DNA of 64,000 bases from Planctomycetota bacterium (lineage in GTDB: Bacteria > Planctomycetota > UBA1135 > UBA2386), in the NCBI GenBank assembly GCA_965223545.1, contig OZ245006.1, forward strand, positions 4,512,001 to 4,576,000, read 5' to 3'. The notes under the pieces were generated by a model, which saw only the letters and a list, made by a program, of their open reading frames with translations, did not search any database and had not been told where the DNA came from. Positions 1 to 64,000 of the stretch are shown here, in pieces. The first letter of the stretch is position 1. Each line of letters starts with the position of its first letter. The translations under genes were made by a program, and so were the position numbers.

Positions 1-606
1 CGTGCCGCCGTCGGCGTCGGTGAAGAGCGCGGCGGCGGCCGGCCAGTCGCTCCACTGCGGTGGGCGGAGTTCGGTTTCGCCCGGCGCGAACCACGCGTCG
101 GGCAGGTTGGTTTCGGTGGCGAAGTTGCGTGCCATGACCCCCGATCCGGGTTCGAGCGCGCGGAACCCGAGGGCCTCGTACAGCCGAAACGGAGCTCCGC
201 CGGGGTCGGTGCGCAGGAACAGCGCCCGGCCGCCGCGTTCGCCGAAATCCGCCAAGGCGAGCCGCAGCAGGGCGCGCGCCGCGCCGCGCCGCCGTTCGGC
301 CGGCGTCGTGAACACGTGGCTGAGCAGGCCGACGCCGTCGGTCGCGGCAATCAGCACGTGGGCAAACGGTCGCCCGCCGCGGTGCAAGGCGTAGAAGCGG
401 GCGTCCAGGTCGGTGCGTTCGTGCAGCAGGGTGCGGCACTGCCACTGCCAGAATGGCGGCTTGTGCCCGAGTAGCCGTTCGAGGCGGTCGGCCCACCGGG
501 GTGCCGGTGCGGGGATCGCGATCGCTTCCGCGCGCGCACCGCCGTCCAGCTCGACCTCGCCCAACCGGAACGCGCCGTCGTCGCGGGCTGCCCGCGGTTC
601 GCTCAT
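1..606 (-). CDS. GNAT family N-acetyltransferase (partial, runs off the left edge)
   Basis: Not in the ORF track. Manual translation from ATG 606 (ATGA overlap with the pip stop) gives MSEPRAARDD...LSHVFTTPAERRRGAARALL...LYEALGF, matching the GNAT acetyl-CoA motif. Confidence 0.75.
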   Translation of the reverse strand, partial: MSEPRAARDDGAFRLGEVELDGGARAEAIAIPAPAPRWADRLERLLGHKPPFWQWQCRTLLHERTDLDARFYALHRGGRPFAHVLIAATDGVGLLSHVFTTPAERRRGAARALLRLALADFGERGGRALFLRTDPGGAPFRLYEALGFRALEPGSGVMARNFATETNLPDAWFAPGETELRPPQWSDWPAAAALFTDADGGT

Positions 607-1565
607 GCCACCGGAGTGCCGGTCGCGGCGAGGCGGCGCGTCGCCGCGACCAACTCTTCTGTGATGCCGGGCTCGTGTGACGAGTGGCCGGCGTCGGCGA
701 CGATGTGCGCCGACAGCTCCGGCCAGACGGCTTGCAAGTCGAGCAGGTTGCGCACCGGGCAGACGATGTCGTAGCGGCCGTGCACGGCAAACGCCGGGAC
801 GTCGCGCAGGCGCGTCGCGCGCCGCAGCAGGGCGTCGTCGGGGACGAAGCGTTGGTTGCGGAAGTAGTGCGCCTCGAGCCGCGCCAGCGCGAAGGCGAAG
901 TCGCTGTCGGCGAACGCCGCGGCGAACTCCTCGTTGGGCAGCAAGGTGCAGCACGAGCCCTCGTAGATGCTCCAGGCGCGCGCCGCGGCCCGCGCCTCGC
1001 TCTCGTCCTCGCCGTTCAGGCGGCGCCAGTACGCTTCGAGCAAGTCGTCCCGTTCGCCGGGCGGCACGTGGCCGGCAAACGCGCGCCACAGCTCGGGCTG
1101 CAGCCAACCCATCTCGTACAACCACCAGTGGATCTCGGCCGCGCGCAGCAGCCAGATGCCGCGCAGCACGAGGCTCAGCACGGACGGCGTGTGCTCCTGC
1201 GCGTAGTAGAGCGCGAGGGTGCTGCCCCAAGAGCCGCCGAACACGTGCCACCGGTCGATCCCGAGCGTGGTGCGCAGCAGCTCGATGTCCGCCACCAACG
1301 CGTCGATGTCGTTGTCGTGCAGCGATCCGAGCGGCTTCGATCGGCCGCACCCGCGTTGGTCGAACAGCACGATGCGGAACGCCTCGGGATCGAAGAACCG
1401 GCGGTCCACCGGAGTGCAGCCGGCGCCGGGGCCGCCGTGCAAGAACACGATCGGCATCCCGTCGGGATTGCCGCACTGCTCGTAGTAGAGCACGTGGTCA
1501 CCGCCGACCGGCAGCTCGCCGTGCGCGTAGGGCTCGATCTCCGGGTAGAAGTGCTGGTTGACCAT
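603..1565 (-). CDS. pip: Proline iminopeptidase (S33)
   Basis: FLHGGPG, DQRGCGRS, VFGGSWGS nucleophile elbow, GRYD, AGHS. Confidence 0.93.
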   Translation of the reverse strand: MVNQHFYPEIEPYAHGELPVGGDHVLYYEQCGNPDGMPIVFLHGGPGAGCTPVDRRFFDPEAFRIVLFDQRGCGRSKPLGSLHDNDIDALVADIELLRTTLGIDRWHVFGGSWGSTLALYYAQEHTPSVLSLVLRGIWLLRAAEIHWWLYEMGWLQPELWRAFAGHVPPGERDDLLEAYWRRLNGEDESEARAAARAWSIYEGSCCTLLPNEEFAAAFADSDFAFALARLEAHYFRNQRFVPDDALLRRATRLRDVPAFAVHGRYDIVCPVRNLLDLQAVWPELSAHIVADAGHSSHEPGITEELVAATRRLAATGTPVA

Positions 1566-1574
1566 TCGTGGGCG

Positions 1575-2582
1575 TCACACCAGATCGGAATCACCCATCG
1601 TGAAGTACCACTGATCGCGAAAGAACCGGGTCTCGTATTTCGCGGTCGCCAGCACGATGAAGTAGTCGGTGCCCTTGACCATGTAGCCGGCGCGCTGGAT
1701 CGCCAAGAAGCGCGGGTCGACGTGGTTCCAGAAGCTGCCGATCACCTCCTGCCCGTCGGCGGTGGCCTGGCGCTCGAGGACGGCGAGCATCGAGTGCATC
1801 GCGTCGGTGTCGGCGGGATCGTGCAGCCAGTCGACGATGAATGCGATGTCGGCGACGACGTGGCAGCGCGGCGAGTAGACCGCGATGCCGCGCAGTGCGC
1901 CGCTGGTGGTGTCGCGGCACTCGTACAGACGGTAGGTCTGGTCCGGGCAATCGGCGTAGCGCCAATTGAGGTAGCGCTGGTCGCGGATCAAGGTCAGGCC
2001 GAAGCCGGCCTTGAGGTGGTCGAACAGCCCGTCCACGTCGGCGGAGAAGCGCTCGACTTGCGCGGTCCGCACGCCATCGGGCGTGGTCCGCGGCGCGTTC
2101 GCTCCGAGCTCGCGGAACGTGCAGTCCCAGTCGCGGATGTTGAGGTAGCCGAGGTGCTTCTGACCGCTGCGCCAGGCCGGCACCGGCCAGCCGTAGGTAA
2201 AGGAGACCTCGCCGGGGTTCGGCCCGTGCCAGGTGTCGATGTAGGCCCGGCCGATGTCGACGAACAGGCCGTGCGGGCCGCCGCGCCGGCGCCAGTCGGG
2301 CAGCACGCAGAAGTCGACGCCCTGCGCCGCCAGTCGCTCTTCCCCCTCGACCCAGATGCGCACCGGAATGCCGACATACATGCCGACGATGTCGCCGTTC
2401 GGCGCTTCGGCCAGCATGTGCAGCATGCGCGGCACCGGGTTGTCGCGGAACTTCCAGCGCCAGTGCGCCTGAGTGCGGGGCGGCAGGCCGACGCCCGCGT
2501 GCGGAAACACCGCGTTGTAGCAGTCGAGGATCGCGGCCTCGTCGCCGTCGCGATACGGGCGGATGAGGACGTCGTCCGACAA
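1575..2582 (-). CDS. GNAT family N-acetyltransferase
   Basis: IRPYRDGDE start, W.WKF..NP, DFCVLPDWRR, RDQRYLNWRY, C-terminal GDSD. Confidence 0.75.
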   Translation of the reverse strand: MSDDVLIRPYRDGDEAAILDCYNAVFPHAGVGLPPRTQAHWRWKFRDNPVPRMLHMLAEAPNGDIVGMYVGIPVRIWVEGEERLAAQGVDFCVLPDWRRRGGPHGLFVDIGRAYIDTWHGPNPGEVSFTYGWPVPAWRSGQKHLGYLNIRDWDCTFRELGANAPRTTPDGVRTAQVERFSADVDGLFDHLKAGFGLTLIRDQRYLNWRYADCPDQTYRLYECRDTTSGALRGIAVYSPRCHVVADIAFIVDWLHDPADTDAMHSMLAVLERQATADGQEVIGSFWNHVDPRFLAIQRAGYMVKGTDYFIVLATAKYETRFFRDQWYFTMGDSDLV

Positions 2583-2594
2583 CGGCCGCCCCCT

Positions 2595-3770
2595 CTACTG
2601 GCCGACCCGCAACAGCTCGATGTGGAAGACGAGGGTGGCGTCGGGGCCGATCTTCGGCGGCCGGCCGGAAGCGCCGTAGGCGAGGTCGCCGGGGATCACG
2701 AGCAGCGCCGCGCCGCCCGGCTTCATCAGCTGCAGGCCCTCGTTCCAGCCGGCGATCACTTGGCCCAGACTGAAACTCGAGGGCTCGGCGCGGTCGTAGG
2801 ACGCGTCGAACTGGGTGCCGTCGGTCAGCCAGCCGGCGTAGTGCACGTGCACGCGCTCGCCCATCTTCGGCGACTTGCCTTCGCCCTCGCGCAGCATCAC
2901 GTACTGCAAGCCGCTCTCGGTCTTCTGCAGCTTGTCCTCGGCCGGCATGGAGAACTCCGGCCGCCGGAAGGCGCGCGGCATGCGCACCCGCCAGATCGAT
3001 TCGGCGCCGCCCGGCAGGTCCGGCCCGGCCCCCTGATCGCCGAAGGCCAGCGCCGCCGGCACGCGGCACAGCCACTCGCCGCCGGGCCGCATGGTCTTGG
3101 CCGCCTCGGTGAGCACGCCCCAGCGCAGCGCCTTGGGCTGGGTCAGCCGTGAGCCGCCCATGTTGGCCGAGTCGTGGATCAGCTTGCCGTCGGTGGTCCA
3201 GATGGTGAACGTCATCTCCACGTGGGTGTCCGCGTCGATCGGCTCGCCCTCGCCGGCGGCGATCTCCTGGTAGACCAAGCCCGACTCGCAGGTGGTGGCC
3301 GTCTCGCTGTCCGGCTCGGCGAACACCGGGCCGGGGCGCACCGACAACAGCTCGACGTCGAAGATCAGCGTCGCGTTGGGCGGGATCGTCCCGGGCGCGC
3401 CGCGCTCGCCGTAGCCGAGATCCGGCGGGATGGTGAGCTTGAGCCGTGAGCCCGGCGTCATCATCGCCAGCGCCTCGTTCCAGCCCTCGATCACCCAGCC
3501 GACCGGGAACTCCGCGGGCTCGCCACGCTGTCGCGAGGAGTCGAACACCTTGCCGTCGGTCAGCCAGCCCGTGTAGTGCACCTTGACCATGTCGCCGCGC
3601 ACCGGGGTGCGGCCCTCGCCGCCCTCGGCCAACACCGAGTACGTCAGACCGGAGTCGGTGGTGACCGGATCCTTGTCCTCGGGAATCGCAGGAGTTTCGT
3701 TCTGCGCGGCGAGTGACGAGGCGGCGAGCAAGCCAGCCAGCGCCGGCGTGAGCAAATCGATGCGGGTCAT
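2595..3770 (-). CDS. Exported FKBP-type peptidyl-prolyl isomerase with three FKBP domains
   Basis: Signal peptide ending LAAQ; two copies of VHY.GWL.DG..FD.S, VI.GWNE and LGYG/LAYG; middle domain degenerate. Confidence 0.92.
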
Positions 3771-3944
3771 GACGTCACGGATGGTCGGAGTTCGTGTGCC
3801 CGCAGCCTAACCGTTCCTCGGGCGCGGCGGCATGCCGGGTTCGGCAGAACGCGCGGCCGACTTGCGGTCTGAGGGTGGTGCGGGCCGTTTCCCTTGCTAC
3901 GTTGCCGTCGCGTCGAGCGCGGCCCTCGACCGGCGAATTCAGCG

Positions 3945-5927
3945 ATGTCCTCCCCCCGAGTCCCTGTTCTGGTGCGCCTCGCGCTGGCTGCCGGTGCGCT
4001 GGCGCTGGTCGCCTCGCTGGCGGTCGACGCGATCGGCCTCGGGGGAGGGCCTGGCTTCGGCACCAAGCAGCGCATCGCGGCGGGCGTCGGCCTCGCCCTG
4101 CTGGGCGGTGCGTGGTTGGTCTCCGCCGCGTTGCGCGCCCGGGTGTTTGCCGCCGCGGGCCGCCTGCCGCCGGTGAGCGGCGCCCAGTGCGTGCTGCTGG
4201 GATGTGGTGTCGGCGTGCTGCTCGGCTGGATCGAGTGGGCCCACCTGCGCGGGGTCAAGGTCGGGCTGCAGGGCGTCATCCTGCGCCAGCCGGAGCATCT
4301 GGTCTGGATGGCGCCGCTCAACCACGGCGCGGTGTTCGCGGCGCTGGGTGGGGTGCTCGGCATCGGTGCGCGGTGTGCCCCCGGCCTGGTGCGTCTGCCG
4401 GTCGTGGTGTTCGTCTTGATCGGCATCGCGGCGTACTCCCAGTGCCTCCTGCACCCCGTGCTGGCGGGCGTCGCGGTGGTGGCGCTGTCCGCCGGTGTCG
4501 GTCTGCTGGCGGCCCGGAGTGCGGCGCGCGCGCCGCGCCGCGCCGTGCGCTGGGCCGGCCGCACCGCGGCCGTTGCCGCAGCGGTGGCCGCCGCCACGGG
4601 CGTCGGCATCGCCGGCTATCAGCGGTGGAGCCAGCACCGCGCCGTCGCCACCCTGCCGGCGCCGCCCGCGGATGCGGCCAACGTCCTGTTGATCGTGCTC
4701 GACACCGTGCGCGCCGACCATCTGTCGCTCGCGGGCTATCACCGCGAGACCTCGCCCAGTATCGACGCGCTCGGCCGCGATGGCGTCACCCTGACGCGCG
4801 CGCTGACCACCGCTCCGTGGACCCTGCCCTCGCACGCCACGCTGTTCACCGGCCGCTATCCGCACGAGATGTCGGCGGACTGGTTGACCCCGCTGGACGA
4901 CGCGCACCCGACCTTGGCCGAAGTGCTCCGCGACCGGGGCTACGTCACCGGTGGCTTCGTCGGCAATCTGCTGTACTGCCTCGCCAACAACGGCTTGGGC
5001 CGCGGGTTCGCTCGATATGACGATCTGTTGGTCACGCCCGCGACCATTGCCGCCTCGACCGCGCTGGCGCGTTCGCTGCTGAGCGAGCCCTACCTGAAGG
5101 TCGACGCCGGCTCCAACCGCGCCGACACGGTGACCGATCGCCTGCTCGATTGGATTGACCAGCGCGGTGAGCGGCCGTTCTTCGCGTTCGCCAACTACAT
5201 CGACGCGCACGCCTACTGCGTCAGCCCAGAGGGCTTTACCGGTCATTTCGGCGAGGCCCACCCGGACATCTTCGACTGGTACGACTTCGCGCCGGGCCAG
5301 TGGAACGACGAGAAGTGGAATCGGTTTCGCGACGCTTACGACGATTGCATCCGCTTCATCGACTTCCAGGTGTCGCGCATCGTCGACCACCTCCGGGCGC
5401 AGGGGGTGCTGGAGCACACGCTGATCGTCGTTACCTCCGACCACGGCGAGCTGTTCGGTGAGCACGGGCTCGCCGATCACGGCAACAGCCTCTACCGGCC
5501 TCTGGTGCAAGCGCCGCTGGTGTGGCACTACCCGGCCGGCCTCGCGCCGCGCCCGGCCACCGATACGATGGTGTCGCAGCGCGACGTGCCGGCGACCCTG
5601 TTGGACCTGATCGGCGTCACCGGCCATCCGCTGCCGGGCAACAGCTTGGCGCCGATGCTGCGCGGCGCGCCGCCCGGCGAGGTGCCGCGCTCGCCGCTGT
5701 TGTGCTCGGTCACCGGCAGCATTCGACGGCCGGCCTGGGAGCCCGCCTCACGCGGGGACATGCACTCCCTGTTCGACGGTGACCGCCAGCTGATCATCGG
5801 CGGCGATGGCGCGGCCGAGCTGTTCGACCTCGGCGTGGCCGCCGATGCCGAGACCGACCTCAGCGCGCAGGAGCCCGGCGTCGTCGACCGGCTGCGGTCG
5901 GCGCTGCGGGCGCTTGTGCCCGAGTGA
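3945..5927 (+). CDS. Membrane-anchored sulfatase-like hydrolase/transferase
   Basis: N-terminal TM helices; LIVLDTVRADH, WTLPSHATLFTG, TSDHGE, HG..LY motifs. Confidence 0.85.
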   Translation: MSSPRVPVLVRLALAAGALALVASLAVDAIGLGGGPGFGTKQRIAAGVGLALLGGAWLVSAALRARVFAAAGRLPPVSGAQCVLLGCGVGVLLGWIEWAHLRGVKVGLQGVILRQPEHLVWMAPLNHGAVFAALGGVLGIGARCAPGLVRLPVVVFVLIGIAAYSQCLLHPVLAGVAVVALSAGVGLLAARSAARAPRRAVRWAGRTAAVAAAVAAATGVGIAGYQRWSQHRAVATLPAPPADAANVLLIVLDTVRADHLSLAGYHRETSPSIDALGRDGVTLTRALTTAPWTLPSHATLFTGRYPHEMSADWLTPLDDAHPTLAEVLRDRGYVTGGFVGNLLYCLANNGLGRGFARYDDLLVTPATIAASTALARSLLSEPYLKVDAGSNRADTVTDRLLDWIDQRGERPFFAFANYIDAHAYCVSPEGFTGHFGEAHPDIFDWYDFAPGQWNDEKWNRFRDAYDDCIRFIDFQVSRIVDHLRAQGVLEHTLIVVTSDHGELFGEHGLADHGNSLYRPLVQAPLVWHYPAGLAPRPATDTMVSQRDVPATLLDLIGVTGHPLPGNSLAPMLRGAPPGEVPRSPLLCSVTGSIRRPAWEPASRGDMHSLFDGDRQLIIGGDGAAELFDLGVAADAETDLSAQEPGVVDRLRSALRALVPE

Positions 5928-5944
5928 GCGGCGGCCTGAACTGG

Positions 5945-6200
5945 GCTGGAGTGTGCGACCGCGCTGATGGCCGCTTTTCGCAGCGCCACGGGCGGATACT
6001 GCAGCGGGTCGCGCCGACGCGCCCCCTCGACGGTCATACCCATAGCCGTGCTCCTTCGCAGGAATGCCAGGGCCTCCTCGATCGCCTGGACAAGATCCGA
6101 CTCCGCCTTCGACCCGGTCGGTGATCGATGCGCGGTGCGTGCCCTGGAACCGTGCCAGGCGAATGCGGGTGTTGGGGAAGTGCCGCAGACGCTCGCGGCC
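5945..6200 (-). pseudogene. Fragment of an AlbA/RecG-C-type ATP-binding transcriptional regulator
   Basis: Two frames give ...IRLARFQGT... and ...AIEEALAFLRR...YPPVALRKAAISAVAH, resembling YP..A.REA..NA..H; no start codon, frameshifted. Confidence 0.5.
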
Positions 6201-6561
6201 AATGCGCCGCGCGCCGGCCCGCGGCCTCAGCTTGCGCGGACCATCACCAACGCACCCTGGTGCCCGACGAGGAGCAGCAACGGTCGCCCGAGGAATTGAA
6301 GACACCGATCTCGGTGGTTGCAGGGAGCGCCAGAGCACGCTGGCGGCAACGCCCGGCTGCGGTAGCGCGGCGACGAGGACGTGGCTGTCGCCGTCGGCGT
6401 CGCGCGCGATCTGCCGCGGCTCGTGCGCATTGACGCGAGCGTCCAGCCAACGCCACCGTCAGCAGCGCCGAGCTGTGTCAGTCGCGTCGAACGTCGCCCG
6501 GGCCGCGGACGTGGCAAGCCGGCGGTTCCCAGGGACCACCGGGGCGAGCTACACTTCTAGA

Positions 6562-6792
6562 ATGAACGAGTCGCTGCTCGATCGGGTCACCATCGAACCC
6601 GGCAAGTGTGGAGGCAAGCCCTGCATCCGCGGCAAGCGGATCCGGGTGACAGACCTCCTCGAACTGCTGGCCAACGAAGCCTCGATCGAGGAGATCGTCA
6701 CGGACTACCCGGGTCTCGAGCGTGAGGATGTCCTGGCAGCGATCGCGTACGCGGCGCGTCAGACCAACCACACGGTGATCCGGGTCGCTTGA
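6562..6792 (+). CDS. DUF433 antitoxin (VapB45-like)
   Basis: RVTIEPGKCGGKPCIRGKRIRV...YPGLEREDVLAAIAYA. Confidence 0.9.
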   Translation: MNESLLDRVTIEPGKCGGKPCIRGKRIRVTDLLELLANEASIEEIVTDYPGLEREDVLAAIAYAARQTNHTVIRVA

Positions 6793-7112
6793 GGTTCCTG
6801 GTCGACATCAGTAAGGACGAGGACTTCGTGTTCCTGGCCCATCGATCAGGCGACTCGGGCAAGCTTCTCTGGGTTCGCCTCGGAAACTGTCGCAGAGCAG
6901 CCCTCATCCAGTCGTTCGACCTGGCGATGGCAGCGATCGTTGCCGCATTCGAGTCTGGGCAGAACGTCGTCGAGCTTGGTTGTGCCCTCGGCCGGTCCGG
7001 GTGGCGTGGTCGAATGGTCGGAGGCAGCATCCGGACCTTCGCCAGCGGGAACAGCAACCTCTGGGCGGTTTCGCGCGACACCGCCAGCAGGCTTGTCCTC
7101 CAGCTCGTCTAA
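6789..7112 (+). pseudogene. DUF5615 PIN-like toxin (VapC45-like) with an internal deletion
   Basis: Overlaps the antitoxin stop; MRFLVD is joined directly to ISKDEDF...LLWVRLGN, so the usual intervening segment is missing; the C-terminus reads on into unrelated DNA. Confidence 0.7.
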
Positions 7113-7354
7113 GCACCCGCCCCTTCCAGTCTCGCCCGGCATCTCGCGGCATCCCTGGCACGAATTGGCATGGCCCGTCTGCACTCGACGCCGCCCTCCC
7201 GGTTTAGAAAAATAGCCGACAGTTGCGGCGTATTTGCGGCGTCTTCACTTGCATGGGCCGGACTCCTGGGAGGTCGATGCGCTTCACCGTGGCGCGCTCT
7301 GGCCGTACGTGGGTGGCTGGATAGACTGCAGCGCCTCGGCGACGAGACCCGGTG

Positions 7355-9709
<2,355 letters not shown>

Positions 9710-9721
9710 AACGGCCGTGGC

Positions 9722-10642
9722 TCAGTCGCGCGGGAACTCGAACGCGCGAAACTGCTCCTGCAGCTCGTCGAGTCCGCCCGTGATCTGGTCCACCGCCGCG
9801 CGGTCGGGGGTGCGCCCCTCGAGCAGATCCACGATGTAGTCCCGAAAGGGCGCCGCCGCATCGGCGTCGCCGGGCGCTTGAGTGCGCGTCTCGGGCCGAA
9901 AGCGCAGCAGGTAGTCGACGAACATGCCCAGCTGGATCAGCCGTTCCTGTGGCCGATCGCCGTAGCTCTGCAGCGGGTCGCCGAGCAGGCGCCGCAAGGG
10001 GATCTCGCGGGGCGTGCCGCGCATCGCCTCGAGCTGGTCGACGGCCCAGCCGTAGTTCCAGAACGCGGAGAAGTAGGCGGCGAGGCCCTCGCTCAGCCAA
10101 ACCGGCAGGTTGGCCGAGGGAAACGTCTGCGCGACGTAGGCGTGCAGCAGTGCGTGGGTCGCATTCCACTGCACCAACAAGACGTTGTCGCTGTGCACGA
10201 CGCAGACCGGTCGCTCTTCGTGGCCAGCGGCGTAGAACGCGCCGAAGAACGAGGAGTGGTGCTCGCCGTGGTCGTCGCCGAACTGGTTGTACGTCGCGAT
10301 GTCCGGCAGGACGAACACCGAGATCCTCCGGCTGGGCAGTCGTTGGATGCCCAGCGTCGTCTGGAAATGCTCCAGCATCGACTCGAGCCCGTTGGCCAGT
10401 GACCTGGCAAACCCGTGGCTCTTCGTGGTCCGCACCTCCACGTGGGCCGACTGCGCGCGCCACGCGTTCTCCCACGTGGTGCGGTCCTGCCAGATGTCGT
10501 CCTTCGCCGTGTCGGGTCGCGTGCGCTCGATCGAGGCGTCGAGGACCGACCGAAATGGAGTCGCGGGAGCCGGCGGCTTGTCTTGGGCGGCCGCCGGCAT
10601 CACCGCCAGGGCCAGGAGCGATGCGCGGGCGAGGCTTGGCAT
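9722..10642 (-). CDS. Secreted DUF1570/peptidase MA-like protein
   Basis: Signal peptide ending AAAQ; THALLHAY...PVWLSEGLA gluzincin-like pattern. Confidence 0.6.
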   Translation of the reverse strand: MPSLARASLLALAVMPAAAQDKPPAPATPFRSVLDASIERTRPDTAKDDIWQDRTTWENAWRAQSAHVEVRTTKSHGFARSLANGLESMLEHFQTTLGIQRLPSRRISVFVLPDIATYNQFGDDHGEHHSSFFGAFYAAGHEERPVCVVHSDNVLLVQWNATHALLHAYVAQTFPSANLPVWLSEGLAAYFSAFWNYGWAVDQLEAMRGTPREIPLRRLLGDPLQSYGDRPQERLIQLGMFVDYLLRFRPETRTQAPGDADAAAPFRDYIVDLLEGRTPDRAAVDQITGGLDELQEQFRAFEFPRD

Positions 10643-10817
10643 GATGTCTCTACTCAGTGGACGGTGCTCAGGCGTTCAGTGCGACCGCTCGCTGGCAAGA
10701 TTTTCGGTGCGCCGGTGTGGTCGCCGCTCGGTTTGCTTTTTTTGCGGCGCGAGCCGCGCATCGAGACATTGGAACGGGTTGGCGCCCGCCCACCCTCGTT
10801 TTCGCCCAACCGGAACC

Positions 10818-12938
10818 GTGCACTGCCCCACCCCTCTGGCTCTCCTCACCGCGATCGCGATCGCGCCTCCCATCACCGCCCAGCACACGTGGGTGCAGCG
10901 GACTACCGGACCCGTGCAGACCGGCGCTCGCTTGGCGACCGACCCGGTGCGCGGTCGCGTGCTGCGGTTCGGTGGGGTCGACGCCGTCGGCCGCCCGGTC
11001 GCGCGCACCGAAGCGTGGAGCGGCGCGGATTGGGTCCGGCTGGTGCCGCCGACCGAGCCCGCGGCGCGCGCCGCGCACGCGCTCTCCGACGATCCGCTGC
11101 GCGGCCGCGTCGTGCTGTTCGGCGGTACCGCCGAGATCGGCACTTGGCCGGCGACGACCGCGTTCGGCGACACCTGGGAGTGGGATGGACGCACTTGGAC
11201 GGTGGTTGCCACCGGCGGACCGTCGCCGCGCGCTGGCGCGGCGATGGCGTTCGACCGAGCCCGCCGCCGCCACGTGTTGTTCGGCGGCGGTGACGACTCC
11301 ACGTGGGAGTGGGACGGTGCGGGGTGGAGCGTGCTCAACACCGCGGTGCGGCCGCCCGTCCGGCAGGGTGCGGCGATGGCGTATGACGCCGCCCGCGCGC
11401 GGATCGTGCTGCACGGTGGATTCACCGGTGGGCGGCCGGGCGTCGGGCCGCTGGCGGACACTTGGGAGTTCGACGGCGCTTCGTGGACGCTGCGGTCCTC
11501 CGCCGGGCCGGGCGAGGGTGAGATGGCCTACGACGCCCAGCGGCAGCGATGCGTCCTCGTCACGCGCGCGACGGCGACCACTTGGGATTGGGACGGCAGC
11601 GCGTGGACGGCCCGCGGACCGGCCTATCAGGGCGGCGGCGCGCTCGCCTGGGACCCCCTCGGCACCGTGGTCATCACCGATGGCGGGCCGCGGATCGCGG
11701 CGTGGGGCGGCTCGAGCTGGCGCGAGTTCGGCGTCGACCGCGAGCTGCCTCAGACGGTGGGCGCGGCGCTCGCCGAGCATCGCGGCAGCGGCCACGTGTT
11801 GTTCTTCGGCGGTTGGTTCTTCAGCGCGAGCGGGCAGGCGCGCCCCGATGGTCAGACGTTGTTGTGGGACGGTCTCCGCTGGACTGCGCCCAACCTCGCG
11901 GTCGCGCCGCCGGCACGCGGTGACCACGCGATGGTCTACAGCACGCGCAGCGGTCGCGTGCTGATGTTCGGCGGCCGCGGCGCATCGGTGGCCCACGCCG
12001 ACACCTGGGAGTGGGACGGCCGCAGCTGGCGGCAGCGGCCGTTGGCGGTGTCGCCGCCCGGTGGCGATGGCCACCGGATGGCGTTCGACGAGCGGCGCGG
12101 AGCGGCGGTGTTGGTCACCGGCGGCACGCGGGCGGGCGAGACCTGGGAGTACCGCGCCGACCGCTGGCAGCAGGTCGTGACCGCGACCACGCCGCCGGGG
12201 GCGGGAGGCGTCGCGTACGACGCGCGCAACCGCGTCGTCGTGCTGTTCGACGGCGGCGTCCTCGGTGCCGGGACGTGGGCCTACGACGGCGTGGATTGGC
12301 GCCGCCGGACCCCGACCACGGCACCGCCCACCTCCGGCCCGATGGCGTTCGTGCCGTCGCTCAACGGCGTGGCGCTGTTCGAGCCGGCCGGTACTTGGCT
12401 GTGGAATGGGATCGATTGGCGCCGCACGGTGGTGACCGGCGGGCCCGCGCCGTTCTCGGGCGCGGCCGCGTACCACACCGCGCGCGAGGCGGCGGTCCTC
12501 GTCGACGGCGGCTACGACAACGCCACCTGGTTGTTGTCGCCGAACCCCGCGGCCTCGGTCGTGACCGGGACGGGTTGTGGGGGAGTGGGGCGCGCGCCGT
12601 GGCTCGAGAGCTATGGCCGGCCGGTGCTGGCCAACACCAAGTTCGCGCTCGACCTCGGCGATGCGCCGCCGTCGTCCGCGGCCGCGGTGTTGCTCGGCGC
12701 ACCGGGGAGCGCCCCGCTCGGCAGTGGGTGCACGCTGTTCGCGGATCCGCTGCAGCCCATCTTGGTGCTGCCGCTGGTCACCAGCGCGCTCGGCGCCGGC
12801 ACGATTCCGCTGCCGATCCCCGAGCGCAGGTTCTTCGCCGGTGGTGTGGCCGCGGCCCAGGCCACGGTGCTGCATGCCTCGGGACCCCTGGCCGGGCTGT
12901 CCTTCACGCACGGCGTGCTGCTGACCCTCGGCGAGTGA
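10818..12938 (+). CDS. Secreted Kelch-like beta-propeller repeat protein with conserved C-terminal domain
   Basis: Repeated MAYD..R.R.VLFGG...DTWEWDG..W units; start codon uncertain. Confidence 0.8.
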   Translation: MHCPTPLALLTAIAIAPPITAQHTWVQRTTGPVQTGARLATDPVRGRVLRFGGVDAVGRPVARTEAWSGADWVRLVPPTEPAARAAHALSDDPLRGRVVLFGGTAEIGTWPATTAFGDTWEWDGRTWTVVATGGPSPRAGAAMAFDRARRRHVLFGGGDDSTWEWDGAGWSVLNTAVRPPVRQGAAMAYDAARARIVLHGGFTGGRPGVGPLADTWEFDGASWTLRSSAGPGEGEMAYDAQRQRCVLVTRATATTWDWDGSAWTARGPAYQGGGALAWDPLGTVVITDGGPRIAAWGGSSWREFGVDRELPQTVGAALAEHRGSGHVLFFGGWFFSASGQARPDGQTLLWDGLRWTAPNLAVAPPARGDHAMVYSTRSGRVLMFGGRGASVAHADTWEWDGRSWRQRPLAVSPPGGDGHRMAFDERRGAAVLVTGGTRAGETWEYRADRWQQVVTATTPPGAGGVAYDARNRVVVLFDGGVLGAGTWAYDGVDWRRRTPTTAPPTSGPMAFVPSLNGVALFEPAGTWLWNGIDWRRTVVTGGPAPFSGAAAYHTAREAAVLVDGGYDNATWLLSPNPAASVVTGTGCGGVGRAPWLESYGRPVLANTKFALDLGDAPPSSAAAVLLGAPGSAPLGSGCTLFADPLQPILVLPLVTSALGAGTIPLPIPERRFFAGGVAAAQATVLHASGPLAGLSFTHGVLLTLGE

Positions 12939-13156
12939 CGCGCTCCGGGGCGGCGCCGGCCGCGTGGTGTCGCAGGGCGCGTTGCCCGGCGCGGCCATCG
13001 CATGGGGGCTCTGGTGCGCGGCCGCGCGCCACGGTGCGCGGGCTTTGATCCTGGCTTCGACCGCCGAGTCGATTCGGTATACTTCGCCGCCCTTTTTCCG
13101 CCGCTGTCGGGCGCGGTTGCAGCCCATCCGTGGCGCGGCCGAGCCCGTGCCGATCC

Positions 13157-13939
13157 ATGCATCCCACCCAGCAACGAGCCTCCGGTGCCACGGCAACTTC
13201 TAGCCGTGGCCCGATCGATGGACCGCTGGCGATCTCGGTCGTGCTCCCGATCTACGCCGAGAAGCGCTCGGTCTCGGAGCTGGTGGACGGCCTGCTGCAG
13301 CTGGTGCGCCCGGATCTGCACGAGATCATCCTGATGGTTGCGCCCGCCGCGCCAGAGGAGACCTTCGCGATCTGCCGGGAGGTCGAGGCCGCCTGCGACA
13401 TCGCCCGGCTGTCGGTGCAGGAGAAGACGCCGGGGCTGGGCTACGCCGTGCGCCAGGGGATCGACGAGGCCCAGGGGGCGACGATCTTGCTGATGGACAG
13501 CGACGGCGAGATGGACGTCAACACGGTGCCCTTGATGGTCGCCGAGATGAAGCGCTCCGGCGCCGACATGGTGGTCGGCAGCCGCTGGGTCAAGGGCGGC
13601 GGCGTCGAGGGCTACGACCGCTTCAAGTACTACCTCAACCGCGGCTATCAGCTGCTGTTCCGCGTGCTGTACCGCACGCGCGTGCGCGACCTGACCCTGG
13701 GCTTCAAGCTGGCCCGCGCCGAGGTGATGAAGCGGCAGCAGTGGGACTCGCAGTTCCACGACATCGGCTGCGAGACGACGATGCGGATCGTCCGCGCCGG
13801 CCACCACGTCACCGAGGTGCCGACGGTGTGGCGCAAGCGCAAGGAAGGCGAGTCCAGCAACCCGTTCCGTCGCAACTTCAAGTACGTCTGGAAGGCACTG
13901 AACATTTTGATTCGACCCAAACCGCCGATCGACCAATGA
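13157..13939 (+). CDS. GT2 glycosyltransferase, Dpm1/polyprenol-phosphate type
   Basis: ISVVLPIY.E, GLG.AVRQG, MDSDG, DMVVGSR, RDLT.GFK, EVPT. Confidence 0.85.
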   Translation: MHPTQQRASGATATSSRGPIDGPLAISVVLPIYAEKRSVSELVDGLLQLVRPDLHEIILMVAPAAPEETFAICREVEAACDIARLSVQEKTPGLGYAVRQGIDEAQGATILLMDSDGEMDVNTVPLMVAEMKRSGADMVVGSRWVKGGGVEGYDRFKYYLNRGYQLLFRVLYRTRVRDLTLGFKLARAEVMKRQQWDSQFHDIGCETTMRIVRAGHHVTEVPTVWRKRKEGESSNPFRRNFKYVWKALNILIRPKPPIDQ

Positions 13940-15069
13940 AGACCGCCCTCGTCACCACGACGATCCACGTCCCCAAGGCCCTCGAGGGCTATCTCGACAA
14001 CTTCGCGAAGAACGGCTTTCGCGACGATGTCTTCGTCGTCGTCATCGGCGACCGGAAGACGCCGGCGGAGACCGAGCCCTACTGTGCCCAGCTGAGTGAG
14101 CGCACTGGCTACGACATCCAATACTGGGGGGTCGAGCGGCAGCAGAAGTGGCTGGCCGATCTGCCGGAGCTGGACGCGTTGTTGCCGTGGAACAGCGTGC
14201 AGCGTCGCAATCTGGCCTACCTGCTGGCCGCGGCCGCGGGCGCCGAGAGCATCATCACGATCGACGACGACAACCACGTCACCGACGACGATTATCTGGG
14301 CGGCCACGCGATCATCGGGGCGACCGAGGAGCTGCCGACGTTGCACTCGCCGACCGGCTGGTTCAACAGCTCCCACCTGTTGGTGACCGATCCGCCCAAG
14401 CCGCTGTATCACCGCGGCTATCCCACCTCCAAGCGCGATCCCAAGGAGACCCTGCAGCCGGGCAGCGCGCGGGGCCGGGTCGTGGTCAACGCCGGATTGT
14501 GGCTGGAAACGGCGGACGCCGACGCGATGTCGCACCTGGACGCGCCGTGTCGGGTAATCGGCTATCGCGATGGGTTCGACGGCCGGACGGCGGTCGCGCC
14601 CGGTGACCACATGGTGTTCAACAGCCAGAACACCGCGTTCCACCGCGACACACTGCCGGCGATGTTCTTGATGCCGATGGGCGGCAAGTGCGGCGACTTG
14701 GTCGTCGGCCGCTACGACGACATCTGGATGGGCATGTTCGTCAAGCGCATCGCCGACCATCTCGGCGACCTGATCACGGTCGGTCGCCCGCTGGTGCAGC
14801 AGCTGCGCAACGACCACGACCTGATCAAGGACGCGCTGGTGGAGATCCCGGCGCAGCGCATCAGCAACACGATGACGGTCACCCTGGATCGCATCTCGCT
14901 GTCGGGAGCCGACTACGGCTCTTGCTATCTCGAGCTGATCGACCAGCTGCGGGCGGGGTTGACGCGCGACGGCTACACCGCCGACGAGCAGGCCTACCTC
15001 AACGGCATGTATGACGGCATGCAGACGTGGGTGCGCGTCTGCGAGGGCTTCACGACGGCGGCGAGCTGA
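13936..15069 (+). CDS. GT75/RGP-like NDP-sugar pyranose mutase or glycosyltransferase
   Basis: TTTI, IGDRKTP, IDDDN, RGYP, NAGLW...D.DA, NTAF, GRYDDIW (plant RGP motif GRYDDMW). Confidence 0.7.
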   Translation: MKTALVTTTIHVPKALEGYLDNFAKNGFRDDVFVVVIGDRKTPAETEPYCAQLSERTGYDIQYWGVERQQKWLADLPELDALLPWNSVQRRNLAYLLAAAAGAESIITIDDDNHVTDDDYLGGHAIIGATEELPTLHSPTGWFNSSHLLVTDPPKPLYHRGYPTSKRDPKETLQPGSARGRVVVNAGLWLETADADAMSHLDAPCRVIGYRDGFDGRTAVAPGDHMVFNSQNTAFHRDTLPAMFLMPMGGKCGDLVVGRYDDIWMGMFVKRIADHLGDLITVGRPLVQQLRNDHDLIKDALVEIPAQRISNTMTVTLDRISLSGADYGSCYLELIDQLRAGLTRDGYTADEQAYLNGMYDGMQTWVRVCEGFTTAAS

Positions 15070-15071
15070 GC

Positions 15072-16010
15072 ATGGGACAGAAGATCTTCATTACCGGGGG
15101 CGCCGGCTACCTCGGCAGCGTGATGATCGGCGAGCTGCTGCGCGCCGGGCACACGGTCACCGTCCTCGACAATCTGTGCTATGGGCAGCACACGCTGTTC
15201 CACTACTGCGCCGATCCCAACTTCGAGTTCGTGCGCGGCGACGCGCGCGACGAGGAGACGGTCAAGGGCTTGGTGCGCGATGCCGACGTGCTGATCCCGT
15301 TGGCGGCCCTGGTCGGCGCGCCGGGCTGCAAGCTCGACCCGTGGACCGCGACGTCGGTCAACCGCGACGCGATCGTGATGCTCAACCGCGTGCGCAGCAA
15401 GCAGCAGCTGGTGATCTACCCGACGACCAACTCCGGCTACGGCACGACCACCGGCGACGTCTACTGCACCGAGGAGACCCCGCTCGAGCCGATCTCGCTG
15501 TACGGCCAGACCAAGGTCGACGCCGAGAACGAGCTGCTGGCCTCCGAGAACGTCATCACCTTGCGCCTGGCCACGGTGTTCGGCATGTCGCCGCGCATGC
15601 GCCTGGACCTCCTCGTCAACCACTTCACCTACGCGGCGGTCACCGACCGCTACATCGTGATCTTCGAGAAGGACTTCAAGCGCAACTACATCCACGTCCG
15701 CGACGTCGCCGACGCCTTCGTCCACTGCATCGCCAACGCCCCCTCCATGGTCGGCAGGCCCTACAACGCCGGCCTCGACGAGGCCAACCTGAGCAAGGAA
15801 GAGCTCGCGCTCAAGATCAAGGGCTACGTGCCCGAGTTCTACATCCACTTCGGCGAGATCGGCTCCGACCCCGACAAGCGCAACTACATCGTCTCCAACG
15901 CGCGCCTGGCCGAGGCCGGCTTCACCGCGCAGCGCACGCTCGACTTCGGCATCGAGGAGCTGCTCAAGGGCTACCGGATGCTGGGGCGCGGGATGTTCAA
16001 GAACGTGTGA
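15072..16010 (+). CDS. NAD-dependent nucleotide-sugar dehydrogenase/epimerase, Cj1427 (GDP-heptose 4-dehydrogenase)-like
   Basis: TGGAGYLG, IPLAALVGAP, TNSGYG, YxxxK, RLATVFG.SPRMRLDLLVN, RNYIHVRD, DPDKR. Confidence 0.8.
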   Translation: MGQKIFITGGAGYLGSVMIGELLRAGHTVTVLDNLCYGQHTLFHYCADPNFEFVRGDARDEETVKGLVRDADVLIPLAALVGAPGCKLDPWTATSVNRDAIVMLNRVRSKQQLVIYPTTNSGYGTTTGDVYCTEETPLEPISLYGQTKVDAENELLASENVITLRLATVFGMSPRMRLDLLVNHFTYAAVTDRYIVIFEKDFKRNYIHVRDVADAFVHCIANAPSMVGRPYNAGLDEANLSKEELALKIKGYVPEFYIHFGEIGSDPDKRNYIVSNARLAEAGFTAQRTLDFGIEELLKGYRMLGRGMFKNV

Positions 16011-16041
16011 CCGGCCCCGTGCCGGCGCCTCGAACGCGTGT

Positions 16042-16110
16042 GCTGCGCGACGATGTGGTCGACGACGCACGCGGAGTCATCGCCGACGATCACCATGCCG
16101 GCAAGGTTCG
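16042..16110. repeat. Degenerate copy of the 3' end of the 16385 gene (16388-16456)
   Basis: ctgcgcgacgatgtggtcgacgacgcacgcggagtcatcgccgacgatcaccatgccggcaaggttcg versus ctgcgcgacgatgtcgtcgacgacgaacgcggagtcgtcgccgatgatcacgatgccggccaggttcg. Confidence 0.75.
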
Positions 16111-16384
16111 CGCGTGTTCTCGGCCGCACGGTTCGGTCTCGCGCTACCTGATCTCCACGAGTCGTTCCCCGTTCTCGAGCAGCTCCTTGACGCGCGGGAA
16201 GCCCCGGGTCATGAGGTCTTGGAGGCTGTGAGTCTCGATTGCGTTCGTGTCCGCCATCCCGGTTGCGGTGGTTGGCGGTAGCTGTGCGTCGATCCAGAGG
16301 TTCGAGCCACGATCACCGGATGGTGCTGAATGGGCCCGGGCGGGCATGCATGTCCGCAAGCGCGCCAGCGGCGCCGGATGCGTC

Positions 16385-16999
16385 CTACTGCGCGACGATG
16401 TCGTCGACGACGAACGCGGAGTCGTCGCCGATGATCACGATGCCGGCCAGGTTCGAGCCCGTCACGGTGTAGGCCTGCCAGGTGCGCTGGACTGTGACGA
16501 ACATGGCATCTTGAACTCCGCCGGGGCCGAAACCGACGATCGCGAGCGGGGTGCCCGGTTCGTATCCGGTGGCAATATGCGCGGTGACCTGCGTGTGGCC
16601 GGCGCCAAAGGTGACGATGTGGGGCGGTACGGCAATGCCGTGCGGCGGCAGGTAGGACACCGCCCGGTTGAACGCCAGGAAGTTGACGCCAGAGCGCGCG
16701 TCGACGCCGAACCGACTGTTCTCATGAAGGACGGCCCCGCCGTTGCCGTTGAGCCCGCCAAAGACCGCGCCTTCGAACGGTCCGCTCAGGGGAGCGGTCG
16801 CGAGGAAACCGCTCGGCGCGGTGATGCTCTCGAAGTCGATGGTGGTCGGCGAGGCGTTCGGGCGTGGACCTTGCGACAGATCGATGAGGTGTTCGACCGT
16901 CTCGGCGGTCAGCATCTCGGCGACGCGGGCGCGTAGCTCGAGATGCCGCGCGTCGGGGAGAGTCGCGGTGAGGGCAGTGACCGCACCGAGGGCGAGGGC
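16385..16999 (-). pseudogene. Secreted beta-sandwich-like protein, 5'-truncated by the oriIS copy
   Basis: The frame stays open upstream of ATG 16915 as ALALGAVTALTATLP (signal-like) up to the repeat at 16998; no in-frame start at the junction. Confidence 0.55.
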
Positions 17000-17194
17000 G
17001 GGATAGGCATTTCAAAGTGCCTCCGGCCTTCGCAAGAGGCCATCGGCGAACCGCCCCATGGTATCCGAACCGCTCGGCAGGTGCGGTGAGGCGTCCCCGA
17101 CGAGGTGAAACGCCCGAGTTTCCGGGGTGCGCGCAGACCCCATGCGCGCGGCGACCCGATCATGGCATGCAACCCGTTCACTCGAACGGCAGCG
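16998..17194 (-). repeat. Orphan IS91/ISCR oriIS end, direct repeat of 35696-35891
   Basis: Near-identical (one indel); the minus strand ends CACTTTGAAATGCCTATCCC, resembling ISCR oriIS; includes the last transposase codons (LPFE*). Confidence 0.85.
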
Positions 17195-17210
17195 AAGATA
17201 CGCCGCCGCC

Positions 17211-17990
17211 TCACGTCGTCTTCATGATGAAGACGACGGTGTAGAAAGGTGGCAGGTTTACGCCCCCGTGGTCATGCTCTCCATCCACCGCGATGGTATG
17301 GCTATGCGTGTGCGTGTGGTGCCCATCGTCACCGTTCTTCTTTGGCTCACCGCTCGAAGCAGTTTCCCCGGTTCGGCCGCCATGGCTATGCCCGCCATCA
17401 CGAGGGATATCCTCCTGACCACCTTCAACTTGCGACTGGTCTATGTATTGCACGCCGCGTAAGAACCGGCTGTTCAGGTTTGGTGTGCCGTTCTTGCCAT
17501 CACAAATCACCCACTCCTTTGGTGGCTCAGGCTGGGTGGGTGTCGGGACCCAGGCAAGAATTGTCCCGACGGGAACTGAGCGGGCGAGTGCATTCCCTGA
17601 CGCCGTCACGGCGTTGTTGGCGAGTCTCTTTGCGTCGCCGGCATTGTCCACGGCCTCGTCGACGCGGCCGGATAACACCTTGCTCGCATCATCCGCCTGA
17701 GCTGCTTTGCTCTCGGCACGTGTAGCGACGAGTTCTGCGGTTGCGGACTTTTCCTCTGCCTTATCGGCGTCTTCTCGAGCCAGCACTGCGAGAGCAGACG
17801 CTCTCTCGGCTTTCTCCCTAGCTTGGCCAACAAGCCCGTAAAGACCGCTTTGTGCGCTGGGATCCCCAACGTCCTTCCTCAAGCTCGAAACGTCGTAGGC
17901 TCCCCGGGTGAAGAAGGCGGTTCCCGCGATGGCTGCCGAGATGAGCGAGAGAGCGAGTGCCGCGAGGGCAATTTTATCACCGTTTTCCAT
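17211..17990 (-). CDS. Membrane-anchored coiled-coil protein with a phage tail-collar/fibre-like C-terminus
   Basis: N-terminal TM helix; Ala-rich coil; VPVGTILAW...WVICDG.NGTPNL..RFLRG, HSH/HTH, NLPPFYTVVFIMK. Confidence 0.7.
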   Translation of the reverse strand: MENGDKIALAALALSLISAAIAGTAFFTRGAYDVSSLRKDVGDPSAQSGLYGLVGQAREKAERASALAVLAREDADKAEEKSATAELVATRAESKAAQADDASKVLSGRVDEAVDNAGDAKRLANNAVTASGNALARSVPVGTILAWVPTPTQPEPPKEWVICDGKNGTPNLNSRFLRGVQYIDQSQVEGGQEDIPRDGGHSHGGRTGETASSGEPKKNGDDGHHTHTHSHTIAVDGEHDHGGVNLPPFYTVVFIMKTT

Positions 17991-18262
17991 TCTTGTTTCC
18001 TCAACGAGTCCCAAGCATCTCCTCCACGCTGCGATATTCCAGACGTTGGGGCAGCGCAGCCACAACTCGACCGCATGGTCTACCCTCCCGGCCCTCTCGA
18101 GATGCCCCGATGCCGCAGGAGCCACGTCTCGCCCATCTTCTTGCCTGACGGACCAGCCCTTGATGAGACTCATCTGACCCTCGTTGAGGTTCCCACACGG
18201 TTCCCACACTAGGTTCGCGAGCAGGTGCTCAACAGCGAGTAACGGTCGCTAGCAGTCCGTTG

Positions 18263-20177
18263 GTGCGCCGGGAGACCGGCGGAGTGTAGCGAATGAAAGA
18301 GTCGTACGATGAAGGTTGGCGAGCCACGTCGACCCCGAGTCATGCGCCGTCACCCGCGAGGGTGGAGGTGAAGCGTTGACAGGGGCACACGCAGGCCAGG
18401 CTATTGAGCCGCGAAAACTGCTACTTCGGGATGCCGACGCAGTCAACGGATGCGGAAGGCAACACCAGCGCCAGCGAGATCGCCTGCTGGCGCAGGATCC
18501 CGCGCGGGCTGAGAACCAGGGCATGCGTGGAAGCACTCCGCACGGGAACCGGGAGATCTCAGACTTGCCCCGAGGGGAGGGCCCTCGGGGACGCATCGGG
18601 AAGTCTCAGGACGCAATCCGGTGACGCACGAGCCTGAGAAGTCGGACAGCTTCGTAGTACCGGAGAAGCAGCCGAACAAAGCTGGGCAACCGGCGGCGGA
18701 GGCCGTGGAGGAAAGGAAGCTGGCCAAGGGAAACTCGCGAGAGCAAAACGCGCCCCGGACTCAGCGCCGGATCAGCGCGCACAGCGCGCTCGAGCGGGTA
18801 CGTGAAGCAGCAAGGAGGAACAGGAAACAGCAGTTCACTGCGCTCCTACACCACGTCTACGACGTCGATCGTCTTCGGGTTGCGTATCACGCCATCCGGC
18901 GCGATGCAGCCCCCGGCGTCGACGGCGTGACATGGGCGGCCTACGGGGAGCACCTGGAGGATCGTCTCCAGGGCCTCGCGGCTCGCCTTCGGCGCGGAGC
19001 GTATCGAGCGAAGCCGGTGCAGAGGGCCTACGTGCCAAAGGTGGACGGGCGACAGCGTCCCATCGGTCTACCGACGCTGGAGGACAAGATCGTCCAGCGC
19101 GCGGTGGTCGAGGTCCTGAACGCCATCTACGAGACCGACTTCCTCGACTTCAGCTACGGCTTCCGTCCGAAGCGCAGCCCGCACATGGCGCTGGACGCAC
19201 TGACGACGGGAATCATGACACGGAAGGTGAACTGGGTGCTCGATGCCGACATCCGTGGCTTCTTCGATGCCCTCGACCACGGCTGGCTGGTGAAGTTTCT
19301 CGAGCACCACATCGGTGACCGGCGAGTGATTCGACTCATCCAAGAGTGGCTGCACGCCGGAGTCCTGGAGGGCGGGCGCCGAGTGCGTAGCGACAAGGGC
19401 ACGGTCCAGGGCGGGAGTATCAGTCCGCTGTTGGCCAACGTGTTCCTGCACTACGTGTTCGACCTGTGGATCCAACAGTGGCGCCAGACGCGGGCGCGCG
19501 GCGACGTCGTCGTCGTGCGCTTCGCCGATGACTTCGCTGTGGGCTTCGAGCACCGCGAGGAAGCGGAGGCGTTCCACAAGGAGCTGGCGGAGCGCTTCGC
19601 CAGCTTCGGTCTGGAACTGCATCCCGAGAAGACCCGGTTGCTCCGGTTCGGGCGCCACGCGCGCAAGGACGAGAGCGACGACGGTCGCACCGGGCCCCCC
19701 GCGACCTTCAAGTTCCTGGGATTCACGCACATCTGCGGGAAGACCAGGGCCGGCCGATTCACGGTCTACCGCCGAACGGCCACCAAGACACTCCAGCTGA
19801 AGTTGCGGGGGATCCGTGAGGCGCTCCGGCGCCGGAGGCATCTCCCCATCCCCGAGCAAGGGCGCTACCTGCGCTCCGTCGTGCTCGGGCATGTCCGCTA
19901 CTTCGGCGTGCCGATGAACAGCGGGGCGATCACTCGCTTCCGCCACATCGTCATACAGCTGTGGAAACGCAGCCTGGAGCGTCGCAGCCAACGGGGTCGC
20001 ATCCTCTGGGATCGCATGACGCGGCTCGCCGCAGCATGGCTCCCTCCGGCCCGAGTCTGTCATCCCTACCCTCTCGTGCGGCTTGGCGTCATCACCCGAG
20101 GCAGGAGCCCAGTGCGGTAGTCCCGCACGCTGGGATCTGAACGGGGGGCGTCGGGCAACCGGCGTCCCTACCGTGAC
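18263..20177 (+). mobile_element. Group II intron (IIB-like)
   Basis: 5' GTGCG; domain V GAGCCCAGTGCGGTAGTCCCGCACGCTGGGATCTG; domain VI ending ...CCCTACCGTGAC; removing it restores the IS IR and the transposase end. Confidence 0.92.
18621..20120 (+). CDS. ltrA: Group II intron reverse transcriptase/maturase (no HNH domain)
   Basis: APGVDG, RPIGLPT.EDKIVQ, SYGFRP, DADI.GFFD, QGG.ISPLLAN, RFADD, FKFLGF. Confidence 0.95.
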   Translation: MTHEPEKSDSFVVPEKQPNKAGQPAAEAVEERKLAKGNSREQNAPRTQRRISAHSALERVREAARRNRKQQFTALLHHVYDVDRLRVAYHAIRRDAAPGVDGVTWAAYGEHLEDRLQGLAARLRRGAYRAKPVQRAYVPKVDGRQRPIGLPTLEDKIVQRAVVEVLNAIYETDFLDFSYGFRPKRSPHMALDALTTGIMTRKVNWVLDADIRGFFDALDHGWLVKFLEHHIGDRRVIRLIQEWLHAGVLEGGRRVRSDKGTVQGGSISPLLANVFLHYVFDLWIQQWRQTRARGDVVVVRFADDFAVGFEHREEAEAFHKELAERFASFGLELHPEKTRLLRFGRHARKDESDDGRTGPPATFKFLGFTHICGKTRAGRFTVYRRTATKTLQLKLRGIREALRRRRHLPIPEQGRYLRSVVLGHVRYFGVPMNSGAITRFRHIVIQLWKRSLERRSQRGRILWDRMTRLAAAWLPPARVCHPYPLVRLGVITRGRSPVR

Positions 20178-21558
20178 AACAAAGGGTGATCCGAGCGCGC
20201 GGGAAGAACCGGATGTCCATCGGCCTCGAGTCGCCGATCCGCCGAATCCGCCCGACGATTTGAACGACCCAGGAGTCGATTCGAGTTCGGATAGAAGCGC
20301 GGGTCTCGAGACAGGCCAGTAGAAGGCCGCGGAGCCCGCTCTGGATTGCCCTCGGTGTCCCGATCCCGAACAAGCTCCGCATGATCGTCCCGAGGTTGCG
20401 TGCTGCGGCGTGAATCACGTACCGCTTTTTGATGTCGTCGATCCCTCGCAGCCACGTTCGTCGCGCTGCTCCTGACTCGCAGGTGTGAGCAAAGCTGCGT
20501 TCGACCCGCTCGCTCCGGTGTCGTTGGAGCGTCCTTGATCGTGGGCCTGCGACTCGTCGTCGGTTGGCTCGATACGCCTTCTGCCACGACGCGGGCTTGT
20601 CGATCCACTTGCGCTTCCGTTGTAGTCGCGGCTGCGGGATGTAGGTGCGTATGCCGCGCTCGCCCAGCCAGGCGAGTGTCTCGGTCTTGTGGTAGCCCTT
20701 GTCGGCGACGACCTCTTCGTACGAATTGTTGTGCTCGGCGCCAACGAGCATGGCCTCGGCTTCCACAATCGCGTCCTTCAGCGCCTCGCTGTCAGCGGTG
20801 TCGGCATGATGGATCGTCGCGGCGACGAGGATCTCGGACTCGGTGTCGAGCGCGTGCTGCGCTTTGTACGCGAGGTGCGTCCGTCCGTCCTTCATCTTCG
20901 TGATCCGGCTGTCGGGGTCGGTCGGCGACTCCCAATCTTTGTTCGAGACCTTCTTCCCGCGGCGTTTGCGATCGAATCGCCGTAGGTCCTCCTCCGTGGG
21001 GTCTTCGATGCCCTCTCCCTTTGCGAGCTCACGCACGTAGTCGCTCCAGCCCTTGCCGGTGTCCTTGCGGACGATCGACTTCATCGCGGCGTTGGCTTCC
21101 AGCGTGGTCGTGTCCACGGCCAGCGCCTTGCCCCTCACCATGCCCTTGGACTTCGCGATCTTGACGACCAAGGCGAACACCTCTTCGTGAACCTCCACCG
21201 GCAACCGCTTGCGGATCACGGTCAGACTGGAGTGATCAGGTGTGCGCTCAGTCGGTAGCAACCCAAGGAAGTCCTGCAGCGAGCGGCTGTCGCTGCAGCG
21301 CCAGGCAATCCCGCGCTGCGACCCAACTCCCTCGAAGTACCCGACCAGAAGCATCCGGAAGTAGACGCCTGGCGGAATCGACGGGCGGCCGCCTTCCTTG
21401 TAATACGGCTCGCACAGCGACTCGACGTGGTGGTCGAACTCCGCCCCGGCGAGAAGCTCGTTGAGCTTCGAGTAAAACGGATGGCCCGGGGACCGAGGAA
21501 GGCTCGTAGTCGGGACCAAGAGCTCTTGCTGCTTTGCGCGTCGCTTGCCGAGTGCCAT
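20178..21558 (-). CDS. IS1182-family DDE transposase; its last codons (STDC*) are displaced to 18249-18262
   Basis: GRPSIPP, PDHSSL, VDTT..EANA, TDPDS, AYKAQHA.D, ADKGY, VERSFA. Confidence 0.88.
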
Positions 21559-21763
21559 GGGGATCCGTCTCCAGTGATCGAGACATGATCCCTACGTACG
21601 TCGAGCACATCACGACAGGTCGATCTCGATGTTCTTCAACGGCCTGCTAGACACCCAAGTCGCCCTGAACCAAGGGGCCTGACTTGACGCGCAGGGCTGT
21701 CCCGGCTCTGCTGCTGGCTCACCTGACCCTGTGGCTGATCAACCAGGGCAGTGCCCCCTATTC

Positions 21764-22177
21764 ATGGCAACCAAGAAAGGCAAGCAGGCCTACGACTTCG
21801 TCGTTGCGGCTCTGAAGAGAAACAACAAGGTAGAGTTCGCTACTGTTCGCGATGCGGCAGCGAGAAAGGGCATCACCCTCTACCCCATCGTCTACGGCCG
21901 AGCGAAGGCGGCGCTTGGGCTTGTGCCATCCAGGAAACGAGGCGAGGCCAAGGCGGCTCGTGAAAAGGCCGCAGCGAGCAGCCACCGGGGGCCGGGTCGT
22001 CCGAGGAAGACTCAGGCGAGACGTGGTCCGGGACGGCCGCCGAAGAGTCGTTCAACGGGCACGCCGCTCGATGCCGTCCGAGAACTCGCCCAAACCATGC
22101 AGGAGACGGGCCGAGAGAACACACAGCTTCGAGCTACCCTCGAGAAGATTCGGGACCTCATCGACCGAGCGCTCTGA
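21764..22177 (+). CDS. Small basic putative DNA-binding protein with AT-hook-like repeats
   Basis: K/R-rich; RGPGRPRK and RGPGRPPK; C-terminal coiled coil. Confidence 0.65.
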   Translation: MATKKGKQAYDFVVAALKRNNKVEFATVRDAAARKGITLYPIVYGRAKAALGLVPSRKRGEAKAAREKAAASSHRGPGRPRKTQARRGPGRPPKSRSTGTPLDAVRELAQTMQETGRENTQLRATLEKIRDLIDRAL

Positions 22178-22862
22178 GGGTCACGCTTATCTCTCGCAGA
22201 GCTGCATTAGACCTCCGGGCAGCACTGCTCCAACAAGGCGTTCACCGCAGGCTAGTCGTGAGCACATCGGTCACGATGCGACTTCGCCTCTCGCGCTCGG
22301 GTAGGAGGTCGAAGGCGGAACGTCGGCGGCAATGCGCCGAGCGCTCCGTCCGGTAGCAGCCAGGCGCGAAAGTCGCGAGGACGTTCACCGCACACAGCCA
22401 GCATTCCAAGTTGGCTAGCCCAGAGCTGACACTGAGTGCGCCCGTCAAACCGTTGGAGGTCCGCCGCCCCAGAGTCTCCGCAGCTTGTCCGGGTTTGTCT
22501 CGGCCGTTCCCTTGTCGGTGAAGTCGCTGACTTGTCCGGGTGACTCGAACGACCGCTGTGGCGCTCGGCTTACAGAGCGCCTGGCGGAACCGCCCGGTCG
22601 GGAAGCGCTGGGAGGAGAATCGCCTCGTGTGCAGCGGAAGATGTAGTCTGCTGCCTGGCGGAACAACGCCGCCGCTTTGAAGTAGGTCTCGCCTCGATCT
22701 CCGGCGTCCCTTGCTCTGTAGGCGCGGTTGCTGTTCTCACGGGCAACCGCCATCTGGTCAGGAGTCAACTTCTTCCATTCGAACTGCGCTTCCTTATACA
22801 AGCGCTCCGCATCGGTAAGCGTCCGGTGAAGGCATCTCGAAAGCCGCTGGCGGATCGGCAGG

Positions 22863-23207
22863 ATGCGGCGGATGACGAAGAGAATCCCCGTGTGGGCTCG
22901 GGCGGAGATGCGCGAGCTGCTTCAAGAGCTGGACAACTCAGGCGTGACGGTCGCCGAGTTCGCGCGCCGGCGTGGAGTCAACGCAAACCGCATCTACTGG
23001 GCAAGGCGGCAAGCCCGAGCTGCGGCGGCGCCCACGTCCGCGCCGGCGGTGTCGGACTTCGGGGAGCTGGTGGTCGCTGCGGCCCCATCGCCGCGACGAG
23101 CAGCGGCCATTGAGTTGCGGGTGCCGTCGGGCGCGGTTGTCGATGTGCAGCGCGACTTCGACGAGGCGACGCTCCGACGGCTGCTCGGAGTCTTGCTGCC
23201 ATGCTGA
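22863..23207 (+). CDS. tnpA: IS66 TnpA
   Basis: SGVTVAEFARRRGV HTH-like motif; first ORF of the IS66. Confidence 0.8.
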   Translation: MRRMTKRIPVWARAEMRELLQELDNSGVTVAEFARRRGVNANRIYWARRQARAAAAPTSAPAVSDFGELVVAAAPSPRRAAAIELRVPSGAVVDVQRDFDEATLRRLLGVLLPC

Positions 23208-23581
23208 GCTTTCCGCCCTCGCCGCAAGTCAAGATCTTCGTTTGCCGGAAGCCGGTGGACATGAGGAAGAGCTTCAGTGGTCTGTCCGGTGCGGTCATCG
23301 ACGTGGTCGACCACGACCCGCAATCTGGTCACCTCTTCCTCTTCTTCAACAAGCGCCGGACCATGATGAAGGCACTGGTGTGGGAGCCGTCCGGTTACTG
23401 GGTGCTGGCGAAGCGACTGACGAGCGGCCGCTTTCAGGTCTTCGATCGCTCGGCTGAGAACAACAGCCGATTCGAGATTGCGAGTAGCGATCTCGCGCTC
23501 TTGTTGGACGGCATCGACCTCCGTGGCGCGCGACGCAGAGAAGTTCGCGATCAGGTGCTGCAACGACTGGCCGTGACTTGA
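23201..23581 (+). CDS. tnpB: IS66 accessory protein TnpB
   Basis: PVDMRKSFSGL, LFLFFN.RR..MKAL.W...G, LLLDGID. Confidence 0.92.
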   Translation: MLSFPPSPQVKIFVCRKPVDMRKSFSGLSGAVIDVVDHDPQSGHLFLFFNKRRTMMKALVWEPSGYWVLAKRLTSGRFQVFDRSAENNSRFEIASSDLALLLDGIDLRGARRREVRDQVLQRLAVT

Positions 23582-23611
23582 TCCGTCTCCGGTTTGTGTT
23601 AATCAGAGGGA

Positions 23612-25165
23612 GTGACGCCGCTCACGGACCTCGACGAAGCCAACTCGACGATCGTCAAGCTGCGCGCCGAGATCGAGCGCCTTCGCGGGCAGCTCGAACT
23701 GATGAAGCAGCGCACGTTCGGACGGCGCCGCGAGCACATCAATCCGAACCAACTGCTGTTGTTCGAGGCCGGCGTCGCGCAGCTCGAAGAGCTGCAGAAG
23801 CAGGCGCAGGAAGCGGAGCAGTCGAGCGAACTCGCGAAGCCTGACCCGAAGAAGAAGCGGAAGCGCGGTCACGGTCGCGGTCAGTTCGCCGAGCACCTGG
23901 ATCGGCATGTCGTCGAGGTCGACGTGCCGGAAGCGGAGCGCTGCTGCCCCGAGTGCGGCGAGGCCATGCACTGCATCGGGACTGACGTCACCGAGCGTGG
24001 CCACATCATCCCAGCGCGGTTGGTCGTGAAGCGCTACGTGCGCAACAAGTACGCGTGCCCGCACGGGCACAGGATGAAGATGGCGTCGATGCCTGCCGGC
24101 GTCGTCGAGAAGGCGAAGTACGAGCCCTCCGTCTACGCGCATCTTGTCACAGCGAAGTACGGCGACCACCTGCCGCTGAACCGCCTGCAGGGGATCTTCC
24201 GCCGCTTCGGGGCGCACGTCCCGAAGCAGACCATGTGGGACATGCTGGCGCGCTTCGACGAGATCGCGGCGCGTCCGATCCTGGCCGAGATGCGGCGCCA
24301 GCTGCTTCAAGAAGATGTTCTTCAAGCCGACGAGACCCCGATCAGGGTGCGACTGGAAGGCCAGAAGGGCACCCGGCGCGGTGTGCTCTGGGCCTGGCGG
24401 AACGCTCGCGGCAGCCCCAACGAGATGGTCGTGGCCGACTTCAGGGACAATCGATCCGCGAAGGGGCCCAACGCTTTTCTCGGCGCGTGGTCCGGGACAT
24501 TGTTGACCGATGGCTACGACGGTGTGAACCCGAAAGCGCAGCAGAACGCGATCACGCGGGCTGGCTGCTGGGCGCACGCCCGTCGGAAGTTTCGGGATGC
24601 GCTCACTGCTGGTGCATCACGGGCTGGTTTGGCGCTGCGACCGATCCAGAGGCTTTTCTGGATCGAGCGCGCCGTACTGTCCCGAGCGAAGGATCGGAAC
24701 CTGACCCGTGAAGCCCTCATCGAACTGCGTGAGACCGTTCGTAGCCGCAGATCCAAAGCGGTGCTCCACAGCCTCTACGAGATCGTGTTCGGCCTCCAGG
24801 AGGATCCGGCGACCGCGGGCAACGAACTGCTTCGCAAGGCGGTGAGCTACGCCATCCGGCAGCGGGACCCGTTGCTCGCGCACCTCGACGACGGCCGGCT
24901 GCCGATCCACAACAACGACACCGAACGTGACCTGCGCCACGTCGTGACGGGCCGGAAGAACTGGATGACGCTCGCCAGCGAGAAGGGTGGCAACGTGGCA
25001 GCTCGCCTCTACTCGATCGTGCTCAGCTGCAAGCTGGCGAAGGTCAACGTCGAGCGCTACCTCGAGGACGTCTTGGTCGCTGTCGCCACCACGCCGTCGT
25101 CGCGCATCGCCGAACTCACGCCCTGGGGCTGGGCGAAGGCACGCGCTGCCGGCCAGTCCTGCTGA
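23612..25165 (+). CDS. tnpC: IS66 DDE transposase TnpC
   Basis: CPECG, KYGDHLPL.R, ADETP, TDGY, CWAHARRKF, NN..ER.LR, GRKNW. Confidence 0.95.
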   Translation: MTPLTDLDEANSTIVKLRAEIERLRGQLELMKQRTFGRRREHINPNQLLLFEAGVAQLEELQKQAQEAEQSSELAKPDPKKKRKRGHGRGQFAEHLDRHVVEVDVPEAERCCPECGEAMHCIGTDVTERGHIIPARLVVKRYVRNKYACPHGHRMKMASMPAGVVEKAKYEPSVYAHLVTAKYGDHLPLNRLQGIFRRFGAHVPKQTMWDMLARFDEIAARPILAEMRRQLLQEDVLQADETPIRVRLEGQKGTRRGVLWAWRNARGSPNEMVVADFRDNRSAKGPNAFLGAWSGTLLTDGYDGVNPKAQQNAITRAGCWAHARRKFRDALTAGASRAGLALRPIQRLFWIERAVLSRAKDRNLTREALIELRETVRSRRSKAVLHSLYEIVFGLQEDPATAGNELLRKAVSYAIRQRDPLLAHLDDGRLPIHNNDTERDLRHVVTGRKNWMTLASEKGGNVAARLYSIVLSCKLAKVNVERYLEDVLVAVATTPSSRIAELTPWGWAKARAAGQSC

Positions 25166-25460
25166 GACGCGTCGGCGGTCGCTCTTCAACCGCTGGCCGC
25201 CATGGCGTCACCGGACGCTTACCCGCATCGAATAATTCTGCGGCACCAGGTGCCAACGAGTCGAAGTTTGGCATGCGACCATCGTAACAGAAGCGGCCGA
25301 GCGCTGGGCCTCGCCTAGCGCGCTCAGCGATGGGGGATGCTCTGGTGCTTTCGATCCCACACAACCTCCTTCTCGTTCTGGGTTTGCACGCGGTGACTTC
25401 GCTGCCGCAGCAGCGATACGCGAGAAGGGCTACGATGTGCGGGCAGGAAGTTCAAGAGCC

Positions 25461-25745
25461 ATGGCCGACTACCACAACACGCCGCAGCACGACTACGAAT
25501 CTGCGTGGAGAATCTGGTCGGAGATGACCGCAGAAGAGCAGGCGTCCGACGCCTGCATTAGCGATGCCGCGCTTGTCTGGTTCGAGGGAATGCCAGAAGG
25601 GAGGCGGATTCACCTTGTCACCAATGGTGTTCCAGACGGACCCCCAGATTTAGCATGGGAAGTGAATCTTCCAGAGAAGATTGTTGGATTCGTCACGCTC
25701 ATACTTGTTGAGCTGTCCGTCTTAGGTTGGCTGGTTTCGAGATGA
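25461..25745 (+). CDS. Small hypothetical membrane protein
   Basis: Open frame with a C-terminal hydrophobic helix; lower GC. Confidence 0.45.
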   Translation: MADYHNTPQHDYESAWRIWSEMTAEEQASDACISDAALVWFEGMPEGRRIHLVTNGVPDGPPDLAWEVNLPEKIVGFVTLILVELSVLGWLVSR

Positions 25746-25757
25746 GAGGCTGAGAGC

Positions 25758-26183
25758 ATGGGGTATCAAGCAAACGCCGGTCAATGGCAGCGTATACAGG
25801 AAGAAGAAAGGCGCCTCTGGGAGGAGGCTCGAAGACAAGAGGACCTCGACCGTGTTTTTGAAGAGGAGCAAAGGCAGCGCGCGCTTGAGCGTGAACGAAG
25901 CCTCCAGAACGAATACCGGGAACGGTCTCAACGAGCCTGTCAGCACTGGAATCAACTACCCGAGTCAACGAGACGGGATCTAGTTCGGGAGCACTTTGTT
26001 TTCGCAGTCCGAACCGAACACGCACGGCGCCATGTTGCGCGGGAAAACGAACGGGTCTTCTGGGCCAGTGCTTTGGAAGAGCTGACATCTGAGGAAAAAG
26101 TAGCCCGGCTCTGTCTTTATGTATTTATCACAACATCTGTGCTTACCCTTCTAGGTGTTATGACTCTTGCCTCACGCCTGTAG
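25758..26183 (+). CDS. Hypothetical coiled-coil protein with a C-terminal TM helix
   Basis: GAGG upstream of the ATG; E/R-rich helix followed by a hydrophobic tail. Confidence 0.55.
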   Translation: MGYQANAGQWQRIQEEERRLWEEARRQEDLDRVFEEEQRQRALERERSLQNEYRERSQRACQHWNQLPESTRRDLVREHFVFAVRTEHARRHVARENERVFWASALEELTSEEKVARLCLYVFITTSVLTLLGVMTLASRL

Positions 26184-27784
26184 TAATGGCCGACCATGGC
26201 CCAAGTGCTGAGGGACACCATGCCATCGGAGGTAGTGGTTGTCATGAATCGAGATGTTCATTAGTCCCCAACGGTCACCGGCGCACATGGATGCGCCAAC
26301 TTGGCGTTCCATGAACTCCGCTTGAGGCCTTTCCTGGGTCGGAACGTGCGTTGGGGCGAGCGTGAGACATCGCAAGTCGTTTCGCCGCAGCGCCGACCTG
26401 CCCCGGTTGCAGAGTCTTGGATAGCAGCAGAGAATCGCAGTTACCTCGCCCCCTGACTCAGCAGAGCGGAGTGACAGCATGCGGTTTCCGAACCTTCTCG
26501 TTCTCCCTTTTCTCTTGCGCACTCACGATGCCCGTTGCATCGCCAGGACAAGAGTTGGCAAGCCTTGCCGCAGGAGCACCAAAATGTTTCACGACATAGC
26601 AACCCAATTCTTCTCGCACACCACACGTGCCTTGGCCACAGCCTTGTTGTGCCTCTCACAAGCACCGAGCCAATACCTTTTCCCCCAAGAGTTCACGTCT
26701 ACTCAGAATTACGTCGTCTTCACTTCCATCACAAATTTCGTGGGCCACGACCTTTGGTCTACCGACGGAACGCCCGGCAACGAGACCCTTCTATTTCCAA
26801 TGGTCCCATATGCCTCAACCCTGTATACGGGTCTTATACCTGGTGCAACAGTTGCGTATGCGTTCATGCCAAACCCAAGCGGTCCGCCCACACTGGTGCG
26901 GACCGACGGAACCGTAGCGGGCACGCAGAATCTTGGACGCCACGAGTATCCTCTCCCCGGATGGCCTGTCAGCGGCGCGTCCCGCGCAATTACGATGGGA
27001 GATCATCTGTATTTTGTTTCCGCAACGTCGACTTCAAGCATACCACAGACTGTCATGTTGGCCGACTCTTTTGGGGTTGCAGGAATCTCCCAGCATTCGC
27101 ATGCAACTATGTTGGGGAAAGCGGGTGAGAGCGCCATTTGGGTAGCGGATCATTACGGAATAGGAACACCCACGATCATGTCGAGTTCGGTAGGTGCGAT
27201 GGCTCCAATCGGGCCGGGTGGATCGGGCTTTTTCGACCTCGGAGTCGAAACACCAACGACGCTCTACTTTACCGAAGCCCATAGGGTTAGGGCTACTAAT
27301 GGTCAGGTCGTTACAACCATCTTCACGTCAACGGGGGCGCTGGGATTCCCGATACTCCTTGGGACGATAGGCGAGACCGTGTTGTTCCAGGCAGATGACG
27401 TGCAGGGGCGCGGGCTTTTCAGTTTCACCCCGGGCGCCGGGTCGCGGGCGGTTACACGTTACGGCTCCCCTAATACCATCGACCGATACTCATATCGCAC
27501 CGCAGCTCGACTCGGCCGCGGATTGGTGTTCTGGGCGACTTTGTCTTCTGCTGGGTTGGAGCCTTGGTTCACCGATGGCACACAAGTCCGAATGATTGCT
27601 GACGTGAACCCGGGTCCCATAGGTTCAGGGTTCTCCGGTGCAGCATTCCACAGCGTGGGGTCACGACGTGCCTACTTCCCTGCACAAGCCCAAACTGGAG
27701 CGCCGGCGGGTCTCTACTGGACTGAGGGCTCAAGAGCGACACGCGTTAGCCCGATGTATCATTTGTCAGTGGGTCGAGAGCTAG

Positions 27785-29773
27785 CCCAACTTCCGCAGTT
27801 CGACGGGTCGTCACGTTGAAAAGCAACGACTTACGTCGATTGGTTGGCACTACATCGCGGTCGAACGGAGTGGCGCGGGGACGGATAGCCTCCTGGGTAG
27901 CTGGATGCCGAGCCGGTCGAGCAGGTGCGCCTGCGCCTCGTTGGGGGTGACCACGCAGCGGACCCGGAGTTCGCGGCCGTCAGTAGTTGGCAGGAGCACG
28001 TCTGCGCTTTGGACCTGACGGAGCTCCTCGAGGATGGCGGCCGGGCTGTTGCCGAGTCCGGCCTTCTCCTGCCAGAGCTCGAGCGTTTTCCACAAGGCGT
28101 AGGCGAGGAAGCAGACGAGGATGTGCGCCCTGACCCGGTCCTCGCGTTGATGCCACACCGGGCGGATCGACAGCTCGGACTTCTGGATCCGAAACGCGGA
28201 CTCAGCATCAGTGAGCTGGATGTACGTCCGCCAAAGCTCCTCATCTGTCCAACCCGTCACGTTGGACCTGAGCAGGTAGCACCCGGCGCTCTGGTCCACC
28301 CAGTTCGTGTTCTCACAAGCCTCCACGGCAAGCCCCGATGGTCGATCCGGGGCTTCGATCAACGAAACCGAGAAGCACGTGGAGGCCCGCGAGTTCTGGG
28401 CCAAGATGCGTCCGATCTGTTGATTGACGCGGTCCCGTTCGATCGACTTCTTCGACGCCGCCAGTCGGCGTTCGAGCGACGCAAGCCTCGCGCGAATGCG
28501 TTCGGCTGCTCGCGCGACAATTGCGGCGTCCTTCTCGATGCGCGCCTGGGAGCGACACAGGATGAACGTCTCCTCCCCGTCCTCGCTCGGGCAGAGCTTG
28601 ACCTCGACATCCTCACGAATGCTGCGCCAGTCTCGACGGTCGACGATCTCCTGTTCGAAGCGGCGCAGGTCCGAACGCGATGCGCCGATGACGTACCGTC
28701 GCCTTCCCTCCTTCAACCATTTCAGGTTGCGCTTGCTCACCATTCCGCGGTCCATGACCCAGATGCGATCAGCAGCACCGAATCGCCGCTCCATCGTCTC
28801 GACGATCTCGCGGACCGTCGTGACGTCAGTCCGATTGCCGTCGAACACTTCGTGCGCAAGAGGGATTCCCTGTCTGGTCACGACCAGAGCGATGCAAACC
28901 TGTTTGCAGTCAGGCCGGTGATCTCGGCTGTAGCCACGCTGCGCCTGGGGGTTGCCCAGCATGAGGCCTTCGAAGTAGGTCGAGGTCACGTCGTAGAGCA
29001 GCAAGTCGTACTGAACGTCGAACAACTCGCCGAGCCGTGCGCGGAGATGCTGCTCCAGCGCCTCTTTGTGCGGCAGGATCTGGTCGAGAGCCCGGTAGAG
29101 CCGGTCGTCGTTGACCTTGCCTTCCGGCAGGCCAAGCAGGTCGTCAAGCGCGGTCTGGCGGTACAGGACTTCAGCCAGGTGCAGCTCGCTGGAGGGCATG
29201 CACAACCGACAGATGACCATCGCTGCCGCCATCGTCGACCACGGGACATCTTCACGGCCCCGCGGCATGAGCTCCCAGAGTGCGTCGTCGAACTTCAGTG
29301 CGTGCCACAGCGCCAGGCCGACGAAAACGTCGCCGAAGCGGCGTGTCCGGTCGAGGCTGACCTCCTTCAAGCGAATCGACTCGACCGGGTCGTCGTCTGT
29401 CACCGGTGGCTCAAACAGGCTCGGGTGCATTCGGCGACCGGTCATCCGATCTGCCAGCGCACGAGCCCGGCGTCGCCCCTTCGCATCCAGTTTGCCCAGC
29501 TGCGCGATCACCTCCTGCCGCACTCGACGACCGTGCCGCACCGACCGAACGAGGAGCCAGTACTCGTGGGTCTTGCCGTTCTTTCTGACCGTCTTGCGTC
29601 GCAGGTACACGTCCGCCGCCTCGCACACAGTTGTCGTGCTCCCTGCCACACCGATCAACGGGGCGGGTTGGCACTACACGGCCGATCTGCGCCGCCGCGA
29701 CGGTGGATAGCGGGCTGGCGCCGCGCCGAGGCTCCGAATTGGCCTCAAAAATCGTCGAGCTGCGGAAGTTGGG
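27785..29773 (-). mobile_element. IS1634-family element
   Basis: IRs CCCAACTTCCGCAG / CTGCGGAAGTTGGG; CTAG duplicated at 27781-27784 and 29774-29777. Confidence 0.92.
27850..29610 (-). CDS. IS1634 transposase
   Basis: LYRALD, LYDVTSTYFEG, GYSRDHRPDCKQ, VMDRGM, E.AFR..KSEL.IRPVWH. Confidence 0.93.
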   Translation of the reverse strand: MYLRRKTVRKNGKTHEYWLLVRSVRHGRRVRQEVIAQLGKLDAKGRRRARALADRMTGRRMHPSLFEPPVTDDDPVESIRLKEVSLDRTRRFGDVFVGLALWHALKFDDALWELMPRGREDVPWSTMAAAMVICRLCMPSSELHLAEVLYRQTALDDLLGLPEGKVNDDRLYRALDQILPHKEALEQHLRARLGELFDVQYDLLLYDVTSTYFEGLMLGNPQAQRGYSRDHRPDCKQVCIALVVTRQGIPLAHEVFDGNRTDVTTVREIVETMERRFGAADRIWVMDRGMVSKRNLKWLKEGRRRYVIGASRSDLRRFEQEIVDRRDWRSIREDVEVKLCPSEDGEETFILCRSQARIEKDAAIVARAAERIRARLASLERRLAASKKSIERDRVNQQIGRILAQNSRASTCFSVSLIEAPDRPSGLAVEACENTNWVDQSAGCYLLRSNVTGWTDEELWRTYIQLTDAESAFRIQKSELSIRPVWHQREDRVRAHILVCFLAYALWKTLELWQEKAGLGNSPAAILEELRQVQSADVLLPTTDGRELRVRCVVTPNEAQAHLLDRLGIQLPRRLSVPAPLRSTAM

Positions 29774-30236
29774 CTAGGGGTCGCTCGAGGAAATGTCGTG
29801 TATTTCGGTGCTGCGGGGCTTGCAAGCGTTTTCAACGGAGCAACTGCGGTTGGCTTTGGGCTTGCGTGTGGTGGCTTGAGCCTTGAGGCCGGCGACCCGG
29901 TCCTTGGAGCATCGGCGCAGATATCGGGGCGCGGACCGGCCTCGGCTGCGGGCGCCTTGTTGCTTTCGACTCTACCTGTCACCAACTTCCCTCTGTTTGG
30001 GTGCGAGTTATATTTGAACCTAGCCTCGGTTGCTGTGGCGGGGACCATTGCGACGGATGTTCAGGGAGATTGGGCGACCAGCCTTGCGATTCCTGCGACG
30101 CCTGCACTTACTGGAGCGACCATCGCTACCCAGGCAGTTCTCGCAAGCTCCGTCTTGCATCTGTCCAACGCCGCCACCTTGACTCTGGGGATGTAGCATC
30201 TCCGCTCTTGGGCGCGACAGGAGTCGAAGGCGCGCG

Positions 30237-31529
30237 TGGTCCGAAAACTCAGCCGGTGCCCATCAGGGTCGTCGCTGGCGGATTCAGGCTCCATTCGGCT
30301 GTCGCGTGATGTCGGGTTCGGTCAGTGCGGGCAGGCCGGTGGCCCCGAGCGATCGTGGCGTGGGGCTTCGAAGAGCGTCTGGCCGTCAGGCCGCGGAGCG
30401 GTGGTAGCTGTTGAGCAGTCCACCGAGTCGCTCGTGAACGGCGATCTCGCCAGAACTCGCGGCCGGATTGCCTTGGATCAACTCGTTCCCGAGTCCCTGG
30501 TGGGGCCGTTCGGCATGGTAGTGGGCGACGTACTCGCGCAAGACTCGCTCGAGATGGGTCTGACCGAACAGGATCAAGTGATCGAGGCACTCGCGCTTCG
30601 CGGACTGGACCCAGCGTTCAGCCAACGCGTTCATGTCGGGGGCCTGGTACGCGGTGCGGACGATCTCGATTTCGGCGTCGGCGAGGATCTCGCAGAAGTG
30701 GTCGGTGAATTTGCCATCGCGGTCGAGGATCAGGAAGCGTTTGCCACGCAGGAAGCCGTCGTCGTCCGCGGTGAGGTTGCGAGCGACCTGAGCCATGAAG
30801 TCGGCACCAGGGCTCGTGGTGATGCCTGCGATGTGGACCGCGCGTGTGGCGTGCTGGATGACGAACATCACGTAGTGGGTGACGAGGCCGCGAGCAGTCC
30901 ACACCTCCGTCGTGAAGAAGTCGGCTGCCGCGATCACGTCGGCATGGGGCCGAAGGAAGGTGCGCCACGAGGTGGGGCGGTCAGGAGCTGGAGCGATGCC
31001 GTGGTCTTTCAGCGTCTTGGCAATCGTGGACTTCGCGACGTCGTGGTCGAGCTTCATGAGCTCGCCGCGGATCCGGCCGTAGCCCCAGCCCGAGTTTTCC
31101 GTCGCCATGCGCACGATCAGTTGGCGGATGGTCTTCATCAGCCCGGGTCGGCCGATGCGCTTGGTCGATCGGGCTGGGTGAGTCCATTTGGCAGCGATCA
31201 GCTGACGGTGCCATCGCCTGATCGTGTCAGGCGTGACGATCGTGGCGACCTGGTGGAGGAGTCGCCAGCCGAGCACCTTTCCCTTCGCAGCGAGTCGTCG
31301 GCGTTGGCCGTCGGTCAGACGAGGTCGCTTGTCGCCGAGCTGCTCGCGCAGGACCCGGTTCTCCTCGACCAGGTAGGCGACGACTCGAGCTTGGTCGCGG
31401 TTCACCCAGCCGGCGAAGGTGGCGAGGAGGAGTCGAAGAGGGAAGAAGTCTGTCATCCCAGGGGATGATCGGGTCTGTCGCGACGCGTCGTAAGCTGAGC
31501 GTTCTCAGGTCGATCGAGTTTTCGGACCA
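30237..31529 (-). mobile_element. rve-integrase (IS3/IS481-like) element, copy 1
   Basis: IRs TGGTCCGAAAACTC / GAGTTTTCGGACCA, flanked by CGCG on both sides. Confidence 0.8.
30386..31456 (-). CDS. Integrase core (rve) transposase
   Basis: WGYGRIRGEL, AADFFT, LDRD.KF, NA.AERWV.S.K.ECLD, RPHQG, LGGLL..Y. Confidence 0.9.
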   Translation of the reverse strand: MTDFFPLRLLLATFAGWVNRDQARVVAYLVEENRVLREQLGDKRPRLTDGQRRRLAAKGKVLGWRLLHQVATIVTPDTIRRWHRQLIAAKWTHPARSTKRIGRPGLMKTIRQLIVRMATENSGWGYGRIRGELMKLDHDVAKSTIAKTLKDHGIAPAPDRPTSWRTFLRPHADVIAAADFFTTEVWTARGLVTHYVMFVIQHATRAVHIAGITTSPGADFMAQVARNLTADDDGFLRGKRFLILDRDGKFTDHFCEILADAEIEIVRTAYQAPDMNALAERWVQSAKRECLDHLILFGQTHLERVLREYVAHYHAERPHQGLGNELIQGNPAASSGEIAVHERLGGLLNSYHRSAA

Positions 31530-31542
31530 CGCGCCCGAAACA

Positions 31543-34374
31543 TCACCCCTCATCGGCGGGACGTTCATGGGGCCCTCTTTCCGACACCAAAACTCTAAAC
31601 CCAACGTCACCGTATCCTCTTCTCGCTTCGCGCTCGAACAAGCGGCCAACTTCGAGAAACTCCTCCAAGAAGTTCCAAGAACCCCCGGCAACATCAACGT
31701 AATCCGGCGCCTTGCCCTTTTCAGCGGTCGCGCTGAGACCACACCACTCCCACACATTACCCGCCAAGTCCAGGTGGCCATGTTTGCCCGCTCCAGTTAT
31801 GTAACAGCCCACGGGGGTTGGGCCACCTACCTTCGAGCCGTAGTTCGCTCTTTCTTCATTGGGCTCCTCTCCTCCCCACGGCCAAGCTCCATCAGGGTGT
31901 TCCGCGAAGAACCGTCGCTCTGTGGGTGTGGGAAGGCGAACGACGGCCCCGACCCTTGCGGTCTTCCACCTGCACCAAGCAATGGCGTCGAACCACGTCA
32001 CGCTGACGACCGGTGAACTCGTAGATCGTAGTTGATCCGACCAATCAGCCGGCGGGACAGGCGGCGAGGCCCCATCCGGCCGCCACCACTCAACGTCCTC
32101 ATACGCTCCATCCTCTACGAATTCAGCAAACTCACCAACGGTGACTGGGAAGCGCGCAAGACGCAATCCCGCTCCTCGTGGCAATAGGTTGGAATCAAAG
32201 TCCGCCAGTCGGGGATCGCCAATCTTGGCCAGCGCGTTAGCCGCCTCTATGCGGTCATAGACTCGATAGTATCCTCGATCCAAGCTTGCAATGAGCCGCC
32301 GACGAATATCGTCGATGCGACGATCTCGTGTCTTACTCCTCTTTCGCGGCGTCTTGAGGCTTGCGCTCTCAGCAACAGCCTGCGCCAAGATCCCCGCTAA
32401 TCGAACGCACGAAACGTCCTCACGCTCCGAATTTCCATCAATCAGCTGGCCGACCAAGTCCCATACCTTGCTAGACATACCCTTCTGCGCACAGTCCAAA
32501 ACCACATAGGTCAAGACCTCCCGCCATGTCATTGGATCTGATGCAAGAAGATCCGCCAAGGATACTTCACTGCTACCATCTCTCCCTGGAAGATCCTGGA
32601 TTGGAAAATCGTCATCGAAAGAAAGAAACTGGCCCGCGAGAAACTCCTGAAAGCTGCGATGAGGAAACCGATAGAATCCCCGCTGATCAGAAAGGAGCAG
32701 ACCCGATCGCTGCTCAAGGTAATCAACCATTCCTGACACATTGATCGCGTCAAAATCGGCCCCCGCTTCGCGTAAAGCTTCATAAAGCAATGTCGCGGGA
32801 ATTGACGCCGGCTGATCCCCTTCCCCCTCTCCTTGCTCCCGATGCACTCGGAAAGCGGTATCTCGCAGTGCTGAAAGTACGTCGTCACGCTCGAGCTTGA
32901 AACGTTCGGTAAAAACCTCAACCCCTTTCGCCAATCGCACCTTGTTCCATTTATCAAAGAACAGCTCGATACACCGCTCGTAGATCGCCGCTCGCCCACC
33001 CTGACGCAATTCTCCGGCAGCGTCAAGCGAAGTGATGAGCGTCAGGGTCAAGGGCCGCTCAGACAGCGGTACGAGCGACGGCTCTCGCCGGATTCTGTCA
33101 AGCAGCTGATCGGGACGGCTCCCAACATCGGCCGACCCGAGATGGCCGCTGTGTGCGAGGTGTTTATACCATCCGCGAACGAAGTGCTCCGTCGCTCGCG
33201 GCGACAATGGAGCGATAACATCATCCTGAAAACCGTCTAACCTCCACGTGTCCTTCTCTCGATAAGCATATGGACGACTCGTCACGAGAATCCGAACCGC
33301 CGGGTAAGCCTTGGCGAACTTCTTGATGACACTCTTGAGTCGCGTCCTCTCGTCGGGCCGGGCCGGCGTTTCGTCCAGTCCATCGAGAATCAGAAACACA
33401 CCTCGCCCCCCAATCGCAGCCGAACTTAGCTCTCGGCGAATGAAAGGCGCAAATCCGGACGGTATACGAAACTGCGCCCCATCAGACTCAAGATGGCGCA
33501 GCAGGTGATCGGCGTCAATATCCGTATCCGCAGTCGGAAAGGCGCTAGAATCCGCCACGAATGCACGAAGCTCAACAAAGAGAGGGATAAGCGCGCCGTG
33601 CGGCCAAATCTCCTCACTTCCATCCGCTCCCACCAACTTCTGCAACCAATGATGAGCCTGCGAGCGGGCTAGCCCCGCCAAACACAGCGCGAGAAACCTG
33701 CTGAAGGCTGTTTTCCCGCTTCCTGCGGGCCCCAACAGAACAAAATTCTGATACGTGCTAACCGCTCTTACTACAGGTTCACGACTCTCAAGATCTAGGG
33801 CTGTGTATACTTCGTCGAGTGCGGGCGCCTCATCGTCTGCCTGTCGGATCGCAGCCATAGGTAGCACCCGCAGTCGATTCCAAAGAGCGTCGAGATACGC
33901 GTCGCGCTGGAGCGCGAAATCACCATACTCCGCGTCCCATCCATAGAACCGGTCGCGGACCTCCTGGGCCCGTTCAAGTCGGTGACGAAGATCGTCCCAC
34001 GCGTCAACACGGAGATCGAACCGAGTTGAACGACTCAGGCTACGCACCGCCTCCTGTAAGGCCGCGTCTCGTCTCGCAGTTGTCGCGATAATGTATTGGT
34101 CTAGTTGCGGTGCAAATCGCGATGCCTTGGCGACCTCTTTCTGCACTTGGCCAATAGTGACTGGCCTTGACGACCATTGATCGCGCAGTTTGCATTGTAC
34201 GCCCACCACCTTGCCGTCGAGCGTCCCGGATATGTCGACACCCTTTTGTGTCTGCCCACCGACACCGATGAGCTGGGCTGATCCTGGATCCCATTCTGCC
34301 GAATAGAGCTCCAAGCAAAGGCTCTCGAAGTCTTGCCAGTTTGCCGGAGGGGGAAGCTGAATCGGGCGAGACAT
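31543..34374 (-). CDS. Mrr-like REase + NACHT NTPase + FGE-sulfatase-domain protein (NLR-like)
   Basis: WQDFE.LC...GVDI...VQCK; GPAGSGKT; ILDGLDE; LVTSRP; F.HRSFQEFLA; PVVSVTWFDA, DLAGNVWEW, GGSW, GFRV. Confidence 0.88.
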   Translation of the reverse strand: MSRPIQLPPPANWQDFESLCLELYSAEWDPGSAQLIGVGGQTQKGVDISGTLDGKVVGVQCKLRDQWSSRPVTIGQVQKEVAKASRFAPQLDQYIIATTARRDAALQEAVRSLSRSTRFDLRVDAWDDLRHRLERAQEVRDRFYGWDAEYGDFALQRDAYLDALWNRLRVLPMAAIRQADDEAPALDEVYTALDLESREPVVRAVSTYQNFVLLGPAGSGKTAFSRFLALCLAGLARSQAHHWLQKLVGADGSEEIWPHGALIPLFVELRAFVADSSAFPTADTDIDADHLLRHLESDGAQFRIPSGFAPFIRRELSSAAIGGRGVFLILDGLDETPARPDERTRLKSVIKKFAKAYPAVRILVTSRPYAYREKDTWRLDGFQDDVIAPLSPRATEHFVRGWYKHLAHSGHLGSADVGSRPDQLLDRIRREPSLVPLSERPLTLTLITSLDAAGELRQGGRAAIYERCIELFFDKWNKVRLAKGVEVFTERFKLERDDVLSALRDTAFRVHREQGEGEGDQPASIPATLLYEALREAGADFDAINVSGMVDYLEQRSGLLLSDQRGFYRFPHRSFQEFLAGQFLSFDDDFPIQDLPGRDGSSEVSLADLLASDPMTWREVLTYVVLDCAQKGMSSKVWDLVGQLIDGNSEREDVSCVRLAGILAQAVAESASLKTPRKRSKTRDRRIDDIRRRLIASLDRGYYRVYDRIEAANALAKIGDPRLADFDSNLLPRGAGLRLARFPVTVGEFAEFVEDGAYEDVEWWRPDGASPPVPPADWSDQLRSTSSPVVSVTWFDAIAWCRWKTARVGAVVRLPTPTERRFFAEHPDGAWPWGGEEPNEERANYGSKVGGPTPVGCYITGAGKHGHLDLAGNVWEWCGLSATAEKGKAPDYVDVAGGSWNFLEEFLEVGRLFEREARRGYGDVGFRVLVSERGPHERPADEG

Positions 34375-34523
34375 TGCTTTTGGCTAGTATAGCCTCCAGG
34401 ATTGGCACCATCGAGTCTTGGGGGCAATTCGGGCGGCCACTCCGTGCAGCCGAAGGGTCCAACAATTCGGCCGAACCAGAAGCTGTGGAAGACCAGGTAC
34501 TAGCGTCGGCGTAGAATCGGGGA

Positions 34524-34690
34524 ATGACGGCCGACACCTTCGCTTTCCAGCTGTTGCTTGCAACGTTCGGGGGATGGGTGAACCGCGAGCAAGCGCAGGT
34601 CATCGACTACCTGCGCGAGGAGAATCGAGTTCTGAAGGAACAGCTCCGCGGACGACGAGTGCGCCCGACGGACGACCAACGCCGGCTACG
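34524..34690 (+). pseudogene. N-terminal remnant of a third rve transposase
   Basis: QLLLATFGGWVNREQAQVIDYL.EENRVL matches the 30386 protein, then breaks off. Confidence 0.75.
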
Positions 34691-34718
34691 CGGGGGCGAG
34701 AAACGACCGTGGCCCGCG

Positions 34719-35519
34719 TGGTCCGAATATTCGGACGGTGCCGATTGAGGCCGTCGCTGGCGGATTCGATCTCCATTCGGCCACCGCGGCCTGCGACGCC
34801 GTGCGGACGATTTCGACGCGGGCGCGTGCGAGGATCGCGCAGAAGTGTTTCGTGAACCTCGTATCTCAGTGCGTGACGAGGCCGCGAGCAGTCCACACCT
34901 CAGTCGTGAAGAAGTCGGCCGCGGCGATCACGTCAGCATGGGTTCGGAGGAACGTGCGCCACGAGGTGGGGCGGTCGGGGGGCCGATGCCGTGCTCCTTC
35001 AAGGTCTTCGCGATCGTGGACTTCGCGACGTCGTGGTCGAGCTTCATGAGCTCGCCGCGGATGCGCCCGTAGCCCCACCCGGCGTTGTCGGTGGCCATGC
35101 GCACGATTAGAGCGCGGATAGCCTTCATGAGGCCGGGGCGGCCGACGCGCTTGGTCGAGTGGGCCGGGTGAGTCCACTTGGCGGCGATCAGCTGACGGTG
35201 CCAGCGCATGATCGTGTCAGGCGTGACGATCGTGGCGACCTGGTGGAGGAGTCGCCAACCGAGCACCTTGCCCTTCGCGGCGAGTCGTCGGCGCTGGTCA
35301 TCCGTGAGGCGGGGGCGCTTGTTGCCGAGCTGCTCCCGCATGACTCGGTTCTCTTCAACCAAGGAGGCGACAACTTGAGCTTGCTCGCGGTTGACCCAGC
35401 TTGCGAAGGTGGCGAGCAGCAGCTGGAGCGGGAAGAAGTGGGGCATCGGACCCGATGATCGGCTCCTGATGCCCTCGTCGTAAGCTGAGTGTTCTCAGGC
35501 CGATCGAATAATCGGACCA
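34719..35519 (-). mobile_element. rve element copy 2, internally deleted and frameshifted
   Basis: IRs TGGTCCGAATATTC / GAATAATCGGACCA with CGCG flanks; ORFs 34928-35446 and 34866-35177 are pieces of the transposase. Confidence 0.78.
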
Positions 35520-35695
35520 CGCGGGCGGCGCGAGGGAACGCGCCGTGGTCGCTAGCAACTCACGTGCCGTCCGAATCTGCGACCTAGCCCGTCGACCAGA
35601 GGTTTCCTGCGACCTTGGTCGCAGATAGAGGCATCTGGAACCAAAACACCTGACTTACGTGCACTAGATGAACGACTTGAACGAGCTGACCGTTC

Positions 35696-37301
35696 GCGGG
35701 ATAGGCATTTCAAAGTGCCTCCGGCCTTCGCAAGAGGCCATCGGCGAACCGCCCCATGGTTCCGAACCGCTCGGCAGGTGCGGTGAGGCGTCCCCGACGA
35801 GGTGAAACGCCCGAGTTTCCGGGGTGCGCGCAGACCCCATGCGCGCGGCGACCCGATCATGGCATGCAACCCGTTCACTCGAACGGCAGCGGCGGCTCGG
35901 GCGGGCCGCGAGCCGCCGCGATGAGCGGCGGCTCCGCGGGCAGCTCGAGATGGCGCAAGATGCGGTCGAGGACCGCGGGGTCGGTCAACAGGTCGAGCAC
36001 CTTGCGCGGTCCGCCGCAGTGCGGGCACACCAGGACGTCCACCTTGAACACCCGCTGCATCAGCTCGGCCCACGAGTACCTCCGGCGTCCACGACGTGGC
36101 GGTGGTGGACGGTCGTCGTTGCCGTCGGAGTCCGCGCGATGCGCGCAGGTGGGCTGTTCGTCTTCCGGCGGGTCCGGGACGACGAGGTCGCGGTAGGCCG
36201 CGGCCGGCGCGAACACCCCGTGGTAGGTGACGAGGTGCACGCGCGGTCTTGGCACCAGCGCGGCGAGGCGTGCGATGAAGTCGAGCGGGTCGAGGACCAC
36301 GTGCGTCGAGCCGTCGCGGTAGCGCTTCTTCAGCTTGTAGAGCACTTTTGTGCCGTCCTTGGACAGCGACAGGCGCTCGTGGACGATGGCAGGCCGTGCC
36401 ACGTAGCGGCACAGCTTCTCGAGCCGCTCGGGGCTGAACTCCGGTATGCGCACCGCCGCGTTCAGCGAGAAGCCATCGCAGGATGCGCACAGCTTGCCGC
36501 GCTTGACAGCGGCTCGTGAGCGGTGCCGCGTCCGAGCCGCGGCGCAATGTGACCGGCGTGCGGACCGAGCGCGATCTTGCCCTGTACCGACGCAGCGCTA
36601 AGTCCTTCGAACAGCGACGGCTCGTCACAGCCGGGGTCGTCGATGCCTTCGTCGTCTTCGGGCGGTGGCTTGCCCCGCTTGCGCAGCAGCCGCAGCACGC
36701 GATCTCGCAGCGTCTTCACCAGGCTCTGGATGTCGTCGTCGGTGGGGGGCGTGGTGTCGTAGAACTCGGCGCGATCGCGCGGCTCGTCGTCGCGGAAGTC
36801 GATCGAGAAGACGCCGTCCGGCCAGAGCATGTGGAAGTGGACTCAATCGGAGCGCCGAGTCGAAGCGCTGGATGAAGGTCACGCAGCCGGTGCGCGGCTC
36901 GGCGATGCCGCGCCGCTTCGCCCGCGCGCGGTACCACGACGAGATCGCGCGCACGACGACGCGGCGCACCGCCGAGCACAGCGCGGGGTCGAAGGCGCAC
37001 AGAAACCGCACGCGATCGGGCAGCGCCAGCACCCACTGACGCACCCGCACCTCTGGCAGCACGCGGTCGACGAGGTGCGCGGCGGTGTCGGCCATGCGCC
37101 GCGCGCCACACGACGGGCAGAATCCGCGGCGCTTACACGCGAACGCCACCAGGTCGTCCTTCCCACAGGCCGCGCAGTGCACGCGGCAGAAGCCCCGCGC
37201 CCCGCCAGCACCTGGTAGAGCACGGTCTTCTCGGGCTCCCGGCGGACGCGGGTCGGGCCCGCGGCCGCGCGCGGGCGGGGGAGGGTCGCGGTGGTGCCCA
37301 C
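35696..37301 (-). mobile_element. Decayed IS91/ISCR (HUH Y2) element; terIS not located
   Basis: Pieces in several frames: TVLYQV, CKRRGFCPSCGARRM, RQWVL..P, QRF.SAL...HFHMLWPDGVF, LE.LCRY.ARP, LDF.ARLAALVP.PR.HL..YHGVFAP; oriIS downstream. Confidence 0.85.
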
Positions 37302-37602
37302 GATCTCCTGTGCCCCGCACCCGGCGCGCGGGCACGCGCAGCCCTTGGGTCGACCGCCCGGCCCCCCAAGCCCGGCCCACGTTGTTGCCGATAACGCCGA
37401 GGGTTACGGCGCTCGCCCCCAGCCGCCCGCGTTGACGGTGCGCGGCCTGCGGGAGTAACGTGCCGCGCCCGCCTTCCGCCGCTCCGCCATGCCCGCTGCC
37501 CGCCCTGCGCCCCGTGCCCACGCCCCCGGTACCACCGGCGTGATCGGTGGGGAGGCGCATTCTCGGACCCCGACGCTCATAGGGCGTAGAGGGGTTGGGG
37601 TC

Positions 37603-39381
37603 TCAGCCGATCCAGAGCTCCAAGCCCGGGCTCATCGCGACCCCGCCCGGTGCGGAGCCGTCGAGCACGAGGACTTGAGCGTTGATGTTGAGGCCGGCCA
37701 GCGTGGGCTGCGGTGGGATCGACCAAACCACCTGGGCCGTGCCCGTTCCGGGGACGCCACCGGGTCCGGAGAGCGCCAACGGCAGTGTCGCGCTGGGCAG
37801 CACGTGCAGGGTTCCGCCGAGCAGCGGGGTGCTGACGCGCGAGGCCGGGCCGGTGCCGAGCAGCAGAGCGGCGGGAGCGCCGCCGAGCGCGCTCGTCACG
37901 TCGATCGACGTGATCTGTCCCGTGGCGATGGGGCCGGTCGCGTCGATCTGCGGCGCCAGTGCTCCTGTGCCGGCGGTTCCGTTTCCGTATGGAAGCGTCC
38001 CGAACGGGGTGTTGGCGTAGATGCGCAGCGTGCCCGTCCGACCGTCGGGCCACGCCGCGACGAACCGGTTCGCCGCGGCGGCAGTAGTGACCCAGCGGAC
38101 TTCGCCCTGACCCGGCGTCGCGCCGGTGTTGAGGCGGCGATCAACGGGGAGCCAGGTCGAGCCACCGTCGAGCGAGTGGTTGTAGTAGACCGCGCGCGCA
38201 AACTGGCCACCGAAGCCGGCGTTGTGGCGCCAATCCGACCAGGCGACGAACACGCTGCCCGCGAGGGTCGCGATCGACGGCAGTTCGCCGCCGACCGTGC
38301 CGTTGTCGAGGCGGACATCGCTGGCGAGCCAGGCCGCGCCGCCGTCGAGGGAGCGGGAATAGAACACGCCACCCCGATTGTCTTGCCACGTGGCGTGCAC
38401 TGTGCTGCCTTCAGCGGCGAGCGCCAGCCTGAGCGAGTAACTGGCGCCGGGCGGATCGGTGTCGAGCCGCCTCTCCTGCGCGAGCCAGGTCGTGCCCGCA
38501 TCCAGCGAGCGGTTGAAGTAGATGTCCTGTTCGCCGTTGCGCGAGTCTTCCCAACCGACGGCGACCATCGTGCCTCGGGCCAGAATGGTCGGGTTGGCCG
38601 ATCGCGTGGTCGACACGCTCGCGTTGGTGTTGATCCGGATCTCCGCCGGCAGCCAGGTTGCGCCACCGTCGGAGGAGCGGTTGAAGTAGATGTCGCCCGG
38701 CCGGGAGCCACCGTGGCGGTGGTCGCTCCAGACCAGGTAGACGTGGGGCGGGGCGACCGCCATCTCATGGTTGAACGACGTTGACGGGTCGCTGTCGACC
38801 CGAACCGGCGTGGTCCAGTGCGTGCCCCCGTCGAGCGAGCGGCTGAGGTAGATGTCGCTGGAGCGCTCGGTCCAGGAGACCCAGACCTCGGGACCGACCG
38901 CGAAGACCCTGATTTCGTGGGCCGTGCCGCTCGCCACCTGCGTGTTGATGCGCTGGTCCGTCGTGCGCCAGGTCGTTCCGCGGTCCAACGACCGCGTGAA
39001 GTACACGTTGGTACCGGTGAGTCGCGACTCGACCCAAGCCACGTACACGCTCGATCCCGACACGGCCACGGCCGGCAGGCGCGAGATCCAGCGACCCGCG
39101 GCCATCAGGCTGATGCGCTTGTCGTCGACCAACCAGGTCGCGCCCCCGTCGAGCGATCGGTTGAAGTGGATGTCCGTTCGGGTCGCATGGGCGCGCGCGT
39201 CGGCCCACACGACGAAGATGCCGTCGCCGCCGTCGGTGGCGATCTGCTGCTCGGAGGCAAACCCTGTGGTCGGGTCGTTGGTCGTCACTTGCACGTCGGG
39301 AACGCGCTGGGCGACAGCAGGCATCGCCATGGCGGCCAACAGCGAGACGGGGATGCTCACGCCGACGAGACTGCTCCACAT
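37603..39381 (-). CDS. Secreted BNR/Asp-box (sialidase-like) beta-propeller protein
   Basis: Repeated F.RS.DGG.TW; signal peptide ending AVAQ. Confidence 0.85.
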   Translation of the reverse strand: MWSSLVGVSIPVSLLAAMAMPAVAQRVPDVQVTTNDPTTGFASEQQIATDGGDGIFVVWADARAHATRTDIHFNRSLDGGATWLVDDKRISLMAAGRWISRLPAVAVSGSSVYVAWVESRLTGTNVYFTRSLDRGTTWRTTDQRINTQVASGTAHEIRVFAVGPEVWVSWTERSSDIYLSRSLDGGTHWTTPVRVDSDPSTSFNHEMAVAPPHVYLVWSDHRHGGSRPGDIYFNRSSDGGATWLPAEIRINTNASVSTTRSANPTILARGTMVAVGWEDSRNGEQDIYFNRSLDAGTTWLAQERRLDTDPPGASYSLRLALAAEGSTVHATWQDNRGGVFYSRSLDGGAAWLASDVRLDNGTVGGELPSIATLAGSVFVAWSDWRHNAGFGGQFARAVYYNHSLDGGSTWLPVDRRLNTGATPGQGEVRWVTTAAAANRFVAAWPDGRTGTLRIYANTPFGTLPYGNGTAGTGALAPQIDATGPIATGQITSIDVTSALGGAPAALLLGTGPASRVSTPLLGGTLHVLPSATLPLALSGPGGVPGTGTAQVVWSIPPQPTLAGLNINAQVLVLDGSAPGGVAMSPGLELWIG

Positions 39382-39529
39382 AGGCTCTAGTCTTGCCGCT
39401 GGAGGTGGCTTGTCAATCCGGGTGGCAGTGCCGTCTGAGGAGCCTGACGAGCGACCCCGGTTGACGGCGGCTTGGCAACGGCTGACACTCGGCGCTGTTG
39501 CTGAACACTAGCGGCTAAAGGAGTCTGGC

Positions 39530-42091
39530 GTGCTCGCGCTCGCATCAGTCTGTGCAGTTCTCGCCACTCTTCAGCAGGATCTGTTCGCGCTCTTGCAGAA
39601 GCAGGGGTTTCCTGCGAGTGCCGAAGAGACCAGCGCGTTGGCGTTCGCCGATGTCGATGCCGACGGCGACCTCGATCTCTTTCTCGGCAACGGCTCGCGT
39701 GCCGGCGGCGTGGTCCGACTCTATCTCAACGACGGCGGGTGGCGTTTCGTGGATGTAACAGCGAACTCGATGCCGGCTTTGGTTGGTCAAACGTGGACGT
39801 TCGCCACGGCCGATGTGGACCGCGACGGCGACGTCGATTTGTTTGTCGGAAACGTGGGGCAGTCCCGGCTGTATCTGAATGACGCCGCGGGCAGTTTCTT
39901 GGATGTAACGAGTGCGCGCCTTCCGCAGGCCTCGGCGCCCACTACTGGTGTGGTGCTGGAAGACTTCGACGGCGATGGTGACGTCGACGCGGTTCTCGCG
40001 AACGCCCGAACGCAGAACCTGCTGTATCTCAATGATGGAAGCGGGTTCTTCTCCGACGTGACCGCAAGCCATATGCCGGTGGCGGCATGGGAGGCGTCCG
40101 CGGCTGCGGCCGGTGACGTTGATGGAGACGGAGACTTGGATCTCGTGTTCGCCAACTATTCGTGCTTTCCGGCGGAGAGAAACGAGCTGTATCTGAACGA
40201 TGGTGTCGGCAGGTTTACGGATGCGACATTGACCAACATGCCCGCGGATGTGGACGCCACGATGTGTGTTTCGCTGAGTGACATTGATGCGGATGCAGAT
40301 CTGGACCTGGTCTTCGGCAACTACGTGGGGCAGGATCGCGTCTACGTCAACGACGGATCGGGGGTCTACCGAGACGAGACCTCGCAGAGACTGCCAACCG
40401 ATTCTGCTGGTTCCTGGGCGATCGCGTTCGGCGACGTGGATAATGATGGCGATGGCGACCTGATTATTGGTCGAGATTTTCGCAATGTTATCTATGTCAA
40501 CGATGGAGGAGGCGTGTTCGTCACAGCTGCGGTGCAGCTTCCTTCACGAACGGGTCCCAGCTTTACCAGCACCGTCATTCTGGGAGACATTGATGGAGAT
40601 CGTGATCTTGACTGTGTCTACGGAGGGATTCACGGCAGCTGGCTGCTCATCAACGATGGGAGGGGCCAGTACTCTGATATGTTGCAACCGCGGCTCGCGA
40701 ACCCGCTGCCTTCGTTTCCGGTCGCTTTGAGTTTCAGGGACGCGCCAGTAACATTGCTCGATGTGGACCGGGACGGGGACGAAGATGCGGCTTTCCTGAC
40801 GCGTTGGGGCTGCCTGCTGTTTGTTAATGATGGTAATGGATGTTTCGGTGACGTAACTGAATCTCAGATGCCTGTTTTGGCATCGGGACTCCGGACCATG
40901 GGTGTTGGAGACGTCGAAGGCGATGGCGATCCCGACATTGTTTTTGTTGATGGGTTGCGAGTTGGCACCTATGAGAACAATGGTCGTGGAGTGTTTTCCG
41001 AGAACCCGAGTTGGTCTTTTGTATCGGGTATGGTTCCGTGGAGCCTGGTCGCTGGTGACTTGGATGGCGACGGCGACGCGGACGTCGTACTCGGTGGCAA
41101 GAACGAAATCGAGCTGTGGTTGAGCGATGGGGCTGGAGCATTCTTGTTCGCGGGCCAGCATCGATTCACCGGTGGCGTCGCGGCGGACTTGGCTCTGGGG
41201 GATCTGGATCTGGATGGTGATCCCGATCTCGTGCTAGGCGTCAACGGTAACCGTGGTTACCTGAACCCCGCGCAGAACCGGATCTACCTGAACAATGGAA
41301 CGGCTGTCTTCGTCGACGCGACGTCGGCCCGGATTCCGCAGCTGGACGACGATACGTCCGGCGTTGCGATCGCGGACGTCGACGGAGATGGAGCGAAAGA
41401 CATCGTTTGCGCCAACCTCGGCGGAAGCCCCCAAGACCGACTGTACCTCAACGATGGCGCGGGGTTTTTCTCGGATGTGACCAGTTCCGCCTTGCCGCCA
41501 ATTCAAATGGCGAGCTATGAGGTGGTCGTTGCGGACGTGGACAGTGACGGAGACCGCGACTTGGTCTTCGTCGGAATCGAGGGCGATCCGCTGCGGATCT
41601 ATCTCAACGATGGATCGACACGGTTTGCGGACGCCGGACCGCGGGCCTTTCCCGCAGGTGTGCTCGGAGCCAACTCCGTTGCTGCCGCCGATGTAGACGG
41701 CGACGGAGATGAGGATCTTCTCACCAGCGCTCATCTCTTGGTCAACATGCAGCGTCAACTCGACGCTCCATACTTGCTGCGAAGCGGTCAGCCGTACCTC
41801 TTGGAGACCCACTCGCGATCCGGATTACCGGCGGTTTCCGTGGCGATGCTCTCGACGCTCCGCGCCTCATACCCCTTCGGTGCCGCAGGAACTCTCGGCT
41901 TGGCACCTGGGAGCATCTTCGTGCTTCCACCGTTGCTCATGCAGCCTCAGACGGGATTCGCCAGCCACCGGGTCATGGTCCCCGGCGACCCATCGTTGTC
42001 TGGCGTCCCGCTTCACGCGCAGGCAATCCTCATCCCCCTCTTCATGCCCCCCGAGTTGACGAGTGTCGTCAGCGATCGGGTGCTGCGCTGA
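39530..42091 (+). CDS. Secreted FG-GAP/VCBS repeat protein
   Basis: Many D.DGDGD.DL...LYLNDG.G.F.D repeats. Confidence 0.88.
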   Translation: MLALASVCAVLATLQQDLFALLQKQGFPASAEETSALAFADVDADGDLDLFLGNGSRAGGVVRLYLNDGGWRFVDVTANSMPALVGQTWTFATADVDRDGDVDLFVGNVGQSRLYLNDAAGSFLDVTSARLPQASAPTTGVVLEDFDGDGDVDAVLANARTQNLLYLNDGSGFFSDVTASHMPVAAWEASAAAAGDVDGDGDLDLVFANYSCFPAERNELYLNDGVGRFTDATLTNMPADVDATMCVSLSDIDADADLDLVFGNYVGQDRVYVNDGSGVYRDETSQRLPTDSAGSWAIAFGDVDNDGDGDLIIGRDFRNVIYVNDGGGVFVTAAVQLPSRTGPSFTSTVILGDIDGDRDLDCVYGGIHGSWLLINDGRGQYSDMLQPRLANPLPSFPVALSFRDAPVTLLDVDRDGDEDAAFLTRWGCLLFVNDGNGCFGDVTESQMPVLASGLRTMGVGDVEGDGDPDIVFVDGLRVGTYENNGRGVFSENPSWSFVSGMVPWSLVAGDLDGDGDADVVLGGKNEIELWLSDGAGAFLFAGQHRFTGGVAADLALGDLDLDGDPDLVLGVNGNRGYLNPAQNRIYLNNGTAVFVDATSARIPQLDDDTSGVAIADVDGDGAKDIVCANLGGSPQDRLYLNDGAGFFSDVTSSALPPIQMASYEVVVADVDSDGDRDLVFVGIEGDPLRIYLNDGSTRFADAGPRAFPAGVLGANSVAAADVDGDGDEDLLTSAHLLVNMQRQLDAPYLLRSGQPYLLETHSRSGLPAVSVAMLSTLRASYPFGAAGTLGLAPGSIFVLPPLLMQPQTGFASHRVMVPGDPSLSGVPLHAQAILIPLFMPPELTSVVSDRVLR

Positions 42092-42130
42092 TGCTGCGGG
42101 AATGGGGCCGTCGGCGATCCGGCCCGTCAA

Positions 42131-42415
42131 TCAGGGTGGCAGCGCCACGTCGATCGTGCACGGCGCGCATCCCTCGCAGCCGAGCGCGATCGCTCCCCAG
42201 CCCGACGGCACCACCAGCTGGCCGCTGCCGCGGCCGTTGCCGCGCAGTTGGATCTCGACGGTCTGCTTCGCGCCGGGGTCGTCGCGGTCGCTGGCCACGA
42301 CTTGCACCTGCTGGCCCGCCCGCGCGGGGTCCTCGAAGACGATGGTGAGGATGCCGCCGTCCGGCACGGGCTCGCGCGAAGTGCGCGCGAAGCAATCGAG
42401 CTTGGGCTCATCCAT
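42131..42415 (-). CDS. Small hypothetical protein
   Basis: MDEPKLDCFART...CEGCAPCTIDVALPP, directly downstream of epmA. Confidence 0.5.
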   Translation of the reverse strand: MDEPKLDCFARTSREPVPDGGILTIVFEDPARAGQQVQVVASDRDDPGAKQTVEIQLRGNGRGSGQLVVPSGWGAIALGCEGCAPCTIDVALPP

Positions 42416-42441
42416 TTGGACCGCTGATCGTAAGCGCCGGG

Positions 42442-43395
42442 TCAGTCGAACGGAAACGGTCGGACGGCGTCGAGTCGGTCGGCGCCGCCGGCCGCCATCA
42501 GCAGGCGATCGAAGCCCAGGGCGACGCCGGCGCATGGCGGCACGCCGCGGGCGAGCGCACTGAGGAGTGCCTCGTCGGCCGGCAGCTGCGGGCGGCCGGC
42601 GGCCTGCCGCGCGCGGTTGGCGGCGGTGAAGCGCTCGCGCTGCTCGGGCGCGTCCAAGAGCTCGTGATAGCCGTTGGCGAGCTCGATGCCGTCGAGGTAG
42701 AGCTCGAACCGCTCGGCGGCGCGATGGCCGTCGCGGTCGGTGTGGATGCGGGCGAGCGCGGCTTGCGACGCGGGGTAGTCGGTGACGAACTGCGGGGTGC
42801 CGGTGCCGAGCGTCGGCTCGATCACGGTGACCAGCAAGAGATCCAGGGCGTCGTCGAGCGAGCCTTGCTCGAACCCGTCGGGGAGCGCGACCCCGTTCCG
42901 GCGGCACGCTGCGCCGACGTCTCCGACGCTGGTCGCGAACGGGTCGACGCCCGCGCGCTCGCGGAAGAGGCTGCGGTAGGAGTCACGGGCGAACGGGGTC
43001 GGCGGCAGCGACGGAAGCAAAGCGCGCACCAAGGCCTCGACTTCGTCCATTAGCGCGTGGTGGTCGAAGCCTGTGCGGTACCACTCGAGCAAGGTGAACT
43101 CCGGCTCGTGGCGCGGGCCGAGCTCGCCGTCGCGGAACGCGTGCGCCAGCTGGTAGATCGGCCCCGACCCGGCCGCCAGCAGGCGCTTCATCGGCGCCTC
43201 GGGCGAGGTCAGCAGAAAGCGCTCGCGCGCGCCGCCGGGCACCTGCACCTGGCACGGGATCGGATCGATCGTCGCTTCCACCACCACGCCGCTGCCCAGC
43301 AGCGGCGTATCCACCTCGAGCACCCCGCGCTCGGCGAAGAACGCCCGCACCTTGGCGAACCACTCCGCCCGGCGGCGCAGGAGAGCGACGTCCAC
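42442..43395 (-). CDS. epmA: EF-P lysine aminoacylase
   Basis: EVDTP, LLTSPE..MKRLLA, FRDGE.G.RHEPEFT.LEWY, ELANGY.EL, GVALGFDRL; adjacent to efp. Confidence 0.93.
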   Translation of the reverse strand: MDVALLRRRAEWFAKVRAFFAERGVLEVDTPLLGSGVVVEATIDPIPCQVQVPGGARERFLLTSPEAPMKRLLAAGSGPIYQLAHAFRDGELGPRHEPEFTLLEWYRTGFDHHALMDEVEALVRALLPSLPPTPFARDSYRSLFRERAGVDPFATSVGDVGAACRRNGVALPDGFEQGSLDDALDLLLVTVIEPTLGTGTPQFVTDYPASQAALARIHTDRDGHRAAERFELYLDGIELANGYHELLDAPEQRERFTAANRARQAAGRPQLPADEALLSALARGVPPCAGVALGFDRLLMAAGGADRLDAVRPFPFD

Positions 43396-43403
43396 CGCCG
43401 CGG

Positions 43404-43976
43404 TTACGACTTGGTGACGCGCTCGACGTACTCGCCGGTGCGCGTGTCGATCTTGATGATGTCGCCGAGGTTGATGAAGGTCGGCACAGCGACCTCGGCG
43501 CCGCCCTCGACGGTGGCGGGCTTTTGCACGTTGCCGCTCGAGTTGCCCTTCTCGCCGGGTTCGGTGTAGGTCACCTCGAGCTCGACGTGGGCGGGCGGCG
43601 TCACCGAGATCGCGCGCCCCTCCCAAAACGTCACGTCGCAGGTCATCTCCTCCTTGAGCCACTTGGTGGTGTCGGCCAGGGCCTCGGCCGAGATCTCGTA
43701 TTGCTCGTAGGAGTCGGTGTCCATGAAGTGGTAGGCCGCGGCGTCCTTGTAGAGGTACTGGAGCGAGCGCTCGGTCACCTCGGTGGACTCGACGGTGTCG
43801 CCGCTGCGGTAGTTGCGGTCGAGGATGCGCCCGGTCAGCAAGTTGCGCAGCTTGGTGCGGTACACCGCTTGGCCTTTGCCGGGCTTCATGAACTCCATCT
43901 CGACCATCAAGTAGGGATCGCCCTCGATCAGGACCTTGATCCCGCGCTTGAAGTCACTCGTGCTGTACGTGCCCAT
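43404..43976 (-). CDS. efp: Elongation factor P
   Basis: KPGKGQA loop, KPAT.E.G, VP.FI..GD.IKIDTRTGEYVER. Confidence 0.97.
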   Translation of the reverse strand: MGTYSTSDFKRGIKVLIEGDPYLMVEMEFMKPGKGQAVYRTKLRNLLTGRILDRNYRSGDTVESTEVTERSLQYLYKDAAAYHFMDTDSYEQYEISAEALADTTKWLKEEMTCDVTFWEGRAISVTPPAHVELEVTYTEPGEKGNSSGNVQKPATVEGGAEVAVPTFINLGDIIKIDTRTGEYVERVTKS

Positions 43977-44110
43977 CAGTTGTTCCGTATCGGTCTCGCC
44001 GTGATTCTTCGCCGCGCGCGGGCGGAGTCCGAGAGAATTCTGGCCGGGTTTTGCCGCGTGCCGAGTGTGCGCTGGTTGGTAATCCGCCGGGTTGGCGGCA
44101 TCGTAACGGC

Positions 44111-45355
44111 ATGCGTTACCCCTCGATTCGGCGCAGGTCCCGAGTGTCCCGACGCCCCGTCCATCGCCGCGCGGGGGCCGTCATCCTCGGCTTCGGCGGC
44201 TTGCTCGTGGCCTGTTCCGCGCCTGGCACGGTCGAGACGCGGCATGGCTTCGAGGGGCTCGAGACCCTGCTGCGCGCGAACCGGTTCGAGCCGGTCTCGC
44301 CGCCCGAGGAGCGCTTGCTGCCGGGCACCGTCCTCGAGGCGGTGGCGCCGGGACGGCGGGCGGTCGTGGTGGCGTCGGTGTCCGACGTGTTTCCCGCGCT
44401 CGAGTTCCCCGACGGCCCGCCCGTGGACACGCCCAGCCAGGCGGCGTTCCTCAACAGCTGGAGCCACGTCGGGACCACCAGCGGCGACCTGTCGCTCAGC
44501 GCGCTGCTCGGCTCGGCGCGGCCGGGCGAGCTGGAGGCCACCCTTGCGGGCGAGGGCGTACACACGTACCGGCTGAGCTTCGGCGACGCGTCGATCGAGC
44601 GGCTGACTGCCGCGGCACTCGAGCGCCACCGCGAGCGGATTCCCGATGGCGCCCGCCGTAGGATCGACGCGGGGCTACCGGTGATCTTGGAGGCGCTCGT
44701 CGTCGAGTCCATCGTGTTGGACTTCTCGGATGCCGGCAAACAGTCGGTCAGCATCGGTGCCGATCTGCTGAACCGCGTCGGCCTGTCCATCGGCGGCGAG
44801 TGGCAGGAGCACGTGTCCGGTGGAATGGCCCGCGTCGGCCGCTTCGTGATCGGCGTGCAGACCCGCACGTTCGAGCTGCAGCACACCCGGTCTCCCGATG
44901 GCGCCGCGCATGCCACGCTTCGATTGCCGGTACCGCTGAAGCAACGCAGCGCCGACGAGCTCGTCGTCGAGAACCGCGATCTCGAGCCCAACGATTCGGC
45001 CGCGACCGCGACGGTGGTCGCGCCGACCGCGTCGATCGACGGCAAGGTCGGGTTCGGCGGTGACACCGAGGATTGGTTCGTGTTCCGCGCGCCGCGCGAT
45101 GGCGAGTGGAGCGTGTCGATCCGCAACGATGCGGCGCGGGGCACCAAGAACGCCAACCTCGGCAAGGTCGTCGTGTTCGGCGCCGACGGCCAGAATCAGC
45201 TCGTCGCGCGGCGCGGACCGTTCGCCCCCGGCCAGTCGACCAAGCGGCCGACCGTGCTGTCGGTGCACGGTGGCGAGTGGTACTTCGTCCGCGTCATCCC
45301 GGCGCCGCAGCGCGGGCATGCCGCGCCGTACCGCTTGACCCTGGCGATGCAATGA
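44111..45355 (+). CDS. Lipoprotein with a putative gasdermin-like domain and a C-terminal PPC domain
   Basis: Basic N-region, hydrophobic stretch and lipobox LVAC (Cys at 44213); EPNDS...A...G......D.DWF.F is the PPC pattern; the gasdermin resemblance is by eye only. Confidence 0.55.
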   Translation: MRYPSIRRRSRVSRRPVHRRAGAVILGFGGLLVACSAPGTVETRHGFEGLETLLRANRFEPVSPPEERLLPGTVLEAVAPGRRAVVVASVSDVFPALEFPDGPPVDTPSQAAFLNSWSHVGTTSGDLSLSALLGSARPGELEATLAGEGVHTYRLSFGDASIERLTAAALERHRERIPDGARRRIDAGLPVILEALVVESIVLDFSDAGKQSVSIGADLLNRVGLSIGGEWQEHVSGGMARVGRFVIGVQTRTFELQHTRSPDGAAHATLRLPVPLKQRSADELVVENRDLEPNDSAATATVVAPTASIDGKVGFGGDTEDWFVFRAPRDGEWSVSIRNDAARGTKNANLGKVVVFGADGQNQLVARRGPFAPGQSTKRPTVLSVHGGEWYFVRVIPAPQRGHAAPYRLTLAMQ

Positions 45356-46338
45356 GCGCGGCGTGGCGGGCGCAGCTGCGCACCGCCGTGCGCGACGCGG
45401 ACGAGCTGATCGACCTTCTCGGGCTGCCCGATCGGCTGCGTCCTGCCGCGCGGCGCGCGGCGCGCGCGTTTCCGCTGATCGTGCCGCACGCGTTCATTGC
45501 CCGAATGCGCAAAGGCGATCCCGACGATCCACTGTTGCGGCAGGTGCTGCCGTTGGCCGCAGAGTGCGAGCCGCCGGGGCCGGGGTTCGTCCCCGATCCG
45601 GTCGGCGATCAGGCGGCGCGGACCACGCCTGGATTGTTGCGCAAGTATCGAGGCCGGGCGCTGTTGATGACGGCGCGAGTCTGCGCGGTCGGCTGCCGCT
45701 ACTGCTTTCGCCAGCACTACCCCTACGACGAGGAGCCGAGCGGCTTCGAGCAGCTGCGGCCCGCGATCGACGCGATCGCGTCGGCGACCGATCTGGAAGA
45801 GGTGATCCTCAGCGGTGGCGACCCGCTGGTGCGCAGCGATGAGTGGCTTTCGCAGCTGGTCGCGCAGCTCGACGCCATCCCCCATCTCCGCCGCCTGCGG
45901 CTGCACACCCGGCTGCCCATCGTGATTCCCGACCGCGTCGAGGACTCGCTGTTGCAGTGGTTGAAGACAACCCGCCTCGCGCCCGTCGTCGTCGTGCACG
46001 CAAACCACCCCGCCGAGATCGACGACGCCTGCGGTGCCGCCTTGCTGCGGTTGGTGGGGGCGGGGATTCCGGTGCTCAATCAGGCGGTGCTGCTGCGCGG
46101 CGTCAATGACGATGCCGAGACGCTGACCGCGTTGTCGAAGCGGTTGCTCGACGCGCGCGTGCTGCCGTACTACCTGCACCAGCTGGACCCGGTGGCCGGC
46201 GCGGCGCATTTCGAGGTCGCGGTCGAGCGAGGGCGCGCGCTGATCGCCGCGCTGCGCGAGCGCTTGCCGGGCTACGGCGTGCCGCGCTACGTGCGCGAGG
46301 TCGCAGGCGCCGCGCACAAGGTCGACCTCGCACCCTGA
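45352..46338 (+). CDS. epmB: EF-P beta-lysylation lysine 2,3-aminomutase (KamA-type radical SAM)
   Basis: DPLLRQVLP, CAVGCRYCFR, ILSGGDPL, HTRLP, HANHP.E, NQAVLLRGVND, PYYLHQLD. Confidence 0.93.
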   Translation: MSAAWRAQLRTAVRDADELIDLLGLPDRLRPAARRAARAFPLIVPHAFIARMRKGDPDDPLLRQVLPLAAECEPPGPGFVPDPVGDQAARTTPGLLRKYRGRALLMTARVCAVGCRYCFRQHYPYDEEPSGFEQLRPAIDAIASATDLEEVILSGGDPLVRSDEWLSQLVAQLDAIPHLRRLRLHTRLPIVIPDRVEDSLLQWLKTTRLAPVVVVHANHPAEIDDACGAALLRLVGAGIPVLNQAVLLRGVNDDAETLTALSKRLLDARVLPYYLHQLDPVAGAAHFEVAVERGRALIAALRERLPGYGVPRYVREVAGAAHKVDLAP

Positions 46339-46365
46339 CCGGGCGCCGACTACGCTGATGCGCCA

Positions 46366-47133
46366 ATGACCCCCGCCTCGAACGCGCCGGGTGCGCGGTC
46401 CACGCCGGCGAGCGACCCGGCGATCGACGCGGTCGTGTTCGCCGGCGGGCTCGGCACGCGGCTGCGCGCCGCGGTCGCCGATCGGCCCAAGGTGCTGGCG
46501 GACGTGCGCGGTCGTCCGTTCCTGTCCTATCTCCTGGATCAGCTCGCCGCCGCCGGCATCGAGCGGGCGATCCTGTGCACCGGCTACATGGCGGAGCAAG
46601 TGGAGGCGGCGTTTGGCGCGGCGCATGGCGCGCTGCGTCTGGTCTACTCGCGCGAGGCGACGCCGATGGGCACCGGCGGCGCGCTGCGTTTGGCGCTGGA
46701 TCGGGTGCGGACCGATCCCGTCCTGGTCCTCAACGGGGACTCGTACTGCGGCGTCGACCTGCGTGCGCTGCTGGCCGCGCACCGCGCTTCGCGCGCCCGC
46801 GCCACGATGCTGCTGACGGAGGTCGAAGACGTCGCGCGCTACGGCGTCGTGCGGACCACTGCCGACGGTCGCGTCGAGAGCTTCGTCGAGAAGGGGGGCG
46901 CGCGCGGGCCGGGCTGGATCAACGCCGGCGTCTACGTCTTGCCGCGCGCGGAGATCGCCGCCTTGCCCGCGGATCGGCCGGTGTCGCTCGAGCGCGAGCT
47001 GCTGCCGCGGCTAGTGGACGCTGGCCTAGCCGGGCACCGCGCGCCGGGGCCGTTTCTCGACATCGGCACGCCGGAGTCGTACGCGGCGGCCGAGCGGTTC
47101 TTCGCGCGAGGGCGTCCCACCGACCCGGAGTGA
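46366..47133 (+). CDS. hddC: Heptose-1-phosphate guanylyltransferase-like nucleotidyltransferase
   Basis: AGGLGTRL, PK, GTGGAL, LNGDS, INAGVY, SLE, FLDIGTPE. Confidence 0.75.
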   Translation: MTPASNAPGARSTPASDPAIDAVVFAGGLGTRLRAAVADRPKVLADVRGRPFLSYLLDQLAAAGIERAILCTGYMAEQVEAAFGAAHGALRLVYSREATPMGTGGALRLALDRVRTDPVLVLNGDSYCGVDLRALLAAHRASRARATMLLTEVEDVARYGVVRTTADGRVESFVEKGGARGPGWINAGVYVLPRAEIAALPADRPVSLERELLPRLVDAGLAGHRAPGPFLDIGTPESYAAAERFFARGRPTDPE

Positions 47134-47377
47134 TGCCAGGGGTACCACAGGGCATGCCGGGTGCCGAACGGCCGGCGGTACCGCGTGACCCAGCGAAGGG
47201 CCCCCCGCGGTCCGACCGGACCCCAGGGATAACCCGCGGACGCGGCCCGAGCCGATTCCCCTTGGCCTCGCCCGTCTCGCGCGGGCGGAGGTGCTACCGT
47301 TCTCCATGGGGATCTCCGGGGCCGCTCCCCGCGCGATCCGCTCCCCGCCCCGACCTCAGTCTCGCCGAACCGAAGCC

Positions 47378-48469
47378 GTGATCATCAGCCGAACTCCTTT
47401 CCGTGTGTCGTTCTTCGGCGGCGGCACGGACTACCCCGAGTGGTACCGGGAGCACGGTGGCGCGGTGCTCGCCACGACGATCAACAAGTACTGCTACATC
47501 CAGTGTCGCCACCTGCCGCCGTTCTTTGAGCACACCATCCGGCTGGTGTACTCGCGCATCGAGAACTGCAGCTCGATCGATGAGATCCAGCACCCGTCGA
47601 TCCGCGAGACGGTGCGCTACCTCGGTCTGGATCGCGGTCTCGAGATCCACCACGACGCCGATCTGCCGGCGCGGTGTGGGATGGGCTCGAGCTCCTCGTT
47701 CACCGTCGGGTTGCTGCACGCCCTGTATGCGCTCAAGGGGCAGATGCCGAGCAAGCGGCAGCTGGCCCGCGAGGCGATCCACGTCGAGCAGAACATGGTC
47801 AAGGAGACCGTCGGCTCGCAGGACCAAGTGTCCGCGGCGCATGGCGGGCTCAACCAGGTGATCTTCAACAAGAACGGCGAGATCTCGGTGCATCCGGTGC
47901 TGGTCCCGCCGGAGCGCGTGCGCGAACTCAACGAGCACCTGATCCTGTTCTACACCGGCATCAAGCGCACCGCGTCCGACGTCGCCAAGACCTACGTCGA
48001 AGACCTCGACAAGAAGAAGTCCCAGCTGCGCGTGATGCGCAACCTCGTCGATGAAGGGCTTTCGACCTTGACCAGCGGCCGTGACCTCAACGCCTTCGGT
48101 GAGCTGCTGCACGAGGCGTGGCAGATGAAGCGCAGCCTCAGCGCCAAGACCACCAACGCCGAGGTCGACGACGTCTACGCGCGCGCGCGCGCGGCCGGCG
48201 CGGTCGGCGGCAAGCTGACCGGCGCGGGCGGCGGCGGGTTCATGCTGATGTTCGCCCCTCCAGACCGGCGCAAGGCCGTCAAGGAGGCGCTGCGCGATCT
48301 GATCTACGTGCCGTTCCAGATGGAATCGTCCGGCACCCAGATCATCTTCTACGACCCAGAAGAGGACTACTCGGAGTACGAGGCCCGCCGCGCGCTGGAG
48401 CCCAAGCGGGTGTTCCGCGAGCTCAGCGAGGTGGAGCGAGGCGAGCGCGCGGCAGGCGGTGGCGCTTAG
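47378..48469 (+). CDS. hddA: D-glycero-D-manno-heptose 7-phosphate kinase (GHMP family)
   Basis: SRTPFRVSFFGGGTD, GMGSSS, GSQDQ, GGKLTGAGGGGF. Confidence 0.85.
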   Translation: MIISRTPFRVSFFGGGTDYPEWYREHGGAVLATTINKYCYIQCRHLPPFFEHTIRLVYSRIENCSSIDEIQHPSIRETVRYLGLDRGLEIHHDADLPARCGMGSSSSFTVGLLHALYALKGQMPSKRQLAREAIHVEQNMVKETVGSQDQVSAAHGGLNQVIFNKNGEISVHPVLVPPERVRELNEHLILFYTGIKRTASDVAKTYVEDLDKKKSQLRVMRNLVDEGLSTLTSGRDLNAFGELLHEAWQMKRSLSAKTTNAEVDDVYARARAAGAVGGKLTGAGGGGFMLMFAPPDRRKAVKEALRDLIYVPFQMESSGTQIIFYDPEEDYSEYEARRALEPKRVFRELSEVERGERAAGGGA

Positions 48470-48542
48470 CGGCGAGGCTCGGCTTCACCGTCCGGCGCGC
48501 TCTTGACGGCCCCGGGCATCCCCCTGAGAGTCTGGCGCGAAC

Positions 48543-49565
48543 ATGAGCTATTGGAACGACAAGCGTGTGCTCGTCACCGGCGGTGGCGGCTTCTTGGGTA
48601 GCCACGTGGTGGAGAAGCTGCGTGACGCCGGCTGCGAGCGGATGTTCGTCGTCCGCAGCGGTGACTACGACCTGCGCAGCGAGGCCGCGGTGGAGAAGCT
48701 GTTTGCCGATCTGCGCGGCGGCGCTGGTGGCTGGACGCCGGGCGCCGACGAGGCGCCGGTGGACATCGTCCTGCACCTGGCGGGGCTGGTCGGCGGCATC
48801 GGCTCCAACAAGGAACGGCCGGCCGACTTCTTCTACGACAACATCATGATGGGCGTGCTGACCCTCCACCACGCGTGGAAGAACGGCGCGCAGAAGCTGG
48901 TCGCGGCCGGTGCCGGCTGTGGCTACCCCGAGCACGCGCCGCTGCCCTTGGCGGAGAGCTCGTTCTGGAACGGGTTCCCGCAGTACGAGAGCGCGCCCTA
49001 CTCGCTGGCCAAGCGCATGCTGCACGTGCAGTCGATGGCCTACTGGCGGCAGCACCGCTTCCCGGTGATCGTCACCATTCCCGGCAACATCTACGGCCCC
49101 TACGACCAGTTCGACCTGGAGCACAGCCACGTGGTGCCGGGGCTGGTGCGCAAGTTCGTCGAGGCGACCGCTGCCGACGCGACGCCCGAGCAGAGGCGCG
49201 TCGTCGTCTGGGGCAGCGGCAAGCCGACGCGCGACTTCGTCTACGCCGGCGACGTCGCCGAGGGCATCCTCGCCGCCGGCGAGCACTACGACGAGCCGTC
49301 GCTGCTCAACCTGTCGTCCGGCAGCGAGCACAGCATCCGCGAAGTCGTCGACGCCCTGGTCGATATCACCGGCTTCCAGGGCGAGGTCGAGTGGGACAGC
49401 GACCGGCCCGACGGGCAGGCGCGGCGCATGTTCGACGTCAGCAAGGCCAAGAGCGAGATGGGGTTCTCCTGCAAGACCAGCCTGCGCGACGGCCTGCGGC
49501 GCACGGTCGACTGGTACCGCGAGAACCGCGAGAGCGCGCGCAACGTGCTGAGCTTCCGGTCATGA
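48543..49565 (+). CDS. GDP-L-fucose synthase-like epimerase/reductase
   Basis: TGGGGFLG, HLAG.VGGI..N..RPADF, YSLAK, NIYGP.D.F...SHVVP, WGSGKPTRDF, PDGQ.RR. Confidence 0.85.
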   Translation: MSYWNDKRVLVTGGGGFLGSHVVEKLRDAGCERMFVVRSGDYDLRSEAAVEKLFADLRGGAGGWTPGADEAPVDIVLHLAGLVGGIGSNKERPADFFYDNIMMGVLTLHHAWKNGAQKLVAAGAGCGYPEHAPLPLAESSFWNGFPQYESAPYSLAKRMLHVQSMAYWRQHRFPVIVTIPGNIYGPYDQFDLEHSHVVPGLVRKFVEATAADATPEQRRVVVWGSGKPTRDFVYAGDVAEGILAAGEHYDEPSLLNLSSGSEHSIREVVDALVDITGFQGEVEWDSDRPDGQARRMFDVSKAKSEMGFSCKTSLRDGLRRTVDWYRENRESARNVLSFRS

Positions 49566-50398
49566 GTGGCCGCGTCGTGATCGTCACCGGTGGGGGCACC
49601 GGCATCGGCAAGGAGATCGCCCGCGCGTTTGTCGCCGCCGGCGACCGCGTCGTGCTGTGCGGCCGCAACGAAGCGCCGCTCGAAGCAGCCGTCAGCGAAA
49701 TCGGCGGCAATTGCCAGGCTCGGGTCTGCGACGTCGCCGACCGTGTCTCGGTGCGCGCGCTGGTCGACGGCGTCGTTACGGCGGAGGGCCGCATCGACGT
49801 GCTGGTCAACAACGCCGGCATCTACGGCCCGATCGGATTGTTGCACGACAACGACGTCGACCACTGGATCGACACCGTGCAGATCAACCTGATCGGCGTG
49901 TTCCTCACCACGCACGCCGTCGCGCCGATCATGGTCCGGCAGGGCGGTGGCTCGATCATCAACCTGTCCGGCGGCGGCGCGACCGCGCCCAAGGCGCGCT
50001 ACTCGGCCTACGCGGCCTCCAAGGCCGGCGTCGTGCGGCTGACCGAGAACGTCGCCGCCGAGCTCGACGAGCACGGCGTGCGCTGTAATGCCATCGCGCC
50101 CGGCTTCATCGTCACGCGCTTCCACCAGGAGACCTTGGCGGCGGGGCCCGACAAGGACCCGGGCGCCGATGCGATCCGGCAGAAGATCGAGAAGGGCGGC
50201 GACGATCCGCAGAAGGCCGCCGAGCTTGCCGTCTTCTTGGCAAGCGAGGCGTCCAGTGGCATCAACGGCCGCCTGATCAGCGCGATTTGGGACGACTGGC
50301 GCAGTCCCGAGCTGCAGGAGAAGTTGCGCGCGTCGAAGGACTTCGGTGCGCTGCGCCGGATCGATGGGTTCATGTTCACGGAAGTGGAGCGGAAATGA
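49562..50398 (+). CDS. Short-chain dehydrogenase/reductase
   Basis: TGGGTGIG, NNAG, YAASK, NAIAPG. Confidence 0.88.
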   Translation: MSGRVVIVTGGGTGIGKEIARAFVAAGDRVVLCGRNEAPLEAAVSEIGGNCQARVCDVADRVSVRALVDGVVTAEGRIDVLVNNAGIYGPIGLLHDNDVDHWIDTVQINLIGVFLTTHAVAPIMVRQGGGSIINLSGGGATAPKARYSAYAASKAGVVRLTENVAAELDEHGVRCNAIAPGFIVTRFHQETLAAGPDKDPGADAIRQKIEKGGDDPQKAAELAVFLASEASSGINGRLISAIWDDWRSPELQEKLRASKDFGALRRIDGFMFTEVERK

Positions 50399-51726
50399 CG
50401 CGACTCGCGGTCGTGGGGTCTTGGCACCTCGCCTCGGTCATGGCGGCGTGCCTCGCCGAGAAGGGGCACACCGTGCGGGTCGTGCACGACGACGCCGACG
50501 CGATCGAGTCGCTCGGCCGCGGTGTACCGACGGTGTACGAGCCGGAGCTCGAGGACTCGATCAAGAAGAGCCTGAAGCGCAAGCGCATCTCGTTCACCAC
50601 CGACTTCGACAAGGCGCTGCGCGGCACGCGCATCGTGTTCTTGTCGCTGGACACACCGATCACTCCCCAGGGCACGATCGACTTGTCGCCGATCCGCAAG
50701 GCGGTGCGCCAGGTCGCGCGCGCGGCGTCGCGGTCGATGATCCTCGTGGTCTCGAGCCAGGTGCCGATCGGCACCTGCGAGAAGCTGCAGCAGATCGCGC
50801 GCAAGGAGAGCGCGCACGCCGTCGACGTGGTCTGCAATCCGGAGTTCTTGCGCCTCGGTGGCGCGATGCCGCTGCAGCGGCAGCCCGATCGCGTGATCCT
50901 CGGCGCCGACGACGCCAAGGTCGCGGCCGCGGTGGAGAAGGTCTACGAGCCTTTTGGCGTGCCGACCGTGCTGATGTCGCTGCGCGAGGCCGAGATCGTC
51001 AAGCACGCGACCAACGCCTACGTCGCCAATCAAGTCAGCTTCATCGGCGAGATCGCCCAAGTGTGCGACGAGTACGGGGCCGACGCCATGCCGGTGTCCA
51101 AGGCGCTGAAGCTCGACAAGCGCTGTGGCCGCTACGCCTACGTGCGGCCGGGCCTCGGCTTCAACGGCGGCACCGTGCGCCGCGACGTGCTGCTGCTGTC
51201 CAAGCTGGCGCGCGACAAGAAGCGCAGCGCGCCCCTGATGGACGCGATCATCGAAGTCAACGAGCGCACCAACGCCACCGTCGTGACCCGCCTGGTCGAG
51301 ATGCTGAAGCGGCCGAAGGGCAAGCAGATCGGCCTGCTCGGGCTGACCTACAAGGCGCACACCAGCACGCTGCGGCACTCGCTGACGCTGCAGATCGCCG
51401 GTTGGATGATGGAGCACGGGCTGCGGCTGCGCGCCTACGACCCGATCATCCCGCCGCAGCGCAGCGGAGTGCGCTCCAAGGTGCACGAGTGGGACGTGCC
51501 CGACGAGATCGCGCTGTGCGCCAGCATCGAAGAGTGCGCCGCGGGAGCCGACGCCCTCGTGGTGATGACCGACAAGGACGACTTCAAGGACTTGCCGCTC
51601 GACGCGCTCGGTGCCTCGATGCGCAAGCGCATCCTGGTCGACGCGGTCGGCTTCTACGACGCCGCCACCGCCAAGGCCGCGGGCTTCCGCTACATCACGA
51701 TCGGCCGGGGGTTCCGATGGCAGTGA
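50395..51726 (+). CDS. UDP-glucose/GDP-mannose dehydrogenase family protein with an atypical active site
   Basis: YEPEL, NPEFLR, AEIVK.A.N, LGLTYK..T..LR.S, YDP. Confidence 0.85.
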   Translation: MTRLAVVGSWHLASVMAACLAEKGHTVRVVHDDADAIESLGRGVPTVYEPELEDSIKKSLKRKRISFTTDFDKALRGTRIVFLSLDTPITPQGTIDLSPIRKAVRQVARAASRSMILVVSSQVPIGTCEKLQQIARKESAHAVDVVCNPEFLRLGGAMPLQRQPDRVILGADDAKVAAAVEKVYEPFGVPTVLMSLREAEIVKHATNAYVANQVSFIGEIAQVCDEYGADAMPVSKALKLDKRCGRYAYVRPGLGFNGGTVRRDVLLLSKLARDKKRSAPLMDAIIEVNERTNATVVTRLVEMLKRPKGKQIGLLGLTYKAHTSTLRHSLTLQIAGWMMEHGLRLRAYDPIIPPQRSGVRSKVHEWDVPDEIALCASIEECAAGADALVVMTDKDDFKDLPLDALGASMRKRILVDAVGFYDAATAKAAGFRYITIGRGFRWQ

Positions 51727-52598
51727 GCGTGCACATCACCGGCGGCAAGGGCTTCTTGGGCAACTATATCGCGCGCTCGCTGGGCGCCGCCGACGTCGAG
51801 GTGTCCGACGTCGACACGCTGGACGTGTGCGATCTGGCGGCGGTGACCGAGCGACTGATGGCATCGCGCCCCGCTGTGGTCTGCCACTTGGCCGGCCTGA
51901 CCGGGGCGAACGCGAGCCTGGCCGATCCGCGCCGCTTCTTCGAGGTCAACACGACCGGCACGCTCAACGTGCTCGAGGCCTGCCGGCGCGCCGAGGTCGC
52001 GGGCTTCGTCTTCATGTCGAGCCTGACGGTGCACGGGCAGACCACCGCACCGGTGACCGAGGACTCCGCGTTCGCGCCGCGCCACCCGTACGCGGGCAGC
52101 AAAGCCGCCGCCGAGCTGGCGGTGCGGACCTACGCCCAGTGCTACGACCTCCGCTGCGCGATCGTGCGTCCGACCCTCATCGCTGGCGAGGGGCAAAAAG
52201 AAGGCAACGCGATGAGCGACTTCGTCGCCGCCGCGCTGCGCGACGAAACGATCGAGCTGTTCGGCGACGGCTCGCACGAGCGCGAGTGGCTGCACCCCGA
52301 GGATGTCGGCGACTGCGTGCGTGCGGCGATCGAGTCGGTCGCCGCAGCCGATGGCCCGGGCTACGAGGCGTATCTGGTCAGCTCGAGCCAGCCGGTCAGC
52401 ATGGCGGCGCTGGCGCAGAAGGCGATCGACGCGGTCGGCAAGGGCAAGCTGGCGTTCCTGCCGTCGACGCGACAGGCGTTCAGCCTGACCACGGCCAGCG
52501 ACAAGGCGCGCCGCCTGCTGGGTTGGCAGCCGCGGTTGTCCTTCGACGACATTTTGGCCCGGGTGGTCGAGATGACGCAGCGCGGCGACACCGTATGA
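51717..52598 (+). CDS. NAD-dependent epimerase/dehydratase
   Basis: TGGKGFLG, HLAG, N..GT.NVLEA, YAGSK, GDG...R. Confidence 0.85.
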   Translation: MAVSVHITGGKGFLGNYIARSLGAADVEVSDVDTLDVCDLAAVTERLMASRPAVVCHLAGLTGANASLADPRRFFEVNTTGTLNVLEACRRAEVAGFVFMSSLTVHGQTTAPVTEDSAFAPRHPYAGSKAAAELAVRTYAQCYDLRCAIVRPTLIAGEGQKEGNAMSDFVAAALRDETIELFGDGSHEREWLHPEDVGDCVRAAIESVAAADGPGYEAYLVSSSQPVSMAALAQKAIDAVGKGKLAFLPSTRQAFSLTTASDKARRLLGWQPRLSFDDILARVVEMTQRGDTV

Positions 52599-52635
52599 CC
52601 ACGATTGAGGATTCCACCACTGTGAGACGCAACCG

Positions 52636-54288
52636 ATGACGACCCACCCCGAGAGCGAGGCCGCTGTTCCGGCTTCGGATTCGAATCTGCTCGTGACCTT
52701 GGCCGTGCTGCTCGTGGGCCTCGGTGCGGCCGCGTTCACCTATCTCGTCGTGACGCCACAGTACGTCATCGACGATGCGTTCATCGGTTTTCGCTACGCC
52801 CGCAACCTGTACGAGAGCGGTGAGCTCGTCTTCAACCTCGGCGAGAACGTCGAGGGCTACACCAGCTTTCTGTGGGTGCTGATCTCGGCGCTCGCGTTTC
52901 CGCTCGGCCTGGAGCCGATCCACTTCGTGCAGGGCGTCGCCATGGTGGCGCAGTTCTTGACGATCATCCTGGTGTTTGCCACCGGCCGCCGGATGGGACG
53001 CTCGCCGTCCCGGTGCCTGCTGGCGACCGTGCTGGTGGCGACCCACGTCGGCATCCTCGCCTATCCGATGACCGGCATGGACACCTCGCTGGTGACGATG
53101 TTGGTCACCTGGAGCCTGTTCCTCCTGGCCCGCGGTCTCGACCGCTGGCGCGACTCGCTGCTGCTGGGCATCGCCCTGAGCGGCATCGCGCTCACCCGCT
53201 TCGACGGCTTCGTCCTGGTCGGGATGGTGCTGAGCTACCTGCTGTTGTTCCGCGCCCGCACCTTGCTCCGCGCCGCGCCCGCGGTGCTGATCTTCTTGGC
53301 CGCGATGGCTGCCTACCACTACTGGCGGCTCGAGATCTACGGCTACGACCTGGTCCCCAACACGGCGCACGCCAAGGTGCAGTTCGGCCGCGACCGGCTG
53401 GTGCAGGGGATGGTCTACCTGATGAAGTTCTTCCGCGAAGGCGCCTACCAGTTCTTGGTGCTGGTCGCGATCGTGCCGTTCCTGTTGGGGCGCGTCACAC
53501 CCTTCATCGGCCTGCTGGGATGGGTCGGCATGTGGCAGCTGGCCTACACGATCAGCGTCGGTGGCGACTGGATGCCGTTCTTCCGCTTCATGCTGCCGGT
53601 GGCGCCCGCGCTGCTGCTGTTGGTGCAGGAGGGAGTGTGGTCCGCACGGGACGTCGGTGCCGGCCGCGAGCCGTCGCCGCTGCTCGGTCGGTTCGCCACC
53701 TTTGCGATGGTGACCGCGCTGTTGGCCTGTAGCGCCGTCAACCTGTGGCACGGAGCGTTCGGCGGCTATCGGCGCAGCGAGCCGTTCGCCTACGGTCTCA
53801 ACGGCGAGACGTTCAACCACGACGACTGCGAAGTCATTGGCAAGCACATCGACGAGCACTTCCCCAAGGACTGGTTCTTGGCGATGGAGTGGGCCGGGGT
53901 CATTCCCTTCTGGGCGCACCAACGGACGTTCGACATCCTGGGGCTCAACGACGGGGATGCGACCAAGAAGGAGTACCGGGACCAGTTCCCGTCGTCGCAG
54001 ATCGGCTTGATGCCGACCGCCGAGTTCATGGTTGAGCAGAAGAACCCCGATCTCGTCGTGGTTTCCGGCAAGCTGTACGACACCGAGGAAGAGGCGCTGC
54101 AGTGGGCCGAGCACCGCATGCGCGGTGGCAACGAGGATCGGCGTGGTGGCCGCTGGTCCAACGGCTTCTACGGCGTCCTCGACCGCGAGCCCTACCAGTA
54201 CCGCGTGGTCACGACCGTGATCGGCGGTCGGTATTGGCCGTTCCTGCTGCGCAACGATCGCGAGGTGCCGGTCCCCGCCGGCGGCTGA
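52636..54288 (+). CDS. Multi-pass membrane GT-C-type glycosyltransferase
   Basis: DDAFI.FRYARN...G.LVFN.GE.VEGYTS, TRFDG, PNT..AK, GGDWMP..RF, DILGL.D. Confidence 0.7.
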   Translation: MTTHPESEAAVPASDSNLLVTLAVLLVGLGAAAFTYLVVTPQYVIDDAFIGFRYARNLYESGELVFNLGENVEGYTSFLWVLISALAFPLGLEPIHFVQGVAMVAQFLTIILVFATGRRMGRSPSRCLLATVLVATHVGILAYPMTGMDTSLVTMLVTWSLFLLARGLDRWRDSLLLGIALSGIALTRFDGFVLVGMVLSYLLLFRARTLLRAAPAVLIFLAAMAAYHYWRLEIYGYDLVPNTAHAKVQFGRDRLVQGMVYLMKFFREGAYQFLVLVAIVPFLLGRVTPFIGLLGWVGMWQLAYTISVGGDWMPFFRFMLPVAPALLLLVQEGVWSARDVGAGREPSPLLGRFATFAMVTALLACSAVNLWHGAFGGYRRSEPFAYGLNGETFNHDDCEVIGKHIDEHFPKDWFLAMEWAGVIPFWAHQRTFDILGLNDGDATKKEYRDQFPSSQIGLMPTAEFMVEQKNPDLVVVSGKLYDTEEEALQWAEHRMRGGNEDRRGGRWSNGFYGVLDREPYQYRVVTTVIGGRYWPFLLRNDREVPVPAGG

Positions 54289-54487
54289 GCTGGGTCGCGG
54301 GCCGGTTTCTCGAGAAAGAGTGAGACACGAAAGGCCCTTCGGGACCATTACCGGCATGCCTGACTGGCACCCTTCCCGGCACGCCCGGGAGGGTCGAAGG
54401 AGGGTTACGTCGCGTTCTTTTCGTCCCCTTGGCCAGTGCCAGCTCCCTGGCCGATGCCATCGGACCCGCGGATAACCCAAGCCGGCA

Positions 54488-54530
54488 GCCACCGTTCCCC
54501 GAACTCGAGTCGCCTCCGGGGAACGGTGGC
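54488..54530. terminator. Strong hairpin between convergent genes
   Basis: GCCACCGTTCCCCG...CGGGGAACGGTGGC, 14-bp perfect stem; only a short U tract follows. Confidence 0.5.
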
Positions 54531-54544
54531 GGCCTCTGTTTTGG

Positions 54545-55093
54545 TCAGTCGCCGCGCACCGGAGTACCGGTGAGGATCAGGTCGGCGGCCGCGGCCAGGT
54601 CGTCGACGACCGCGTCGGGGCGGGCGCCGTGGTCCCCATCCGCCCCGCCGTATCCGGTGCGAACCAGAATCGTGCGCACGCCCGCGTTGGCGCCGGTCTG
54701 GACGTCGACCGTCTTGTCGCCGACCAGCCAGCTCTGGCCTCGATCGATCTCCAGGTCCGCCGTCGCGCGGTCCACCATGCCGGGGCTGGGCTTGCGATCG
54801 GGGTGCCCGTCGTCGGGCAGCGCGGGGCAGTGGTAGATCCGGTCGATGGCGACGCCGTCCGCGGCGAGCAAGCGGGCCATCTTATCGTGGATGCGCTGCA
54901 GCGTCGCCTCGTCGAAGTAGCCGCGCGCGAGCCCGCTCTGGTTGGTGACCACGACCAGGAGGAAGCCGGCGTCCTGCAGCCGGCGCAGCGCCGGTCCCAC
55001 GCCCGGCAGCAGCTCGAAGTCCTCCGGCCGCGACAGGTAGTGCACCTCGTGGTTGATGGTGCCGTCGCGATCCAGGAACACCGCCGGCCTCAA
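54545..55093 (-). CDS. gmhB: Heptose 1,7-bisphosphate phosphatase (HAD)
   Basis: FLDRDGT, VTNQSG, CP, RKP.PGM, VGDK..D; TTG start overlapping the gmhA stop. Confidence 0.9.
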   Translation of the reverse strand: MRPAVFLDRDGTINHEVHYLSRPEDFELLPGVGPALRRLQDAGFLLVVVTNQSGLARGYFDEATLQRIHDKMARLLAADGVAIDRIYHCPALPDDGHPDRKPSPGMVDRATADLEIDRGQSWLVGDKTVDVQTGANAGVRTILVRTGYGGADGDHGARPDAVVDDLAAAADLILTGTPVRGD

Positions 55094-55662
55094 GACGCCA
55101 GCTCCTGCTCGACCAGCGAGCACAGGATGTGGCCGATCATGATGTGCGACTCCTGGATGCGCGGGGTCTCGGTCGACGGCACCTTGAGGCACAGATCGCT
55201 GCGCTGCTCGAGCGCGCTGCCCTTGGCCCCGGTCAGCCCGATCACGAACAGCCCGCGGCGGCGGGCCTCGTCGCAGGCGGCCAGGATGTTCGGGCTCGAG
55301 CCGCTGGTCGAGATGCCGACGAACACGTCGCCGCGCACGCCGAGAGCCTCGACCTGGCGCCGAAACACCGCCTCGATGCCGTAGTCGTTGGTGAGGGCGG
55401 TCAGCGCCGAAGTGTCGGTGGAGAGGCTGATCGCCGGCCACGCCGAGCGCTCGACCAAGTAGCGGCCGACCAGCTCGGCGGCGATGTGCTGCGCGTCGGC
55501 GGCCGAGCCGCCGTTGCCGGCGAGGAGCAGCTTGTTGCCGGCGCGCAGCGCGTCGGCGACCAGCCGCGCGGCCTGCAGGATCTGCGGTGTCAGCTGGTCG
55601 GCGACCGCCTGTTTGACGCGGATGCTCTCGGCGATCTGGTCTTTGACCTCGGTCTCGTGCAT
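55090..55662 (-). CDS. gmhA: Sedoheptulose 7-phosphate isomerase
   Basis: GNGGSAADAQH, NDYG, ISTSG.S.N, RIQE.H..IGH. Confidence 0.95.
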   Translation of the reverse strand: MHETEVKDQIAESIRVKQAVADQLTPQILQAARLVADALRAGNKLLLAGNGGSAADAQHIAAELVGRYLVERSAWPAISLSTDTSALTALTNDYGIEAVFRRQVEALGVRGDVFVGISTSGSSPNILAACDEARRRGLFVIGLTGAKGSALEQRSDLCLKVPSTETPRIQESHIMIGHILCSLVEQELAS

Positions 55663-55770
55663 GGGACCGCCCAGTGTAGCGGGGGCCGAGGCCGGCGATT
55701 TTTTTCTTCGCGCGCGCGTGCGCTCGCCGCGGTGCCGGCAGTCACCAGGGACCGAAACCAAGGAAATCAG

Positions 55771-57258
55771 ATGAACGCCAACTACGCCAAGATCCCCGCC
55801 CTGCTGACCGCCATCACCGCGAGCCTCGCCGCGCAGTCGCCGACGACGTTCCTGTTCAGCCCGCTCAAGCCGGCCGAGTCGCTCAGCGGCTCCGGCGGCA
55901 CCGTCCTCGGCCAGCTCAACCCCGCCTCGGTCGACCAGGTCACGCCGGCGCCCGGTGGCGGCTACTCGGCCGAAGCCTTCATCAAGGGCATGAGCTGGCA
56001 GACCATGGTCGGCGACGAGGACGGCGACGGCGATGTCCACAGCCCGTTCGTGTTCCGCGGCGTCGACGCGGTGCTGGTCAAGCCGTACCGGATCGATCGG
56101 CAGGGCTCCGTGCAGCCGCGCAACACTCCGGTCACGCCACTCGACACCTTCATCTCGCCGGTCGCCGATCTGGGCACCAACGTGAGCGGCGCGCCCGGCC
56201 TGCGCCGCGGGGACTGTGGTGCGGTCGTGCGCAACAGCGCAGGCAACGGCCAGATCGAGCACTTCATCACCGCCGATCAGATCGTCGACGCGTTCGGCAT
56301 CATCGACCGCCAAACGCGCCAGCGGCTCGATCCCAAGGAGCTCAACCTGGACGCGATCTGCGTCGATGGCCGGCGCAACATCTTCTTGTCGTTCGAGGAG
56401 ACCCAGATCCTGACGCTGATCGTCTCCGGTGCGCCGGCGACGATCGCGGTCGCGGACGGCGCGGTGCTCTGGTTGCCGCCGGCGGCGTGGACGTACGACG
56501 CACGCGGCAACGTGGCTTCGGTCGTCGCGCGCCGCGGGCGCGTGGCGCTCAGCGAGTTCGATGTCGACGCGCTGGTGACGGCGGCGGGCATTGCCGACTT
56601 CGCGGGCGGGTGTCCCGTCACCATCGGCGACACGGACGCCCTGGCCATCGACCGCCGCGGCGGCTCCTTCACCGTCAACTGGGGTGGCACTGCCTACTCG
56701 GCTCCGCACCTGCTGATCGGCGGTGAGACTCTGACCAACGCCGGCGTCATCGCCACCGCGGGCGGTGGCACGATCGGCGCGGCCAACGGCGTGCCGCTGG
56801 CGGCTGCGTGCGGTGCCGGCACCACCTCGGGACCGCGGATGGGCTTGTCGCCGCTGCAGGTCACCAGCCTCGACGGACTCGATAGCCTGGCACGGGCTCC
56901 CGGCCGCTTCGTGATGGGCAGCCCGACCCCGACCGGTCTCGGCGGCGCTATCGAGGTGCACATCGGCACCAACCAGCCGGTCGCCGGAGTGTGGCTGTTC
57001 TTCGGCCTCGGCACCCTGCCGGTGTCGGCGTCGATCGACTTCACCGCCATCGCCCCCGGGACCTCCTGCTTCCCCGAGCTCTACCCCGCCGTCCTGGCCG
57101 GTGGCCCGATCTTCGTGCCGACCGCCGCCGACGGGTTCGGCAACCAGGTCGGCGTCTTCGGCCCGGTGCCGTCGCCGGTTCTGCCCACCGGTCTGCTGAT
57201 GCAGGCGGCGGCCTGGACGGGGAGCGTCCAGCTGAGCACCCCGATCACGCTGCACTGA
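55771..57258 (+). CDS. Secreted hypothetical protein
   Basis: AAGGA RBS; signal peptide ending LAAQ; D.DA-type repeats; conserved C-terminal domain. Confidence 0.7.
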   Translation: MNANYAKIPALLTAITASLAAQSPTTFLFSPLKPAESLSGSGGTVLGQLNPASVDQVTPAPGGGYSAEAFIKGMSWQTMVGDEDGDGDVHSPFVFRGVDAVLVKPYRIDRQGSVQPRNTPVTPLDTFISPVADLGTNVSGAPGLRRGDCGAVVRNSAGNGQIEHFITADQIVDAFGIIDRQTRQRLDPKELNLDAICVDGRRNIFLSFEETQILTLIVSGAPATIAVADGAVLWLPPAAWTYDARGNVASVVARRGRVALSEFDVDALVTAAGIADFAGGCPVTIGDTDALAIDRRGGSFTVNWGGTAYSAPHLLIGGETLTNAGVIATAGGGTIGAANGVPLAAACGAGTTSGPRMGLSPLQVTSLDGLDSLARAPGRFVMGSPTPTGLGGAIEVHIGTNQPVAGVWLFFGLGTLPVSASIDFTAIAPGTSCFPELYPAVLAGGPIFVPTAADGFGNQVGVFGPVPSPVLPTGLLMQAAAWTGSVQLSTPITLH

Positions 57259-57340
57259 CGGACGATCGCTCCCCCCCGACGTGTGGCCGGGCGGTAAGCT
57301 CGGGCTGCACGTCGATTCGCGTACACCGCCGCGCAATCCT

Positions 57341-57931
57341 TTGGAACTCGACCAGAGCCAGCAGCTGATTCGCCGCGCTCAGACGCGCGACCGCGCGGCG
57401 CTCGAAGCGCTGTTCGCGCACTACGCGCCGATCGTGCGCCGCGGCCTCCGCCGCGCGCTGGGCGAGAGCTACCGCCGCCTGCACGGTGACAGCGAGGACG
57501 CCGCGCAGGATGCCCTGCTGGCCGCGTTTGCCCGCATCGAGCACTACGAGCCGAGAGCGGACGCGACGTTCGCGGCCTGGCTGCTGCGCATCGCCGAGCT
57601 GGAGATGCTGCAGCGGCTGCGCGCCGCGCGCCGCGACAAGCGTGGCGGCGGCGCCGTCGGCGCGCTCGACACCGCGGTGCAGGCGGTGCAGCCCGACGGC
57701 GGGGACACGCCGACCCAAGTCGCGCGCGGGCACGAGCTCGAGCAGCGTGTGCGCGCGTGTCTGGCGCGCATGCCGGAGCGCGAGCGCGCGGCGATCGAGC
57801 TCAAGCGCTACCTGCAGCTGGACACCGGTCAGATTCGCGAAGAGCTCGGCCTACCCAGTGATGGCGCCGTGCGCGCGCTGGTCTCGCGGGCGCAGGTCCG
57901 GCTGGCCGAGCTGCTCGACGACGACAGCTGA
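57341..57931 (+). CDS. ECF sigma-70 factor
   Basis: DRAALEALF, D.ED..QD, F.AWL..IA, region 4 HTH. Confidence 0.85.
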   Translation: MELDQSQQLIRRAQTRDRAALEALFAHYAPIVRRGLRRALGESYRRLHGDSEDAAQDALLAAFARIEHYEPRADATFAAWLLRIAELEMLQRLRAARRDKRGGGAVGALDTAVQAVQPDGGDTPTQVARGHELEQRVRACLARMPERERAAIELKRYLQLDTGQIREELGLPSDGAVRALVSRAQVRLAELLDDDS

Positions 57932-57946
57932 TGTGCCGGCGCCGGC

Positions 57947-59248
57947 TCAGGGGCGGGCCAAAGTGATCCGGTGCGGCGGGGTCGCTTCGGCGAGTCCGCT
58001 GGACGGCAGCAAGAACGACTGCAGCCATAAGACCTTGCCGACGAGACTCTGGTTGGCCGGGATCGGCAGCGGCTGGCGGCCGTAGCCGGTGGGCCCCGCG
58101 GGCGTGGCGGCGATCGGCGCGAAGGTCAGGGGCGACAGCTCCAGGGCCCCCAAACCGATCGAGGGCAGCGCGATCGAGCTCGGAGCGCGCGCCGTCGACA
58201 GCGCGGTGAGCCAGACGTTGGCCGGACCGCCGATCTGCCAGTTGTAGAAGCTGAGGATCTCAGTCGAGCCGATGCGCCAGCGCTGGCCGGTGACGAACAG
58301 CTGTGGCTGTGGCCACAGCGGATTCTGCTCGGCCCGCATCCAGCCGTCGTCGGCCCCCAGGGTGCGGACGTCGGAACCCTGGCGACAAATGCAGGTGATC
58401 TCGGTCGGCGACAGAATGCCCGAGGGCTGGTTGTGGTAGGTCAGGCTGGAGGCGGCGGCGATGAACGGGCTGGTCTCGTCGGCGGCCGTGTTGCGTTCGG
58501 CGATCGCCAGCGGTTGGCTCCACACTCCGGTGTTGCCGTCGCGCCACGCGACGTAGAGGTCCGCGCCACCGCTGCCGCCGGCGCGCCGGCTGCTGAACCA
58601 GAGGATCGAGCCGCCGGCCTCGGGCGCGGGGCCGTCGTCGTCCGCGGCCGGATCGTTGATGTTGGGGACCGGTTGCACCTGACCCCAGGGCGAGCGGCGG
58701 TTGCTGCGGCGCGCGGAATGGATGTCGCTTTGACCGCTCGAAGCGGCGGCGAAGAACATCGTCAGCCCATCGTCGGTCAACTGCGGGTCGCGCACCGCCA
58801 CTCCGCTCGGGCTGACTTCGTTGACCAGCACCGGCGTGGACCACGGCGCGGCCAGACTGTTGCGCCGGCTGACGAAGATCGACCGCGGCCCACGCGCGCT
58901 GCTGCGTCCACTGGAGAAGTAGAGCTCGAGACCGTTCGCGCTCAGCGCCGGTCCGTCGTCGTCCGCGCCGCTGTTGACGTTCGTCAGCACCCGCGCCGGC
59001 CCCCACGGCGCGCCGGCCAACGGCCGGCTGGCCGTCCAGAGATCGAGGCCCCGACTGCCGGGTCGGTTCGAGGCGAACACCGCGATGGTCTCGTCGCGGT
59101 TGAGTGTCAGGTCCTGGACCGCGCTGCCGGTCGGGGTGCCGAACCGCACGGGCGTCGCTTGGGCGAAGAAGGTGCCGCTCTGCGCGCTGACCGGAGCAAG
59201 ACCGAGGAGCGCGCTGGCGGACCACAGCAGGGAGCGGGGCATGGCCAT
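57947..59248 (-). CDS. Secreted PD40/TolB-like beta-propeller protein
   Basis: Repeated D.GP.LS..G..L.F.S.R.G..G.DL; signal peptide ending VSAQ. Confidence 0.8.
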   Translation of the reverse strand: MAMPRSLLWSASALLGLAPVSAQSGTFFAQATPVRFGTPTGSAVQDLTLNRDETIAVFASNRPGSRGLDLWTASRPLAGAPWGPARVLTNVNSGADDDGPALSANGLELYFSSGRSSARGPRSIFVSRRNSLAAPWSTPVLVNEVSPSGVAVRDPQLTDDGLTMFFAAASSGQSDIHSARRSNRRSPWGQVQPVPNINDPAADDDGPAPEAGGSILWFSSRRAGGSGGADLYVAWRDGNTGVWSQPLAIAERNTAADETSPFIAAASSLTYHNQPSGILSPTEITCICRQGSDVRTLGADDGWMRAEQNPLWPQPQLFVTGQRWRIGSTEILSFYNWQIGGPANVWLTALSTARAPSSIALPSIGLGALELSPLTFAPIAATPAGPTGYGRQPLPIPANQSLVGKVLWLQSFLLPSSGLAEATPPHRITLARP

Positions 59249-59361
59249 GATGGTGTCTGGCCAACGTAGCGCGGCGGAGTGTTGTCGGTCAGCCCCTACG
59301 CCCCGGCTACAGTCAGTGTGGGGCGCGGACCCGGACGGCGTGTCGAAAGTCCAGCCCACAG

Positions 59362-61026
59362 TCAGCGCTGCACGAAGACGCCGTTGTTCTGCCGCGCCAG
59401 CTCGCGGAGGAAGTCGGCGCCCAGTCCCTCGCCGGTGAACACCGTGTGGATGCGGACGCCGCGGTGGCGGTTGATCTCGCGGACCACGGCGAGGATCGCG
59501 TCGGTGTTGCGGACGGCTCCGGCCGAGGGCTCGCCGTCGGAGAGCAGGAACACCTCGTCGATGCTGGGCTGGGGGCCACCGGGCCACGGTCCGCGCTCGC
59601 CGTCGAGGACCGCGACCAGCGCATCGAACACGTTGGTGCCGCCCTCGGGCTCGAGGCGGGCGAGGGTCTCGGTCAGCGATCGGCTGGCGCGGTCGGTCGG
59701 TGGCACCGGCTTGCGGTTCCAGACCAGCGCGTCGTTGGCGAAGGTGTAGAGGTGGTAGCGGGTGTCCGGGTCCATCGCGTTGACGGCGGTGGTCAGCTGT
59801 TCGCAAGCCGCGGCCAGCCGTGAGCGTTGGCGCTGGGTGGCCGTCGTGCCCTGGCCGGTCGATCGCACCGCCTTGCGCATGCTGCCCGACGTGTCGACGA
59901 CGAACGCGATCTCGACGCCGGTGATCGGCACGCCGAAGAACGAGGCGCGCGTGCCGCCGGCGCGGCGGCGCACGGGCTTGAGCTCGAGAGTGTCGCGCTC
60001 GCGTTGCCAGAACTCGGCCCACGCGTCCGGCGCGTCGATCGGCAACAGTGCGCCCAGCAACCGCTGCAGGGCGTGCCAGGCGCGGCTGCGGCGCACGCGC
60101 TGCGCGCGGGCGTTGACGGTCTCGACCAGGGTGTCGGAGTGCTCCTGGCGCAGCAGCCCGATGAGGGCGTCGATCGCCTCCGGGCAGGGGTGTTGTTCGC
60201 ACAGCTCGACGACCGCCAGATCGGTGCGCCAGCCGGCGCGGCCGAGCACTCGCAGGCAGCGGCGCACGAGCTGCCAGCGCGCGTCTTCGCCGAGCTCGGT
60301 CGGTGGCCGTCGCAGCAGCGCGCGGGCGCCGCGCAGTAGCATGGCGGCGACCACCGGGTGGCGCTCGGTCGCCAGCGCACGCCCCAGCACCGCCGCGCTG
60401 TGCGCGCTGCGCATGCGGCCGATCGCCTCGGCGGCGGCCAGCCGCAGGCGCGGGTCGCCGGCGGCCAGGTGGCGCTCGACGATCGGGCGGAACACCGGCA
60501 GATCGCGGTCGGCGAGCAGGCGCAGCGCCGCAACCTGCACGCCGACGCGCGTGCTGTCCCCGGCGCCGTCGTCGCCGCGGGCCGCCCGCAAGACCCGGTC
60601 CCAGGTCGCGGTGTCGGTGCGCTGCATCAACGTCCAGTGCGCCCGGTCGCGGACCGCGATCGCGCTGCTGTCGAACAGTCGGCGCTCGTAGCCGGCCGCG
60701 CACAGCTGCAGCACTGCCTCGGTCACGGCCGGGTCAAAAGTGTGTTCGGCGGCGCGCAGCAGCCGCAGCAATGCATCCTGCTCGGTGATCCGCAATCCGG
60801 CGGCGAGGTCGGGGAGCGCCCTGCGGTAGTCGTTGCGCGCCGACTGCGATGCCAGGTCGTGGACCTGCAGCGTGTGGTTGTCGAAGCGGTCGGACCAGTG
60901 CTGCAGGGCGTCTGCGAGCGCTTCCGCGTCGACCTCGACGGGCGGCGTCGGGGGACCGGAGCCAGCGGGACCCTGGCACGGCAGGACGGCGGCGAGCGCG
61001 GCGATCGCGGTGGGCAGGGCGCGCAT
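59362..61026 (-). CDS. HEAT-repeat + von Willebrand A domain protein
   Basis: RLAAAEAIG HEAT repeat; FFGVP...FVVDTSGSM, GGTN, FLLSDG.P MIDAS. Confidence 0.85.
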   Translation of the reverse strand: MRALPTAIAALAAVLPCQGPAGSGPPTPPVEVDAEALADALQHWSDRFDNHTLQVHDLASQSARNDYRRALPDLAAGLRITEQDALLRLLRAAEHTFDPAVTEAVLQLCAAGYERRLFDSSAIAVRDRAHWTLMQRTDTATWDRVLRAARGDDGAGDSTRVGVQVAALRLLADRDLPVFRPIVERHLAAGDPRLRLAAAEAIGRMRSAHSAAVLGRALATERHPVVAAMLLRGARALLRRPPTELGEDARWQLVRRCLRVLGRAGWRTDLAVVELCEQHPCPEAIDALIGLLRQEHSDTLVETVNARAQRVRRSRAWHALQRLLGALLPIDAPDAWAEFWQRERDTLELKPVRRRAGGTRASFFGVPITGVEIAFVVDTSGSMRKAVRSTGQGTTATQRQRSRLAAACEQLTTAVNAMDPDTRYHLYTFANDALVWNRKPVPPTDRASRSLTETLARLEPEGGTNVFDALVAVLDGERGPWPGGPQPSIDEVFLLSDGEPSAGAVRNTDAILAVVREINRHRGVRIHTVFTGEGLGADFLRELARQNNGVFVQR

Positions 61027-61034
61027 GCAGCCTC

Positions 61035-61949
61035 CTAGTCTCGCACAGTCGGCTTGTTGTCACCCGCCTCCAGCCAACGCGCCATCAGGGCGCGCATGGC
61101 GGCGCGGTCGTAGGCCCAGAGGTCGACGTGGCCGGCACCGCCGATCCACTGCAGCTGCTTGACCCGCGCGCCGCTCGCGGCAAACAGGTCCTCGGTCAGA
61201 CCCTCGCCGACCGACCGGTCGGCGTCGCCACACACCAACAGGGTCGGCATGCGCAGCGCGCGGATGGCATCGACCGGGCGAAGTTCCCGACGGTCGATCC
61301 CCAACAGCCACTGGCAGCCGAGGTGCATCGGCCACAGCGAGACATCGGGGGCCGGCACCCACGGCACGCGATTCTGCAGTGCGCTGTCGATGTCGCGGTA
61401 GCACGCCTCGAGCACGACGAAGGCCCAACCCGTGTCGGTGCCGGCGTAGACCACCGCCGCCGCGCCCAACGACTGGCCGTGTGCGGCGATGGTGTCGTAG
61501 CCGGTGCCGGCAAGCCACGCGTGCCAGGCGCGCAAGTCGAGGGCCTCGTGCCAGCCCATCGAGATCCGTGCCGGATCGCTTTCGCCGGTGCCGCGCAGGT
61601 CGACCAGCAGCGCATCCCAGCCGTGCTCGAGGTAGAACGCGGCGCGTTCGACGAGGGCGCTGCGCGTGCCGGCGACGCCGGTGACCAAGACGACGACGCG
61701 CGCGCGGGTGCCACCACTGCGCGCCAGCCAGCCGCGCACGGTGAGGCCGTCGGCGGTGACGACCGCGGCCGGCTCGACGGCATGGCCGGCGATCTCGGTG
61801 CGCGCCGCGACCGGGCGATTGCGCGGTTGGGTCAGCACCACCGCGACGACGATTCCGCCGGCGAACCAGAGCACGGCCGGCGCGACGACGAACACCGAGA
61901 ACCACACGCGCCAGCGGCGCCAGAGTGGCCGCGGCGCGGCGCGGGTCAC
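61035..61949 (-). CDS. Alpha/beta hydrolase
   Basis: DLRGTGES, HGQSLGA, G..D, GAGH. Confidence 0.85.
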   Translation of the reverse strand: MTRAAPRPLWRRWRVWFSVFVVAPAVLWFAGGIVVAVVLTQPRNRPVAARTEIAGHAVEPAAVVTADGLTVRGWLARSGGTRARVVVLVTGVAGTRSALVERAAFYLEHGWDALLVDLRGTGESDPARISMGWHEALDLRAWHAWLAGTGYDTIAAHGQSLGAAAVVYAGTDTGWAFVVLEACYRDIDSALQNRVPWVPAPDVSLWPMHLGCQWLLGIDRRELRPVDAIRALRMPTLLVCGDADRSVGEGLTEDLFAASGARVKQLQWIGGAGHVDLWAYDRAAMRALMARWLEAGDNKPTVRD

Positions 61950-62182
61950 AGCGCGGCTTCGATCTTCTTGAAGTCGGCGCCCAGGATCGGCGGCCCGTCA
62001 TCGACGACGGTCACCGGGATCGACATGAAGCCCATCTGCACCAACTCTTGCTGGGCCTGCGTGTCGCTGTGGATGTCCTTGACCTCGAACTCCAAACCCT
62101 TCTGGCCAAGGAACTCCTTGACCTGTGTGCACGCGCCTCAACCGGCGCCGCTGTAGACGACGATCTTCTTCTGTTCGCTCAT
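61946..62182 (-). CDS. Glutaredoxin/NrdH-like selenoprotein (UxxC)
   Basis: MSEQKKIVVYSGAG-U-GACTQVKEFLGQKGLEFEVKDI...MSIPVTVVD...IEAAL*; in-frame TGA at 62138-62140. Confidence 0.85.
62104..62123 (-). promoter_or_regulatory. Candidate bacterial SECIS hairpin
   Basis: GGUCAAGG-AGUU-CCUUGGCC begins 14 nt after the UGA. Confidence 0.65.
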
Positions 62183-62249
62183 GCGCGGAGGATAGCAGCC
62201 GCTTGATCCGCGTGCCAGGTCGGCCGGGTGCGGTTGGTCCGAGCTCGCG

Positions 62250-64000
62250 TCAGTAGACCGGGCGGACGAAGCGAACGCCGATCTCGCGGCTGGCCACGTC
62301 GTGATACTCGGTGGCTTCGAAGCCGAACGAGAGCACCGCGGCCGGCGGTGCCGCGCAGCCACCGCCGCGGATCACCCGTTCGTCCGGTTGCGCGCCGGCA
62401 TCGCGCACCCACTCGAAGACGTTGCCGAGCGTGTCGTACAGGCCCCAATCGTTGGCCGCGCGGCTGCCGACGCGCCGCGGCACGTTCTCGTCGCCAGTCG
62501 CCGCGTTGGCTTCGGGCGCCAGCACGGCGAAGCGCGCCAGGTCTGCCCCGGTGGTGGGTTGCCGGTCGGTGCAGCCGGCGCGCGCCGCGTACTCCCACTG
62601 TGCGCCGCTGGGCAACGCCAGGCCGTAGCGCCGCGCGATCGCGTCGCATTTCGACCAAGTCTTGGACTCGACCGGATGGGTCGCGGTGACCTCCACCGGT
62701 TCGGGAGTGCGGAACTTCTGCCCCGGCTTGTAGTAGCCGGCGTCGCCGTCGTCGCTCAGCCGCAGCCATTGGGCCTTGGTCAGCTCGTGCGCCGCGGCGA
62801 AGAACGGCGGTGCGCCGCCGGACGCCGGCAGCAGCACGAAGACGATGCCGGTCGTCGCGTCGACCTGCACGCGACCGTCGGCGCCGCGCTCCGGCAGCGC
62901 CGTCGGGTCCGCCGCGGACGGCAGGTGCACGCACTCGAGCAGGCCCGTGGTCGGATGCGTGCCCAGGGGTGCGAGCCCGAGCTGGGGGCGGAGCTCGAAC
63001 CCTTCGAAGCGCGGGTCGGCGGCGACCGCTCGCCGCGCGGCGTCCCACGCCGCCGCGTGCCGTTCGACCGATAGAGCGGTGACGCGCTCGGCCCAGGCGA
63101 TGCGGGCGCGCACGCCCAAGGGGCCGTCGACGTGCCGGTGCTGGAACGCGTCGAGCTCGGCGATCGCATCATCGGCGGCCTTGGCCAAGAACGCCTGCGA
63201 GTCGACCGACAGCGGGCCATCGGCGGCGCGCGCAGTGTCGCGCAGCGAGTCGCGCGTCGCGCGCAACGCGTCGCGCTTGGCCAGCAGCGGCTCGGCGTGG
63301 CCGGTCATCCACTGCCGCAGCGCGGCCAAGTGTCGCGGCCACGCCGGGTGCAGCGGCAGCTGGGCCTCGATCGCGCGCTGCACCTGCGGCCCCGTGGCGA
63401 CCTGATCGAAGCGCCGCAGGGCGCTCTCCGAGCGCAGGTAGAGCCACAGGACCACGACCAGCGCGACCCCCTGGCTGGTGAGGAACGCGGCGGCGAGCGG
63501 GTGGCGCACGACCCAGCGGCGCGCGTGTTCCAGTCGGCCGACGTCGCGGGCCAGCACCGGCTGGCCACGGCGCACGCGCGCCAGATCGTCGGCCAGCGCG
63601 GCCGCGTTCGCGTAGCGCCGCTCGCGGTTCTTCTCCAGACAGGTGGCGACCACGGCGCCGAGGGCTGTGGGCAGCGACTCCAGGCGGTCGACCCGTGGTG
63701 GATCGACGGTGAGGATCTCCTGGAACAGCTGGTCCATCGTCGGCGCGGCAAACGGCCGGCGCAGGGTGAGCGCCTCGAACAAGGTCGCGCCGAGCGAGTA
63801 GACGTCGGTGCGCCGGTCGAGCTTGATGCGGTGCGCGGTGAGCTGTTCGGGCGACATGTAGGCCGGCGTGCCGAGCAGGTCGCCGGAGAGGGTCAGGTCG
63901 CGGTCGTCGTCGTCGTCGCGCGCCAAGCCGAAGTCGAGCACCACGGCTTCGCCATCGGGCGTCACCATGAGGTTGCTCGGCTTGACGTCGCGGTGCAGGA
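62250..64000 (-). CDS. Ser/Thr kinase fused to an FGE-sulfatase domain (partial, N-terminus beyond the window)
   Basis: HRDVKPSN, DFGLA, YMSPEQ, DVYSLG; LPS.AQWEYAARAG, LGNVFEW, RGG. Confidence 0.9.
   Translation of the reverse strand, partial: LHRDVKPSNLMVTPDGEAVVLDFGLARDDDDDRDLTLSGDLLGTPAYMSPEQLTAHRIKLDRRTDVYSLGATLFEALTLRRPFAAPTMDQLFQEILTVDPPRVDRLESLPTALGAVVATCLEKNRERRYANAAALADDLARVRRGQPVLARDVGRLEHARRWVVRHPLAAAFLTSQGVALVVVLWLYLRSESALRRFDQVATGPQVQRAIEAQLPLHPAWPRHLAALRQWMTGHAEPLLAKRDALRATRDSLRDTARAADGPLSVDSQAFLAKAADDAIAELDAFQHRHVDGPLGVRARIAWAERVTALSVERHAAAWDAARRAVAADPRFEGFELRPQLGLAPLGTHPTTGLLECVHLPSAADPTALPERGADGRVQVDATTGIVFVLLPASGGAPPFFAAAHELTKAQWLRLSDDGDAGYYKPGQKFRTPEPVEVTATHPVESKTWSKCDAIARRYGLALPSGAQWEYAARAGCTDRQPTTGADLARFAVLAPEANAATGDENVPRRVGSRAANDWGLYDTLGNVFEWVRDAGAQPDERVIRGGGCAAPPAAVLSFGFEATEYHDVASREIGVRFVRPVY

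What the first reader, a model, noticed from the sequence alone, without database searches (positions are those of the whole stretch)
18249..21650. Group II intron programmed to home into IS1182 terminal inverted repeats
Seen: the intron sits 10 bp inside the IS right IR, antisense to the transposase. Its EBS1 CAACGG (18444-18449) pairs with exon CCGTTG, and its EBS2 CTGCTA (18418-18423) pairs with TAGCAG, which spans the CTAG target duplication and the IR start. The target therefore exists only at an inserted IS end. The opposite IS end (minus strand TAGCAG-G-CCGTTG|A) offers the same IBS2/IBS1/+1 and is vacant. Insertion splits the IR and replaces the transposase C-terminus STDC*, and splicing cannot repair this because the intron is antisense. 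Inference: a hyperparasite using IS ends as a renewable safe site and probably immobilising the IS. Introns inside IS ORFs (RmInt1) and attC sites are known; I do not recall IR-junction targeting.
Basis: partly seen in the sequence, partly recalled or inferred. Interest (0 to 1): 0.75.

Follow-up and report, generated by a model that had tools for sequence, protein, structure and literature searches.

The report
Intron homing to transposon end repeats
A mobile self-splicing intron sits in the end repeat of a transposon and base-pairs exactly with that end; the feature is real, but using transposon ends as landing sites was already shown for another intron, so this is a new independent example rather than a new strategy.

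Summary
A 1,915-nt endonuclease-less group IIB intron (class E-like; 18263-20177) sits 10 bp inside the right IR of a 1,479-bp IS1182-like element, antisense to the transposase. Covariation across 79 related introns places EBS1 at 18444-49 and EBS3 at U18510 and supports EBS2 at 18418-23; all 13 exon pairings are Watson-Crick. The 12-base target occurs 7 times in the genome (0.3 expected), always at IS or MITE ends. A related IS with 36 paired copies shows CTAG is a 4-bp YTAR duplication, so IBS2 does span the duplication-IR junction. The novelty claim fails: RmInt2 homes into ISRm17 IRs (PMC4615759), and its site also reaches into a flanking CTAG repeat. This scan has reported IR-homing introns on other DNA before. 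What is added: a third, phylogenetically separate lineage, rhizobial class E introns in CTAG-flanked IS701 IRs, once at both ends of one IS; I found no description of it. Caveats: one copy only, six perfect sites vacant, 0 of 80 other homologs share the target, the IS1182 cut-off is not met, and immobilisation is untested.

The parts
18249..18252 (.). CTAG target-site duplication at the right end of the IS; its TAG supplies the transposase stop codon in the intron-free IS and 3 of the 6 IBS2 bases
   Evidence: 4-bp YTAR duplication inferred from 36 paired copies of a related IS in G032
18253..18262 (+). Outer 10 bp of the right inverted repeat (5' exon)
   Evidence: 13 of 15 identical to the left IR once the intron is removed
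18250..18255 (+). IBS2 TAGCAG (-13..-8)
   Evidence: perfect complement of 18418-23; exon -9 and -10 covary best with columns 18419 and 18420
18257..18262 (+). IBS1 CCGTTG (-6..-1)
   Evidence: covariation with 18444-49
18263..20177 (+). Group IIB intron, class E-like, 1,915 nt, single copy in the genome
   Evidence: RF02005 180.8 bits; boundaries match homologs; one blastn hit in G000
18418..18423 (+). EBS2 CUGCUA in a 13-nt single-stranded loop
18443..18449 (+). delta (U18443) and EBS1 CAACGG in the terminal hairpin loop of Id
   Evidence: delta is U in 79 of 79 sequences, so its partner (probably A18407) is inferred, not shown by covariation
18510..18510 (+). EBS3 (U), pairs with exon +1 A at 20178
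   Evidence: 98% Watson-Crick vs 32% expected, n=59
18621..20120 (+). Intron-encoded RT/maturase, 499 aa, FADD motif at residue 301, no HNH domain detected
   Evidence: TIGR04416 344.6 bits over cut-off 300; Pfam RVT_1 only
20105..20174 (+). Domain V (AGC triad 20106-08) and domain VI (bulged A 20170)
   Evidence: fold of 20100-20177, z -3.2; domain names from established group II intron structure
20178..20182 (+). Inner remainder of the right IR (3' exon; IBS3 = A20178)
20092..21558 (-). IS1182-like DDE transposase, 488 aa as read into the intron (464 aa intron-free)
   Evidence: NF033551 197 bits, below cut-off 270; DUF772, DDE_Tnp_1, DDE_Tnp_1_6
21632..21646 (-). Left inverted repeat with a vacant perfect target (insertion point 21637/21636)
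   Evidence: bridged without intron by contigs of runs X1 and X4
21647..21650 (.). CTAG target-site duplication at the left end

Best explanation
This is an intact-looking class E-like, endonuclease-less group IIB intron whose exon-binding sites have become matched to the conserved end of a family of YTAR-duplicating ISs and their MITEs. Shown from sequence: EBS1, EBS2 and EBS3 pair with CCGTTG, TAGCAG and +1 A. Three IBS2 bases come from the duplicated host CTAG and the rest from the IR. In this genome the motif occurs only at such ends. Inferred from established En-minus intron biology: read-through transcription from outside the IS gives a precursor; the lariat RNP reverse-splices into the target at a replication fork; a nascent strand primes reverse transcription. 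The occupied end has the orientation RmInt2 prefers (lagging-strand template). Inferred and untested: splitting the IR after base 10 blocks this IS copy in cis, while the transposase, altered only in a poorly conserved tail, may still act in trans. It works like RmInt2/ISRm17 but arose independently.
For: Covariation of exon -1..-6 with columns 18444-49 (73-96% pairing vs 30-47% expected) and of +1 with U18510 in 79 deduplicated domain-I sequences. EBS2-loop pairing score 5.12 vs 4.18 +/- 0.07 in 200 shuffles. 7 of 7 exact targets at IS or MITE ends, 0.3 expected. The end motif is conserved in related ISs of other genomes. 11 of 36 IS pairs in G032 carry non-palindromic direct 4-bp repeats against 1 inverted pair. 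dnaA at 4.018 Mb and skew minimum at 4.01 Mb put the occupied + strand site in the favoured orientation. Parallel cases with compensatory EBS1/IBS1 change at IS701 ends. Experimental precedent in PMC4615759.
Against: Only one insertion is known. 6 of 7 perfect sites are vacant, including 3 in the favoured orientation. No intron with this target was found among 80 other homologous loci, 400 same-phylum genomes (one match, with no intron-like sequence behind it), RF02005 loci from 150 same-order genomes (only 3 of 17 aligned loci, the window included, gave a 5' boundary), or viral contigs. G032, with at least 36 copies of the related IS, has no RF02005 match. 9 of 36 G032 pairs have non-identical 4-mers, so the duplication rule is not clean.
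Confidence: 0.75

Rival explanations
1. The target is right but the insertion did not happen in this genome. The intron arrived already in place, inside a transferred island or as cargo of a composite IS that still transposes with only its outer 10 bp. It is now a weakly active or inactive passenger.
For: Single copy with no donor in a two-contig genome; six vacant perfect sites; the neighbourhood holds an IS66 and another DDE transposase; intron and IS are lower in G+C (66%, 63%) than the genome (69.7%).
Against: The intron shows no decay: open 499-aa ORF, intact DV and DVI, perfect EBS pairing. The inner IR bases (AA-R-AA) that are cut off are conserved in most ends listed, which suggests they are needed for transposition.
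Confidence: 0.3
2. A one-off insertion: an intron with some other natural target retrotransposed into this IR, and its EBS then drifted to match the flank because splicing needs the pairing. It is not an IS-end specialist.
For: The nearest homologs use unrelated targets, and targets change often along the tree; n = 1.
Against: All 13 positions are Watson-Crick, and the motif is confined to IS or MITE ends. Two other lineages repeatedly use the same kind of site.
Confidence: 0.15

Closest known systems
RmInt2 of Sinorhizobium meliloti GR4 in the inverted repeats of ISRm17 (Martinez-Rodriguez et al. 2014, PMC4615759; Toro et al. 2018, PMC5894124)
   Same: En-minus group IIB intron; two sites per IS on opposite strands; EBS3-IBS3 is U-A; insertion about 12 bp inside the IR core; CTAG directly outside it (-16..-13 in 7 of 7 GR4 copies), within an 8-9-bp direct repeat in 8 of 10 paired ISRm17 copies (4 perfect, 4 differing at the last base).
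   Different: Class D, 35% aa identity to this IEP. The IS is labelled ISNCY-like, with no convincing similarity between this transposase and the 281 N-terminal residues of ISRm17 transposase compared (E 0.011). 7 copies against 1 here; 2-nt linker and a mismatched EBS2 against a 1-nt linker and a perfect EBS2.
Class E introns of Rhizobium, Sinorhizobium and Bradyrhizobium plasmids in IS701-family IRs (seen here; no description found)
   Same: Class E-like intron pointing inward from a CTAG-flanked IS end; IBS2 includes AG of the CTAG; EBS1 changes with IBS1 (CAACUG/CAGTTG, CCAAAG/CTTTGG) in 6 of 6 fetched records. Both ends of one IS701 are occupied in NZ_CP032692.1.
   Different: 53-54% aa identity; different IS family; insertion 11 bp in rather than 10; a single clade with the window's IEP is rejected (p-AU 7e-44, 21 rows).
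S.me.I4, the disrupted class E intron of S. meliloti GR4 pRmeGR4b
   Same: Best-matching named class: 53% aa identity over residues 125-441; groups with the window's IEP apart from class D.
   Different: Frameshifted; its target was not examined.
RmInt1 in ISRm2011-2
   Same: An En-minus intron living in an IS and proposed to limit its spread (PMC5894124).
   Different: Class D. It inserts inside the IS and not in the IR (position within the transposase ORF recalled, not read in a call).

Membership tests
Group IIB intron | 5' GUGYG, 3' AY, domain V with AGC triad, domain VI with bulged A | tested here: met
Group IIB intron | Exon recognition by EBS1, EBS2 and EBS3 | tested here: met
   covariation in 79 sequences; EBS2 signal strongest at -9 and -10, weak at -8 and -11..-13
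Group IIB intron | Splicing and retrohoming activity | not testable with these tools
   no RNA run listed
Bacterial class E IEP lineage | IEP groups with class E references, apart from classes C and D | tested here: met
   53% to S.me.I4 vs 35% to RmInt1/RmInt2 and 36% to the GR4 class C intron; tree. Only one class E reference, and no class F reference, was included.
Bacterial class E IEP lineage | No endonuclease domain | tested here: met
   Pfam RVT_1 only; PMC4424553 section 8 states that classes C-F lack En
IR-homing group II introns (RmInt2 type) | Insertion site inside the IS inverted repeat, with an equivalent site at the other end | tested here: met
IR-homing group II introns (RmInt2 type) | Several independent insertions at IS ends | tested here: not met
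   one copy; none found
IS1182 family | Transposase reaches the NF033551 curated cut-off | tested here: not met
   197.1 vs 270 bits; still the best hit, IS5_4 next at 95.3; a 46% identical plasmid homolog is labelled IS5 family
IS1182 family | Single DDE ORF with DUF772 and DDE_Tnp_1/1_6 domains between terminal IRs (architecture recalled) | tested here: met
IS1182 family | Assignment against curated ISfinder members | not testable with these tools
   no IS database available

The most novel reading that the evidence does not exclude
Group II introns have converged at least three times (class D on ISRm17, class E on IS701, class E on this IS1182-like family) on the ends of ISs that duplicate CTAG/YTAR, and each reads across the duplication-IR junction. 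Transposition itself would then create the homing site in host-neutral DNA, and the intron would act as a general brake on these ISs by splitting the end and sending antisense RNA toward the transposase 3' end.
Probability: 0.3. Interest if true: 0.55.

Novelty: new member of a known kind. Interest (0 to 1): 0.3.

Why it matters
It extends IR homing from one described class D intron to class E and to two further IS families, and shows the strategy has arisen repeatedly. If insertion blocks the IS end, these introns are a testable natural control on IS spread. On its own, the locus is a single-copy example of a published strategy.

Tried and rejected
No RNA holder was listed. Contigs of 4 runs were laid: no joint that skips the intron and no insertion at 21637/21636 among the rows shown (12 joints and 157 loose ends were not shown). 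X1 and X4 come from one study and may be the source sample, so they are not independent.

The junction pattern search gave one match in 400 other same-phylum genomes and three in viral contigs; none is followed by intron-like sequence. Viral contigs held no relative of the IEP or the transposase.

L107 had a 16-of-18 inverted match upstream, but the ORF between is an iron-sulfur protein, not a transposase. A 3.1-kb IS copy in G032 holds a second long ORF and no RF02005 match.

The sigma-70 scan found no promoter or terminator at 17800-18700, so the source of intron transcription is unknown.

I first considered that CTAG, or its AG, belongs to the IR, because two of three MITEs have unequal 4-mers. 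I rejected this on the G032 copies, where ends with CTAA, TTAA and CTAT occur.

delta-delta' covariation could not be tested because delta is invariant. My notebook's 'identical 5' exon' for the 14-copy second intron was wrong: that stretch is shared upstream sequence of the element itself. PMC2882425, PMC12584367 and PMC7306698 (passages) gave no IR-homing statement.

Full report
OBSERVATION. The sequence shows CTAG (18249-52), CAGTCCGTTG, an intron from GTGCG (18263) to ...CCGTGAC (20177), then AACAAAGG..., a minus-strand transposase starting at 21558, and ...CAACGGCCTG CTAG (21637-50). With the intron removed in a script, the element between the two CTAGs is 1,479 bp and its ends match at 13 of 15 positions. 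The transposase then ends ITLCSTDC* (464 aa), using the TAG of the right CTAG as stop; with the intron in place the last 4 residues are replaced by 28. A second, intron-free copy in the genome (84% nt) ends SSTAC* in the same way. The intron matches Rfam RF02005 at 180.8 bits. Its 499-aa protein passes TIGR04416 and has no HNH hit, and domains V and VI fold canonically. Contigs of run X1 bridge both junctions without differences, but that run may be the source sample.

EXON-BINDING SITES. I fetched 110 homologous loci (30 from genome contigs; the best 80 of 230 from metagenome contigs) and 6 plasmid records. A 5' boundary could be called for 87 loci including the window. Three were dropped (one mis-called end, two tandem introns) and duplicates merged, leaving 79. 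For exon positions -1 to -6 the best-covarying intron columns are exactly 18444 to 18449 (73-96% Watson-Crick against 30-47% expected). For +1 the best column is U18510 (98% against 32%, n = 59). Positions -9 and -10 point to 18419 and 18420; -8 and -11 to -13 are weak in a column test because the EBS2 register shifts between lineages. A register-free score gives 5.12 against 4.18 +/- 0.07 for 200 shuffles. The window scores the maximum of 6, which its loop also reaches against 2 of 78 other exons. The sequences are related, so these figures are not probabilities.

TARGET. TAGCAG-N-CCGTTG occurs 7 times in G000 against 0.27-0.36 expected. The 7 are both ends of this IS, both ends of the second IS, and three ends of about 160-bp MITEs with the same termini. 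Six are vacant. dnaA (4.018 Mb) and the GC-skew minimum (4.01 Mb) place the origin, so the + strand at 4.53 Mb is the lagging-strand template. One of 4 sites in that orientation is occupied and 0 of 3 in the other, which agrees with the preference reported for RmInt2 but is too few to test.

IS CTAG A DUPLICATION? Genome G032 carries a relative of this IS (81% aa). I paired its ends by hand (12 further matches were not listed) into 36 copies of equal length: 14 CTAG/CTAG, 2 TTAA/TTAA, 11 non-palindromic perfect direct repeats (TTAG, CTAA, CTAT, ATAG), and 9 unequal pairs, of which 1 is inverted. The IR therefore begins at CAG and the flank is a 4-bp YTAR duplication. Three IBS2 bases are host-derived, and 53 of 72 ends would offer TAG before CAG. 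'Only at an inserted end' holds for the chromosome; an excised or circular IS carrying its flank could offer the site as well (inference).

HOMOLOGS. None of the 80 other non-rhizobial loci has the CCGTTG exon. The closest proteins (up to 71% aa) have other EBS sequences matched to other motifs. Among 43 of them with both ends called and at least 700 bp on one flank, none lay at a detectable IS IR, though flanks were often short on one side. No intron with this target appeared in 400 same-phylum genomes, among RF02005 loci of 150 same-order genomes (3 of 17 aligned loci gave a boundary, the window included), in G032, or in viral contigs. Specialisation of this particular intron thus rests on one insertion.

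A PARALLEL LINEAGE. A blastn of exon plus domain I against plasmids returned rhizobial introns whose alignment ran into the exon. All 6 records fetched, chosen from those top hits, have YTAG plus 11 bp before GTGCG, with EBS1 changing together with IBS1. IS701-family transposases adjoin three of them, and in Rhizobium sp. CCGE532 plasmid NZ_CP032692.1 identical introns occupy both IRs of one IS701 (415 bits over cut-off 150). These IEPs are 53-54% identical to the window's. Starred branches force at least two origins (32 rows), and one clade is rejected (p-AU 7e-44; 21 rows, quick tree). Searches for group II intron with IS701, with class E, and with terminal inverted repeat returned no listing that describes this. 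The library lacks most subscription papers; Toro et al. 2002 on class E was seen only as a reference.

WHAT IS KNOWN. PMC4615759 (12 of 25 passages and a search of its one supplement) reports RmInt2 copies 'within the inverted repeats' of ISRm17, two sites per IS on opposite strands, retrohoming with lagging-strand bias, selection for CTAGTTC at -16..-10, and a U-A EBS3 pair. PMC5894124 (3 of 3 passages) repeats this and argues that such introns limit IS spread. In GR4, 7 of 7 RmInt2 copies have CTAG at -16..-13. In 8 of 10 paired ISRm17 copies this CTAG is part of an 8-9-bp direct repeat, so junction-spanning recognition probably applies there too, though the passages I read do not say so. 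PMC4424553 (passages and section 8) gives the En-minus mechanism. The class assignment rests on 53% identity to S.me.I4 against 35% to class D. Earlier notes of this scan list IR-homing introns in other genomes (36 findings held the words, 8 shown). I had found the RmInt2 papers before reading them and did not check their loci.

MECHANISM AND VERDICT. Shown: anatomy, EBS positions, confinement of the target to IS and MITE ends, the YTAR duplication, and independent origin from the rhizobial and class D cases. Inferred: retrohoming at the fork, transcription by read-through from outside the IS (no promoter found), and a block of the IS in cis. The replaced transposase tail lies beyond the Pfam DDE matches (to about residue 390) and beyond the part aligned with plasmid homologs (to 406-423), so loss of transposase function is not established. 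The IS is IS1182-like but below the family cut-off. This is a clean new member of a known kind. The modest addition is the convergence of three lineages on CTAG-duplicating IS ends.

Noticed in passing
L001, L002, L010, L032, L036-L038, L048, L050, L051, L053, L056-L058, L061-L063 (intron 5' junctions): Many of the closest homologs (54-71% aa) have EBS1 containing GGAG or similar, EBS2 often with (C)AUG, and 5' exons ending CAT-N-CTCC or close variants. They appear to home on the antisense strand of a Shine-Dalgarno sequence plus start codon. One paper search listed nothing describing this.
   Followed up: partly
L023, L041, L046, L067, L075, L079, L080, L084; L013-L015; L093, L095: Other homologs target short genomic repeats: GTTTCGGATTTCG, CTTCGTGTCCTTGGTG, GGGGGAAG-type.
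   Followed up: no
L003-L006, L008, L012, L017, L019, L031, L032, L045, L051, L069-L072, L076, L077, L085, L087, L098: These introns appear to start with GAAAGCG or GATAGCG instead of GTGCG; where EBS1 was extracted it pairs with the bases just upstream.
   Followed up: partly
L149-L154, L173 (rhizobial plasmids): Class E introns inside CTAG-flanked IS701-family IRs; both ends occupied in NZ_CP032692.1 at about 163870-169108.
   Followed up: yes
G032: 9 of 36 IS copies have flanking 4-mers differing at the first and/or last base while the central TA is kept. This could reflect recombination between copies, or excision that carries the donor flank, as recalled for piggyBac.
   Followed up: partly
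G000 C1 4474692-4474856, 5347947-5348110, 3035335-3035501: A family of about 160-bp MITEs with the same ends as the IS.
   Followed up: partly
G000 C1, 14 places (e.g. 1356927, 2256029, 5062165, 6354142): A second, multicopy RT element (38.6% aa over residues 72-276), probably another group II intron; most copies are preceded by a similar GC-rich repeat of about 40 nt.
   Followed up: partly
window 22863-25165 (+) and 27850-29658 (-): An IS66 element (TnpB and TnpC domains) and another DDE_Tnp_1 transposase lie close by.
   Followed up: partly
window 17214-18209 (-) and 21764-22177 (+): The IS lies between two divergent ORFs with no Pfam or NCBIfam match.
   Followed up: no
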